NCBI GenBank assembly: GCA_030599585.1
Contig: JAUVNS010000002.1
Span: 256,001-320,000 of the forward strand
Origin: Promethearchaeota archaeon
Lineage (GTDB): Archaea > Asgardarchaeota > Lokiarchaeia > Sigyniarchaeales > SOKP01
Direction of reading: 5' to 3'
DNA length: 64,000 nt
The translations under genes and the position numbers were made by a program. Position 1 is the first letter of the stretch, and every line of letters starts with the position of its first letter. Below, piece by piece: positions 1-64,000 of the stretch. The notes beneath the pieces were generated by a model. The model was not told the DNA's origin. It made no database searches and saw only the letters and a program-made list of their open reading frames with translations.

Positions 1-396
1 TCAGCATTACTCATCCAATTACGGCATATATTAGAAGACAATAAACTTAACCTTAAATCTGATGTAAAAGATAAAACTATTCAGCAAATTAATACTATTT
101 TTAATGAGAAAAATATTCAAAATGAAATAGACAATTTAAAACTACTCCGCTCTGAAATTAATGATATTAAGAAAAAGATAGAACATGAAGGATTAGCAGT
201 TAAGAGAGATGAAATTAAAAATAAGATTTCGTTGAATACCGTAAAATTAGAACACTTAGAAAGCGATCTCGATAGGAAAAACAAGGATTATCTAAGATAT
301 TTATCTTCTCTTAAAAATGAAAGAGAAGAGATTCAAAAGTCAATAAAAGATCATATAAATCAGGAAGTTAAATTAAGTATTACCTTTAACTTCTAA
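1..396 (+). CDS. C-terminal part of a coiled-coil hypothetical protein (5' end outside window)
   Basis: Frame 1 is open from base 1 to TAA 394-396 (SALLIQLRHILED...EVKLSITFNF) and is rich in heptad-like K/E/L/I. Confidence 0.7.
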   Translation, partial: SALLIQLRHILEDNKLNLKSDVKDKTIQQINTIFNEKNIQNEIDNLKLLRSEINDIKKKIEHEGLAVKRDEIKNKISLNTVKLEHLESDLDRKNKDYLRYLSSLKNEREEIQKSIKDHINQEVKLSITFNF

Positions 397-436
397 TAAT
401 ACTTCACTTTGTTTTACTAATCTGCTTCTGTAATTT

Positions 437-601
437 CTAAACCCTTTTTTTCTTATCTTTTCTTTTCTTCTTATGTAGACCTCTTTCAAAACGGTATCCC
501 AAAAGTTCTTCTGATTCTTGACCTTGACGAATACCCTCTACTTTCTTTTTTTTAAAAATTCTTAATTTAGATTTTTTTGAATCGGATTGTTTATAATTCA
601 T
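437..601 (-). CDS. putative 54-aa Lys/Arg-rich small protein
   Basis: ATG 601 to TAG 437 translates as MNYKQSDSKKSKLRIFKKKKVEGIRQGQESEELLGYRFERGLHKKKRKDKKKRV; below the ORF-track length cutoff. Confidence 0.4.
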   Translation of the reverse strand: MNYKQSDSKKSKLRIFKKKKVEGIRQGQESEELLGYRFERGLHKKKRKDKKKRV

Positions 602-699
602 TTTATCATTCCCTTTTGTATTTATTCATTCATATTTTACAATTTTAATATGTAAATATACGCTCTGTTTTTTAGTTTTATTACTAATACAAAGGTTAG

Positions 700-1428
700 T
701 TATTTTTTCTTTATAATCTTAAATTCTCTGTTATTCTTTAAACTTCTTTTCTGTAGCACTAATTTCAAATTATGCTTTAAAAATTTAAAGGTCTCAGTTT
801 CAATTAAGTCAAAAATTTTAAGATACTCGAATCCTAACAATAAATCTTGTTTAATATCAATATCGAATCCCGCCCGAAAAGAATCATATACTGATATATT
901 TAAGTTCCGACTTTGAGCATCTTTTAATAAGGCAACAAAAGAAGGAATGTTTGGGTCTGAAAAATAGGTGGGGAGAATATCGGGGGGGTTTCTTCCGAAT
1001 ATGGAGATTCCAGCAGAGTGAATTGCGGGGCAAACTACAAGCTGGTTTGATTTCATTAAATTACTGATTTCCATCAAATTATTTTCGGATAATAATATTA
1101 CATCCAAAAAAGTAAAAATAGTACTAACCGCATCGTATTCTTTTATTGCAATATTGTTCAGGTCATTGATCACTAAATCAAACGATTTACGAGGATGTGT
1201 GAGTTTTTCTTTAATTCCAATTAATCCAAACTCTTCTGCTAATTCTAAAATCTCTTCGTTATGGCAATACACGATCTTATTGTCAAAACTATCAACATTC
1301 TGGACTTTTTTTGCCAAGTCTTTAAACATGGCTATAGTTAAATCCTTGAGTAATTCTTTGGGAAAACAATCTCTAAGACGAGATTTTGTCCGTGATAATG
1401 GAGCAATAGGAATTAAAAGAACGCTCAT
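700..1428 (-). CDS. cofC: 2-phospho-L-lactate/phosphoenolpyruvate guanylyltransferase (F420 biosynthesis), CofC-like
   Basis: N-terminal LIPIAPLSRTKSRL, AMFKD and C-terminal FDIDxxxDL motifs. Confidence 0.75.
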   Translation of the reverse strand: MSVLLIPIAPLSRTKSRLRDCFPKELLKDLTIAMFKDLAKKVQNVDSFDNKIVYCHNEEILELAEEFGLIGIKEKLTHPRKSFDLVINDLNNIAIKEYDAVSTIFTFLDVILLSENNLMEISNLMKSNQLVVCPAIHSAGISIFGRNPPDILPTYFSDPNIPSFVALLKDAQSRNLNISVYDSFRAGFDIDIKQDLLLGFEYLKIFDLIETETFKFLKHNLKLVLQKRSLKNNREFKIIKKK

Positions 1429-1485
1429 TATGAAATTTAGGAAAAGTTATAATTTAAAATATACCAAAATTAGTTGTTTAAAAAA

Positions 1486-2043
1486 TTACTTTAAATTATT
1501 TAAAATTTGAATAGATAAACTTTCAAAAGCCAAATCAACATTTTCATTAAGTTTAGCAGATGTTTCAAAATATTGGATACCAAGTTTCTCTACTTCAGCT
1601 TCAATTAGCGAATTGTCTACATTTCTGTCTAAGTCTTTTTTATTTCCAACTAAAACATAAGGCACATCCCCGCTTAAATCTTTTAGCGTAGAAAGCCAAA
1701 AGTCAATATTTTGGAACGTTTGTAAATCGTTTAAGCTAAAAACAATCATAGCTCCAACAGCTTGAACAAAATAGTATTCTGTGCTGAAGAGCTTGTCCTC
1801 TTGACCTCCAATGTCCCAGAAAAACAATTTAAATCCCTTTTCCTTAATATCCTGCTTCAATTCAGGTTTTTCTAAGTCTAATTTATCAACTATCTTACTT
1901 AAATCAATTTCTTTTATCAGGAAATTAGCGCCTATCGTTGGCGTATAATCCTCGTGAAATTTACCATCTACGTATCGAGCTAATAACGAGGTTTTTCCGA
2001 CTGAGGGATTACCACAAAGTATAACTTTACCACGGTATGAAAT
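1486..2043 (-). CDS. Rab-like small GTPase (185 aa with proposed ATT start)
   Basis: G1 GNPSVGKTS and G2 YTPTIGANF lie in frame upstream of the track start (1860); G3 WDIGGQ, G4 GNKKD, G5 ETSAK; GGAGG at 2057-2053; no prenylation motif. Confidence 0.88.
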   Translation of the reverse strand: MSYRGKVILCGNPSVGKTSLLARYVDGKFHEDYTPTIGANFLIKEIDLSKIVDKLDLEKPELKQDIKEKGFKLFFWDIGGQEDKLFSTEYYFVQAVGAMIVFSLNDLQTFQNIDFWLSTLKDLSGDVPYVLVGNKKDLDRNVDNSLIEAEVEKLGIQYFETSAKLNENVDLAFESLSIQILNNLK

Positions 2044-2232
2044 TGCTATCAGCCTCCTCTAACTTTCACTAAAAAATTATAATACCACATAGTTTTTATC
2101 CCCTATGATTTTTTATCAATATGTTTATCATTAAACACTTTAATTTAAACTTAATTTTATTTTTGTTTTTCCGTTCTAATTCTATTAAACTAACGTAACC
2201 TTTGTTTGAGTATGCGATTTATTTAAAATAGA

Positions 2233-3087
2233 TTAAACTGGATATGGTACTTTTACTGGAGTTAACTTTATCTCTTTCGTTTCTGAGCTAATAAAGTGTC
2301 TAAATAAATGCTCGTAGCCTATTATTTGACTCTGCTTTCCGTTTTCCAACCATAAACCAGATGTGTATTCCGGAGCTTCTTTTACCTGATCTAAAGTAGT
2401 TAACAAAAATCCATAATCTGCGATTAACAATCCGAACGGAATGACGTTTTCACCCTCGATTGAATGGATCTTTACAGAAATTTTTAATAATTTCTTGATC
2501 TCTTCCTTAAGTTCTTCAAAGTATTTAAAGGCAATTACGATTTCCATATCTGATGAGAATTTCTTACTCCAGATTTCCTTTAATATCCACTCGTGACCTC
2601 CTAATTCTTTAATCAATAAATCAGGGGTCATTATGAAATATATTCTGTTTTGAGAAGTGCTAATTAAATCTTTTATTTTCTTTCTAATTTTATCCCTTGA
2701 ATTTATCGCCCATACCCTTGGCTCGACTTCTTCTTTATCAATTTCCAATTCAGCAATCGCTTTTTCGATCGTTATAGTATCGTCAATTTTTTTCTTGAAA
2801 TTGTCTCTAAGCGTTTTAAAAACCCGACTAATGGGGATCACTTGATAATTTGCACCCCTTTTTACTGGTTCTTTTTGGATAAACCCTTTTTCAATTAACC
2901 GATTAAGACTATCATATACCCTAGCACGGTCAACATCAGAAAATTTTGCTATATCTGCCGGACTCAATATTTTATATTTTGCAAGAGCTAACAAAACCTT
3001 TGAATCATTTTTCGTAAATCCTAATGACTGTAAGGCAAATTCAATATCAGATTCTTCAAGTTTTATGTTTTCGCGACTATACGACAA
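2233..3087 (-). CDS. TrmB-family transcriptional regulator / chromatin protein (wHTH + effector domain)
   Basis: LQSLGFTKNDSKVLLAL...PADIAKFSDVDRARVYDSLNRLIEKGFI is a typical TrmB HTH, followed by a coiled coil and a TrmB C-terminal domain. Confidence 0.85.
   Translation of the reverse strand: MSYSRENIKLEESDIEFALQSLGFTKNDSKVLLALAKYKILSPADIAKFSDVDRARVYDSLNRLIEKGFIQKEPVKRGANYQVIPISRVFKTLRDNFKKKIDDTITIEKAIAELEIDKEEVEPRVWAINSRDKIRKKIKDLISTSQNRIYFIMTPDLLIKELGGHEWILKEIWSKKFSSDMEIVIAFKYFEELKEEIKKLLKISVKIHSIEGENVIPFGLLIADYGFLLTTLDQVKEAPEYTSGLWLENGKQSQIIGYEHLFRHFISSETKEIKLTPVKVPYPV
2936..2966. repeat. 31-bp exact direct repeat, copy 1 (inside trmB HTH coding sequence)
   Basis: TCAGAAAATTTTGCTATATCTGCCGGACTCA is identical to 3472-3502. 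Confidence 0.95.
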
Positions 3088-3160
3088 GAGCTAAATCTTG
3101 ATCCTTTTTTATTCGTATTACATAACTAATTCTAAAACTGTTATTTTAATTTATACATTT

Positions 3161-3178
3161 AAAAAAAAAAAAAAAAAA
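3161..3178. repeat. A18 homopolymer tract upstream of trmB
   Basis: 18 consecutive A. Confidence 0.9.
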
Positions 3179-3471
3179 TAATCGCAAATAAATTAGTAAA
3201 ACTCCAATAGAGGCGAATTGACAAAATTCTTTAATAAAATAGCCGTCAAAGTTTAAGAAACGCTTGTGTAAAATTCAAGTGTCAATATTATAATAAAAAC
3301 CGAGTTTCATTTTTTTCATTATATTAAAACTTTAATAATGGTTTTATTTTTTGCGTAAAAAATAGGCGAATTATGTGAGAATGACTTTCGAGTGAATTTT
3401 AACAATCAAAGATTTTTTATTTCCTATTTAATAAAAAATAAAAATTTTATTCAAAAGGGGTATTTTGTCGC

Positions 3472-3502
3472 TCAGAAAATTTTGCTATATCTGCCGGACT
3501 CA
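3472..3502. repeat. 31-bp exact direct repeat, copy 2 (trmB/histone intergenic region)
   Basis: Identical to 2936-2966, with different flanks. Confidence 0.95.
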
Positions 3503-3552
3503 CGATAATTAGTTAATTTCATTTCCAAAAACTATTGTTCCGAACCATAATA

Positions 3553-3560
3553 TTTATATA
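3553..3560 (+). promoter_or_regulatory. candidate TATA box of histone gene
   Basis: TTTATATA about 85 nt upstream of ATG 3644; SD GGAGG at 3631-3635. Confidence 0.5.
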
Positions 3561-3643
3561 ATAGAAATTCGTAGTTATTATTAATTATAAATCTATATTA
3601 AAACATTTAAAATACCAAAAAAAAAATAGTGGAGGAATAAAAA

Positions 3644-3874
3644 ATGGCCAAAAAAGCTCCTGCAAAAAAATCTGACGGTTATATCGCTAAAGCACCAATT
3701 CGAAGATTAATGAAAAAGGAAGGTGCTGATTTAGTAGCTGCTGACGCCCTTGATAAATTAATAGGGTATTTAGAGAAACAAGCAGCAAATGCGACGAAAG
3801 AAGCAATTAAAATAACCAAAGCAGACAAGCGTAAGCGTGTAACTGCTGCAGATATTCGTAAAGCTACTCGATAG
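3644..3874 (+). CDS. archaeal histone (HMf-type fold) with short Lys-rich N-terminal tail
   Basis: IAKAPIRRLMKKEGA...KRKRVTAADI histone-fold signature; MAKKAPAKKSDG tail. Confidence 0.9.
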   Translation: MAKKAPAKKSDGYIAKAPIRRLMKKEGADLVAADALDKLIGYLEKQAANATKEAIKITKADKRKRVTAADIRKATR

Positions 3875-3897
3875 AAAGTTTGAGTTAAATTTTCAAA

Positions 3898-3919
3898 TTT
3901 TTTTTCTTATTTTTGTTTT
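3898..3919 (+). terminator. oligo-T terminator after histone gene
   Basis: T-rich tract TTTTTTTTCTTATTTTTGTTTT. Confidence 0.5.
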
Positions 3920-3949
3920 AAGCTTCTAATTTGTTTTAAAGAGCGCTCT

Positions 3950-4483
3950 TTACTTGAAATTTTCAAAAAATTCTTTGTTTAAAAATTTGTTAATATTTTG
4001 AGTTAGCTTTTGCTTCACGGAATCTAAACCTTCGGGGAGAACTCTTGTGTTTCCGATTATATCAATAAATCCTAACTCTGTGCCATATCTTGGAACTACA
4101 TGGATATGTAGGTGGTCTATACTTGCCCCAGCATAATTTCCTTGATTTATTCCAATATTATAGCCTTTTGGATTATATAAATCATCGAGTAATAGTTGCA
4201 AACCCTGAATCGTTCTATTCAAATGCAAAAGTTCCTTTTTCGTTAACTCGGTATATTTTGTAATGTGTCTGTTTGGAACGCACATGAGATGTCCAGGATT
4301 GAATGGATAAAGATTTAACAGCACAAAACAGATATTATCCTCATAAATTTTTAAAGAGACTACTTTCTCGTCGTTTTTTTTAACTGAGCAAAAAATGCAA
4401 TCAACATCTGGTCTTTTTTTACCTTGAACATAGTCTAGTTTTCCTAAGGCTTGTAGCCATTTGTCAAAAATTATTCTACTCAC
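3950..4483 (-). CDS. HIT-family hydrolase (Ap4A phosphorylase/Fhit-like)
   Basis: CIFC, LNLYPFNPGHLM, AGASIDHLHIHVVPR histidine triad. Confidence 0.9.
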   Translation of the reverse strand: MSRIIFDKWLQALGKLDYVQGKKRPDVDCIFCSVKKNDEKVVSLKIYEDNICFVLLNLYPFNPGHLMCVPNRHITKYTELTKKELLHLNRTIQGLQLLLDDLYNPKGYNIGINQGNYAGASIDHLHIHVVPRYGTELGFIDIIGNTRVLPEGLDSVKQKLTQNINKFLNKEFFENFK

Positions 4484-4499
4484 TTTTTGAACTTAATTG

Positions 4500-5036
4500 T
4501 TATGAATATAATGAAAAGTCGGCAGTAAAATCTTTAGATTTAGTTATATCTCCTGGTTTTATCTTTCCTAAGCAATGTTCGTTAAGGAGCATATTAGAAT
4601 AAGCAGAACACGTAAAAACCTTTCTAACACTCTTGAAAAAAGAATTTTTCGAGATAGTTCCATCTTTTTTGAGAAACATCTGTTCACTTATTTCATACCT
4701 GAATTTCTGAGTATCTATTCTAAAAAAAACATCTTTTATGAGGAAAAACTTTCTGATATCCATGAAAAAGAAGATTTTTCCATTATCTTCTAACGAGTTC
4801 AAAGCATCAACTTGTTGGGGAGCTATTTGAATTGGATTTGATATAATAATTAAATCCTTATTTTTTGGTTTTATTACTACCATTTTTTGCGCAATAGGAC
4901 CTTTTGTATTTGGGAATACAAATTGAAAACCAAACTCAAGTTTTTTTTCATCGATCGGAAGTTTGTTTCTTAAAAGCCCTTCGTCAAGCAAATAATCTTG
5001 AATTAGGTTTTTTATATTATTAGCGTTATCTGTCAT
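4500..5036 (-). CDS. hypothetical protein (DUF2299-like)
   Basis: IQDYLLDEG N-terminus resembles archaeal DUF2299; same-strand gene run. Confidence 0.55.
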   Translation of the reverse strand: MTDNANNIKNLIQDYLLDEGLLRNKLPIDEKKLEFGFQFVFPNTKGPIAQKMVVIKPKNKDLIIISNPIQIAPQQVDALNSLEDNGKIFFFMDIRKFFLIKDVFFRIDTQKFRYEISEQMFLKKDGTISKNSFFKSVRKVFTCSAYSNMLLNEHCLGKIKPGDITKSKDFTADFSLYS

Positions 5037-5158
5037 TATGATTCTTATTCAATGTTTATATACAAACCATTTATTTTTTGTGGATTTGATTGTTTTATTG
5101 AAAAAACTTAATTCATGAAGTTTAAGCGAGAAAAAAGAATTAATAATTGCGGAAAATC

Positions 5159-5521
5159 TTAATATTTGCCTTTCGGTCTAGCTTGGGGCTGAATCCCAGC
5201 GTCCTTTAATTTTTCTATGTTTTTATTAAGTTCTTCCGATGAGGAACAATACATTATTTGGAGAGATTTAACATCTATGAAAAGCGTTCCCACAATCCCC
5301 AATCCCATAAGTTTATTATCCTTATTGATAAAAGTATTATCAAGATTCATTTTAATTGCTTGTTTACTGTTCTCGAGTTCAACAAGTTTGGGCTGACAAG
5401 CGGTATATCCAGGTCCTCTATTGGTAATCAAATAACTCATTAACGCATAATCTAATTCATCGTTTATTTCTCCCTCCTCTTGGAGGACTTTTATCACATT
5501 TGGAGCATCTGGCAACGACAT
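5159..5521 (-). CDS. hypothetical protein
   Basis: 120-aa ORF with ATG start in a same-strand gene run. Confidence 0.65.
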   Translation of the reverse strand: MSLPDAPNVIKVLQEEGEINDELDYALMSYLITNRGPGYTACQPKLVELENSKQAIKMNLDNTFINKDNKLMGLGIVGTLFIDVKSLQIMYCSSSEELNKNIEKLKDAGIQPQARPKGKY

Positions 5522-5572
5522 TTTCGCTAATTGACTTTAATGGGATAAAATAAAAAAAATTGTAATAAATAA

Positions 5573-5842
5573 TTAGGTACGTTTATCAATCTGTACACGA
5601 TCGACGCTATGCAAAGCACAATTCATACTTTCTAACATCTCTTTAATTGATTCAAGTGAGAGTTCTTCAGTGCCTTTAATTGTTATAAATATCGATGTAG
5701 TTTTTTGATCTATCTCATCTGTTTTAATCTGGACAAACAAAACGCCGGGAACCTCCTCTAACGCTTGCGCAAGTCCGTAATTTGATGGAATGTGTGGCTT
5801 TAAGACATCTAAGTCAAATTCTATTCGACCCATTATTTGCAT
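5573..5842 (-). CDS. DUF211-family protein
   Basis: LDVLKPH, DEIDQKT, ITIKG and LHSVD motifs. Confidence 0.8.
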   Translation of the reverse strand: MQIMGRIEFDLDVLKPHIPSNYGLAQALEEVPGVLFVQIKTDEIDQKTTSIFITIKGTEELSLESIKEMLESMNCALHSVDRVQIDKRT

Positions 5843-5927
5843 TTAAACCTTTTTTGAAGTATATTTTAAATATTTGATGGAAATTATTTCATTAATAGAT
5901 TAAATGGTATTTATAATTTATTTTTAT

Positions 5928-6626
5928 TTAGTTCATAAATTTTTCAAGGGTTTCAATTAATTTAAGTGGAATTTCTTCTGGTTCGATAATTTTATTAGCT
6001 TTCTTGAAAAATTCCCTTTTCAAGTAAATTGGAATTTTAGTGTTTAAAGCGATAGAGCGAGAACCTATGTTAACCGCTGCTTCAATATCTCTCCCGGTAT
6101 CTCCTATTACAACAATTTGATCAGGTTTTACATTTATTTTCTCACATATGAGTTTTAAATGATCTGGATGCGGTTTTAGATTTTCAGTATCGTCACGGCC
6201 TATTATGACTTCAAAGTAGTGAAAGATACCTACTGTCTCTAGTGAAATTCTTGCGTTGTTATGAGTATTATACGTGAAAATAGCTTGTTTAAGTTTTTTC
6301 TTTTTGGCAAACTCTAAAACTTGGTCGATACCATGAGTTAAACTTGCTTTAATGGCAGCATCGTGTTCGACTTGAATTACGACATTATTCACTTCGATAA
6401 TAATTTCTTTAATTTTTTCGGAAGAAAACCCTAACTCACTAAATATTACTCTGGAGTTTTTAACATTTTCTAAAATAGGTTTTTCAACTGAAAGGTTTTC
6501 TTTTGGTATCCCCGAATCTCTTAATACTCTAATAGCCTTCCTTCGAGCTTTAACCGAGTTAATTTTAAAACGTATTAAGGTACCGTCCAAATCCCATATA
6601 ATTGCTTTAATAGGTTTTTCGTTCAT
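5928..6626 (-). CDS. HAD-superfamily phosphatase (phosphoglycolate phosphatase-like)
   Basis: WDLDGTL, KPHPD and IGDTGRDIEAA motifs. Confidence 0.9.
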   Translation of the reverse strand: MNEKPIKAIIWDLDGTLIRFKINSVKARRKAIRVLRDSGIPKENLSVEKPILENVKNSRVIFSELGFSSEKIKEIIIEVNNVVIQVEHDAAIKASLTHGIDQVLEFAKKKKLKQAIFTYNTHNNARISLETVGIFHYFEVIIGRDDTENLKPHPDHLKLICEKINVKPDQIVVIGDTGRDIEAAVNIGSRSIALNTKIPIYLKREFFKKANKIIEPEEIPLKLIETLEKFMN

Positions 6627-7211
6627 TTAATATACCAAATCGGAATATATCGGCCCTGTAGGGGTCAAAATAGATTTTTTTAGTTTTACCTGGCTTACGA
6701 TGAAAGATCCAAATTCGAAATTTTTGTTCTCGTTAATTAGTTTTTTTAGCGCATCAAAAGTTTTATAATTTACCTTATCCTTTCTCAATCTTCCTATCGT
6801 CAGATGTGGTTTAAATCCAGTTCTTTTATCTTTTTGAATTTTCAATCGCTCAAATAAGAGTTGCTCAATAGTGTTTTTAATTTGTTGCAAAAATTGAACA
6901 TCTCCAATAAGTTTTACCCATAAAACAGAGAATTTATTAAATTGACCAACCCCTCTTAGATTATATTCAATATTCTTTCCTTGAAACATGTTTTTGTTTA
7001 TATCTTCCTTCAAAATTTTATAAATTTTTGGTGCTATGGATTCAGAAATGTCTCCCAAAAATTTTACAGTTAAGTGAAGGTTTTCTGGTTCTACTACTTT
7101 AAGTTTAGACTGATTTTGTTTTAATCGAGATGAAAAAGCTTGAATTTTTTCAATCGTATTTTTGTCTTTTAACTCAATTGCTATAAATGCTCTAATCATG
7201 ATACCATCCAA
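6627..7211 (-). CDS. thpR: RNA 2',3'-cyclic phosphodiesterase (2'-5' RNA ligase family)
   Basis: RAFIAI, NLHLTVKFLG, FKPHLTIGR (two HxT motifs), SILTPTGPIY. Confidence 0.92.
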   Translation of the reverse strand: MDGIMIRAFIAIELKDKNTIEKIQAFSSRLKQNQSKLKVVEPENLHLTVKFLGDISESIAPKIYKILKEDINKNMFQGKNIEYNLRGVGQFNKFSVLWVKLIGDVQFLQQIKNTIEQLLFERLKIQKDKRTGFKPHLTIGRLRKDKVNYKTFDALKKLINENKNFEFGSFIVSQVKLKKSILTPTGPIYSDLVY

Positions 7212-7243
7212 ATTAAAGTTAAAAATCCAAGTGCTTTGACGCT

Positions 7244-8206
7244 TTACCTCTCAATTTTGCCGGGAAGAAAGAAGTCATATTTTTTCTTAAAGATTTTAGT
7301 TTTAAGAAATCTATCAAAGTGTCTAACCTTTTGAAAAATAACCCACATTCTACTGTCGCTTTTGTAATATTTTTCAATTTCTTCTAATGTTAACGGTTCA
7401 ATCTTGAAATCCTTAGCTTCTTCTTGGAAGAATTTATTGACAAGGTTAATCAATTCAGGGATGAGTTCTGATTTTTGTTCCTTAAAGAAATTTGCTACTA
7501 AATCAATTGTAACCTTCCTCCAATCGTAATATCTCCCTATCGTTTCTTCAAGAAATAAAGCTTTTAACAACCACCGTAGAAATGAAGGGGCACTTTTCAA
7601 AAAAAGGACTGCCTCCATCGCTTCATTACCATCAACTCTAAACATTGGTGTACTCGTATCGAAATAGATTAGTTTTGAATCAAGATCAACTTTAGGACTG
7701 TTCGGATCGAAACCAACAATGGCAAAATTAGATATTTGACCATCTAATCCTAAATCTATAGTATTATGGTTTTTACTGTAATCCCACACTTTCTTCATTT
7801 CTCTCATTACAAGTAGAATTAAAGTTTTAATATCTTGATCGCTCAATTTATGAATTACTTTATTCCCTACTGATTCTGCAGGGAATTTTTCTTGAACGCA
7901 ATAGAATTGAATTTTCCCCTCTTCGTCTTTGAACCATGCTACATCGTATTCAGGCAGATTTATCCCCACATCTTCTTTTAAAAGCCTATTATATTCGTTA
8001 TAGGCCCAAATATGCCTTTCGACTTGCATTTCATTATCAAAAATTGGAATCCTTTTATAGGCTATTTGTTCTGAGCTGTTCAAAAGCTCAAAAACAAGGC
8101 TTATTTCACCGTAACCTAAAATTTTTATCGGTACTTCTCCATTTTCGGGATTATAAATATCGATTGACCGCTCTAACTTCTTCAAAATCTCAATATCAAT
8201 TTTCAC
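7244..8206 (-). CDS. DUF6206-like protein with kinase-like motifs
   Basis: LGYGEISLV, AYKR, LDGQISNF, YFDTSTPM. Confidence 0.6.
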   Translation of the reverse strand: MKIDIEILKKLERSIDIYNPENGEVPIKILGYGEISLVFELLNSSEQIAYKRIPIFDNEMQVERHIWAYNEYNRLLKEDVGINLPEYDVAWFKDEEGKIQFYCVQEKFPAESVGNKVIHKLSDQDIKTLILLVMREMKKVWDYSKNHNTIDLGLDGQISNFAIVGFDPNSPKVDLDSKLIYFDTSTPMFRVDGNEAMEAVLFLKSAPSFLRWLLKALFLEETIGRYYDWRKVTIDLVANFFKEQKSELIPELINLVNKFFQEEAKDFKIEPLTLEEIEKYYKSDSRMWVIFQKVRHFDRFLKTKIFKKKYDFFLPGKIER

Positions 8207-8281
8207 ATTTAATCAATTCACTTGTGTAATATTTAAAAAAATTAACTTAAATCTTTATAAAATTAACTCAAAAGTTCAATA

Positions 8282-9325
8282 TTAATATTTTCCAAATTTT
8301 TCTACTAAGGTTTTTGCAACTCCTAAATTTCTGCTTGCCATAGCAAATGGTTCCCAGGGCCACTCACATCCTGCGGCATACATAAACATCCCACTTGGTT
8401 TTCCAAATTCGATTGTTTTTTCCACTTCGCTAATAACATCACTAATTGAATAAGTTGTGCTTCCCAATATCTGCGTGTTAGTATTCCCTCTAATACAATT
8501 ATTTGTCCCGATCTTCTCTTTAGCTAATTTTAAGTCTATTTGATAATCTAAATCTAAAATTGCCGCGTTTGTATGTGATATTAACTTAAGCATGTCTCTC
8601 CCTTCCTTATCTATCACCGAATTATCGCCACACACATGGTATAACACCGGAACTTTACCTTGAATATTGTCGAATAGTTCTTTTGTTGCCTTCAAACAGC
8701 ATTTTTCATACCGCATTGGACCAATCTGAGATATTGCAGAATCACCAGCTCCAATAATATCCGCTCCAACTTCGATCTGCATTTTAGCGAACTCTTTTTG
8801 TATTGGTAGTATTCGATTTATGAGATCTTTTATTTTTTTTTCCCAATCATGATGTTTACATAACATCAGAACATTTACCATATCGAATAGGCAACAAATT
8901 TCAGCAAATGGGGCTTCTATCCATCCGACAATGCATTGTTCATCTCCAGCTTTTTCGCTCAATATTTTGACAGCGTTAACCCTATTCATTATTCTCTTGT
9001 TTGAATTTAAATCAGGTATTTCGAGCGAGTCAAATTCAGAAATTTTTAAATGTGATCTAGCTACAGGAGTATGACTGGACCAATCAATTTCTACACCCCA
9101 AGCGTTAGCTTCACGATACGCGTCTGTTGAGACATTAACATGGTCAATTCCAAAAAATTTAGCGCATTTTATTTGGGCACTAGCTAAAATTTCTGGGTTT
9201 TGACAATATTCGCGGTTATAATCAACATCCAAAAAAGATGCAGCTAAATGCATAATGAAGGGATTGAATGGTATTTTTTCCGGAATGCCTTTTATCGCTG
9301 AAAGGGTTAAATCTAATGAATTCAT
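8282..9325 (-). CDS. uroporphyrinogen decarboxylase / MtaA-CmuA methyltransferase family protein
   Basis: EANAWG, GWIEAPF, YHVCG, RGN and AAGCE (His-x-Cys...Cys Zn ligands). Confidence 0.85.
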   Translation of the reverse strand: MNSLDLTLSAIKGIPEKIPFNPFIMHLAASFLDVDYNREYCQNPEILASAQIKCAKFFGIDHVNVSTDAYREANAWGVEIDWSSHTPVARSHLKISEFDSLEIPDLNSNKRIMNRVNAVKILSEKAGDEQCIVGWIEAPFAEICCLFDMVNVLMLCKHHDWEKKIKDLINRILPIQKEFAKMQIEVGADIIGAGDSAISQIGPMRYEKCCLKATKELFDNIQGKVPVLYHVCGDNSVIDKEGRDMLKLISHTNAAILDLDYQIDLKLAKEKIGTNNCIRGNTNTQILGSTTYSISDVISEVEKTIEFGKPSGMFMYAAGCEWPWEPFAMASRNLGVAKTLVEKFGKY

Positions 9326-9333
9326 ATCAACTT

Positions 9334-9813
9334 TTAACTTGTAGAAATTTGTTTTTTAATTCTTTTTTTTCTTGTTTGTTGGAATTCAAGATATGCTCCA
9401 AAATCGTCATATGTGTCGATATACGCGACTTTTTGTACACCAGCAGTAATTCCTTCATGAACGACTAAATATCCTCGTTCTATATATTTTTTTACTAAGG
9501 CATCAACATCTTCAACAAATATACCAAAATGATGGAGGCCTTCTTTACCTGCATCAATAAACTCTTTAAAAATACATTCGCCCGCTATAAGTTGTATTAA
9601 TTCGATTTGAACGTTTAATGATCTACTAAAGCCAATCGTAGTTTGGATAATTGTTTCTTTACCTCGATAGTTATACGTAGTTGGTTTATTTTCCAGAAAA
9701 GCAAATTTAGGCAATCCGAAATTCTCTTCTAAAATGCGCGCTTGTTTTTTAATATCTCTATATACATATCCTAACTGATTAATTTTTAAATTTCCTAAAT
9801 TTAGTTCACTCAT
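9334..9813 (-). CDS. VOC/glyoxalase family protein (methylmalonyl-CoA epimerase-like)
   Basis: QLGYVYRD, QIELIQ, EGLHHFGIFV, YIDT, LEF. Confidence 0.85.
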   Translation of the reverse strand: MSELNLGNLKINQLGYVYRDIKKQARILEENFGLPKFAFLENKPTTYNYRGKETIIQTTIGFSRSLNVQIELIQLIAGECIFKEFIDAGKEGLHHFGIFVEDVDALVKKYIERGYLVVHEGITAGVQKVAYIDTYDDFGAYLEFQQTRKKRIKKQISTS

Positions 9814-9904
9814 TAATTCATAACCTATATCATAGTTTCTTCCAAAATTTATATTATATATTAAATTTGGATAACTTTTTATTTATAACAAATTTTTTTT
9901 TCTC

Positions 9905-11785
9905 ATGGAGAATTTAAGAGAAGCTAACATACCAAGACCAGAATACCCTAGACCTCAATTTGTAAGGGAAGGCAATTGGATTAACCTTAACGGAGAGTGG
10001 GATTTTAGTTTTGACGATGCAGATATAGGATTAAAAGAACGATGGTATAAAAAAGAAAACTCAAAGAATTTTGATAGAAAAATAATGGTTCCTTTTTGTT
10101 TTCAAAGCAAATTAAGTGGAATCGAAGATAATTCCTTTCATGATATAATATGGTATAGAAGAGTATTTGATATCCCTAAAAAATTCAATGATAAGAAAGT
10201 GTTACTTCATTTTGGAGCGGTTGATTATAGATGTTTGATATATTTAAATGGGGAATGTGTAGGCTCTCACGAAGGAGGATTTGTTGGATTTTCGCTGAAT
10301 ATAACACAATTTCTTGAAGGTCCAAATGTTTTAGTTGTTAGAGTAGAAGATCCTTCTGAAGATCTTGAGATTCCGAGAGGAAAACAGTTTTGGAAAACTG
10401 AAATTGAGACGATCTTTTATCCGAGAGTATCAGGTATTTGGCAAACGGTTTGGGTGGAATTTTTATCACCAGATTTTAGTATTGATAATGTTAAAATTAC
10501 TCCTGATATCGAAAAATCTGAAGTTATATTTGAAGTTAATATAGAGGGGCAAGGTTTTCCAAAGTTATCTTTAGGCATTAATATTTTGTCTGGTAATCAA
10601 TCCATTGCTCAAGATAGTATTAATTTAGATTTCATAGGAAAAATCGGTAGTAGAAAGAATAAGAAAGTCTTGAAAGAAAAGATTGAACTGTTCAGCAAAA
10701 AAATGTTCTATGATAATCTATTTCGCTTTAGATTCATGGTCAAAATACCCGAAGATCAATTAGTTCTTTGGGATATTAATAGCCCATATTTGTATGACTT
10801 CTCACTAAAAATTCAAAATGATGAAACAGGTGAAATTTATGACGAGATATCAAGTTATTTCGGCATGAGGAAGATATCATTGGGGGATGGAAATAATCAA
10901 AAAAGAATTTTTCTAAATGATAAACCTTTATATCAAAAATTGTTTCTGGTGCAAGGATATTGGCCTGATAGTTTATATACTCCCCCCTCTGATGAACACA
11001 TAAAAAGAGATATTCAATTTGTTATCGATTTTGGATTTAACGGTTTAAGAACACATCAAAAAACCTTTGATCCCCGATTTTTATATTGGTGTGATAAAAT
11101 GGGCGTATTAGTGTGGGGCGAAATCGGAAATTGTTACCGATTCTCTGTGAAATCACAACTACGACTTATTAACGAATTTGTAGCTGAAATTGAGCGAGAT
11201 TATAACCACCCTTCAATTATTGCCTGGGTACCCTTAAACGAAGGTTGGGGGGTTTCTGGAGCAGAAAAAGATCCAAAAAGAGGTTATTATACATCTTCCT
11301 TATATTTCTTAATAAAATCCATTGATTCCACTCGATTAATAATAGATGACGATGGGTGGTGGCATACGGAGCATAACGATATATGTACCCGACACTTTTA
11401 TTCTACATCTGATTTATTACCAGCAACATTAGATGAAGAAATTAGTAGTCATAAAACCTCGGCTCCTAAACCATATCTAAAACCCTCTGAATACAAAGGT
11501 GAACCTATAATTTACAGTGAAATAGGAGGATTTGGTTTTGATTTCAAAGAAGATATTAGTAAAAAATGGGGATATGGAGGACTTATTGAAGATCCTGAAG
11601 AATTATTTGAAAGGGTATTAACATTACTTAAGGAATTCGATGTTAGAAAAGAGTGGATTCAAGGATTTTGTTATACTGAACTTTACGACCAATTTCAGGA
11701 AATTAATGGTTTACTAACATTTGACCGAGAACCTAAATTTCCACCTAAAAAATTAAAAGAAAAACTAGATGCTATGTTTTACTAA
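9905..11785 (+). CDS. glycoside hydrolase family 2 (beta-galactosidase/glucuronidase-like)
   Basis: PRPEYPRPQ, LNGEW, LHFGAVDY, SGIWQTV, FGMR, NHPSIIAW, NEGWG acid/base, SEIGG nucleophile. Confidence 0.92.
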   Translation: MENLREANIPRPEYPRPQFVREGNWINLNGEWDFSFDDADIGLKERWYKKENSKNFDRKIMVPFCFQSKLSGIEDNSFHDIIWYRRVFDIPKKFNDKKVLLHFGAVDYRCLIYLNGECVGSHEGGFVGFSLNITQFLEGPNVLVVRVEDPSEDLEIPRGKQFWKTEIETIFYPRVSGIWQTVWVEFLSPDFSIDNVKITPDIEKSEVIFEVNIEGQGFPKLSLGINILSGNQSIAQDSINLDFIGKIGSRKNKKVLKEKIELFSKKMFYDNLFRFRFMVKIPEDQLVLWDINSPYLYDFSLKIQNDETGEIYDEISSYFGMRKISLGDGNNQKRIFLNDKPLYQKLFLVQGYWPDSLYTPPSDEHIKRDIQFVIDFGFNGLRTHQKTFDPRFLYWCDKMGVLVWGEIGNCYRFSVKSQLRLINEFVAEIERDYNHPSIIAWVPLNEGWGVSGAEKDPKRGYYTSSLYFLIKSIDSTRLIIDDDGWWHTEHNDICTRHFYSTSDLLPATLDEEISSHKTSAPKPYLKPSEYKGEPIIYSEIGGFGFDFKEDISKKWGYGGLIEDPEELFERVLTLLKEFDVRKEWIQGFCYTELYDQFQEINGLLTFDREPKFPPKKLKEKLDAMFY

Positions 11786-11798
11786 CCTAGTTTTATAT
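11785..11798. repeat. 14-bp direct repeat ACCTAGTTTTATAT, copy 1 (contains TATA-like TTTTATAT)
   Basis: Identical to 12671-12684. Confidence 0.8.
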
Positions 11799-11860
11799 TT
11801 CTTCCAGAATATTACATATTAAAGTTAGACTAGAATAGAATTAGTGGGATTGAAAATATT

Positions 11861-12676
11861 ATGGCCCGCCCTTTATGGTTTGTAAATTTATTGAAATTTA
11901 CGTTTCCAAATATAAAATTAATTGCAAAATTGACAAGGATTCCTATTATAGGAAAAGTTTTTGATTTATTACTTTTTGAAGGAGACGAAATCATTTACTT
12001 AACGAAAGATCGAATTATTTCAATCAATAAAGAAATTGAGAAACAAGGGGAAATGGTGTTGCCCTCAAAAGTTTTGGAACACTTCATAGAAAAAGCTAAC
12101 TATCATTGGGTAATGAATTTCTGTATATGTAGAGATTCAATGCAGTGTAATGACTATCCAATTGATTTAGGATGTTTATTTCTGGGAGAAGCTGTTTTAG
12201 GAATTAACCCTCAATTGGGACACCTTGTATCAAAGGAAGAAGCCCTTGATCACCTAAGAAAATGTAAGGAAGCGGGATTAGTTCATATGATAGGCAGAAA
12301 TCGATTAGATAAGCAATGGCTTGGAGTAAAGCCAGGACATAAACTTCTTAGTATATGTAATTGCGATCCTTGTTGTTGTTTATGGCGTATATCTCCCGTA
12401 TTAGCCTCTAAGATTGGTGTTAAAATACAAAAAATGCCTGGAGTAGCCCTAAAGGTGACGGAAAAATGTATAGGGTGTGGAACTTGCATGCAAGGAATTT
12501 GTTTTGTCGATGCGATTCACATGGTTGACAACCATGCTAGTATAAGTAAAGAATGTAGAGGTTGTGGTCGATGTGTTGAGATTTGCCCTCAAAAAGCAAT
12601 TGAAATAACTATAAATGATATTGAGTTTGTCGAGAAATCAATCAAACAAATTGAAAGAATTATTGACGTTACCTAG
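11861..12676 (+). CDS. 4Fe-4S dicluster-containing protein
   Basis: CICR, ICNCDPCCC, CIGCGTC..C, CRGCGRCVEICP. Confidence 0.88.
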   Translation: MARPLWFVNLLKFTFPNIKLIAKLTRIPIIGKVFDLLLFEGDEIIYLTKDRIISINKEIEKQGEMVLPSKVLEHFIEKANYHWVMNFCICRDSMQCNDYPIDLGCLFLGEAVLGINPQLGHLVSKEEALDHLRKCKEAGLVHMIGRNRLDKQWLGVKPGHKLLSICNCDPCCCLWRISPVLASKIGVKIQKMPGVALKVTEKCIGCGTCMQGICFVDAIHMVDNHASISKECRGCGRCVEICPQKAIEITINDIEFVEKSIKQIERIIDVT

Positions 12677-12684
12677 TTTTATAT
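12671..12684. repeat. 14-bp direct repeat copy 2; probable TATA box of a leaderless aminotransferase transcript
   Basis: ACCTAGTTTTATAT ends 26 nt before ATG 12711. Confidence 0.75.
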
Positions 12685-12710
12685 CTTACCAATCTTAATT
12701 CATTAATGAA

Positions 12711-13829
12711 ATGAGGATTAAGGACTTCAAATTGGAAGATTATTTCGCAAAGTATGAATTTAACGTTAAATATACACTTTGTTCTTCGGATTGCGAATCA
12801 TTTAGCGTAGACGAATTGTTAAATATAGAAAAGGGTTCCTTAGAAGATTTTAAAAAAGTTTGGTTAGGGTATACTGAATCTTTAGGCAATCCGATATTGA
12901 GAGAAGAAATATCGAAATTGTATCGAAATATTAATCCTGAAGAAGTTATTGTATTTTCCGGGGCTGAAGAGGCTATTTTTATATTTATGAATGTTTTATT
13001 GAAAAAGGACGACCATATAATTGTTCAGTATCCAGCATACCAATCTCTCTACGAAATAGCTAATGCGATTGGATGTAAAGTTACGAAGTGGTTAATGGAC
13101 GATGAGACTGATTGGGAACTTGATTTACAATTTTTAGAATCTAACCTAACTCAATCTACAAAATGTATTGTTGTTAACTTCCCTCATAATCCTACTGGTT
13201 ACCTTCCTACTGAAGATTTTTATAAAAGAATAATTAATATCGCAAAAAAAAATAACATTTATGTGCTTTCTGATGAAGTATATAGACTCTTAGAGTATAG
13301 TAGAGCCGAAAGATTGCCTCCTGCTTGCGATCTTTACGATAAAGGAATTTCCATTGGTGTAATGTCCAAATCTTTTGGTTTAGCGGGATTAAGAATTGGG
13401 TGGATTGCATCAAAAGACAGAGAGCTATATGAAGCAATGGCCTCTTTTAAGAATTATACGACTATTTGTAATAGTGCTCCAAGTGAGTTCTTTTCGATAT
13501 TAGCTCTGAGAAATAAGGATATTATAATTAAGAGGAATTTAGAGATTATTAAAAATAACCTCAAATTTTTAGACGAATTCTTTAGTAAATTTGATAAATT
13601 TTTTACTTGGGTAAGGCCTAAAGCGGGTTCGGTTGCTTTTCCAGGGTTGCTAATTGAACAGGATACTGAAAAATTTTGTCTTGATTTATTAGAAAAGAAA
13701 GGAGTGTTATTAATGCCAAGCACTCAATTCAATTATGGAACCTCCCACTTTAGAATTGGATTTGGTCGGAAGAACTTACCTGATGCCTTACAGCATTTTG
13801 ATAACTTTATGACTGAAAATTATGGCTAA
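12711..13829 (+). CDS. PLP-dependent aminotransferase class I/II
   Basis: NFPHNPTG, SDEVY, MSKSFGLAGLRIGW, FRIGFG. Confidence 0.92.
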   Translation: MRIKDFKLEDYFAKYEFNVKYTLCSSDCESFSVDELLNIEKGSLEDFKKVWLGYTESLGNPILREEISKLYRNINPEEVIVFSGAEEAIFIFMNVLLKKDDHIIVQYPAYQSLYEIANAIGCKVTKWLMDDETDWELDLQFLESNLTQSTKCIVVNFPHNPTGYLPTEDFYKRIINIAKKNNIYVLSDEVYRLLEYSRAERLPPACDLYDKGISIGVMSKSFGLAGLRIGWIASKDRELYEAMASFKNYTTICNSAPSEFFSILALRNKDIIIKRNLEIIKNNLKFLDEFFSKFDKFFTWVRPKAGSVAFPGLLIEQDTEKFCLDLLEKKGVLLMPSTQFNYGTSHFRIGFGRKNLPDALQHFDNFMTENYG

Positions 13830-14158
13830 TAATAATTGTAGAACATTTTCAATGGTTATCTGGGAGAAATTCTGAAATATTTACTATTGAATTTTTGAAT
13901 ACTTAAACTATAAAGGCAATGTAACTCTCTTTTACTAAATATTGGGTTATTTTTTAGTAATTATTACTTCTTAATATTGAAGATTTATTCATCGATTTAA
14001 ATGATGCTTTTTTGATAAATGCATCAATTCTAATTTCTTCCTTTGAGATGGGGTAGTTAATTATTTTAGTGAATATTCCCGCTCATAGATTTATCCATAA
14101 TAAAACAATGATATATGAGTAGGTTATACCCATAAAAGAAAGAATAATATGAATAAAA

Positions 14159-15580
14159 ATGTTAAAAGAAACACAAAGAATGACCGGAACGGTCAAATGG
14201 TATAATGAGAAGAAAGGGTTTGGATTTATAACCCTTGATAGGGATGGTAAGGATATTTTTTTACACCATACTGCCCTGCAACCAAATGAAGATAATAATA
14301 TCACTAGTGGTGATAGCCTTACTTTCACAATTAAACCACAAAAAAAAGGTCTTGCTGCTAAGGAAGTAACACGGTTAGACGAAGTTGTGCAATCTAAGAT
14401 ATCAAAAAAAAATAAACCATTACAATACAACCAAATTGATAGTGGTTTAAAATTTGCTGATCTTGATTTAGACTCTAAGATTTTAGAGGCAGTAAGAGAT
14501 TCGGGATATGAGGCTCCGACACCAATTCAAGCTCAAGCAATCCCTATTATATTGAATGGAAAAGATATACTAGGTTGTGCTCAGACAGGGACTGGAAAAA
14601 CTGCTGCTTTCGCTCTTCCTATCTTGCAACGATTAGTTAGTACAAAGAACAATAATAACATGAAAACCAAGCGTAAAATCAGTGTTTTAGTAGTTGCTCC
14701 TACAAGAGAGCTTGCAATCCAAATTAAAGACAGTTTTAATATTTATGGAAAATATACTGGACTTAGAAATACTGTTGTATATGGAGGGGTTGGACAAAAC
14801 CCACAAGTGAAAAAATTACAACAAGGAGTAGACATTTTGATTGCAACTCCTGGTAGACTTCTTGATTTGATCAGACAAGGTCATATTAACCTCGGTTATG
14901 TTGAATTTTTGATTCTAGACGAAGGTGATAGAATGCTTGATATGGGTTTCATCAAAGATATACGTACAATCATTAACTATATACCTAAGAACCGACAGAC
15001 CCTACTTTTTTCTGCTACGATACCACCTGAAGTTAAAAAGCTGGCCAATAGTATTCTAAATGCACCCATAAGAATAGATATATCACCAGAACAACCAACC
15101 TTGGAAAGTCTTAAACAATCTGTATTTTTAATATCCAAAAATAAAAAGCAAGCATTATTGCAAAAGTTACTCCTCGATAAATCGATTAAACGAGCATTAG
15201 TTTTTATGCGCACAAAACACGGCGCCAATCGAGTTGTTAAGAATTTAAAAAAGAAGGGAATACGCACTGATGCTATACACGGGAATAAATCACAAAGTGC
15301 ACGTCAAAAAGCGCTTCAAAGCTTTCGTACTGGAGCAATACGTGTTCTAGTAGCTACAGATGTCGCTTCTCGCGGAATCGATGTAGATGAAATCTCACAC
15401 GTCATACAATTTGATTTACCAAATGAACCGGAAACTTTTTTACATCGCATTGGGAGGACGGCAAGAGCAGGTGCTGGAGGGACAGCCTACGCTTTCTGCG
15501 AGGAGACTGAACTGCCCAAGTTAAAAAAAATCGAGAAGTTAATTCGAATGCGATTAAAAATAGTAAAAAATTATATCTAA
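14159..15580 (+). CDS. cold-shock domain / DEAD-box RNA helicase fusion (RhlE-like core)
   Basis: GTVKWYNEKKGFGFI..DIFLHH (CSD RNP1/2); Q motif PTPIQ, AQTGTGKT, PTRELA, TPGRL, DEGD, SAT, SRGID, HRIGRTAR. Confidence 0.92.
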   Translation: MLKETQRMTGTVKWYNEKKGFGFITLDRDGKDIFLHHTALQPNEDNNITSGDSLTFTIKPQKKGLAAKEVTRLDEVVQSKISKKNKPLQYNQIDSGLKFADLDLDSKILEAVRDSGYEAPTPIQAQAIPIILNGKDILGCAQTGTGKTAAFALPILQRLVSTKNNNNMKTKRKISVLVVAPTRELAIQIKDSFNIYGKYTGLRNTVVYGGVGQNPQVKKLQQGVDILIATPGRLLDLIRQGHINLGYVEFLILDEGDRMLDMGFIKDIRTIINYIPKNRQTLLFSATIPPEVKKLANSILNAPIRIDISPEQPTLESLKQSVFLISKNKKQALLQKLLLDKSIKRALVFMRTKHGANRVVKNLKKKGIRTDAIHGNKSQSARQKALQSFRTGAIRVLVATDVASRGIDVDEISHVIQFDLPNEPETFLHRIGRTARAGAGGTAYAFCEETELPKLKKIEKLIRMRLKIVKNYI

Positions 15581-15789
15581 ATCGTTAAATTTACGAGTAG
15601 TCTATTTATTCTTACTATTCTTTCGGCTTTTATATTAAAAGCTGGATTAATAGAAATAAATTAACGCTGCCAAAGATTCCTAAGACGATCCAAGTATAAA
15701 AACCCACAACTGTCGAATCTTTCGTCTTTTTTTTCATGATAAATCCTACTGTATGGACAATAAAGCTTGCTGAAGATAGTGTGTATGCT

Positions 15790-15954
15790 TTCTGTTTAGA
15801 CCTCTTGAAAGAAAAAAGTGTGTTGTTAATGCCAAGCACTTACTACGATTATGGTGATCGCCATTTCAGTATAGAATTTGGGAGAAAAAATATGCCAGAA
15901 GCATTACAAATGTTAGAACTATATATTAAAGAAAAATACAAAGACCTATTCTAG
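15790..15954 (+). pseudogene. diverged duplicate of the aminotransferase 3' end
   Basis: FCLDLLKEKSVLLMPSTYYDYGDRHFSIEFGRKNMPEALQ versus FCLDLLEKKGVLLMPSTQFNYGTSHFRIGFGRKNLPDALQ in 12711..13829. Confidence 0.85.
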
Positions 15955-15963
15955 ATGATCATG

Positions 15964-16848
15964 TTATATGTCTAATCCATTCATTTTCCCTAGAACTTTA
16001 TATAATCCTTGACTTCCTAAGTTCTCTAAACCTAAAGCCATAGCGTACATATAAAATTGATATGCGAGAGCAAGCCCGGGTAAAGACAAATTCATTAATT
16101 TTGCTTCTTTTAGTGCGATTCCCATATCTTTTACGAAGTGTTTAATAAAAAATCCAGGTTCAAAATTACTTTTGGCAATTCGAGGACCTAAATTGTTTAT
16201 TGACCAACATTCCGCAGCGCCCTTTCCAATTACGTTAATTACTTCGTTTAAGTCATTTCCAGCTTTATAGGCATATAAAAGGGATTCGATAGTGCCAATC
16301 ATTGTAGAAGCTATAAGAATTTGATTACTCATTTTAGTGTGTTGTCCTGCACCTTCTTTACCCATATACGAGATGTTTTTTCCCATTAAATTGAAGAAGG
16401 GTAATACTGTTTCATATGCTTCTTTATCACCACCAATCATAATAGCTAAAGTCCCGTTTTTTGCACCAACATCTCCACCCGAAACTGGCGCATCTAAAGA
16501 TGACACTCCCAATTTCTTCGCCTCGTTATAAATCCTTTGAGCGAGAGAAGGCTCAGAAGTAGTCATATCAACAATAATTGATTTTTTTTTTATTGTTTTT
16601 AAAATACCATTTTCTCCTAAATACACCTCCTCAACATCAAGAGGAAATCCTACAATCGTAAATAGAATGTCACTTTTTTCAGCAACTTCTTTAGGACTTG
16701 AGCACCAAATGGCACCTATTTGGACTAAATCATCAGCTTTTTCTTTTGTCCTATTATATACTGAAACAGAATATCCAGCGTTCAAGATATGAGCGCACAT
16801 CGATTTTCCCATTACACCTGTTCCTATCCAGCCAATATGTTTATCCAT
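15964..16848 (-). CDS. beta-hydroxyacid dehydrogenase (3-hydroxyisobutyrate / 2-hydroxy-3-oxopropionate reductase family)
   Basis: GWIGTGVMG, DAPVSGGD, GAGQHTKMSNQ, KHFVKDMGIAL. Confidence 0.92.
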   Translation of the reverse strand: MDKHIGWIGTGVMGKSMCAHILNAGYSVSVYNRTKEKADDLVQIGAIWCSSPKEVAEKSDILFTIVGFPLDVEEVYLGENGILKTIKKKSIIVDMTTSEPSLAQRIYNEAKKLGVSSLDAPVSGGDVGAKNGTLAIMIGGDKEAYETVLPFFNLMGKNISYMGKEGAGQHTKMSNQILIASTMIGTIESLLYAYKAGNDLNEVINVIGKGAAECWSINNLGPRIAKSNFEPGFFIKHFVKDMGIALKEAKLMNLSLPGLALAYQFYMYAMALGLENLGSQGLYKVLGKMNGLDI

Positions 16849-16967
16849 ATATTATTAACACCATTTTTATTAAACTACTTTAGTAATTAAAGAAGAGATT
16901 AGTTTAAATAAATTAGTAAACTTTTTCATAAAAATATATATGAGATATTAAGAGTTATATGTAGAAT

Positions 16968-18416
16968 TTATACCCAAAACAGATTTCCTTTTTTGACATT
17001 TTCATTTCTTGTTCTATGTTTAAGCGCAGAAACCGCTTGAACTGTTTCTTTAATTGAATGAAACACGGGGATGTAAGCGAGTTCAAGAGATTCGATTATT
17101 ATTGAGTATTTTGGTACGTATGGAACAAAACACACTACAGGCTTATTTTTCGTTGAAACTATGTTTGCTATCCGTCTTCCTATTTGAAAAGAGATATTAG
17201 GAGGATATGGAAGCAATAACAAGATTATACATTCAATTCGCTCAATATCTGATAAATACCTTAGTACGTCTACAATATCAGTATCTACTACTGAGCCCGT
17301 CAAATCTATTGGATTATTAAATGAAGCGATTTCTCTTGCTGATGGGTTCATTAACTCTTTTAAATCTTTTTTCTCTTGTCTTTCAAGTTTCACTGCATTC
17401 AAACCATACTTTTTCAACATGTCTGAGGCAATTACGCCGTGTCCACCTGAAACTGACATAATTACGACATTTCCATATGTAATCACATTTTCCCCAAAAG
17501 GATTTTTTCGATGAGATAAAACATCGTAAACTTTTAGGCTCGTCAATAGCTCTCTCTCTGAGTTAGGCAGGATTATTTGATTCTGTCTAAACGCAGCACT
17601 AAGGATTTTGTAATTGCCTGCTAAACTAGCTGTGTGTGACTGAGTAGCAACTTTTCCTTCCCGCGTTTTTCCCCCCATAAATACGATAACGGTATCATCA
17701 GACTCTTTAGCAAGTTTTAGGAATTCTCTTGCTCGGCCCTCCTTAAATCCTTCTAAATAAAATGCAATATTTGATGTCTCAGTATCTACTTTACTGAAAT
17801 ACTCCAAGAGCATTACCTCATCAACGACCGCTCGATTACCAATGGAAACCGCTGTGGAAACACCGATATGTCTCTCAAAAAATTTATTGAAAAATTGATC
17901 AACAAGTACACCACCGCTTTGACTTATTAATGCCACAGATCCTTTTGGAGGTCTAGTTATTCTTTCTGTAGGGAGGAAAATCGTGTCAACCAAAGGAGGT
18001 GCGTAGACACCCAGGCAGTTTGGGCCAAGCACGGCGATATCGTTATCGAAAGCTATTTTTTCGAGTTGTTGTTGCCTTTTCTTCCCCTTTCCACCTATTT
18101 CAGCAAAACCACCACCTACTATGACGCAAGAAGGGATATTTAAATCAACACAATCTTGAATGTATCCTAAAGTATCGTCTGGTCCGACTGCAATAACCAC
18201 TAGGTCAGGAATTTCGGGTAATTTATCTAATTTTTCGTATAATTGAATTCCTTCAAGATCTCCACCCGTTGGATATATGCCATATACCTTTACATTCATT
18301 TCAAACTCGTTTTTTAACAGAACAATTCTTCCTGGGCTAAGGGGATTTTTTTTTGAAATCCCTACAACTGCCATTGATTTTGGTTTAAATAACTTCTCTA
18401 AGTCCATTTTTATCAT
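16968..18416 (-). CDS. acdA: ADP-forming acyl-CoA synthetase alpha subunit
   Basis: LFKPKSMAVVG, GGFAE, LGPNCLG, ISQSGG, SHTASLAG (phospho-His), NPIDLTG. Confidence 0.85.
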   Translation of the reverse strand: MIKMDLEKLFKPKSMAVVGISKKNPLSPGRIVLLKNEFEMNVKVYGIYPTGGDLEGIQLYEKLDKLPEIPDLVVIAVGPDDTLGYIQDCVDLNIPSCVIVGGGFAEIGGKGKKRQQQLEKIAFDNDIAVLGPNCLGVYAPPLVDTIFLPTERITRPPKGSVALISQSGGVLVDQFFNKFFERHIGVSTAVSIGNRAVVDEVMLLEYFSKVDTETSNIAFYLEGFKEGRAREFLKLAKESDDTVIVFMGGKTREGKVATQSHTASLAGNYKILSAAFRQNQIILPNSERELLTSLKVYDVLSHRKNPFGENVITYGNVVIMSVSGGHGVIASDMLKKYGLNAVKLERQEKKDLKELMNPSAREIASFNNPIDLTGSVVDTDIVDVLRYLSDIERIECIILLLLPYPPNISFQIGRRIANIVSTKNKPVVCFVPYVPKYSIIIESLELAYIPVFHSIKETVQAVSALKHRTRNENVKKGNLFWV

Positions 18417-18612
18417 TTAGGAGATATTAATTAGTTTGTAGATCGAATTAATAGAATCTCGAATTATAAAAAAAACAATATTATTCTTTTAATGGGGTTT
18501 TTTCATAATAAAATTAATGGACTGTTTTAGGAGAAAAAAGAGAATTTCTCATCTAAATATTTATTAAGTGTAAAACTGAATATGATTAACAATAAAAAAT
18601 TTATAAAAAAAA

Positions 18613-20010
18613 GTGATGCTTACGAGCGAAACTGAAAAAAAAACGGGAAGAATTGCTGCTATCTTTAGCTTTGGACAGATAGCAGACATAACTGCTTATC
18701 AATCTTTTACTCTTTTGATTTTTACCTTCTACTATTCTGTTGTGGGGATTCGATTGGAGCTGATTACTGTAGGATTCGTTATTTGGTCAGTCTGGAATAT
18801 GTTTAATGACCCAATATTAGGTTATTTTTCTGACAGAACGCACACAAAATGGGGACGTAGAAGACCATGGATTATGATTTCTTTCATACCGTTATCAATA
18901 ATTATGGTCTTTTTATTCACACCCCTATTACCTATAGGGAGTGCTAACCAAATCGGTAATTTCGCGTATTTTTTGATAATAATTATCGTTTTTGAATTGT
19001 TTTACACAATGTATAGCTTAAATGTAACCTCCTTATTTCCAGAAATTTTCTTATCAAAGAAGGAACGCACTCAAGCAAATAATATTCGCGCAGTATATAC
19101 TATTATCGGGTTAATTGTAGCGTTCATTTTGCCGGGATTAATAATTCCTGATTTCACAGATTCAGCATATTTCACGGAATTTCAAATTTTTGGTATAATC
19201 GCAGGAATAGTTATAGCTGTTGCAGTGATCATTTTTTTAAGATTTGGTCCAAGAGAAAAGAAAGAATTTCAGAAAGATTACGAGCAAGCTTTTAGTCTGT
19301 TTAATTCTGTTAAGTATTGTGTAAAAAGCAAGTCTTTTAGATGGTATATAATTGCTGAAGTAGGTAATTGGTTTGTTTATGGAATGTTACCTATAATGGT
19401 ACCATTGTATGCAAAATATGTGCTTGGTACAATAGGATTTGGGACATCATTACTATTGGGATTAACATTTATATCAGCAGCAATCTTTATGACAGTGTTA
19501 TGGAAGCCTTTAGTTCGAAAAATGGGCAACAAAAAATCTTGGATAATATCTATGTCAATTTGGGGTGCCTCACTATTACCCTTGATGTTTATATCTGATT
19601 TTATTTCGGGTCTGATAGTATTCTTTTTAATTGGAGTAGGTTTATCTGGTTCATTATATATTATCGACCTGGTCGTTGCCGATATTGTAGATGAAGACGA
19701 AGTAGCAACAGGAATGCGAAGAGAGGCTGGCTATTATGGAGTAAATGCTTTATTTTTGAGATTTTCAAATGTATTAGTGATATTGGCTGTAGGTACAGTG
19801 TTGTCTACAGTAGGATGGGCGACATTTGAACCAGCAAGTGTAACCCCTGACGTACTATTTGGATTACGATCGCTTATGTTTATATTTCCGGGCATAGCCT
19901 TAGTAATATCAATCATTGCAATGACTCAATACCCACTTCACGGCGAAAATTTAAAAAATATCCAAGAAAAAGTCAAAGAGATTCATGAACAGAAAAAAGC
20001 AAGAGCGTAA
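18613..20010 (+). CDS. MFS glycoside-pentoside-hexuronide (GPH/MelB-like) transporter
   Basis: NDPILGYFSDRTHTKWGRRRPW, ADIVDEDE..TGMRREAGYYG; about 12 hydrophobic segments. Confidence 0.9.
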   Translation: MMLTSETEKKTGRIAAIFSFGQIADITAYQSFTLLIFTFYYSVVGIRLELITVGFVIWSVWNMFNDPILGYFSDRTHTKWGRRRPWIMISFIPLSIIMVFLFTPLLPIGSANQIGNFAYFLIIIIVFELFYTMYSLNVTSLFPEIFLSKKERTQANNIRAVYTIIGLIVAFILPGLIIPDFTDSAYFTEFQIFGIIAGIVIAVAVIIFLRFGPREKKEFQKDYEQAFSLFNSVKYCVKSKSFRWYIIAEVGNWFVYGMLPIMVPLYAKYVLGTIGFGTSLLLGLTFISAAIFMTVLWKPLVRKMGNKKSWIISMSIWGASLLPLMFISDFISGLIVFFLIGVGLSGSLYIIDLVVADIVDEDEVATGMRREAGYYGVNALFLRFSNVLVILAVGTVLSTVGWATFEPASVTPDVLFGLRSLMFIFPGIALVISIIAMTQYPLHGENLKNIQEKVKEIHEQKKARA

Positions 20011-20156
20011 TAATCCTATTTAATTAATATATTTCCTTTTTTTTCTAATTGATTTTCAATTTTAATTAACGATCTAATCATTTCAATTAGTTTAATTAAA
20101 GTTTAAGAATAGGTAGGGAAAGATTAGATAAGAAAAATAAAAGGATAATAAAAAAG

Positions 20157-21062
20157 TTAAAATTCGTAGCCACACTTCTTGCAGACATGTTTCTTAGCGT
20201 ACATTGGAATATGGCCCACGTACGATAAGACTTTTGTTTTATCTTCGATCTGCTTGATATTATGTCCAACGGCTCCACACATTGGGCATGTAGTTCGCTC
20301 TTCAGTAGCAAAACCGCCTGAACCTAACTCAGGAGGCTTTAATTCGCCTAATTCAGTTTCAACCTCCTCTAAGCGAGCTGTTTGTGCATCTACTAATTTT
20401 TCTTTGCTATCTATATTATCAGTTAACTCTTGAATTTTTGTGTCTTTTTGGAGTAAAATGTTGTTTAATTCCATCAATTGGCTATTTAGATTAGTATTCT
20501 CATCTTGAGTAGCCGAAACTTTATTATTTAATTCTTGAATTTCAGCGGTTAATTTGTCCGTTTGTTCTTTGCTATTAGAAGTAGTACCTTCCAAATCAGC
20601 TACTTTAGTTTCGAAACCTTGTATTTTAGATTTAGATGCTTCAAGTTCAGTTGAAAGTTCTGAGATAGTAACACCAAGTTCCTCTTTTCTGCTTTCTAAA
20701 GTACTTTCGAGCTCAGTTACCTTTGCGTTTGTACTATCAAGATTGCCTTTAAGCTCTTCGATTTCAGCGCTTAATGCCGCATTAGATTGAGTAGTTTCTT
20801 CAATTAGAGTAGTAGTTTGCTCCAATTTAGGTTTAATATCGCCTAGTTCAGCTTTAGCACTCCCTAATTCTTTCATTGTAGTTTCGAGACTATCGCCAGT
20901 AGTTTTAAGGCTATTTTGAGTTCTCGTTAACTCATTTCTTGTGTCTGTTAATTGCTTCTCTAAATCGTTTACCTTAGCTCTTAAATCTAATAGGAATCGC
21001 CCCTCTATCTTTTGGGACTTATCCGGGTTCTCTTCGGCTTTTGTCCAATCAACACTCATCAT
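20157..21062 (-). CDS. long coiled-coil protein with C-terminal Zn ribbon
   Basis: About 215 aa of continuous heptads, then CPMCG...CKKCGYEF. Confidence 0.85.
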   Translation of the reverse strand: MMSVDWTKAEENPDKSQKIEGRFLLDLRAKVNDLEKQLTDTRNELTRTQNSLKTTGDSLETTMKELGSAKAELGDIKPKLEQTTTLIEETTQSNAALSAEIEELKGNLDSTNAKVTELESTLESRKEELGVTISELSTELEASKSKIQGFETKVADLEGTTSNSKEQTDKLTAEIQELNNKVSATQDENTNLNSQLMELNNILLQKDTKIQELTDNIDSKEKLVDAQTARLEEVETELGELKPPELGSGGFATEERTTCPMCGAVGHNIKQIEDKTKVLSYVGHIPMYAKKHVCKKCGYEF

Positions 21063-21226
21063 TAATCATTTTTAATTTTTTATTCTATTTAATATCATAT
21101 AATGGATTTGTTTTAAAAATCTATTTTATAATAAATTAGATTTTAGTATAACAATTGTGTAAAATTTATTTATCTTACGGTTGTTATAATATAATAATAG
21201 GGATTATTCAGATATTGTGAAATAAT

Positions 21227-22093
21227 GTGGAAGGAGAAGAAGAATCTCAATTTGATATGGAAGTAATATCAACTTCTGGCGTTTACAAAACTCCATTTTC
21301 TTTGATAATTTTAATTCAGTTATTCATTGGGGGATTAGTTTTATTTGTGGTGAATTTATGGTTCATTAATAGTTTATATTATCTTTTAACTGGTACTGAG
21401 TTTTATTCGTTTGGATTAAAAGCGGAATGGTATTATTGGTTATTGCTTCCACTAAATATCTATGGTAATATTTTTCTGTTTGTGTTTATAATTATCTTCT
21501 TTTCCGGAGGAATTTTTCGAATTTTGAATAAAATTTCACCTCCTCAAGAGGGTATCTTCGAGAGGGGGAGTAAAGATTGGAAATATATGCATAGAAGGTT
21601 TTGGACTGCTTTTTTTCCTATTTGGTTAGCTCGGGCAATGCCATTACCTTGGCTCGATATTATCGCTTACAGATCATTTGGAACTAAAGTTGGAAAAAGC
21701 GTTGTCTTATATGAAGGATACATAGACCCTTTATTTGTAGAAATCGATGATTTTACAATGACTTCACTAAACATATGCATTTTCTCACATTTAATATATC
21801 AAGACAGACTTCTTATCAAAAGAGTTAAAATTGGAAAAGCGTGTGTAGTAGGGCCTCACACAATTATATCACCAGGCACAACCATGGAAGATTTTGCTGT
21901 TTTGGGTGTAAACAGTTACACAGAGATCAATCAGAGATTAAAAGGAAATCTAATTCACGTAGGAACTCCCGTAAGTATAACGTTACCAATTCAATCTGTA
22001 GAAGAATCTCAACAAAAAGCAGCGAAAGTTAAGGATTCTACAAGCTCTAATGTTAACCAAAAAAAACCAGATTCAAATTTACAAGAGGATTAA
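21227..22093 (+). CDS. membrane protein with left-handed beta-helix (acyltransferase-like) domain
   Basis: Two N-terminal TM segments; FGTKVGKSV and VKIGKACVVG hexapeptide repeats. Confidence 0.75.
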   Translation: MEGEEESQFDMEVISTSGVYKTPFSLIILIQLFIGGLVLFVVNLWFINSLYYLLTGTEFYSFGLKAEWYYWLLLPLNIYGNIFLFVFIIIFFSGGIFRILNKISPPQEGIFERGSKDWKYMHRRFWTAFFPIWLARAMPLPWLDIIAYRSFGTKVGKSVVLYEGYIDPLFVEIDDFTMTSLNICIFSHLIYQDRLLIKRVKIGKACVVGPHTIISPGTTMEDFAVLGVNSYTEINQRLKGNLIHVGTPVSITLPIQSVEESQQKAAKVKDSTSSNVNQKKPDSNLQED

Positions 22094-22096
22094 AAA

Positions 22097-22837
22097 ATGT
22101 TTCAACCCGTCAGCTTGAAAGGAGATTCTCCAACACCTATCGACGAGAGAATTAGAAAAAAGTTTCTTGTCTTGTATATTTTGATAATTATTCTAAGTCT
22201 AATTCCAATTTCGCTTTTCGAATATTGGTATATTACTTTATTCTGGAACGAGACATATTTCTGGGTTTTTTTTATTGTATTACCCTTCAATATCTTCCTT
22301 TCAATTTATTTAATCCAACTCAGTGCAATACTGATCTCAGTATTATTTTTGAAAATAATTAACCTTATACACAATCCAAAAGAAGGAATTTTTAAGCGTT
22401 CAATAGAAGATCGAGATTATTATTTTTGGACCGTCCGAAATATCGTTAAAAAATGGCCGCTTTATGTAGCATCGTCAAATCCTTTTCCTTGGCTTAAAAA
22501 TCGGTTTACGCTAAGATTTTTTGGTGTAAAGATTGGAAAAAAAGTAATTTGTGATAATAGTTGGATTTCCTCAGAATTCGTATCTATTGGGAAAAATGTT
22601 ATAATTGGGATGAACTCCACAATTTTAAGTTTTGCTATTGAGCAGGATAATTTTATATTGAAAAAAATAACAGTTGATGACAATGTGCTTATAGGAGCTA
22701 AATGTGTTCTCTTACCAGGTACGATAATTAAGCGAGATACGAAACTTTCAGCTCACTCTTATTCGAATCATAATCAAATATTAGAAGAGAATTCGATTTA
22801 TAGGGGGCATCCAGCAAAATTAAAGGAGAATAATTAA
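22097..22837 (+). CDS. membrane protein with left-handed beta-helix domain (paralog of upstream gene)
   Basis: Two TM segments; FGVKIGKK, SIGKNVIIG, VDDNVLIGAKCVLLPG, GHPAK. Confidence 0.8.
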   Translation: MFQPVSLKGDSPTPIDERIRKKFLVLYILIIILSLIPISLFEYWYITLFWNETYFWVFFIVLPFNIFLSIYLIQLSAILISVLFLKIINLIHNPKEGIFKRSIEDRDYYFWTVRNIVKKWPLYVASSNPFPWLKNRFTLRFFGVKIGKKVICDNSWISSEFVSIGKNVIIGMNSTILSFAIEQDNFILKKITVDDNVLIGAKCVLLPGTIIKRDTKLSAHSYSNHNQILEENSIYRGHPAKLKENN

Positions 22838-22838
22838 G

Positions 22839-24434
22839 ATGATTTCCGAAAAAAGCGTTAAGATCAACTCTCAGGAAAAAATTAAGTCAAAAAAACGAAT
22901 AGTGATCATTTCTGATACTCACATTACTCGTTCTGGGGGAGCATTTAACCTCCACGCTTTCAATGTTGGAATTGAAAAAGTAAATAAGATAAAGAACGCA
23001 TCGCTATATTTGAACTTGGGAGATATTACTCAGATGGGAACATTATTGGATTATGAGTATGCGTTAGAGCAATTTAAAAAGTTTGATCCAGTGACTAAAG
23101 CTCCTATTATGGTGTTGATTGGAAATCACGATGCTTTGAATGTGGGCTATTTATTATTTGAAGAAATGATAGGTAGAAGGCATTACGCTTATGAAGACGA
23201 CGATATTTATATTCTTGGTATAGATAGTACTAAACCTGATTTACCTGGAGGAATAATACATCATAGCGTAATTAATGATGTACGAACTGAGTTAGAGAAA
23301 CCTGAAAGAGAGAATAAATTCAAAATTGTTTGTTTTCATCATCAGCTTATTCCCATACCTAATACAGGAAAAGAACGATCCGCTATAGATGATTCTGGAG
23401 ATATGCTCAAAATGCTTTTAGAAGCAAAAGCAGATTTAGTTTTAAATGGTCATAGGCATACTTCAAATTTGTATACCGTGAGTAGTAGTGAAAAAGACTT
23501 ATTTATTTTTAACGCAGGGACTTTTTGCTGTAACAAGACAAGATATAGAGAACTTTTTACTTACTCTGTTATTGATATAGAGGGTAACGATCTTAGTTTT
23601 AAAGTGATCCCCGTTTTTGATCCGGAATCTAAACATGAAATCTTACGAGAAGTTAATTATTACATTCCTTTACAAATAGAAAAAGATCAAAAACCTATAG
23701 CTCGATTCATACAGCTGTCAAATTCGTTAGTTTCTGAGCAGAATAAGGGTTATATTTCTAATTTTGAGAAAGCTATCAATAGTATTAATAAGATAAATGA
23801 CATCGATTTGGTCGTACACGCCGGAAATCTTACTAAAAATGGTTATAAAGAAGAATTTAAAGCAGCGAAAGATACTCTTGGGCTGTTAAAACATCCTTAT
23901 ATAGCCGTTCCGGGATTTACAGATTCAAAACCTCATGCATGGGAGTATTGGAGGCAGCATTTTGGTGATTTTAATCCGCTTTACGAGAATGAGAAAATAT
24001 ATTTTCAGGGCATGAACTCCACAACTCTAGATTCTAAAGAAGGATTTATTGGGAGAAAGAAGTTAAATAACTTCATAGATAAAGTGTTATCACTTAGTCA
24101 TCAGAAAATTTTTGGTGTGTGTTGCTTTCATCCCTTAATACCGGCTCCTTTGAGCGTATGGAGGACTGAGCTCATCGATTCTGGAGATGTATTATCCCAA
24201 TTTGCTCGATCTCAAATAGATTTAGTATTGAATTCTTCCCCGAGTATTTCTTTTAACGTTAAAATTGAAAATACGGTATTTTCCAACGGGGGGAATCTCA
24301 TAGGGAAATATTTTGACGAAGTATTTGTCGAAATCGAAATCTACAGGAAAGGGCTTGTAGTATTAAAAGAACACAATTTGAGCACTGGTGAAGCAAAAGT
24401 TATTGGTAATTATTACTTAACAATTTTAATTTAA
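22839..24434 (+). CDS. tandem calcineurin-like metallophosphoesterase (CpdA-like; second domain degenerate)
   Basis: Domain 1: SDTH, GDIT, GNHD, HH, GHRH. Domain 2: SNSL, GNLT, GFTD, NSSP. Confidence 0.85.
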   Translation: MISEKSVKINSQEKIKSKKRIVIISDTHITRSGGAFNLHAFNVGIEKVNKIKNASLYLNLGDITQMGTLLDYEYALEQFKKFDPVTKAPIMVLIGNHDALNVGYLLFEEMIGRRHYAYEDDDIYILGIDSTKPDLPGGIIHHSVINDVRTELEKPERENKFKIVCFHHQLIPIPNTGKERSAIDDSGDMLKMLLEAKADLVLNGHRHTSNLYTVSSSEKDLFIFNAGTFCCNKTRYRELFTYSVIDIEGNDLSFKVIPVFDPESKHEILREVNYYIPLQIEKDQKPIARFIQLSNSLVSEQNKGYISNFEKAINSINKINDIDLVVHAGNLTKNGYKEEFKAAKDTLGLLKHPYIAVPGFTDSKPHAWEYWRQHFGDFNPLYENEKIYFQGMNSTTLDSKEGFIGRKKLNNFIDKVLSLSHQKIFGVCCFHPLIPAPLSVWRTELIDSGDVLSQFARSQIDLVLNSSPSISFNVKIENTVFSNGGNLIGKYFDEVFVEIEIYRKGLVVLKEHNLSTGEAKVIGNYYLTILI

Positions 24435-24450
24435 GAAAAAACTGAATATT

Positions 24451-25671
24451 ATGGATCAAAACTTTCTTTTACCTCAATATAACCTAATTTTAATTAGGTA
24501 CGCTGAAATATGGTTAAAATCGCAAAAAATTAAAATTCGTATGCTGAAATACTTAATGGGTAACATAAAAAACATCCTTAAACGAAAGGGAATACCCTTT
24601 AACAAGTATCAAATGAGTAAGGATTCATCGAGAGTTTTTTTCTTTTTTAATAATAAAGACCTTCCTTCTGCTATTAATGTAATAAAAAACGCGTTTGGTG
24701 TACATTCCTTAAGTCCAGCAATTAGGACATCAGACAAGCTTAAAAATATTACTGAAAGAACAATTGAGGTTGCGAAAGATATTCTTGATCGGAAAGATAC
24801 ATTTGCGCTCAGGGTTAAAAGGTCTGGAAAACATGATTATACCTCAATGGAAGTGGCTCAAATTGTGGGTAAAGCGGTTATTGATAATTTTCCGAACTAT
24901 GAATTGAAAGTAAATCTTACCAAACCAAAAAAAAAAATTTTTATCGAAATAAGGGGGGAATTCACCTACATTTTCTCTCAGATTATCAGAAGTAAATGGG
25001 GTGGTTTACCTATAGAACCTCAGAAAAAAATATTGGTAATGGACATAGGTAGGTTAAACGATTTAATTTCAGGCTTTCTATTAATGAGAAGAGGTTCTGA
25101 AATTTACCCTATATTAATTGATCTCACTGAGGATGAATCCGATATCGAAGATAGGATTTCAAACTGGAAAGAAATTGGTGAATATATCCCAAAAAATAAT
25201 ATTCGATTAGCCAAATTTAGAATATACGACGTTCTAAAGAAAGTTTATTCTGAGTTGGATGAAAAACAATATTTCTGCGGTATGTGTAGATTAATTAGAT
25301 TTGATTTAATGTCTAAAATCCTTATAAATCCTAAATTTCAATTTTATGAAAAAATTAAAGCAGTCACCGATGGTATCAGCTTAAATAATTCGGATTACTG
25401 TCCTGATTCCATTGATTTAGAGACTTTAGCTATCAATACTCTTAACTTAAGCCATCCCGTATTTACACCTCTCATTGGTATTGGAGAAAATAGGATTCAA
25501 GATTTATCGAAGAAAATCTCTAAAATCCTTAAAAAAGTTAATTACTGCCCTTTCAAACCAGTAAATCAAGTATTCGATGCTGAAAAATTGAAAGAATTAT
25601 ATACCAGTTTGAATATTGATAATGACCTTCTGTTTATAGTGGAAAGTGGATTAGAGATTAATTTATTCTGA
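24451..25671 (+). CDS. ThiI-like THUMP-domain protein with degenerate PP-loop
   Basis: IRYAEIWLKS, TFALRVKRSGKH, VNLTKP, GGLP; the SGGxDS motif is replaced by DIGRLND. Confidence 0.8.
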   Translation: MDQNFLLPQYNLILIRYAEIWLKSQKIKIRMLKYLMGNIKNILKRKGIPFNKYQMSKDSSRVFFFFNNKDLPSAINVIKNAFGVHSLSPAIRTSDKLKNITERTIEVAKDILDRKDTFALRVKRSGKHDYTSMEVAQIVGKAVIDNFPNYELKVNLTKPKKKIFIEIRGEFTYIFSQIIRSKWGGLPIEPQKKILVMDIGRLNDLISGFLLMRRGSEIYPILIDLTEDESDIEDRISNWKEIGEYIPKNNIRLAKFRIYDVLKKVYSELDEKQYFCGMCRLIRFDLMSKILINPKFQFYEKIKAVTDGISLNNSDYCPDSIDLETLAINTLNLSHPVFTPLIGIGENRIQDLSKKISKILKKVNYCPFKPVNQVFDAEKLKELYTSLNIDNDLLFIVESGLEINLF

Positions 25672-25797
25672 TAACACAAACATATTCAATTAAGTCATTA
25701 AGCTTAAAAATTAGTCTAATTTATTTAAATTGAACTAAACTTGGAATAGATTTTAGTAAGATCTTATAATTTTCTAATTGAAACGAGCTGTAATGTT

Positions 25798-26079
25798 ATG
25801 GTTAAAGTTGATTTGAACTTATTAAACATTTTTGTTTTGAGAGTAAAAAAAAATAAGATAGTATACGAAGGAGATACTGTAGGCGATATTATCTCCCAAT
25901 TTCTCAAGGAATATAAAGATTTATTAGACGATAGTATTTTATCCAAAAACAAGAAGAAGTTAAACCCACAGATGGTCATTTTACTCAACGGTAGGAACAT
26001 TTCTTACATGAAAAATTATAAAACGAAATTAAATGAGGAAGACCAGCTTTATATATCTTTTCCTATCTCGGGAGGTTAA
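25798..26079 (+). CDS. MoaD/SAMP/Urm1-type ubiquitin-like sulfur carrier
   Basis: ILLNGRNI..TKLNEED..PISGG with C-terminal di-glycine. Confidence 0.88.
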   Translation: MVKVDLNLLNIFVLRVKKNKIVYEGDTVGDIISQFLKEYKDLLDDSILSKNKKKLNPQMVILLNGRNISYMKNYKTKLNEEDQLYISFPISGG

Positions 26080-26242
26080 TCTTTTTTTAACTTTTAAGAA
26101 CTAACTTCAATTTCAGTATCGATTTTTCGTCGAAAAGTAAGGATTTATTAATTCCTTCTGCTATAAATAATTTGTATAGTTATTTCCGACATTTTCAAAA
26201 AGAAAGTTTTGGGAGCTAAGTAGTAAAATCTGGTGATATATA

Positions 26243-27175
26243 ATTAAGAAGATCGCTTTTATGGGGCTTGATTTTGCGGGTAAAACGAGTATAATTACAG
26301 CTATATCTAAAAAATTCGGTTTTGAAGAGGATATATTTAAATTAATGCCGACACGTAAAATAGCTAGAGATGCATTTAAATTTTTAGGTATAGAGTTTAT
26401 TCGGATGGACTTCGGGGGTCAGTTGCAATATCGCGAGGAATATTTGAAAAATCCAACAAAATATATTAGCGGAACAGATTTACTTTTCTATGTTATTGAT
26501 GCACAGGATTACGACCGCTACGTTGAAACTATCGATTATCTTGATAAGATTTTACTTTTTTTAAAGGAAAATCAGGAATATCCCCCCTTATGTATCCTTT
26601 TTCACAAGTTCGATCCTCAACTCACAAAAGAGAAAGTTATAAACCAGAGAGTATTGACGATTAAGCACGCATTAATCAGATATAGTAATGATTTTGACAT
26701 ATTTTTCTTTGAAACTTCGATTTACGATATCAAATCAATCATGGACGCGTTCTCTTCAGGTTTATCTTTACTATTTGAAAAAATGGAAATGGTATCTCGT
26801 TTATTTTCTAGAATTAGTAAGAATTATAATTCTATCATGATAGCGTTGTTTGATGCTAAGGGTATAACAATTGGAGAATATTACCGTCCACATCTACATT
26901 TAACAGAAAAAATCAGGATCTACGATAAATATTTAGAAGTTCAAAAAAAAATAATCGCAGAGAATAGGACTTTACTTGAGTTCTCAGATAAATTTGAAGA
27001 TGGCAGTCGCTATTCTGGGTTAGTGGAAATTTTAAAGTTTGGGAATTTGGATTTTTATTTGTTATTTATTATTGAAGAGGATGAGGAAGACTTAGAGAAA
27101 ACTGTAGAAGTTTTAAACAAGCTGGAATCTGCTAAGGCTCAAATGGAAACTTTGATTCTTCAATTAATACAATAA
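26243..27175 (+). CDS. Arf/Rag(Gtr)-like small GTPase fused to a C-terminal roadblock/longin-like domain (proposed ATT start)
   Basis: KKIAFMGLDFAGKTS, PT, DFGGQ, HKFD, ETSI; C-terminal IALFDAKGITIGEY; GGTGA at 26232-26236. Confidence 0.85.
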   Translation: MKKIAFMGLDFAGKTSIITAISKKFGFEEDIFKLMPTRKIARDAFKFLGIEFIRMDFGGQLQYREEYLKNPTKYISGTDLLFYVIDAQDYDRYVETIDYLDKILLFLKENQEYPPLCILFHKFDPQLTKEKVINQRVLTIKHALIRYSNDFDIFFFETSIYDIKSIMDAFSSGLSLLFEKMEMVSRLFSRISKNYNSIMIALFDAKGITIGEYYRPHLHLTEKIRIYDKYLEVQKKIIAENRTLLEFSDKFEDGSRYSGLVEILKFGNLDFYLLFIIEEDEEDLEKTVEVLNKLESAKAQMETLILQLIQ

Positions 27176-27334
27176 CATTAACAATTGCTATTTTATTCCT
27201 TTAACAACTATTTTCTCTAAGATATTCTTGTTTAAATCATCAAGAGTATAATAGATATCTCTGTAAATATCACCTAGAACAATGATATAAGACGGCAATG
27301 TATCTTTTTTGTAATTAATATCGTGCTATAATAA

Positions 27335-27438
27335 CGCAGACGGAGGGATTCGAACCCCCGAGCGCTCACGCGCACCGGCTTTAATGGTAATTATTCTTAC
27401 TTTCGAAGCCGGCGTCTTACCAGCTAGGCTACATCTGC
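27335..27438 (-). tRNA. tRNA-Ser(CGA) with 21-nt intron at 37/38 (27381-27401)
   Basis: Acceptor GCAGATG/CGTCTGC plus G73; anticodon stem CCGGC/GCCGG with TT-CGA-A; long variable arm GCGC-GTGA-GCGC; GGTTCGAATCC T arm; CCA not encoded. Confidence 0.92.
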
Positions 27439-27572
27439 TTTAAAAAATGAATCTTAATTGGATTAGTTCAGAGAGATATAAATTTTTTTCTAATATATTA
27501 TACCTTGGAAAATTGAAAATATAACGAGTAGTTTAGAGGTTTTTAAAGTGGGACAATCTAAATCTAATAAAT

Positions 27573-27872
27573 TTAAGAATTTGGAATGTATATTTTCAAA
27601 TTTAGATTAGGATTTAATAATTTTATTAATCCTTCTTCTTCATATTGCTTTAATAACACATTTACGGTCGAAATTCTTAAATCATACTTAAGAGCTATGT
27701 CAGAAGCCAATATTGATTTTCTTTTAGGAAGGGATTCTCTAATTTCTTTTTCTATAGATTTGGGAATAAAAGCATCGCGTTCTACGATAGTTATTTGCTT
27801 TGTTCTTCCATACTTTCTTCTTAAATTAAGAGTTGCCTTTCGTACTAGTAACTTTTCTTCCTTTTCGGACAC
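27573..27872 (-). CDS. rps25e: ribosomal protein eS25-like
   Basis: Basic N-terminus plus winged helix ILASDIALKYDLRISTVNVLLKQYEEEGLIK..KIY; second GTG taken as start. Confidence 0.7.
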   Translation of the reverse strand: MSEKEEKLLVRKATLNLRRKYGRTKQITIVERDAFIPKSIEKEIRESLPKRKSILASDIALKYDLRISTVNVLLKQYEEEGLIKLLNPNLNLKIYIPNS

Positions 27873-28024
27873 TATTATCACTATATATAAAAATTAAAAT
27901 GTCAATAATTAAAGCTAATTGTTTTTTAAAATACTTAAAATCTAATAAAATTTTTGATTTAATAACCATTTTAAGAAATCTCTATTATTCTACATAAAAA
28001 AGCAATAATGAAGGCAAAGTCATT

Positions 28025-28660
28025 TTGAACAAAGAGTATTCATTTAATATCAAGCGAAAGAGACCTGAAGATTTATTCAAGAATGTTTCAGATTACTTTA
28101 ATGCAGAAACCCTTACAAATTATGCGGAATCAAAATCTATAATGCGAACGCAAAAAAAAATAGCAATTCGAGCGTTAGAGTTACTAGAACTTCAGAAGAA
28201 TCATTGTTTGATACTTGATGCAGGTTGCGGTCCAGGATTTGCGGCCTTTTATTTAAACCAATTAGGACACAAGACGGTAGCACTTGATTTCATATTAGAT
28301 TTTCTCAAATTTTACGATATTACAGATTTAAATCCAATTCTTGCAGATATGTCTTATACTCCATTCCAACCCAAAATATTTGACGCAATAATTTCCATTT
28401 CGGCTTTACAATGGATTTTTAAAGAAGTTGGTAATAAGATTATGCGTTCAAATCTAATTAGCTTATTTAGATCGTTCTATAATATTTTAAAGCCGAATTC
28501 GAGGGCTGTTATTCAATTTTACCCCAAAAGTAATGTTGTAATGGAAAATATTGGCAAAATTATTAGAGAAACTACTCAATTTAGCGGTACTTTTATTATC
28601 GATAACCCAAATAATCCAAAAAAAAGAAAGATATTTTTGTTATTAGAAAAAAAAATCTAA
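28025..28660 (+). CDS. Bud23/WBSCR22-like SSU rRNA m7G methyltransferase
   Basis: KRPE, IMRTQ..RALELL, LDAGCGPG, FDAIISISALQW, RAVIQFYP, IDNP..KKRK.FL match Bud23 family blocks. Confidence 0.8.
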   Translation: MNKEYSFNIKRKRPEDLFKNVSDYFNAETLTNYAESKSIMRTQKKIAIRALELLELQKNHCLILDAGCGPGFAAFYLNQLGHKTVALDFILDFLKFYDITDLNPILADMSYTPFQPKIFDAIISISALQWIFKEVGNKIMRSNLISLFRSFYNILKPNSRAVIQFYPKSNVVMENIGKIIRETTQFSGTFIIDNPNNPKKRKIFLLLEKKI

Positions 28661-28896
28661 TCACTTTCTTCAATATTCATTAATCTTTATGTGTTACTAC
28701 TATTTACAGAGTGTATGATTATGCTAAATATTATTTATCATAAAAATTATTAAATTATTCATTATTAATGGAAAACTAAACTTCAAGTTAGCTAAAATTT
28801 AAATAAATATAAAATAACTATTTTTTAAAAAAAATCTTTTTATTTTAAATAATATAGATTTAATCTAAAAAAAATATAACAATATTGGAATAAATT

Positions 28897-31800
28897 ATGA
28901 AAAAAATATCTTATTTCACAACAAAAAAATCGAAGAAAACAATCTTACTACTATTACTTGTTAGTTCAATTACTTTTCTATCTATTTTTTCAAACCATTT
29001 TAATAATCCAGGGTTTTATAACTCTGATCCTACAATTGAAAATGACAATATGTATAATCGAATTCCACAATCTAGTGATATTGGTAATGACGAGTGGTGG
29101 AATGTTGATTTTGAATATAGAACTCTTTTAAACATTACAAATCTCGGTTCTGATGTGTTTATTGATAATATCGGTGTTTCAATTAATTTTAATTACTCTA
29201 AATTAGTAAATGAAGGAAAGATGAATTCAAGCCTAAAAGATTTAAGAATAATTGAAAACGGTATTTTAAGGAATTATTACATACAAAAAGATTATCCTGT
29301 TGTAGGAAACGCAACCATTTGGTTTAAATGCAATGTTTCTGCTGAAGTTAGTGATTATGACACCTATATGTATTATGGAAATAATTCTGTTGACTTTGCC
29401 AATAAATATCTATTGGAACAGAACCCTATGGGGGTTATGTGGTTTAGCTTTGATGAAGGAATAGGAAATACTGTGACGGATTCAAATGATGGTGGAGGAT
29501 ATACAGTGACAAATGGAGCAAATTGGGTTTCTGGAAAAGTAGGCTCATATTGTCTTGATTTTCAACACGCTCAAGGCGATTGGATAAATCTTGGAGATCT
29601 TTCAAAACTTAAAATTACAGGAAATCAAACTATAGCTATGTGGATGGCTCCAGATACTTTATATAATCGTCAAAATCCATATGGAAAAGCTTATGGTGGA
29701 GAAGGTACTATAACTTTAGAAACTTCTGGTTCATTAAGTTATTATTATGGGCAAGGAGGGGGAAATACCAATCCATATCAAGGTTTTGGTTCAGGATCCG
29801 GGACAGTAAGTACTGGCGTCTGGCAACATGTAGCAATAGTTCGTGATCTAACTAATAATCAACTCTATTGGTATAAGGATGGAAATATTCAAAGTTCAGG
29901 AGCAGCAATTTATAGCCCTGCGTCGATATCTACTTTATCTGCAACAATTGGAGATAATTATGTCAATTATTTTGATGGTCGACTAGATGATATAAGAATT
30001 TTCGATAGAGCTCTTTCATATGATGATATGCAATGGATATATAACTTTAATTACTCCATTGATGCCTCTTTATTACAGGAAAATGAACAGGGCGCAAAAG
30101 TAGATATAGTTGTTAGGGATGTTGACGGAAGAGCTATTCCTAATGCAACAGTCTTTTTGCATAACGAAACCAGCATACTATATAATAAAACAACAAATCA
30201 CGTTGGAGTTGCTTCCTTTTCCATTATTCCTTATGATTTTTATAATATCACTGTTAATTTTTCATTATCTTTAGGTGCAGAAGCGATTGTATATAATAGC
30301 AGTATCACCGGCGAAATCATTGAATTTAAGGGATTACAGGAGACTAAGAATTTATATGTCAACCTTACAACTATAGATTTTGAAATAGATGATTATGATG
30401 AAGATCCTATGAATTTAGGACATGTAAATATAAGTTTAACCCCAAGTGGACAAGTTATAGAAACATTGACCCTTGATTCAGATGGGAAAGCAACTTTTCA
30501 ATGGTTGAATGGAAGTACCTATTATTACAAAGTGTTTTACGATAATGTCGAATATTTCAAACAATATACCTTATTAAACTCTAGTTCTATAGAACGGAAA
30601 GATTTATTCAATGAAACAATAATACTAGCAAATCAAACAGCTTCAGCTTTAGGAAATAATTTTATTATTGATGAAAAAGTGTATGGTTATGAATCGAGTC
30701 AAGGCTCCATAGGTAAAACTAGAATTGTCAAAGCAAATATTATACTTAGAAATATGACAGATTACATGACTGCTTTAAGCGTTTATTATGTTGATTCTCA
30801 AGGCGGTTATGAAGGTACGGATCATCTAATCTATAATAAAGATTATTCAGGTAATATCGAAGAGGATGATATACAACTATTTGTGTCTGATAATTATTCA
30901 GCCTATGGGCTAAGAATAATTGTTCAAGGATACGATGCCTCCCACATAAGTAACGGCACTATTACGGTAAATATGACTCAAACGACACATCAATATATTA
31001 AAACAGATATGAGTAAGATGTCAATTAAAGTAATTGATCAAAGTGCTGGCCACCCCCCTATCTCTGGAGTGTTTGTGCATATATACAATGGATCAACCAA
31101 AAATTCTAATTCTGTTGTAAATTTAACTACTTCTTCATACGGTTATGCTTATGACGATACATTCAACATGTCATTTTGGTATATTCAAGATGTTTATAAC
31201 TTTACATTTGAATTTTTCAGCGATATAAAAACATTTGATGTTAATTATACGGATCCTGTGCAATGGTATGCCACAAATGTAGAAGTATACAACTATACCC
31301 TCTATCAAGCATCAACAATTTTTATAGAGCTAAAAATTGATACGAGCAATTTTATGACCAATTTTTCCTATTATCAGGGGGATTTTGATGCAATATGGGG
31401 AGAAAACATTTCTTACCAGATTAATTTCACATATACTACTAATGGTATTAATTGGATTGATTTAACTGATCCAGATGAAGTTTTATGTGAGGTTTATTTA
31501 TGGAGTGCACAACCACAGTTGCTTTATTCAATGGATATGGTTCATCAAGGTAACGGTAATTTCGCAATAACAATAAATTCAAGCATTTTTTCCGCTGGAA
31601 CTGATAGTGTTTCATATATCGTAAAGATCTCAGGTCTTAAGAAAGGGTATAGCGATCCATTTCCTGTATATTTTCCTATAACTATAAACACACTTCCTAC
31701 GGCTTTAACTTTCCATAACTACTCGAATCCAACTCAAATTCTATCTCAGTTTTCAGAGTATTATAATGAAGTTTTTAATATAACAGTAAAGTATCGAGAT

Positions 31801-33003
31801 ACAGATAATGACAATCCCTTGTATGGAGTTGACATTACATACGTATGGGATTATGGGTTTGGAGCTGTATTACAAGACCCAAGAATGGGTTATGAGCAGT
31901 ACTATACAATTGAAATTAATTCGTCATTGGTAAGCAATACGGGATTATATAAATTTTATTTTTCAGCTGAACTAGAGAATCACACCAAGATTGATAATTT
32001 TCTCGTAAACATTTTTGTGTTGGAAAGACCAACTTTGCTAAATACGAGCTCGAGTGTAATGTATGTCACCCAAAATATCTACGTACAAGAAGCGTATAAC
32101 TTCACTTTTGAATTTATTGACCTTTTGACTTCAAATCTTATAGAAAGCGCTGACGAAATGAGCTTTACCTTGCAGAAATTCGACGATAATGGAGCTCCCA
32201 TTTCAGGAGAATCAATTTCAGGAACTTTATTAGAGACTATTAATCATAGATATGTTCTGGATCTTAATACAGAAACGCTTGTTTACGGAGAATATTCGGT
32301 TATTGTTACGCTTAACAAAGAGAATTACGATTTTAAAGTAGCAATAGTTTCATTAACCATAAACAAAAGAGTATTTACAGATTTATTATCAATAGATACT
32401 TTTACGGAGATTGATTCGGGCGGAAGATTAACATTCACTGTTACTCTTACTGACCCTAATAACAACTCAGTCCCAGTTATCGGTGCTACTCTTTACTTTA
32501 CTATACAGAGTAATAATGAGTCCCTTACTGATAATGGAGATGGTACTTATTCGTTAGATCTTGATCCTATAGCAGAGCCATTCTTTTTACCCGAGACTTT
32601 AAGTGGAACTTTGACGATCGAGAAAGCCAATTTTATGACTAAAGAAATTTCAATTACTATAACTGTTAAAATGACTGAAATATTCGGATTTCCGATGTTC
32701 TATTTCGTAATGATTGTAGGCGCTATTATAGCTGTTGTTGGGAGTCTGGTTGCTTATAGAATGATTCAACAAGCAAGAATTCCGACTTTTGTAAAGAAAG
32801 TTAGAGAAATGAGCAAAAACATAAAGGGGAGAAAATCTATTTCAGACTCTCTTTTATATCCTTCGAAAGAGGAGTTCATTGTAAAGAAACTTGGAGACAG
32901 ATGGGAAGTACTTGGTTTATCTCTGGATGATATTTTAGGACTTGATGCAAAAAGAAAAAAGAAATTACCAGAAACAACTGATTTTGAAGGAGGTAAGATG
33001 TAA
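28897..33003 (+). CDS. 1368-aa single-pass surface glycoprotein: DUF2341-like + LamG/ConA + Ig-like repeats + C-terminal TM and cytoplasmic tail
   Basis: N-terminal signal/TM; WWN..FEYR..ITN, DLRI, YMYYGN; WFSFDEG, WQHVAIV, GRLDDIRIFDRALS; many NxS/T sequons; TM near residues 1265-1290. Confidence 0.85.
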   Translation: MKKISYFTTKKSKKTILLLLLVSSITFLSIFSNHFNNPGFYNSDPTIENDNMYNRIPQSSDIGNDEWWNVDFEYRTLLNITNLGSDVFIDNIGVSINFNYSKLVNEGKMNSSLKDLRIIENGILRNYYIQKDYPVVGNATIWFKCNVSAEVSDYDTYMYYGNNSVDFANKYLLEQNPMGVMWFSFDEGIGNTVTDSNDGGGYTVTNGANWVSGKVGSYCLDFQHAQGDWINLGDLSKLKITGNQTIAMWMAPDTLYNRQNPYGKAYGGEGTITLETSGSLSYYYGQGGGNTNPYQGFGSGSGTVSTGVWQHVAIVRDLTNNQLYWYKDGNIQSSGAAIYSPASISTLSATIGDNYVNYFDGRLDDIRIFDRALSYDDMQWIYNFNYSIDASLLQENEQGAKVDIVVRDVDGRAIPNATVFLHNETSILYNKTTNHVGVASFSIIPYDFYNITVNFSLSLGAEAIVYNSSITGEIIEFKGLQETKNLYVNLTTIDFEIDDYDEDPMNLGHVNISLTPSGQVIETLTLDSDGKATFQWLNGSTYYYKVFYDNVEYFKQYTLLNSSSIERKDLFNETIILANQTASALGNNFIIDEKVYGYESSQGSIGKTRIVKANIILRNMTDYMTALSVYYVDSQGGYEGTDHLIYNKDYSGNIEEDDIQLFVSDNYSAYGLRIIVQGYDASHISNGTITVNMTQTTHQYIKTDMSKMSIKVIDQSAGHPPISGVFVHIYNGSTKNSNSVVNLTTSSYGYAYDDTFNMSFWYIQDVYNFTFEFFSDIKTFDVNYTDPVQWYATNVEVYNYTLYQASTIFIELKIDTSNFMTNFSYYQGDFDAIWGENISYQINFTYTTNGINWIDLTDPDEVLCEVYLWSAQPQLLYSMDMVHQGNGNFAITINSSIFSAGTDSVSYIVKISGLKKGYSDPFPVYFPITINTLPTALTFHNYSNPTQILSQFSEYYNEVFNITVKYRDTDNDNPLYGVDITYVWDYGFGAVLQDPRMGYEQYYTIEINSSLVSNTGLYKFYFSAELENHTKIDNFLVNIFVLERPTLLNTSSSVMYVTQNIYVQEAYNFTFEFIDLLTSNLIESADEMSFTLQKFDDNGAPISGESISGTLLETINHRYVLDLNTETLVYGEYSVIVTLNKENYDFKVAIVSLTINKRVFTDLLSIDTFTEIDSGGRLTFTVTLTDPNNNSVPVIGATLYFTIQSNNESLTDNGDGTYSLDLDPIAEPFFLPETLSGTLTIEKANFMTKEISITITVKMTEIFGFPMFYFVMIVGAIIAVVGSLVAYRMIQQARIPTFVKKVREMSKNIKGRKSISDSLLYPSKEEFIVKKLGDRWEVLGLSLDDILGLDAKRKKKLPETTDFEGGKM

Positions 33004-33005
33004 AA

Positions 33006-34106
33006 ATGCCAGTCGGATTAGTAGTAATGAGATGGGACGAGAGAGTTGGTACGGAAATCTTAGCAAAATATCCCGAAGAGATCGTAATCACAGATAAAAC
33101 ACTTATGCAAGTATACAGTACACACGAGTATAGTGGAGAGTCTGGGATGATAAGTCTAATGGTAGGATCGTTAAACATTGCATCCTACTACACAGGACCC
33201 GAAAAAGGATATTATGTACTTATGCTTTTGAACCTTGACGACGACCCTGATGCGTACGAAGGTGGATTGGCTGATGCGTCTAGAATAATCTTACAAAATC
33301 TTGAAGATGACGCCTATCTGAGTATGATCCCTTCGCTATTTAGGAGATTGTCTGTGTATCCTACGTTGAATAACGAACAACAATTGGCAATGACCTACCA
33401 AGACGAGATAAAAAGGATGATTATCAATCGCTTACGAGAAGAGGGCGCAGTTTCGAAATCAGAATTAATGGTATGGTTAAAAGATAGATACAAACAAGGA
33501 TTCGTCGATTTAGAAAGCGTCTTGATTGAATTGATTAAGCGGGAATTAATAAAGGAAACGTCAGTAAAAGGAATGCCATCAGAATTAATTTTTCTAACGA
33601 ACGACATTTTAATGTTACGAGTTCCCCCAGTTCAACTGCTCAAGGATCCTGCTGATAGAGGGTTGCCTTCGCAATTAGCGTCGGATTATAGGACTGAAAC
33701 TAAGAAGTTCTTTCAAAACTATAAACCATCAGATCAGGATAATCTCAGAGTGATTGAAATCATAATCAATCCTCAAGTCTACGAAACACTGCGTTTATTG
33801 CGAACAGCCATTGTCACCAAGAACGATCTTGAGAAACTGAAAAAGAAGGGCGTCGATGATATAGATGAAGTACTGAAAATGCTATGGGAGAGTCAGATGA
33901 TTCAGGTGTTCCAGGACGATAAAAGCAACGAATATTACGCATTGTTATCAGATTTTTATGTGGACAAAATATTTCCTAAGTACTTGTTGAATATCATAAA
34001 GGCAGAATACGATAAAAAATCTAAAGCGGATCAAGTTTTATTAGAATACTTAACTGTGCTGGAGAATACTTATATCAACTTAAAAACTGCAGTAAAAGCT
34101 GAATAA
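33006..34106 (+). CDS. longin/uDENN-like N-terminal domain plus two winged-helix-like domains
   Basis: GLVVMRWDERVGTEILAKYP (uDENN/longin-like start); SKSELMVWL..LIKRELI and TKNDL..LWESQMIQ WH-like patterns; starts 2 nt after the upstream stop. Confidence 0.65.
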   Translation: MPVGLVVMRWDERVGTEILAKYPEEIVITDKTLMQVYSTHEYSGESGMISLMVGSLNIASYYTGPEKGYYVLMLLNLDDDPDAYEGGLADASRIILQNLEDDAYLSMIPSLFRRLSVYPTLNNEQQLAMTYQDEIKRMIINRLREEGAVSKSELMVWLKDRYKQGFVDLESVLIELIKRELIKETSVKGMPSELIFLTNDILMLRVPPVQLLKDPADRGLPSQLASDYRTETKKFFQNYKPSDQDNLRVIEIIINPQVYETLRLLRTAIVTKNDLEKLKKKGVDDIDEVLKMLWESQMIQVFQDDKSNEYYALLSDFYVDKIFPKYLLNIIKAEYDKKSKADQVLLEYLTVLENTYINLKTAVKAE

Positions 34107-34117
34107 TAAATCTTAAC

Positions 34118-34152
34118 TTTTTTTTATTTTATTTTTTTGTTTTGTTTTTTTT
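34118..34152 (+). terminator. long oligo-T terminator tract
   Basis: About 35-nt T-rich run after TAA 34106. Confidence 0.55.
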
Positions 34153-34214
34153 ATATCTATTTGGAGAACAAATACATTTTTCAATATTCTAATATTACTT
34201 TCTTCGATATAATT

Positions 34215-35552
34215 ATGGCACCCGAAGAAGAATTATTTGAAAGTTGTAAACAATATTTGGACACTCCAGAGGCAATTGGTTTAGATGGTATTGATTTGGA
34301 GAAGTATATTATCGCGTCTTATACAATTAAGCGCCCTAAAGGAATGAACGTGAATTATTTATCCCGATTTGCCGCAATTGAACAATCTACAGGAACTTGG
34401 GTCAGAGTACCTGCAGAAACGGAGGAAGTACGAAAGAAGCATGTCGCACGAGTACTTGGAGTCTACGAACTGCCTCACTTAGAATATATTATACCCAAAG
34501 ATGTTAAGGAGAGAATTTATTTCGTTCAAATAGGTTTCCCTATAGTGAATATTAAAGGATGTGGTATTCCAATGCTACTAACATCAGTTATTGGAAATAT
34601 CAGTATTACGCACGGACTAAAATTAGTAGATCTCGCATTTCCAAAAGACTATTTAAAGGAATTCAAAGGTCCAAAATTCGGAATTGACGGTCTCCGAAAA
34701 CTCTTGAAAATACCCGAACGGCCTTTACTAAACAATATGGTAAAGCCATGTACGGGACACACTGCAGATGTAGCTGCTGATTTAGTTTATAAAGCTGCAG
34801 TAGGGGGTTGCGATGTTGTCAAAGATGACGAATTGATTTCAAATCCATCCTTCAATACTTTAGAAGATAGAATAGTTAAAGTTATGGAAGCAGTCGATAG
34901 AGCAGATTCTGAAAAAGGAGAAAAAACACTATATACAATTAACATAACAGGTAAATTTCCAGAGATGTTTGAATACGCTGATAAAATGATCGAGTTAGGC
35001 GCAAACGCACTTATGATAAATTATCTCACTGCAGGTTTTGAAGCTATGAGAGCCATTGCCGAGGACCCTTCTATAAAAGTACCGATTTTAGGTCACATGG
35101 ATTTTGCTGGCGCCTATTTTGGTGGTCACTGGACCGGGTTAACAAGTATGATAACTCTTGGAAAATTCCCGAGGATGTGTGGAGCGGACACAGTTGTAAT
35201 TCCAGCACCTTATGGAAAAGCAGAGATTTTAGACGAACGATACGAGCAAAACTTAAAAGTCCTAAGATACCCATTCCAACATATAAAACCTACGCTACCT
35301 ATGCCTAGTGGTGGTATTACGCAAGGTATGGTTGAAAAAACTATGAAAGAAGCAGGAAAGGATATTCTTATAGGAAGTGGTGGTGGAATTCATAGTCATC
35401 CAGATGGACCAACTGCGGGCGCGAAAGCATTTAGACAAGCGATTCATGCTGTAATGAATGGGATCGCCGTTAAACAGTATGCTAAAGACCATGAAGAATT
35501 AGGTAAAGCTCTTGGAGTATGGGGTACAGGAAAAACAGCTCTAATTGAATAA
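34215..35552 (+). CDS. RuBisCO-like protein (form IV RLP)
   Basis: EQSTGTW, FKGPKFG, KPCTG, DVVKDDE, PSGG, GGGIHSHPDG; K177, R295 and H327 equivalents substituted; ATG 34215 preferred over the TTG inside the T-tract. Confidence 0.88.
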   Translation: MAPEEELFESCKQYLDTPEAIGLDGIDLEKYIIASYTIKRPKGMNVNYLSRFAAIEQSTGTWVRVPAETEEVRKKHVARVLGVYELPHLEYIIPKDVKERIYFVQIGFPIVNIKGCGIPMLLTSVIGNISITHGLKLVDLAFPKDYLKEFKGPKFGIDGLRKLLKIPERPLLNNMVKPCTGHTADVAADLVYKAAVGGCDVVKDDELISNPSFNTLEDRIVKVMEAVDRADSEKGEKTLYTINITGKFPEMFEYADKMIELGANALMINYLTAGFEAMRAIAEDPSIKVPILGHMDFAGAYFGGHWTGLTSMITLGKFPRMCGADTVVIPAPYGKAEILDERYEQNLKVLRYPFQHIKPTLPMPSGGITQGMVEKTMKEAGKDILIGSGGGIHSHPDGPTAGAKAFRQAIHAVMNGIAVKQYAKDHEELGKALGVWGTGKTALIE

Positions 35553-35587
35553 TTTTTTATTTTTTTATTTATTATCCTCAAAGCGAT

Positions 35588-36544
35588 TTATTGAATATAT
35601 CTATTCAACAGAACTCTACAATATGGGTTAAAATCTTTATTTTTAACACTTTTACTTATATCATTCCCACAAAGATCTACAAATTGAAGATTTGTAAGCT
35701 GATTAATATACTTTAAATTTTTTAGGTCACTAATCTGATTATTAGGTAAAACCAAATGTGTCAGATTCGCTAGTTCATTTATTCCCTCCAAATCCCCAAT
35801 TTGGTTATTTGATAAGTCTAAGGTTTTTAATTGCTTTAAATTGCTTAAACCGGTTATTTGAGAGAGGCTACGAATGTTGTTCTTCCACCCCCATGGCGTT
35901 CCTTTTACTTCAAATTCAAGATAATCGGATAGATCTAATTTATCTATCAATAATAGTTTTTCATCTAATTCGAAATAAGCATTAGGGATTTCTTCGATTA
36001 AATTTTTAATGGTTAAGAAATTGATGAGAATTGCTGCGAGTTGTTTGGGAGATAATTTGTTGATTAAGTTTCTCTTGAAATATGATTTTAACGCTTTACG
36101 ATATTTTTTATTCCCAAACCCTTTGTCAACATTGAGATATTTTATATCTCTAATTTTTCTTACTTGTTCAAGTAAAATAAACTTCGCTTCGCTTGTTTGT
36201 ATCTTAACTAGTGAATTTACTACTGTTACTAAACAATGGTAGGAAGTTTCGTGCTGGATAACCCATAGAAATACGGGAAGACTGATTTCAAGAAAATTAG
36301 TGCTAACATACTTTGCCGCAGCATTTCTTATAATTTCACTAGAGTCTGAAATAAGTAAGTTTTCAAAGAACTCAAACAAGGTTTTAGTTTTAATTTTTAA
36401 CGCATTAAGAACGTTAATGGCTTCCAATCTGAAATTTTCTTCGTCGTAATTTTCAATTATGGAGGTTAACAGTTTCGTTGCTGTAGATTTATCTATGGAA
36501 CTATTGTTATAATTTTCTAGCACGGTTTGAGGATTTAAAATCAT
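35588..36544 (-). CDS. HEAT-repeat + leucine-rich-repeat protein (short, SDS22-like LRRs)
   Basis: FENLLISDSSEIIRNAAA; LKTLDLSNNQI, LTHLVLPNNQI, LQFVDLCGNDI. Confidence 0.85.
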   Translation of the reverse strand: MILNPQTVLENYNNSSIDKSTATKLLTSIIENYDEENFRLEAINVLNALKIKTKTLFEFFENLLISDSSEIIRNAAAKYVSTNFLEISLPVFLWVIQHETSYHCLVTVVNSLVKIQTSEAKFILLEQVRKIRDIKYLNVDKGFGNKKYRKALKSYFKRNLINKLSPKQLAAILINFLTIKNLIEEIPNAYFELDEKLLLIDKLDLSDYLEFEVKGTPWGWKNNIRSLSQITGLSNLKQLKTLDLSNNQIGDLEGINELANLTHLVLPNNQISDLKNLKYINQLTNLQFVDLCGNDISKSVKNKDFNPYCRVLLNRYIQ

Positions 36545-36617
36545 GATGAGTGTAATTCGATATAATTAACTTCGCATTTAGGTGATTAAAAATTCTAGAT
36601 TTAAAAATAATATTTTG

Positions 36618-37796
36618 TTAACTAAATTTACGTTCTACTACATTTTTTATTAAATCCTTGAGTTGAGATTTTAATTTATTAAAAGGTCTCAAATTACCTG
36701 AAAATGGTGTATCTACCCCATTATTCAATATTGGCTCTAGTTGAGTTTCTAAAATGTCGATTTTCTTTAAATTTCCTTCGCTCAAACATGAAAGGAAATA
36801 ATCATTTCTGTATTTTTTAAAAGTTAAAAAGCGATAATTCTGGAAACCTAATTTTACAGCTATCCATCGGGGGTAAGCGCCGGTGTTTCCTAACGTGTTT
36901 GCCGCAATTGCTTCTACTTTTGCTGTAAGCAGTGATTCTTTCATTTCAAATTCTTCCGCTTGATCTTCAAATTCACCGGGAACTTTTACATTCAGCCTAT
37001 CTTCATCATCAAGTAAGAGGGAAATTACACCAATAGACATTGATGACAATCCAACATAATCTAATCGTAACCAATCCTCCACGTAAGGGATTTCTTGATC
37101 TGAAAATACATCCTGTAATTGTAAATATTCGTTTAATATGAACAGTAAATTACCTTTAAACTTTTTTTCTAGATCATACTTATCGAGATTACTTAAGTTA
37201 CTAATATCTTTATGTCGTATTACATCCGAAAAGTATTTAGCCATTTGCTCAAGAACCCATTTTCCTTTTTTATCGGGGAACTTGCCGTAGATTACGTAAA
37301 TAATCTTATTCTTCTCAAAGAACTGGCATTTTTCCTCTTCGTTATTTTCAGACTTAAGAAGCATTTTATCGAGATCTCCACCTAAAATACTAGTAGCGAT
37401 GAAATCTAAATTATTTGTCAATTCCAATAAATAGAGCCACTTAATATTGCTGGCAAATAGTTGAGTCCTATCTGTTGTCGTTATTCCGCAAAACTTTAGA
37501 TATTCATTATCTCCCTTTAAATTAATAATATCTTGGTTCAATGAAATATTTTTATCCTTTACTTTTTTTCTCACACCTGGTAATTTTTTTGCAGCGGTTT
37601 CCTTTTTAGGTACGAATTCTTGTGGAGTGGGTTTTTTAATTTCCGCATTGGTTGATTTTCCATATTGGAAGATATCAGCTAAAAATGTTCCACATCTAGG
37701 GCAAAGTTTGTCTTTTGGAAAAGGTTTTACGATCTTATATCCACAATTTTCACACTTAATACTATCGTCCCTTGGGTTAAAAAAAGGATTTGGAAT
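36618..37796 (-). CDS. Zn-ribbon + linker + tandem longin/roadblock-like domains (proposed ATT start)
   Basis: In-frame CENC...CPRC lies upstream of the track GTG (37574); frame is open back to TGA 37799-37797; alpha/beta pattern in the C-terminal part. Confidence 0.65.
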   Translation of the reverse strand: MPNPFFNPRDDSIKCENCGYKIVKPFPKDKLCPRCGTFLADIFQYGKSTNAEIKKPTPQEFVPKKETAAKKLPGVRKKVKDKNISLNQDIINLKGDNEYLKFCGITTTDRTQLFASNIKWLYLLELTNNLDFIATSILGGDLDKMLLKSENNEEEKCQFFEKNKIIYVIYGKFPDKKGKWVLEQMAKYFSDVIRHKDISNLSNLDKYDLEKKFKGNLLFILNEYLQLQDVFSDQEIPYVEDWLRLDYVGLSSMSIGVISLLLDDEDRLNVKVPGEFEDQAEEFEMKESLLTAKVEAIAANTLGNTGAYPRWIAVKLGFQNYRFLTFKKYRNDYFLSCLSEGNLKKIDILETQLEPILNNGVDTPFSGNLRPFNKLKSQLKDLIKNVVERKFS

Positions 37797-37899
37797 TCAA
37801 AACCAACTCGAGAAAATTTCTAATATGATATGGATTATTAAACCTAATAAATAATTATTGCGTGAAATAAATAAAAAATTTTGCAAATACATCAAAACA

Positions 37900-38991
37900 T
37901 CATAAATATTTCTCAGCAATAGACGCAAAAGCGTCTAGAAATTTAGTATTTTCTTCTTCTGTTCCAACAGTGATTCTAATATAATTGTAAAGACCAGGTT
38001 TACTGAAATGCCTTACTAAAATTTTGAGATCTTTCAAATCCCATAAAAATTTTAGTGTTTTTGATTTGTCCTCAAATTTGACAAAGATAAAATTAGCATC
38101 TGATGGTAATACGCTAATTCCGGAATAATCATTCAATTTTTCTGATAGTCTGTTTCTTTCTGCTAATATTTTTTTATTCTGTTCGTAAACTTTATTCTTG
38201 TGTTTAATACAAGAAAGTGCAGCTATTTGCGCAATCTGATTAATGTTGTATGGTAATTTAACCCTATTCATCTCTTTAATTATCTCAGAATCAGCTAATG
38301 CGTAACCAATTCTCAACGAAGCAAGAGAAAATGTTTTTGAGAAACTTCGGCAAACGATTAAGTTTTTGACATCTTTCAATAATGGCAGGCAAGTATAATC
38401 GGAAAAATCGGCGTAGGATTCATCTACTACAACAATTCCAGGAAAATTGTAACATATTTTCAAAATCATATCATTATCGTACGATTTTCCATTAGGATCG
38501 TTTGGAGAATTAATAAACAGTAGTTTCCCTTTTTGGTCATAAACGCTTTCAGGTATACTGAAATCTTCGTTTAATTTTATTTCATTTATTTTAGCGTTAT
38601 AAAGATTAGCTAAAACATTATATAAGTTGTAAGTAGGGTAAAATATAGCAACTTCATCTCCAGGATCCACAAACACTTTGAAAATTACATCTAAAACATC
38701 TGCTGAACCATTTCCTAGGAAAACGGTGTTTCTATTAGTTAAAGTGTTTTTATCTCTTAACAGTTGATTAAGAATCGCCTTACGAACCTCAAGAGCACTT
38801 GGATCGGGATATTTTCTTAAGAGGTTTTTGTTTTTTAGTGCTGCATTTATATCCAATAGTATTTCTTCTATTGGTGGGTATGCATTTTCATTAATATTAA
38901 ATTTTACCCAATTTTCTCCAACGGGTTGTTCACCCGATTCAAAAGCTTTGTACTTGCTTAGGTTTTCTCTAAATAATTTTTCTAATTCCAT
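37900..38991 (-). CDS. hisC: histidinol-phosphate aminotransferase
   Basis: NEN, YPD, GNGSAD, SPNDPNG, VDESY, RSFSKTFSLASLRIGY, ANF, RITVG. Confidence 0.9.
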   Translation of the reverse strand: MELEKLFRENLSKYKAFESGEQPVGENWVKFNINENAYPPIEEILLDINAALKNKNLLRKYPDPSALEVRKAILNQLLRDKNTLTNRNTVFLGNGSADVLDVIFKVFVDPGDEVAIFYPTYNLYNVLANLYNAKINEIKLNEDFSIPESVYDQKGKLLFINSPNDPNGKSYDNDMILKICYNFPGIVVVDESYADFSDYTCLPLLKDVKNLIVCRSFSKTFSLASLRIGYALADSEIIKEMNRVKLPYNINQIAQIAALSCIKHKNKVYEQNKKILAERNRLSEKLNDYSGISVLPSDANFIFVKFEDKSKTLKFLWDLKDLKILVRHFSKPGLYNYIRITVGTEEENTKFLDAFASIAEKYL

Positions 38992-39173
38992 GATAAATAG
39001 ATTAAATACCAGTCAAATCTTAATTCTTTAATATTTTAAGTAACTTAATGCTTACATTTATTTTTTGTCTTTATCCTAAGTTTTTTCAAGCTTAAAAAAA
39101 GATAAAAAACTCAATTTTTAAATGTATGAAATTTATTAATTTTATAATATTATTTAAAGAAGTTTGATTTAAG

Positions 39174-40052
39174 ATGGATTTCGCTATAATGTTCAAAGTC
39201 TTGGAAGGGGGCGTAAGTGAACCAATTAAGTGGTCAAAAGACCATTTAAATCCTGAAAGTAACATTATCATTTTGGATGAAGGCTCTTCTTCAGTTTTTT
39301 TGTGGTATGGAGCCAAACAAGGTTTAGTTTCTAGACGAACTGCCCTTCGACAAGCAGAATCGCTTAAAGGGCACGGGTTTTCTGTAGGAAAAAGTATTGT
39401 GGGGAGAGATATAAAGGAGTTAATAGAAATCGATCAAAGAAAGATCGGTAGAGTTCCAGAAGTTGATGATCTACATGATAATTTACAAACTCTCCTTAGT
39501 AGAGGATTCAAATACTTAGATGATTATACTGTTACTTTTGACGTTGATGGAGATTTTCCCTCAGCAATTAAACCTACATCTAAGCCAGTCTCAACTAAAG
39601 CACCAAAACCTACGCCAGTAGCTATGTCAGTAGATAAACCAGAACCCGTAGTTATTAAAACGCAACCAGCAAAAGAAAAAATGAAACACGCTTCGGAATA
39701 TGACACCGAACCTGATCTTCCTAAGAAGACTATCCCTATTAGTAGTCAAAAAATTGCAGATACTCCAATGTCTACCATAGAGCAAGTTACTGCACCGGAA
39801 CCTAAATTAGACCTTTCAATACAAGCCAAAATAGGATTTGTTTTGATTGGCGTTTTAGATCACTACAATGATATTTGGATTTCAAAAAAAGAGGATGGCA
39901 GCTATTCTGTCGAACATATGGATGGAAAAGTATGTCAGTTTTCGAATTCTGAAGGAAAGATAAAATTCTCTAGTGACTCATTTACTGGTATATCAACTAA
40001 TATAAAAACTGAAATTCAGAAAAAATTTTTAGAAATGTCAAAATTATTATAG
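39174..40052 (+). CDS. gelsolin-domain protein with Pro-rich linker and C-terminal domain
   Basis: LNPESNIIILDE..VFLWYGAK..RRTALRQA gelsolin core. Confidence 0.7.
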   Translation: MDFAIMFKVLEGGVSEPIKWSKDHLNPESNIIILDEGSSSVFLWYGAKQGLVSRRTALRQAESLKGHGFSVGKSIVGRDIKELIEIDQRKIGRVPEVDDLHDNLQTLLSRGFKYLDDYTVTFDVDGDFPSAIKPTSKPVSTKAPKPTPVAMSVDKPEPVVIKTQPAKEKMKHASEYDTEPDLPKKTIPISSQKIADTPMSTIEQVTAPEPKLDLSIQAKIGFVLIGVLDHYNDIWISKKEDGSYSVEHMDGKVCQFSNSEGKIKFSSDSFTGISTNIKTEIQKKFLEMSKLL

Positions 40053-40169
40053 TTTTTTTTTCCTATTTTTTTTTAATATTGGAGTTTAAATTTTAAGCCT
40101 TTTTCTTACATAATAAGAATTTCGATAGTGACATAACCTTAATTTTATATAAAAGAGTAAAGTTATATT

Positions 40170-41928
40170 ATGAGATTTAAAGCTTTAGCAATCCTTTTTT
40201 CAGAACTCGAATCTACTACAAAAAGGCTTGAAATGACTGATAAACTATCTTTATTTTTTGAAAACATAAAAAGAAGCAATGATTTCAAAGAGCTTGATAA
40301 GATTATTTATCTGTTGCAAGGACAATTAGTTTCAAACATTAAGCAATTTCCAAAAATTGGAATTGCGGAAAAAATGATAATTGAAGCCTTAGCTTTGCAT
40401 TCTGGCATTGAAAAAAAAAAAAATTAAGGAAATTCTAATAAAAAAAGGAGATATTGGAGCTACAGCAGAAGTAATACTCGCAAAAAAGAAAAAACAAAAA
40501 TCTTTGTTTGATTTTAAAGAAGATTTGAGTGAAACAGATTCGTCACTAGAAATATCAGAATTATATAGTGCGCTGCAAAAAATGGCACTTAGTGAAGGGA
40601 CAGGTTCACATGATGTAAAACTTGGGATTTTACGCGGTTTAATGAGAAAAACCTCACCCTTAGAGACAAAATACTTATTGCGGATAATTACATCAACTCT
40701 TAGAGTTGGTGTTTCTACGATGACAATCATAGATGGTTTAGCATTAGGATTTACAGGAGTGAAAAAGAATAGGGATTCTATAGAGAAAGCTTATAACCTG
40801 CATCCTGATTTAGGAGATGTTACATTAATTTTAGCAGAAAAAGGAATATCTGAAGTTGAAAGAATAGACATTGAGTATGGCGTTCCGATAAGAATGATGT
40901 TAGCATCAAGAGTTCCTTATGGCGAAATTATTGAAAAAACTGGAAGCCCTCTTACTGTGGAATATAAACTTGATGGTGAGAGGCTACAGATTCATAAGGA
41001 ACACGATAAAATAAAATTATTCTCTCGGAGATTATTAGATATTTCAAAACAATTCCCAGATGTGTGTCGAGTTATCAAGGATAATATTAGGGCTACTAAT
41101 GTTATTATGGAAGGTGAAGTCGTAGCGATGGATCATTTTTACGAAAAAATGCTTCCATTTCAAGTTTTAAGCAAACGTCGTCGTAAATATGATATTGATG
41201 ATATTATGAAGGAAGTACCTGTATGTTTATTTCTATTTGACATATTAAAATGCGATAACGAATCGTTCCTAAGTGAATCTTTCCTAGTTCGTAGAAAAAA
41301 ATTAGAAGAAATCGTCTCTGAAAGGGATGAATTACGCTTAGTAAAGTCGAAAACGATTAAACTTACAGAAGAATTGCTAGATTTTTTCAATGAAGCTCGA
41401 AAGGAAGGAAATGAAGGCATTATAGCAAAGTCTATTGAAGATAACTCTGTATATCAACCGGGAAATCGAGGATTTTTATGGATTAAATTAAAGGGATTAG
41501 AAGGGGGTAAATTAAAAGATTCTGTAGATGTAGCAATAATAGGCGCTTTCTATGGTAAGGGTCGAAGGACTGGCGTTTATGGAACTTATATTGGAGCGGT
41601 GTATGATCCAGTAAGTGGGAAGTTTATAGCTTTTACAAGGTTTTTTTCCGGATTGACAGATGAATTGTCAGAATCATTGACACAAGATATAGCGAAATAC
41701 ATAGTGAAAAAAAAACCGAATAATGTTATTTGTGAAGATATTCCAGATGTATGGCTCGAACCGGAAGTAGTGGTTGAAATCATTGGGGATGAAATAACGA
41801 TTTCTGAGAAGTTTCTAACTTTAGGATATTCTATGCGATTTCCAGTTTTCCAAAAATTCAGACCTGAAAAGGGTCCAAAAGATATAACTTATGTTAATGA
41901 AATTGACGAACTCTATAAATCTCAGTAA
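40170..41928 (+). CDS. lig: ATP-dependent DNA ligase, split by a +1 frameshift in an A13 run (40411-40423)
   Basis: N-terminal DBD (TTKRLEM..GIAEK) continues as KKGDIG in the next frame; EYKLDGER, EGEVV, FDIL, EGIIAK, WIKLK, RFP; A12 restores the frame. Confidence 0.9.
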
Positions 41929-41945
41929 TTTTGTAATTTATATGA

Positions 41946-43328
41946 TTATAAATAGATTCTGACACCCCTATCTTCCATTTTCTTTAAAAATTGAGGTATT
42001 GTTTCAAAATTATTTTCATTTAAATATAATTCTTCTAAACTTTCGAGAGATTGAAGAGATTCTGGAATTATTTTTAATTTATTTCTCGAAATATTTAAGA
42101 TTTTTAAATTTTTCAACTTTTCTATGGCTTTCGGAATAAATACCAACTTATTATCGCATAAGTTCAATACTTCTAAAGAAGTAAGAGAACCAATTGATGA
42201 TGGTATAGTGGATAACTCATTTCTTTCTAGGTCTAATAATTTTAGTGATTTTAATTCAGTTATTTGTTTTGATAATGTTGTTAATAAATTCCAACTTAAG
42301 TTTAGTTCTTTTAAAGATATTAAGGAGGAGAAAGATATTGGTAGATTAGTCAATTTATTATCGTGAAGATTGAGTTCTTCAAGGTTTTGAAGACTTCCAA
42401 ATTCTTCTGGTAACATGTAGAGCTGATTTAGCCTTAAATTCAATGTTTTCAGCGATTTTAAAGAAGAAATTGAGGATGGGAGTTCTTGAAGTTCATTCTT
42501 CCAAAGGGTTAGTTTTTTTAAATGCTGTAGCGAACCAAGTGTAATTGGAAGCTTATTAATATTGTTAATATTTAAATTTAGGGATTCTAAGGAATGAAAA
42601 TTGCTTATCCACTCAGGTAATTCCGTGATTTGGTTATATCTCAAAGATAAAATTCTTAAGTTGAGAAGGTGACTGATAGCTATAGGTAATTTAGTCAATC
42701 CCTTGAATATAAAATTCAATTCAACAATTCTACAGTCCTCAATGGTATATTTGAGTCTAAAATGTAATTTTTTCAAATACACTAAAGAGTAATAATTGAT
42801 TAAAATTTCAGTCAATTCACTGTGAGAGCAATCTTTTACATCGTTTTGAGATTTCAGATTTTCAATACCAATTTTAAAGTCTCTATCTTTAATTTGATCT
42901 ATTTCTTGAAGTAAAGCTATTTTTCCAAAAGAATCCTCTTTTTTTTCAATGAATTTAAGTATAGAAATTAATGAATTATAAGTGGTACTCAATATAGTTG
43001 AAGATTCTTCATGATTGAGAGTCCACCTCATAAGCTTTAATGCTTTATCTTTAAAATTCTGATGTAGCATTATTGCCGCTTCGTTTCGAATTTTAGCATC
43101 AGAATCAGAGATAAGTAAGTTTTCGATGAAGTTATATATTGTTTCTTTTTCAATCCCGGCATTCCCAAATGTATCGTAGATTTTTTTTAAAGTTTGAAGA
43201 CTTTCAACACGTTGCTTAGTTAGATTGCTGTGTTCTATTAATGAAATTAACTGTTGTATCGCTGTTGAAACATCCATTGTATTCTTTTTTATCTCGTCAA
43301 AAATTTTAACTGGAGTACGTTCTGTAAT
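41946..43328 (-). CDS. HEAT-repeat + LRR protein (23-aa LRRs; proposed ATT start)
   Basis: IENLLISDSDAKIRNEAA; about ten LxxLxLxxNxLxxLP repeats; upstream in-frame extension aligns with paralog 35588..36544. Confidence 0.85.
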   Translation of the reverse strand: MTERTPVKIFDEIKKNTMDVSTAIQQLISLIEHSNLTKQRVESLQTLKKIYDTFGNAGIEKETIYNFIENLLISDSDAKIRNEAAIMLHQNFKDKALKLMRWTLNHEESSTILSTTYNSLISILKFIEKKEDSFGKIALLQEIDQIKDRDFKIGIENLKSQNDVKDCSHSELTEILINYYSLVYLKKLHFRLKYTIEDCRIVELNFIFKGLTKLPIAISHLLNLRILSLRYNQITELPEWISNFHSLESLNLNINNINKLPITLGSLQHLKKLTLWKNELQELPSSISSLKSLKTLNLRLNQLYMLPEEFGSLQNLEELNLHDNKLTNLPISFSSLISLKELNLSWNLLTTLSKQITELKSLKLLDLERNELSTIPSSIGSLTSLEVLNLCDNKLVFIPKAIEKLKNLKILNISRNKLKIIPESLQSLESLEELYLNENNFETIPQFLKKMEDRGVRIYL

Positions 43329-43341
43329 GCTATTACCTCGG

Positions 43342-44844
43342 TTATTTATATATTATTAATCCCTTCTTCTCTAATTTATTTAAGAAAGGAGGAATTTCGT
43401 CTATATTATTAAAATTCAGATTTAAAATTTTTAAATTCGTTAAGTTCTCAAGAGATTTTGGCAGCAACGTTAGAGCATTCCCCCATAAACTTAATACTTC
43501 AAGAGATTTAAGTGAACCAATCCAATAGGGCAACTCAGTAAAATTATTCCAATTTAAATTTAATATTTTCAATTTAGTAAAATTACGAAAAGATTCAGGA
43601 AGAGTAGATAGTTGATTATTCCATAAAGTTAATTCTTCAAGTTTAGAAATTGTACCAATTGATCCTGGAAGTTCATGCAATTTGTTGTCGAATAAATGCA
43701 GTGATTGCAAAAGACTAAAAGATCCTATCCATTTAGGAAGGGTTTTCAATTTGTTTCCCCCTAAACCTAAATATCTAAGACCCTTGAGGCTTTTAAGCCA
43801 CTTAGGTAGCTTTTTGATGCTATTCAAACCCATATCTAATCGTCTGATTTTGTTGCTTCCTTTAAGTGATAATTTAGTGTCGTGTAATTTATTTCCATGT
43901 AAGTCTAACACTTCCAAATTTAGAATGTTTTTAATTGTTTTTGGGAGGTTTTTTAAGGAGTTTGCTCTTAAATTTAAATTTGTAAGCGAATTTAAGGAAC
44001 CAATTGAAGCAGGTAAATCTTTAATTTTATTATATCTCAAATTTAATAATCTTAAAGATTTAAGAGAACTAATTGATGATGGAATTGATTTTATTTTATT
44101 ATAGCTTAAATCTAATTTAATTAATGATGTTAGGGAACCAATGGATTCTGGAATTGTAATTAACCTATTAAATTTAAGGTCGAGGTTTTCGAGCGACGTT
44201 AAAAATTCGATGAATTCAGGGAATTTATTTAGTATCGTCCATCCAAATATATGGCTACTAACATCAGACAAATCTAATTGAAGAATCAACCCATCTTTAA
44301 CTTTAAAATTTATTTGCCCAAACTTGTTTTCCAAATCTTTTATTATGAAAGAATTTTCTACAATCCTCGAAAGCGCATAACTCGAGAGGTTTTCAAGTTC
44401 TCCCTCTATATAGAGATCCTGTAAACTTTCTACTATTTTTTTGTTTCTTATTTCTCCTATTTTTTCTATTATCAGCGATTTAGATTGCACTGTATCAATT
44501 TTACCTAATATTTTTGATATCGCTAACAAACATTTTAGAGACTCTTCGTGCTTAAAAGCCCACCTTAAAGGTTCGAGAGCATCATCTAGAAATATTTTTT
44601 CTATAATGGAAGCTGCAGCTAAGCGTATGGATTCATTCGCATCAGAAATTAATAAATTTTCCACGAGTTTGAAAACACTATTAGTGTTTGCACTCATTTG
44701 AGCTAATGTGTTAATACTTTCTATTCTGATACTCAAATTCTCGCTATTTTCTATAATTGAAATTAGATGATTAATAGCTGAGGTGGATGATTCCATTAAT
44801 CTTCGAAAGATAGTTTTATTTTTTAGATTAATTATTATATTCAA
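43342..44844 (-). CDS. HEAT-repeat + LRR protein (23-aa LRRs)
   Basis: VENLLISDANESIRLAAA; about twelve LRRs; start uncertain. Confidence 0.88.
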   Translation of the reverse strand: MNIIINLKNKTIFRRLMESSTSAINHLISIIENSENLSIRIESINTLAQMSANTNSVFKLVENLLISDANESIRLAAASIIEKIFLDDALEPLRWAFKHEESLKCLLAISKILGKIDTVQSKSLIIEKIGEIRNKKIVESLQDLYIEGELENLSSYALSRIVENSFIIKDLENKFGQINFKVKDGLILQLDLSDVSSHIFGWTILNKFPEFIEFLTSLENLDLKFNRLITIPESIGSLTSLIKLDLSYNKIKSIPSSISSLKSLRLLNLRYNKIKDLPASIGSLNSLTNLNLRANSLKNLPKTIKNILNLEVLDLHGNKLHDTKLSLKGSNKIRRLDMGLNSIKKLPKWLKSLKGLRYLGLGGNKLKTLPKWIGSFSLLQSLHLFDNKLHELPGSIGTISKLEELTLWNNQLSTLPESFRNFTKLKILNLNWNNFTELPYWIGSLKSLEVLSLWGNALTLLPKSLENLTNLKILNLNFNNIDEIPPFLNKLEKKGLIIYK

Positions 44845-44902
44845 TCAAGATTTTACAACTTTATTTTATTTACTCTATTTGTCTAAATGTAAGTAGCGGT
44901 AA

Positions 44903-45397
44903 TTATTCTTTATCTGGTGGATTTCTACCTAACCACTTCTCGTAGAACGCATCGATATCTGGTAAAAAATTGAATATAATCGGATATCCCGGAGGTACAG
45001 CCTCAACATCTAACAGGGTAAAACAATTAGGGCAGAAAAATTCTCGAAGTTCTTCCCACTCTGGATCGCTGCCCATCATTTTAGGATAAAGTTTTTCGAT
45101 AGATTCAAATGTGTCCCTTACTCTGATTTTGCATTTGTGCTTCCAATTTATCTGATAATCGCCGAATTCGAAACCACAATCACATTTAACTATTCTTTCA
45201 CCTTCTTTTGCTACGATGTAAAGGTGTTCGTGAAGAGGGAGGAGTATTTTTTCTTTCCAATTGAGTTTCTCTTGAAGAATTTCCATAATTTTGTCAAATC
45301 TATTTTGATCTTTTCTACCACTAATGATTGGTTTGAGCTCTTCCCATTTTAAATCGCCCTCCATCATTCTTTCCAAGGTTTTTTTATCGACATCCAT
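44903..45397 (-). CDS. acxC: acetone carboxylase gamma subunit
   Basis: KCDCG.EFGDY..NWK, DPEWEELREFFCPNC.LLDVE..PPGYP..F.PDIDAFY..WLG. Confidence 0.85.
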   Translation of the reverse strand: MDVDKKTLERMMEGDLKWEELKPIISGRKDQNRFDKIMEILQEKLNWKEKILLPLHEHLYIVAKEGERIVKCDCGFEFGDYQINWKHKCKIRVRDTFESIEKLYPKMMGSDPEWEELREFFCPNCFTLLDVEAVPPGYPIIFNFLPDIDAFYEKWLGRNPPDKE

Positions 45398-45400
45398 TTT

Positions 45401-47617
45401 TTATTTCACCTCCAATTGAAAATCTTCATCCAAATTCCAAAATTCCCTAAATTCTCTACCCCATTTAGTAGACAATCTTAAGCTCTCTAAGTACATTGTT
45501 GTTACCGCTTCATAAAAATCTCCTTTTAATATCCTGTCTCGCTCTTTTTTCCAAAATTCTTCAAATGATAAAGATTCGCTTTTTCTCTCATCCATAATCC
45601 TTTGTTTTTGTATTTTTGTAGCTTCGTTATCTATCTCCCATTCATTCTTATCATCATCAAAGTTTGCGACCACACCATATACGTTTTTTACGATATCCGA
45701 GGTATATAACCCCTCATCGAGGTCTTTTTTAACACTTTCTAATTTCCGTTCCATTGGATCTCCATAACCTGGCCCCCCGCTCTCAGAAAAATGAATAACA
45801 TCGTAATTTTCGAGCGCAATTGGATAAATTGTGCCTATTGGTATTCTTGTAATATCAGCTTTTAGATATCTTTCAAATTCGCCGTCAGTTGGATCAGGAT
45901 CCCCCAACGGATAATTTTGTTGTTGTCGGAAAATTTCTTCCAAATTCGTATTTTTTGCAATTAATCGATAACTCGTAGCGTTAGGATATCCTCCGTGCAT
46001 TCCGCCGGAACCATGAAAGACTAATCCTTCCCTACCGGCGAAAAATTCTACTTTTTCAGAATTGGCGATGAAGGCAACACCTGCGTAATTTGCCCCACCA
46101 CGGTATTTACCGTGACCCGGAGTATTCGGTTTCACTTTTCGGGATAAATAAGGAATACCTCCTTGAAATAATTCCCATGTCTCAACATCTCCTAAATCTG
46201 ATTCAGGATTCCACATAGCATACCCCCAGTTAAGACCATCTTTAACGGCACTTGCTCCTAACCCTTGACCAGATATTTCGAATGTTGACAACATCCATCT
46301 TTCACCTTTTAATGGTCCAGCTGAATAGATACCACCACCTTGAATGGAGTCTCCTGTAAATCCGTAACCTGGCACGACTTCTTCTCGAAAACCTCGGGAA
46401 AACAACGCGTACGACAAAGACTTCATCACGGTTGTATATGCAGGTATTAAATTACCCCATGGGGCTTGATATGAAAGGTAAGGATCTCCTGGGTTTGCCC
46501 ATGATCCCAACGGGTAGTATTTCTCTACGGCGTAATAAGCTCCATCATTAACTTTATCACCATAGATCAAAATTTGAGTTAACAACACCCATTGCCCACC
46601 TTCCATTGCTCCCTTATCGCAATTAAACGCGTTGGCACCTGCTGCGCTAGCGCCATCAAACGAAATAGATAAACCACCATCTTCCTTTACTATCATTTCC
46701 ATGGGTTGATTTGAGATTTTATCAACTCTTGCGAGTGGTAACCAAGCCTGATCTTTCATAGGAAGGTCCATAAAAGAAGCAGCCCGGTATCTTCCAGGGA
46801 TTAAACGCTCTTTTACTCTTTCAAGAACAATTCTTCTTCCTTCTTCAATTGCTTCCCGCATAAATTTCTTGTAAAATTCAATCCCTTCTCTTTCTATGAA
46901 CTCGTAAACGGCGTCCCTTATCATTAAATTTCCTGCTAATCGACATTTTTCATCTAATTCCCAATACATCGGGCTTCTAACCGATTTCTTCGCGCCAATC
47001 ATGTGGTCGCGCCAAATTTTATCGTTAGAACCAATTTTTCTGCAGGTATAATATACTCCGTCATCAAATCGTTGGGTTGAAGACACTAAGGTATGTCCCG
47101 GAGTAATACCACCTATATCGATTTGGTGTGTGACACCACCCGCCCAACCAATTAATTCTTTTTCCCAAAATATCGGAATGAGAGTTTGAACATCAGTAGT
47201 ATGGACATTCCCACATTGAGGATCGTTATTTAGGAAAATATCTCCTTGATTTATCGACGGATCTTCCTCATATCCTTCTCTAATCATGAATTTAATTCCT
47301 TCGCTCATTGTATGGACATGCACCAAAATACCAGTAGAAACTACTATTGAATCACCTTCGGGAGTATATAATGCGAAGCAAAGTTCACCAATCTCTGTAA
47401 CTATTGGAGATGCTGCGATATGCAGTGCAGTTTCTCTTGCTGAAACTAGTGCTCCTCTTAAGCTTGCGTAAGCCTTCTCGTATTTGAAAGGATCCTCTTC
47501 CTTTAAACTGAGTCTTTCAATTCCATGATACTTCTTGCTGTCCTTTAGCAGCTTCTCACTTTCTTCTAGCATTTCTTTAATTGTTTTTCCATCCCATCCA
47601 ATTGGTTTTATTGACAT
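45401..47617 (-). CDS. acxB: acetone carboxylase alpha subunit (hydantoinase B family)
   Basis: IAASPIV.EIGELCF, STGILVHVHTM, NVHTTD, VTHQIDIG, GGPGYGDP. Confidence 0.85.
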   Translation of the reverse strand: MSIKPIGWDGKTIKEMLEESEKLLKDSKKYHGIERLSLKEEDPFKYEKAYASLRGALVSARETALHIAASPIVTEIGELCFALYTPEGDSIVVSTGILVHVHTMSEGIKFMIREGYEEDPSINQGDIFLNNDPQCGNVHTTDVQTLIPIFWEKELIGWAGGVTHQIDIGGITPGHTLVSSTQRFDDGVYYTCRKIGSNDKIWRDHMIGAKKSVRSPMYWELDEKCRLAGNLMIRDAVYEFIEREGIEFYKKFMREAIEEGRRIVLERVKERLIPGRYRAASFMDLPMKDQAWLPLARVDKISNQPMEMIVKEDGGLSISFDGASAAGANAFNCDKGAMEGGQWVLLTQILIYGDKVNDGAYYAVEKYYPLGSWANPGDPYLSYQAPWGNLIPAYTTVMKSLSYALFSRGFREEVVPGYGFTGDSIQGGGIYSAGPLKGERWMLSTFEISGQGLGASAVKDGLNWGYAMWNPESDLGDVETWELFQGGIPYLSRKVKPNTPGHGKYRGGANYAGVAFIANSEKVEFFAGREGLVFHGSGGMHGGYPNATSYRLIAKNTNLEEIFRQQQNYPLGDPDPTDGEFERYLKADITRIPIGTIYPIALENYDVIHFSESGGPGYGDPMERKLESVKKDLDEGLYTSDIVKNVYGVVANFDDDKNEWEIDNEATKIQKQRIMDERKSESLSFEEFWKKERDRILKGDFYEAVTTMYLESLRLSTKWGREFREFWNLDEDFQLEVK

Positions 47618-47620
47618 TTT

Positions 47621-49807
47621 TTATCCCACCTCCATGTGAAATATCCTGTGTTTATCTAATTTTACTCTATAATTCGGGGGAACTACTAAAGTAGTTGCGG
47701 GGGCCTCTATTACAGCTGGACCGTCGACAATATTTCCTGCATCGAGTAATTTCATTTCCCATATCGAAGCATTATACCATTTTTTACCCCAAAACATTTC
47801 TCTCAATCCTTTTGACGCATCATCATTTGGTCTTTCACTGCTAAGCTCAAGCTTCGGTAACTCTGGTTTTGGTACGGGAACGACGCCGGTTCCTATAGCC
47901 TTAGTAATGTGATATCCCAGTTCAGGACTTTTCGTTCCTCTTCGAAATATCTTCTCGAAAAGATCGTCGTATCTACGAAGAAGATCGTTTAATTCAACGG
48001 AATCAAAACGATCCAATTCTTCTGAATGCTCAATTGTTAATTCCTCATAAGGAGATTGTACTTCTAAGTCGTCTAACATGCCAAAATATTGCAGCTTAAG
48101 AGATGGTCTAAACTCCATCTCATTTGGATCTCTACCTTCTTTTTCAAATTCTTTCATAATTTTAATCTTTAAATCTCTCCATGTGGAAGTTATCATTGAT
48201 GCTACAAATGAGGTCATCTTTCTATCAGGATCAATAACCATATCAACGGATATTTCGTGCCTGTAAGAGTGATCTGCACAAGCACATCCGTAAGCTGAAA
48301 ACGCAGCAGCCCACTCAGGTATCATTATATTTTGAAAGGACAACCCTTTAGAATATCCTGCTACATGAAGTGGCCCACCACCACCAAACGATATGAGAGT
48401 ATAATTCTCAGGCCGATATCCAAGTCCTTGGATCATTCCATTAAGGTGGTTTTTCATGTTGATTTCAATCAAATCTAAAGCCCCCCTTGCCGCTTCGTAT
48501 GGATCCGCATTGAAAGGTTTAGCAATCTGATCGTCAATATAATCATAAGCCCTTTTTTTGTTCAGTGGGACTTTACCACCGAGAAAGTAATCTGGATTAA
48601 GATACCCTAATATTACACTACAATCAGTCATTGTTACGGTTTCTACTCCAGATTGCTCATTGCACACTCCAATTTTATATCCTGCACTTTCAGGTCCAAA
48701 TTCTAATCTGCTTGATACATCGTTATATCGTACATACATCCCAGTCCCAGCACCAATAGAGTCCAATGCAATCATTGGGATGTTCAAGATAAATCCGCCG
48801 AGTGAACTTTCCCACTTTGTGGGGACATATTTTTCCATTGTTAATCCCACATCAAAAGATGTTCCCCCCACATCGGAGGATACTAGGTTTTTAATCCCAT
48901 ATTTCTCAGCGATGAATTTGCTTCCTATCATACCACCAATAGGACCTGAAACCATTGTTGGAATAAGTGATTTAGCATAAGGAGACATCGTTCCTCCATA
49001 AGATGTTAAAATTCTTAGAGGAGCTGGCACTCCCTTTTCTTTAAGTTTTTTAGCAATCGCTATTAATTGTTCCCTTGAAGGTTCTGCAGCATATTGTTCG
49101 ATTAGAAGGGCGTTTAATCTTGGGGTTTCGCCTCTTACTGGGTTGTGTTCAGAAGAAAGAATTATTGGAACCTCCCTGCCGTATTCCTTCATAACTTCTT
49201 TGGCTATTTTTTCAACTTCCATTTCGTGCCTTGAATTCATATAAGAACAGAGTAAACATACACATATGCTTTCGACATCCATATCTAATAATTCTTTTAC
49301 GACTTCTACTACATCCTTTTCATATAAGGGTATTAGTTCATCTCCCCAAAAATTAATTCTTCCGCGTACACCTTTAATATTATTTCTACGAACCAAAGGT
49401 TGCGGATGCTCGTGTTCTCTGGCGTGTAGTCGCCCCGCATAATCAAGCCACATCCAGCATTGTAAAGCCCTCCCCAATCGATGGAGATCCTCAAACCCAG
49501 CATTAACAATAACGCCGATATTATCATTTCCTTCTCTTTCTAAAAGTCGATTTAGCATAGCTGTACCCGAATACACTAAAGCTTCCACACCGGCACTAGT
49601 TTCTTCTAATTTTTTATCCCATTCATTTAAGGCATCTGATATTGAATTTATTATGCCTACAAATTCTTCTTCTCCAGTAGTTAAAGCTTTCCCTATGACA
49701 AAACTACCTTTCTCATCAATAAGAAACGAATCTGTCATTGTACCACCAGTATCTAACGCTATAGCTTTTAACAGATGTTGTTTACTTTCATTATTTGGTA
49801 TTACCAT
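47621..49807 (-). CDS. acxA: acetone carboxylase beta subunit (hydantoinase A / actin-like ATPase family)
   Basis: DTGGTMTD, YSGTAMLNR, SGPIGG, DVGGTSFD, FGGGGPLH, FSAYG, GPAVIE. Confidence 0.85.
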   Translation of the reverse strand: MVIPNNESKQHLLKAIALDTGGTMTDSFLIDEKGSFVIGKALTTGEEEFVGIINSISDALNEWDKKLEETSAGVEALVYSGTAMLNRLLEREGNDNIGVIVNAGFEDLHRLGRALQCWMWLDYAGRLHAREHEHPQPLVRRNNIKGVRGRINFWGDELIPLYEKDVVEVVKELLDMDVESICVCLLCSYMNSRHEMEVEKIAKEVMKEYGREVPIILSSEHNPVRGETPRLNALLIEQYAAEPSREQLIAIAKKLKEKGVPAPLRILTSYGGTMSPYAKSLIPTMVSGPIGGMIGSKFIAEKYGIKNLVSSDVGGTSFDVGLTMEKYVPTKWESSLGGFILNIPMIALDSIGAGTGMYVRYNDVSSRLEFGPESAGYKIGVCNEQSGVETVTMTDCSVILGYLNPDYFLGGKVPLNKKRAYDYIDDQIAKPFNADPYEAARGALDLIEINMKNHLNGMIQGLGYRPENYTLISFGGGGPLHVAGYSKGLSFQNIMIPEWAAAFSAYGCACADHSYRHEISVDMVIDPDRKMTSFVASMITSTWRDLKIKIMKEFEKEGRDPNEMEFRPSLKLQYFGMLDDLEVQSPYEELTIEHSEELDRFDSVELNDLLRRYDDLFEKIFRRGTKSPELGYHITKAIGTGVVPVPKPELPKLELSSERPNDDASKGLREMFWGKKWYNASIWEMKLLDAGNIVDGPAVIEAPATTLVVPPNYRVKLDKHRIFHMEVG

Positions 49808-49905
49808 ATACGATCGCCTTGAATGTTTTTCACATTAATATTTCATAATTAGATTTAATGCTATATATAACTGAAGTATAAGTGAAAAAAAATTTAAAAA
49901 TATGA

Positions 49906-49917
49906 CCACTCGAGTGG
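49906..49917. promoter_or_regulatory. 12-bp perfect palindrome CCACTCGAGTGG upstream of the acx promoter
   Basis: GC-rich palindrome in an AT-rich spacer, about 35 nt upstream of minus-strand TTATATATAG (49870-49861). Confidence 0.45.
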
Positions 49918-49967
49918 AGTTTTATCCAATTGTCGAATGTCCGATCAGAAAAATAAGGTTATTTAAC

Positions 49968-51506
49968 TCAAATCCTTTCAATCATCATTCCACCTAAGAT
50001 GATTGGCCCACCGGTTGAATTATAGATTTTTTCAGCTTTTTTCATTTTATTCTGGCTGTCAGAATATATTTTAAAGATTAAATCCCCTTCCTTGATTCTT
50101 GCTCCCTGTTTTTTAAAAATTTCAACACCTGATTGTTTTGAATGAGGACAACCTGTAGCTTTCGCTATCTGATTAATTATCGCATTATTTACACCAGTTA
50201 TGTGGCCAGCTTTTGTGGTGAAAAATTCTTTAGAATAGGGCCCTAATTTAATATCTTCAGGTTTTATTTCTGGGTTTCCACCCTGAATCTCAATAATTCG
50301 CTTCATTTTGTCGTAAGCTTTCCCTGAATGTAGTATTTCTTTTGCTAAACTTTGACCTTTTCCTTTTTGAACTTTTCCCCCCATTTCAAGCAATATACCT
50401 GCTAAATCAGTGGATTTTTCAATAAGAGAATTAGGACCAGCAGTATAATCATTAAGTAAGGTCAAAGCCTCTCTTGCTTCTAAACCGGGACCTATGGCGT
50501 GTCCGATAGGCTGATGAGCTAATGTTAAAGCACACTCCGCTTGAATCCCAACATTTTTGGCAATCTCTTTAAATATATAAGCAAATTGTTTACCCTTATC
50601 GGTGGTAGGAAATTTAGTTCCTTCTCCAACTGGTATATCTAAAACGAGTTTTTTGACGCCCAGGCTTAATTTTTTAGTGATTATGGAAGGAATCATAAGT
50701 CCTATAGGATCCATATGTAATGGACGCTCGATTTCAATTAAAATATTATCTGCTGGAGATGTATTTAGAGCACCACCCCAAATTATGCAAGCATTTTCCT
50801 TAGATATAATGCTTTTTAATACATCAGCTTCGAATGTTACAGGAGCTAAAACTTCCATTGAATCAGCGGTACCAGAGGGGGAAGTAATAGCTCTTGTTGA
50901 TGATTTTGGTATTGTTAAACCAGCAGCCGCAACGATTGGAACTATTATAAGCGTAACTTTATTGCCAGGAACGCCTCCAGTTGAATGTTTGTCATAAACT
51001 TCTGGACCGAAATCAAAAACTTCTCCACTTCTTGCTTCTGCATAAGTCAATGAAGTCATCTCTTCATTATCCATCCCATTTATTGAAACAGCTGTTATAA
51101 ATGCTGCTAAATCTATTTTTGATAATGAACCAGAGACCGTATCCGTAACAATTTCGTTAATTTCTTCTGCGGTAAGCTTATTTCCCCTTATTTTCTTCTG
51201 AATAAACTTAAAAGAATCGGGAGGGTCTGCTGGTTTCACGGATATTATAGTGTCATCTCGGAGATTCTTTTTTTCTTTAATAATATCCATAAAAATTCCT
51301 ATTTCTCCTGGATTCACGAGAGAGTTGGAATAATCAATTTGCAATATAGCAATCCAATATTTCTCTTCTATATTTTTAGTTTCTAAATTTTTGATGATGA
51401 TACGGTCACCTGCTTTTTGACCCAATTTTACCGCATCTTCAATATTTAAAACTACATCTTTAGTATTTCCGGTCTCAAAGTTAATTGTTTTTACTTTTAG
51501 CTTCAT
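49968..51506 (-). CDS. deoA: AMP (NMP) phosphorylase, archaeal thymidine phosphorylase family
   Basis: DKHSTGGVPGNK, PKSSTRAITSPSGTAD, SIITKK, DIPVG.GTK, IGPGLEA, QGG; archaeal N-terminal domain. Confidence 0.9.
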   Translation of the reverse strand: MKLKVKTINFETGNTKDVVLNIEDAVKLGQKAGDRIIIKNLETKNIEEKYWIAILQIDYSNSLVNPGEIGIFMDIIKEKKNLRDDTIISVKPADPPDSFKFIQKKIRGNKLTAEEINEIVTDTVSGSLSKIDLAAFITAVSINGMDNEEMTSLTYAEARSGEVFDFGPEVYDKHSTGGVPGNKVTLIIVPIVAAAGLTIPKSSTRAITSPSGTADSMEVLAPVTFEADVLKSIISKENACIIWGGALNTSPADNILIEIERPLHMDPIGLMIPSIITKKLSLGVKKLVLDIPVGEGTKFPTTDKGKQFAYIFKEIAKNVGIQAECALTLAHQPIGHAIGPGLEAREALTLLNDYTAGPNSLIEKSTDLAGILLEMGGKVQKGKGQSLAKEILHSGKAYDKMKRIIEIQGGNPEIKPEDIKLGPYSKEFFTTKAGHITGVNNAIINQIAKATGCPHSKQSGVEIFKKQGARIKEGDLIFKIYSDSQNKMKKAEKIYNSTGGPIILGGMMIERI

Positions 51507-51680
51507 AATGAACAAAATTCGCTTATTTAATTATAAATTAGATAAATTGGTTATATAACTTTAAGTAAAATTTCTTAATATGCATGTATTTTGCTTTATT
51601 TACTCAAGTTATTATTTTTCCATTTAATTTATTTATATCTTTTAATAAAGTTAATTAAATACTACATACTGAGATTGATT

Positions 51681-52820
51681 ATGAATAAGTTTGAAAAAGC
51701 TCAAGAAGTACTCCATGAACTAGGTGGAGACGGTTGGTTAATAATATGCGTAGAGGCTAATGATATTAATTCCCGTTTCATGCTAGGAGTCGATTCTCCC
51801 TCTCGTCATTATATATATGTTGCGGCAGATGGAAATCATAAGATAATTGCAGTTGAAATGGAGGCTCCTATGATAGAACGCTCTTTAAAAAAGAAAGGAG
51901 TAAAAGCTGAGGTATTTTCTTACAAATCTATGAAAGAATTAGATAGGTTTCTGAGTCCTATTGTTAAAAAAACACGTGTAGCTTTAAATTTCGGAGAAAA
52001 TGTTTTGAGCCCAGAGGGAACGGGATTTGCAGATTTTATTAATGCTGGAGATTATTTGTCCATGAAAAAAATAGCACCCCAAACAGAATTTATATCAGCA
52101 GCTCCAATTATAGAAGCCTTAAGACGTGTAAAAACTCAAGATGAATTAACTGATTTACGAAATGTATGTAAAGCTACTATAGAAATTCTAGAGGCAATAC
52201 CCGATTGGGTAAAAGTTGGTATGACAGAAAATGATATAAAAGCGAAATTAGAATATGAATACATGAAATTAGGACGGCCCTCATTTGGATCAATAGTTGC
52301 TACTGGAACTCATTCGGCGGATCCACACCACAATACATCTTTGAAGAAAATCGAACCAGGAGTCTTGTTAATCGATTCGGGTTTACAAATAGATGAAATG
52401 AGTTCTGATATTACTAGGACATTCTGGGTCGGTGCAAATCCTCCTGAAGATTTCAAAAAAGCATATACGGCTCTATACGAAGCGAAGGATGTTGCTAATG
52501 ATTACTTTACTGATGGAACTCCAAAAAATGTACCTGGGTTAAAATGCAGAGAACATCTAACTACAAAAGGGTACGATCATGAAAAACTCTTTATCCATGG
52601 GTTAGGACATTCCCTTGGATTTGTAGCTCACGATATTGGGGGGAGCGTAAGCTGGAAAGTGCCTGAAACTTATAAATTTGAAGAAAACATGGTGTTTACC
52701 AACGAACCGGGTTTATATTGGAAAGATAAATGGGGAATTAGATTGGAAGATGATGTAATAATTGGTAAGGGCAAATGCGAACAAGTTACCAAAGTATCAG
52801 AAATTCCTGTTCTAATTTGA
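51681..52820 (+). CDS. Xaa-Pro aminopeptidase (M24 family)
   Basis: PHH, IDSG, SDITRT, HGLGHSLG..HD, NEPGLY, GIRLEDD; ATG 51681 preferred. Confidence 0.92.
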   Translation: MNKFEKAQEVLHELGGDGWLIICVEANDINSRFMLGVDSPSRHYIYVAADGNHKIIAVEMEAPMIERSLKKKGVKAEVFSYKSMKELDRFLSPIVKKTRVALNFGENVLSPEGTGFADFINAGDYLSMKKIAPQTEFISAAPIIEALRRVKTQDELTDLRNVCKATIEILEAIPDWVKVGMTENDIKAKLEYEYMKLGRPSFGSIVATGTHSADPHHNTSLKKIEPGVLLIDSGLQIDEMSSDITRTFWVGANPPEDFKKAYTALYEAKDVANDYFTDGTPKNVPGLKCREHLTTKGYDHEKLFIHGLGHSLGFVAHDIGGSVSWKVPETYKFEENMVFTNEPGLYWKDKWGIRLEDDVIIGKGKCEQVTKVSEIPVLI

Positions 52821-52837
52821 TTTGAAATAAAAACTTT

Positions 52838-54145
52838 TTACAACTTGATAGAAAAAGGAAAATCCTTTATTTCTTCTATTTTATTCTGGTCTGGATCCAT
52901 AAATTTAATTAAAATTCTAATTACATAATCTCCCGCTTCAAGGGGTTTAAGGTTAATCTCCCATTTTATATCTTCGTTAGATTTAAGGGAGTAAATCTGC
53001 TTATTCGTGGTTCCCCTCATAACTTTTAATTGTTCCGGAAATTCAACATCCAACTTCAAATCTAAAGCTTCTCCTTCGCTCTGGTTTTCAATAGTAAACT
53101 CGAGTGGAAATGTTTTTTCGAGGAGAGGAGGTCTTAAATTTCTTATTGATGCTGTTAATGTAGCAGGAGGAGAAATTAAGTTAGGTATTAATGATTGAGT
53201 TTCATATAGAAAAATCAAATCGTTATTTAACTCACAGGTGAGTACCATAGGACCAATACTTGACTTGTCGACTTGAAAATGAGGTTTAATTTTGAATTGT
53301 AAATGAGTTTCTTTACCTATATCTAATGGTAACGGAACGCTTGGTTTATTGTGTGTTGCTAAATTATCAGACAAATTTATTAAAAATTTTGTGATGTTAA
53401 ACTGGTTCAATTCAAACTTATAGAAAGGGTTGTTTATGATTTCCACTAGAGGTTTCGTATCAAGTTTTAAATCTAAATTAAGAATTTCATTTGTGGTATA
53501 AATGTCTTTGTCTAATTTAAATGAGGTCGTAATGCTAAGCTTGATATGTGTTATAATTAATACCAATTTTAAGAGTTTTAATTCTGCTTCTCTAAATTTG
53601 TAATTTCCAACTTTATCTTTGATTTTTTTTACATATTTAGATTCATTTTTTCTCAAAGCTAGAGTAATTTCTGAAACAAGCTTAATCAGTTGATGCTCCT
53701 TAAAAAATTCTTTATCAACCTTCTTGCTAGTTTTCTTTAAAAACTCCAATCCTTCGTTTGGAGTTCCTTTAACATAGGAACACATGTAAGAAAGCACGGA
53801 GAATAGAACATAATTCGAGTTTCTATCCCCTTCACTCTTGAGTTTAGGAATGAGATTTAATGCTTCCTTATAAACGGGGTTTGCATCTCTAAAGTTATTT
53901 GCCCATAAACAAGCTTCTCCAGATTGTCTCAATAATTCTACACTGGTGTCAAAGCGTCCGATTTCAGTAAAAATTTTAGCACTGTTCATGAAACATACTT
54001 TTGCTTTTTCGTATTCATTCAAATTAAGCAATAACTTCCCAGCGGAATGGTAACTTTTACCTGCTTTTTTAAATTGTTTCGCTCTATATAGTTGCTCAGC
54101 TTTTAGTATCAGTTTTTCAACAGCTAATCTTTGGTCTTTTCCCAT
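52838..54145 (-). CDS. TPR/SNAP-like helical solenoid + two Ig-like beta-sandwich domains
   Basis: KAEQLY..AGKSYHSAG..YEKAKVCF TPR-like helices; C-terminal FTIENQSEG...WEINLKPLEAGDY. Confidence 0.65.
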   Translation of the reverse strand: MGKDQRLAVEKLILKAEQLYRAKQFKKAGKSYHSAGKLLLNLNEYEKAKVCFMNSAKIFTEIGRFDTSVELLRQSGEACLWANNFRDANPVYKEALNLIPKLKSEGDRNSNYVLFSVLSYMCSYVKGTPNEGLEFLKKTSKKVDKEFFKEHQLIKLVSEITLALRKNESKYVKKIKDKVGNYKFREAELKLLKLVLIITHIKLSITTSFKLDKDIYTTNEILNLDLKLDTKPLVEIINNPFYKFELNQFNITKFLINLSDNLATHNKPSVPLPLDIGKETHLQFKIKPHFQVDKSSIGPMVLTCELNNDLIFLYETQSLIPNLISPPATLTASIRNLRPPLLEKTFPLEFTIENQSEGEALDLKLDVEFPEQLKVMRGTTNKQIYSLKSNEDIKWEINLKPLEAGDYVIRILIKFMDPDQNKIEEIKDFPFSIKL

Positions 54146-54355
54146 TTAAAATCACTATTGTTATAAATTAAACGTGAAATTAATAATTGAGGGATTGTTT
54201 TGACTTATTGGCATCTAAAACCAATAATTCTTCACAAGAGTGTGTTAAATACTAGAACAAGAAATCTTAATATTATATATTTACAAAAATATGAAAAAGA
54301 AGTTTAATTGAGTTAAACTTCAAAAAATTAAAAAATAGGGGGTAAAACTTTTATT

Positions 54356-54424
54356 ACCGAAACCATGACAATATGGTTCGTCTTCTTGCGACTAATATTT
54401 TCTCGCAAGATTCATCCTTTCGGT
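54356..54424 (-). promoter_or_regulatory. eukaryote-type SECIS-like element in the 3' UTR of hdrA-vhuD
   Basis: Minus strand reads ACCGA AAGG AUGAA UCUUGCGA GAAAAUAUUAG UCGCAAGA AGAC G AACCAU AUUGUC AUGGUU UCGGU: AUGA/GA core, 8-bp stem, A-rich loop; begins 6 nt after the vhuD stop. Confidence 0.8.
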
Positions 54425-54430
54425 TTAATG

Positions 54431-54898
54431 TTATTTCTTTTTTTCTTCAGAATCTTTTTTCTCAGCTTCTTTGATCAGTGATGCTTTAATGGGGTTAGTT
54501 CCTAGATTCTCTATTATTTCAGTTACTCGGATAACTTCTTCTTGAAATTTTTGACCTTCAGCTGCACTACAGCTAAACATTTGGATTCTCTCGGGTGCTA
54601 CTCCTGCTGTTTTTAAAATTTCCTTTGTGTATTCTACATTCTTCGCCGCTACTAAATTCCCAGTTTCGTAATCACATTCTCCTTTATATCATCCAGCAAC
54701 TATTACGCCATCTGCTCCCTTTCCAATAGCTCTCATCATTAAACTAGGTGTAACTCTCCCCGTGCAATTTATCCTTATTGGTCTAATTGTTGCGGGATAT
54801 TGAGCTCGAATCGTACCGGCCATGTCTCCAGCGCCATAACCTCATTTCCAACACATAAAGGCTAAAATTTTTACTTGGTCTTTTACATTCGCTGTCAT
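54431..54898 (-). CDS. vhuD: hydrogenase iron-sulfur subunit MvhD/VhuD, selenoprotein (U19, U70), 155 aa
   Basis: MTANVKDQVKILAFMCWK-U-GYGAGDMAG..INCTGRV..GADGVIVAG-U-YKGECDY..GN..SAAEG; TGA at 54844-54842 and 54691-54689; absent from the ORF track. Confidence 0.93.
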
Positions 54899-54911
54899 AT
54901 TTTACACCTCT

Positions 54912-56888
54912 CTATATATTTTCCAATATAGCATCAATTTGTTTTTCGTATTGGGGTTCACGATAGTATCTTAAAGTTATTGCTTCTGAGGGACAATTAG
55001 CTAAACAAGCGCCACATCCTCTACATAGAATTTCATCAACTTCAGCACCATCAGGTTCTACTTTAATAGCGTCGTAAGGGCAGTTAAGTTGACATAATCC
55101 ACATTTCGCACACTTTTCATTATCAACAGTTGCACGGATTAAGAGAATTCGGTATTTATCCTTCATCATTAACCGTGCTAAAGAAGAAGCAGCTGCTCTT
55201 CCTGACGCTATTGAGTCCGAAATCGCTTTAGGCCCTTGAGACACCCCAGCTAGCACAATTCCTGGAATTTTCGTATCGATAGGGTTTAATCTCGAATGAA
55301 ATTCCTTGAAAAAACCATCATGACTTTTTTCAAGTTTTAAGATGCTTGCGATTTTTTCGATTCCTTTAGCTGGCACCATGGCACTAGATAAAACAACTAA
55401 ATCGTACTCAAATTCTTTTAATTTAGTAGTTCCAACCGTGTTTTGTAACGCAACCTTAAGATTGTGTGTTTCGGGATCTTCTTGAAGTCGGGAAACATTT
55501 GTTCTAATGTATTTTATTCCCTCTTTTCGAGACGCTGTGAAGTATTCCTCGTAATCTTTCCCCGCTGCTCTTATATCCATGTAGGCTACAGTGACATCTA
55601 TATGGGGAGAGTGTTGCTTAATGAGTTTTGTATTCTTAACAGAAATCATACAACACACACCTGCACTGCAGTACGTCTTCCGAGTTAAATCTCTTGAACC
55701 AACGCATTGAATGAACAAGACACTTTTCGGTTCTTTTCCATCAGAGGGACGCTTTAAATGTCCAATCGTAGGCCCGTTAGGTGCTAATATCCGTTCAAGT
55801 TTTAATTGAGTGATTACATTAGGATAGACATTGTATCCTAAATAACCCGTTTCAGGTTCGTATTCGTCCCATCCCGTTGCTACGACTATCGACCCAACCT
55901 TAACTTCCAGAAGTTCGTCTTCTTGATCGAAATCAATTGCATCCACTTCACACGCTTTTATACACAAACCACACTTAATACATTGCGTCATATCGATTTG
56001 TGCCAACATTGGAACTGCCTGTGCGAATGAGGCATAAATTGCTCTCCGGGGATCCAAACCTTCGTTAAATTCGTTATATCCGTAAGCAGGACAGACCTCC
56101 CAACAAGCACCACAACCGTTACATTCGTTATTTACGTATCTTGCTCTTTTCCGGATCTTAACCTCAAAATTACCTACAAATCCAGTTACTTCTTCTACTT
56201 CACTGTATGTATGTAAGTTTAATCCCGGAGTTCTAGCTGTTTGAAGCATTACTGGCCCGAGAATTCAGATACTACAATCGTCCGTAGGGAAAGTTCGGTC
56301 AAGCATTGCCATTTTACCGCCAATCGTTGGTTTCTTTTCAACTAAGTGCACTTCAAATCCTTCTTCAGCTAAATCGATTCCTGCTGATAATCCAGCGACC
56401 CCACCACCAATAATAAGAGCCTTTTTTGTAATATCCACTTCTTTAATTAAGATTTTTTCTAAAGTGGAAGCTCGAGCAACTCCAGCGCGAATAGCGTCTT
56501 CAGCAGTACTCTTTGCCCCCGGTCTATCGTTTCTATGAACAAAACTTGAGTGTTCTCGAATATTAACGAATTCTAAGTAAGATGGATCCAAATTCATATC
56601 TTCCAACACGCTTTTAAAAACGGGCTCGTGAGTTTTTGGTGTACACGCTGCCATAAGTAATCGATTAGCATTAAATTCAATCATCTTTTCCTTAATGAAC
56701 TCAGCACCGGACTGTGTTCATAGCGATATATAATCTACTGCTTCGACGACATTCGGTAAAGCTTTCGAATATTCTGCTAACGCTTTTGTATCGATTATTT
56801 CAGCGATATTAAGACCTCATCGGCAGATAGTAATTAAGATTCTGACTTCATCATTTTCAGTCATTACTTTGTCTTTAGTTTCTACCAT
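54912..56888 (-). CDS. hdrA: heterodisulfide reductase subunit A, selenoprotein (U24, U57, U208), 658 aa
   Basis: One frame from ATG 56888: ICR-U-GLNIA, YISL-U-TQSG, AACTPKTHE, IGGGVAG, RTFPTDDCSI-U-ILGP, ferredoxin motifs, IQCVGSR..YCSAGVCC; TGA at 56819-56817, 56720-56718, 56267-56265. Confidence 0.93.
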
Positions 56889-57096
56889 TGCATAATTCTC
56901 CTTGTGTTATTTTGTTAGTTCCTCCAATAATTTTACGCTAATTATTATACATGAAATATTTTATTCTAATTTAAAATAACGATTAAAAAAATTAACTTTA
57001 AATCAGTATTCTTTTATATATCTTTTATTATTGATGGAATTAAAAATATTCGATTAAATCAAATTTAAATAGATTTTCCACGGTTATTACTTTAAG

Positions 57097-57510
57097 ATGC
57101 TATTTACTTTTTTACAGATGGGAACTCCTTCAATAGATGAACTACTCCCATTTATCATTATGGGCGCGTTCGCTGCAGGAGATATATTGTTATTAAAGTT
57201 AGCATTAGTGGTAACTAAAGCCCAGAAAAGAACACGGATGAAATGGGTTGCGGGAAGTTTTGCTATTCAATTTGGAATAATTTTTATTATTAGTTCTCCC
57301 TTGTTTTTGCAAGCTTTTATGGGTTCATTTAAAGGAGAACTTGATGTAATAATTCCTATCGTTATCCTTTCATTATTTATAGATCTCAACGTGATAAACG
57401 TCTTACATCAAGTAGGTCTAAAGCGTTCATTTGGCATTCTTTTGATTACTTTCGTTCCTATAATTATCGTAATGATTATATTAGGAAACACATTTGCACG
57501 AATGCCATAG
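57097..57510 (+). CDS. hypothetical 4-TM membrane protein
   Basis: Four hydrophobic segments. Confidence 0.7.
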   Translation: MLFTFLQMGTPSIDELLPFIIMGAFAAGDILLLKLALVVTKAQKRTRMKWVAGSFAIQFGIIFIISSPLFLQAFMGSFKGELDVIIPIVILSLFIDLNVINVLHQVGLKRSFGILLITFVPIIIVMIILGNTFARMP

Positions 57511-57524
57511 AATCAATATGTGAC

Positions 57525-64000: not shown

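Follow-up and report, generated by a model that had tools for sequence, protein, structure and literature searches.

One lokiSECIS behind an hdrA-vhuD gene pair with five in-frame UGA codons in a Promethearchaeota archaeon forms an arm of a three-way junction

The genes hdrA and vhuD, located on the minus strand of the analysed window (the whole stretch of 64,000 nucleotides), together contain five in-frame TGA codons and are followed by one SECIS element. The explanation that both genes are read from one bicistronic mRNA, on which this element serves all five UGAs, is as a whole very probably correct. Such a shared SECIS in an hdrA-vhuD arrangement has been known for Lokiarchaeota since 2016, and the locus adds no new phenomenon. 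The published SECIS "hairpin", however, belongs to a larger fold supported by covariation, a three-way junction in which it makes up one arm alongside a closing helix and an additional hairpin. The features of the locus are summarized in Table 1.

Table 1. Features of the hdrA-vhuD locus. Positions are those of the window.
Feature	Position	Strand	Remarks
AT-rich 208-nt region upstream of hdrA	56889..57096	-	presumed promoter and 5' UTR
hdrA, heterodisulfide reductase subunit A	54912..56888	-	658 aa selenoprotein, 3 Sec codons
hdrA UGA codon 24 (CRU)	56819-56817	-	TGA in 28/28 orthologs; Cys in 9sfi_A
hdrA UGA codon 57 (LU)	56720-56718	-	aligns to Cys of 9sfi_A
hdrA UGA codon 208 (DCSIU)	56267-56265	-	TGA in 28/28 orthologs; X in 9sfi_A
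hdrA stop TAG	54912-54914	-	
13-nt intercistronic spacer AGAGGTGTAAAAT	54899..54911	-	Shine-Dalgarno-like GAGGTG for vhuD
vhuD (MvhD/FlpD family)	54431..54898	-	155 aa, 2 Sec codons
vhuD UGA codon 19 (CWKU)	54844-54842	-	aligns to X of 9sfi_K
vhuD UGA codon 70 (GU)	54691-54689	-	aligns to X of 9sfi_K
vhuD stop TAA	54431-54433	-	
whole three-way junction	54356..54424	-	R2, 97 bits, this element being among the R2 seeds; 20/20 pairs covary
lokiSECIS core	54381..54415	-	covariance model R1, 54 bits, E 6e-12, this element being among the R1 seeds
four T5-T6 runs directly after junction	54285..54335	-	likely archaeal oligo-T terminator

HdrA displays Fer4 and FAD-binding domains (Pfam), and its residues 16-656 match 9sfi_A of a solved Hdr-Mvh/Vhu complex with an E-value of 5e-195. 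VhuD matches the FlpD/MvhD family PF02662 at 1.7e-42 (Pfam). The X residues in 9sfi_A and 9sfi_K are read as selenocysteine. By these alignments, U208 represents the canonical HdrA Sec position near residue 200, which places the protein among the HdrA selenoproteins, and U19 and U70 provide the two Sec about 50 residues apart within an FlpD domain that are typical of VhuD/MvhD selenoproteins. Codon 57 is a Cys/Sec switch among the orthologs, where TGT is found in 17, TGC in 6 and TGA in 5 of the 28 sequences. Within this genome, the hdrA paralogs carry Sec at five different positions. All five TGA codons were verified against the sequence, so that the three in hdrA and two in vhuD described at Cys/Sec positions by an earlier, sequence-only reading are confirmed. 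The same applies to its further observations that the intercistronic gap leaves no room for a SECIS and that hdrA and vhuD end in TAG and TAA, respectively, while several neighbouring genes end in TGA (thiI-like, 24451-25671; aminotransferase, 37900-38991; deoA-like, 49968-51506; M24 peptidase, 51681-52820; pyrF, 57525-58442). Its estimate of a reach of about 2.4 kb agrees with the 2404 nt that separate U24 from the AUGA of the SECIS. The corresponding distances are 2305 nt for U57 and 1852 nt for U208 of hdrA, and 429 nt for U19 and 276 nt for U70 of vhuD.

The SECIS begins 15 nt past the vhuD stop codon. Its main stem, helix II, is formed by 54411-54403 and 54391-54383 and is preceded by AUGA (54415-54412) on the 5' side and followed by GA (54382-54381) on the 3' side. 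The nine positions of this helix comprise eight Watson-Crick pairs and a basal A-A, and compensatory changes are observed at 9/9 pairs among the 16 elements compared. The apical loop (GAAAAUAUUAG, 54402-54392) is 11 nt long and A-rich in its first residues, and its last residue is a G preceded by A. The 9-bp stem, the 11-nt loop and the location just downstream of a UGA-containing gene, together with absence from Cys-type paralogs, identify the element as a lokiSECIS. Its AUGA/GA core is presumed to be kink-turn-like.

The single lokiSECIS that the sequence-only reading placed after vhuD is thus present, but it is not a simple hairpin. Helix I, in which ACCGA (54424-54420) pairs with UCGGU (54360-54356), closes the structure, and hairpin III is built from AACCAU (54378-54373) and AUGGUU (54366-54361), connected by the loop AUUGUC. 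Hairpin III is short and G+C-rich, and its loop holds GC in 13 of the 14 elements read. The portions of text available from PMC4989117 and PMC11227280, figures and supplements of the former aside, contain no description of a three-way junction.

This genome has five Sec-type hdrA loci, and exactly one SECIS with a score of 36-55 bits follows every one of them, including the C24a copy, which was kept out of the SECIS model. The Cys-type hdrA/vhuD copies of the genome possess neither an in-frame TGA nor a SECIS. A survey of the genus, covering 74 Sec-type hdrA loci in 41 genomes, revealed one SECIS per locus, which invariably lies after the last gene, between -17 and +20 nt relative to its stop codon. 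The stop codon of hdrA is TGA in 0/74 of these loci, whereas vhuD ends in TGA in 30/71. If all distant UGAs on the mRNA undergo recoding, TGA should be missing from the end of hdrA. A second family was sampled with genomes G015 and G017, whose vhuD 3' regions fall outside the type I model. Whole-genome searches with R1 in five other genera gave thousands of first-look candidates, 150 of which were scored. A pattern match at position 25902 of contig C26 of the genome itself reached 11.9 bits and was counted as false.

The Sec machinery of this genome is complete, with tRNASec, EFSec, PSTK, SepSecS and SelD, on which the sequence-only reading depended, all found. The tRNASec gene was located by blastn with the tRNASec of relatives and lies on contig C28 in three exons (16776-16816, 16845-16878 and 16909-16923). 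ARAGORN reported no tRNASec in the genome, the sole match of a whole-genome RF01852 search was a tRNA with an anticodon read as UAG (Leu), and two structural scans of the genome missed the gene as well, because it is interrupted by two introns. The spliced molecule is identical at 81/89 positions to the tRNASec of a relative (63.9 bits with RF01852) and displays the UCA anticodon, the 9/4 acceptor/T fold, the long variable arm and the G discriminator of a tRNASec. SepSecS was detected with 377 bits, a member of the KTI12/PSTK family with 122 bits, and EFSec by its GTP_EFTU, D2 and aSelB_III domains. Two selD genes are present, each with one TGA. We know of no SECIS-binding protein that could read the element. 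A homologue of SBP2, the large reader of eukaryotic SECIS elements with an L7Ae-type domain, was not found in the genome, and its only two L7Ae-family genes are both short, with open frames of 134 aa each. The available portions of two previous studies likewise report that no SBP2 was found (PMC4989117; PMC11227280). The Sec gene island additionally encodes conserved, uncharacterized proteins of 289 aa (zinc-ribbon), 116 aa and 228 aa. The zinc-ribbon neighbour of EFSec was followed by a phylum-wide search with a single sequence, whose sensitivity falls outside the family.

It is very unlikely that hdrA has a signal of its own, either a local stem-loop for each UGA or an element in the 5' UTR, so that the 3' SECIS would serve vhuD only. 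Covariance searches around and across the operon returned the single SECIS listed in Table 1. With filters off, R1 detected no second SECIS on either strand of 53500-58500, where the next best match reached 11 bits (E 0.3), and no SECIS-like match in the 208-nt upstream region, which is bordered by a divergent ORF on the plus strand (57097-57510). No Rfam SECIS family matched 54000-57300 at E <= 10 or any part of the window at gathering score. The sequence-only reading, which had seen no element in or upstream of hdrA, is supported by these searches. R1 and R2 detect the known lokiSECIS shape only, and a weak match containing AUGAUGA lies within vhuD (54686-54744; 11 bits, E 0.3; 13.5 bits with the Rfam C/D-box family sR5), both of which leave some room for a signal of another kind. 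However, a generic scan for hairpins with an AUGA...GA kink-turn gave 5 matches as compared to 2.6 in shuffled sequences, with the true SECIS as the sole outlier. Moreover, the sequence flanking the three UGAs of hdrA shows no drop in synonymous diversity, which amounts to 0.88-1.22 of the gene mean (observed/expected) in 28 orthologs, and this analysis gave no indication that a SECIS of the bacterial type or a Sec-redefinition element adjoins these codons. That hdrA uses such 3' elements is evident from the hdrA-only loci on contig C20 of this genome (with the SECIS 20 nt past hdrA) and L128, which carry a standard lokiSECIS directly after hdrA, and the consistent avoidance of TGA as hdrA stop also argues against a separate signal. 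Two further hairpins were rejected. One opens with GTGA the hdrA coding region of the C24a type and obtained no covariance model score; the other contains AUGA at the vhuD start codon (54898-54847), and the start of the C26 paralog, the one paralog compared, has no AUGA.

That the in-frame TGAs do not encode Sec at all, being assembly errors, pseudogene stops or codons at which near-cognate tRNAs insert Cys or Trp, is extremely improbable. The assembly, which apparently derives from a sediment metagenome, consists of 52 contigs, has an estimated contamination of 8.9% and could in principle harbor such errors. However, 28 independent genomes retain TGA at the same codons amid variation at the surrounding synonymous sites, the positions coincide with Sec in solved structures, and SECIS elements are restricted to loci with an in-frame TGA. 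Among the read differences listed, none is found at a TGA codon; 296 further differences lie outside that list. In addition to the complete Sec machinery, TGA serves as a normal stop in this genome, terminating 363 of 2703 long ORFs (about 13%). Another arrangement would involve two transcripts, with a promoter near the end of hdrA giving rise to a vhuD-SECIS mRNA, while the hdrA mRNA either reads through or is served by the SECIS in trans. Internal promoters are generally known to be common in AT-rich archaeal genomes; nevertheless, the chance that this arrangement applies is small. Despite an internal promoter, the hdrA mRNA would still need a SECIS, and action in trans does not account for the escape from recoding of the numerous TGA stops of other mRNAs. 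The hdrA-vhuD junctions of the wider locus set, with spacers of 4-24 nt or overlaps of up to 23 nt, and the lack of an intergenic oligo-T run also argue against separate transcripts. T5+ runs are found neither in the hdrA-vhuD gap nor in vhuD, and the two in hdrA correspond to chance level. In 29 orthologs, the spacer measures 4-15 nt according to the start calls made here and in nearly all of them starts with AGAG/AGAGGTG or a close variant. RNA and DNA read runs yielded short contigs, and among those listed none bridges 54899-54911.

According to the preferred shared-SECIS explanation, transcription would start in the AT-rich region upstream of hdrA and end at the oligo-T runs, yielding one bicistronic mRNA that is marked for Sec decoding by the single element in its 3' UTR. 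Either directly or via a protein, the SECIS may recruit archaeal-type EFSec with Sec-tRNASec to ribosomes encountering an upstream UGA, presumably in cis by looping of the RNA. Any UGA upstream on the same RNA would be served, whatever its open reading frame, so that the three UGAs of hdrA (1.85-2.4 kb away) and the two of vhuD could all be read as Sec, while ribosomes would enter vhuD at a separate binding site within the 13-nt gap. UGAs on the SECIS or within about 20 nt of it would act as stops. A timing problem speaks against this explanation. In archaea, translation can start on nascent RNA, and the first ribosome would therefore arrive at UGA24 well ahead of the synthesis of the SECIS, which lies 2.4 kb farther downstream.

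Comparison with known systems revealed the HdrA-VhuD tandem of Lokiarchaeota as the closest counterpart (Mariotti et al. 2016, Mol Biol Evol 33:2441, PMC4989117). In the available portions of that paper, one SECIS acts across the HdrA-VhuD boundary and serves as many as six UGAs within a reach of about 2 kb. The gene order, the short or overlapping junction, the multi-Sec HdrA, the two-Sec VhuD and the one SECIS past VhuD are the same, as are AUGA, the 9-position stem, the 11-nt A-rich loop ending in G, and GA. HdrA never stops at UGA there either, while VhuD often does, sometimes at the UGA of the AUGA itself. Nothing essential differs, the present locus being the copy of a different species, with its farthest UGA 2.4 kb away. 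Huang, Xiao and Zhang (2024, ISME J, PMC11227280) likewise describe, in the text available, one structure shared by hdrA and frhD (= vhuD). Their Asgard type I eSECIS-like model has the GA_GA core in common with the present element, which also fits their ranges for upper stem (7-15 bp) and apical loop (8-20 nt). However, the model comprises core, upper stem and apical loop only, and helix I and hairpin III lie outside it. Cross-cistron sharing of a SECIS, for which the sequence-only reading named the mechanism as the open part, is itself already published in these two studies.

Eukaryotic SECIS elements (Rfam SECIS_1, SelenoP) resemble the present one in that they lie in the 3' UTR, have an AUGA...GA core that presumably folds into a kink-turn, carry unpaired A residues in the apical loop and serve several UGAs from afar. 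In contrast, the element described here has no Rfam match, a shorter helix II, a hairpin on the 3' side of the internal loop and no SBP2 found, and resides on a polycistronic mRNA; for SelenoP, moreover, the available part of PMC4989117 gives two SECIS elements. VhuD and HdrA of Methanococcales and Methanopyrus are orthologs with Sec at the same positions and a SECIS that is also located in the 3' UTR. Their SECIS differs in shape, with a GAA_A kink-turn-like loop, and according to the accessible parts of the papers each gene keeps its own. Below the methanogen VhuD SECIS, an AUGA...GA/AA motif has been described (PMC4989117).

Whether the junction as a whole constitutes the functional unit is doubtful, albeit conceivable. 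Its third arm might dock an Asgard factor replacing SBP2, and the resulting complex would serve distant UGAs in two cistrons. In this reading, the SECIS three-way junction would resemble the 'k-junction' reportedly described by Wang et al. in 2014. Constructs for functional tests are better designed with the full junction (54356-54424) than with the core hairpin alone. A lokiarchaeal SECIS was non-functional in Methanococcus maripaludis (PMC11881835), and if the whole junction is functional, this could explain the failure of the minimal Loki SECIS in Methanococcus.

The locus represents a clean case, for which hdrA-only loci, Cys-type paralogs, the switch at codon 57 and the difference in stop-codon usage between hdrA and vhuD provide natural controls. 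According to the available text of Mariotti et al. (2016, PMC4989117), the use of a single distal SECIS to decode multiple UGAs spread over two cistrons has no parallel elsewhere in life. This mode of decoding, moreover, is placed where the archaeal Sec system is proposed to have given way to the eukaryotic one, so that its mechanism is of real interest.

The hdrA and vhuD genes form a minus-strand tandem, and the description given by the sequence-only reading, with two genes 13 nt apart, three and two in-frame TGA codons and TAG and TAA as stops, is accurate to the base (see table). Pfam places four Fer4 stretches plus an FAD/NAD-binding fold in HdrA and an FlpD/MvhD domain in VhuD. HdrA can be aligned end to end with solved Hdr-Mvh/Vhu complexes (E 5e-195), and the five TGA codons occupy Cys/Sec positions. 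U24 and U57 of HdrA are situated opposite cysteines of chain 9sfi_A and U208 opposite an X residue of the same chain, taken as selenocysteine (Sec), while U19 and U70 of VhuD match both X residues of chain 9sfi_K. Among 28 codon-aligned orthologs, hdrA codon 57 is TGT in 17, TGC in 6 and TGA in 5 and, judged from these codons, represents a direct Cys/Sec exchange. Two ORFs flanking the operon region (52838-54145, 435 aa, and 59406-60374, 322 aa, both minus strand) gave no Pfam match at E <= 1e-5.

Features of the hdrA-vhuD locus and of related elements elsewhere in the genome (window positions unless a contig, C, is named)
Feature	Position	Strand	Characteristics
hdrA	54912-56888	minus	658 aa; U24, U57, U208 with TGA read as Sec; stop TAG
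hdrA-vhuD spacer		minus	13 nt, AGAGGTGTAAAAT; contains Shine-Dalgarno-like GAGGTG
vhuD	54431-54898	minus	155 aa; U19, U70 with TGA read as Sec; stop TAA
lokiSECIS core	AUGA 54415-54412; GA 54382-54381	minus	9-position helix; 11-nt loop GAAAAUAUUAG
Three-way junction	54356-54424	minus	
tRNASec	C28:16776-16923		locus L020, outside the window; directly upstream of SepSecS
Six further lokiSECIS	C20:52503, C21:176757, C26:252454, C26:120350, C34:226786, C40:117301		behind small genes with in-frame TGA

The element after vhuD begins 15 nt past the stop codon and displays all features that define the Lokiarchaeota-type SECIS (lokiSECIS) in the main text of Mariotti et al. 2016 (PMC4989117); no Rfam family matches it. 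A whole-genome pattern scan revealed eleven elements of exactly this shape. A covariance model (R1) built from ten of them, the window's among the seeds, scores the latter at 54 bits as its own seed and the held-out eleventh at 36 bits. One of the six further lokiSECIS follows a gene for a VhuU-like C terminus (DCULSCAAH); the others stand behind genes for PrxL with two Sec codons at a spacing of three codons, for a zinc-ribbon protein carrying U at its C terminus, for two small membrane proteins and for a protein containing UU. At these six, the closest presumed Sec UGA lies 45 nt ahead of AUGA, and the closest presumed stop UGA 8 nt ahead of it or within it.

That one SECIS is shared by hdrA and vhuD is already known, and its recognition here is a correct rediscovery, since the phenomenon was published by Mariotti et al. 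2016 and Huang et al. 2024. The main text of the former (PMC4989117) states that in every HdrA-VhuD tandem a single lokiSECIS lies downstream of VhuD, that the two genes are most probably translated together from a polycistronic transcript, that HdrA never terminates with UGA, and that one lokiSECIS can support up to six UGAs across ~2 kb; the main text of the latter (PMC11227280) makes the same point about a shared SECIS across several hundred Asgard genomes. A lokiarchaeal SECIS is reported not to be functional in M. maripaludis (Peiter and Rother 2025, PMC11881835).

A further element inside or before hdrA would make such sharing unnecessary, and the sequence-only reading had seen none upstream. 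The covariance model, a hairpin scan and synonymous-site analysis agree in finding no second element. With filters off, R1 gave a runner-up of only 11 bits (E 0.3) on both strands of 53500-58500, and a looser scan for AUGA...GA/AA hairpins yielded 5 matches versus 2.6 in shuffled sequences, with no outlier except the true SECIS. The stretch 54686-54744 (minus strand) within vhuD, just before U70 (AAUGAUGAG...CUGGAUGA), matches R1 at 11 bits and the Rfam C/D-box family sR5 at 13.5 bits, both at noise level. Since synonymous diversity beside the three hdrA UGAs amounts to 0.88-1.22 of the gene mean (28 genus orthologs), no conserved local RNA structure is hidden there, and the 208 nt upstream of hdrA, bordering a divergent ORF, hold no SECIS match. 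A single SECIS after vhuD thus stands, and the proposed distance of ~2.4 kb holds as well: the farthest hdrA UGA lies 2.4 kb ahead of the SECIS on the mRNA, the SECIS being transcribed after it. Four T5-T6 runs directly follow the SECIS (54285-54335) and none occurs in the hdrA-vhuD gap or in vhuD, a placement that agrees with a single transcription unit terminating just past the element. Metatranscriptome contigs from three studies partially cover hdrA and vhuD at 90-99% identity, weakly supporting their expression; none of the short contigs listed bridges the gap, and one bridges the junction of an hdrA-vhuD paralog.

Natural controls are found within the same genome. Each of its five Sec-type hdrA loci, four with a Sec-type vhuD and one with hdrA alone, has exactly one lokiSECIS after the last gene, which in the hdrA-only locus starts 20 nt past hdrA. 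In the Cys-type hdrA/vhuD copies (contigs C9, C13, C18, C50 and C52), both in-frame TGA and SECIS are absent. Stop codons were surveyed in 74 Sec-type loci from 41 genus genomes (30 orthologous, including the window's, and 44 paralogous), in which the genes are separated by +24 to -23 nt. All 74 hdrA genes terminate with TAA or TAG, and TGA is the vhuD stop in 30/71, counts that are inflated by kinship of the genomes; these TGA stops lie inside the AUGA motif, abut it or precede it by up to ~20 nt. Across the genome TGA terminates 363 of 2703 long ORFs, the five neighbours named earlier (thiI-like, hisC, deoA, pyrF and the peptidase) among them. The contrast between both stops is as expected if far-upstream UGAs on a SECIS mRNA are recoded and UGAs on or beside the element are not, a logic also proposed in the main text of Mariotti et al. 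2016 (PMC4989117).

All components of the Sec machinery that were to be checked for (tRNA-Sec, SelB, PSTK, SepSecS, SelD) are present: SepSecS (377 bits), a 480-aa EFSec with GTP_EFTU, D2 and aSelB_III domains, a KTI12-family PSTK, two selD genes with one TGA each, and tRNASec. The latter was missed by ARAGORN and a whole-genome Rfam search because of its two introns, one of 28 nt following position 37 within the anticodon loop and one of 30 nt within the T loop. Spliced, it comprises 90 nt with a 9-bp acceptor stem, a 4-bp T stem and UCA, and is identical at 81/89 positions to a relative's tRNASec that passes the Rfam threshold, with compensatory acceptor-stem differences; genus relatives have a copy without introns. 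ARAGORN reported only 17 tRNAs for the whole genome, and a 104-nt tRNA detected by Rfam (42 bits) at 27335-27438 (minus strand), absent from its output, probably contains an intron. No SBP2-like protein was found in the genome, only two short L7Ae-family genes. The Sec genes form an island (L020:11083-19103 on contig C28; also loci L151-L157, L160, L022 and L024) in the order Roadblock/LC7 and EFSec, then in divergent orientation a zinc-ribbon coiled-coil protein (289 aa), an unknown protein of 116 aa, two NUDIX genes, tRNASec, SepSecS and an unknown protein of 228 aa. This order is retained by five other genera in the family. In a second family (genome G013) the zinc-ribbon gene adjoins EFSec, and in a third (G015, G017) it adjoins tRNASec, with 26-28% identity; the main text of Huang et al. 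2024 (PMC11227280) refers to a hypothetical protein, left unnamed, close to Sec genes.

All eleven genome elements and three from two other genera possess two extra parts: a short hairpin rich in G+C that begins 0-4 nt past GA, and a helix pairing the 5' flank, which ends 2-7 nt before AUGA, with sequence past that hairpin. Under strict junction limits 12/14 elements form a three-way junction, versus 6-42% with shuffled flanks. In a 16-element alignment to a covariance model seeded with the three-helix structure (R2), compensatory changes occur in 20/20 pairs (helix I 5/5, helix II 9/9, hairpin III 6/6), and in total 92% of cells are paired, versus 57% in shuffles and <=50% with partners slid; this alignment, being fitted to the model, leans towards the structure. 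By reading, the hairpin III loop holds GC in 13/14 elements, the exception being the window's own with GU. In 13/29 orthologs (L043, L045, L046, L048-L051, L053-L055, L059, L061 and L066), the vhuD stop UGA is that of AUGA or abuts it; therefore a ribosome that terminates there must cover the SECIS core and unwind helix I.

The three-way junction, of which no description was found in the passages of PMC4989117 and PMC11227280 to which the comparison extends, adds to the known system. Very probably, hdrA and vhuD would share one bicistronic mRNA on which the single 3' SECIS junction would work in cis, bringing EFSec with Sec-tRNASec to any ribosome stalled at a UGA farther off than a minimum distance, while vhuD would be initiated at its own ribosome-binding site.
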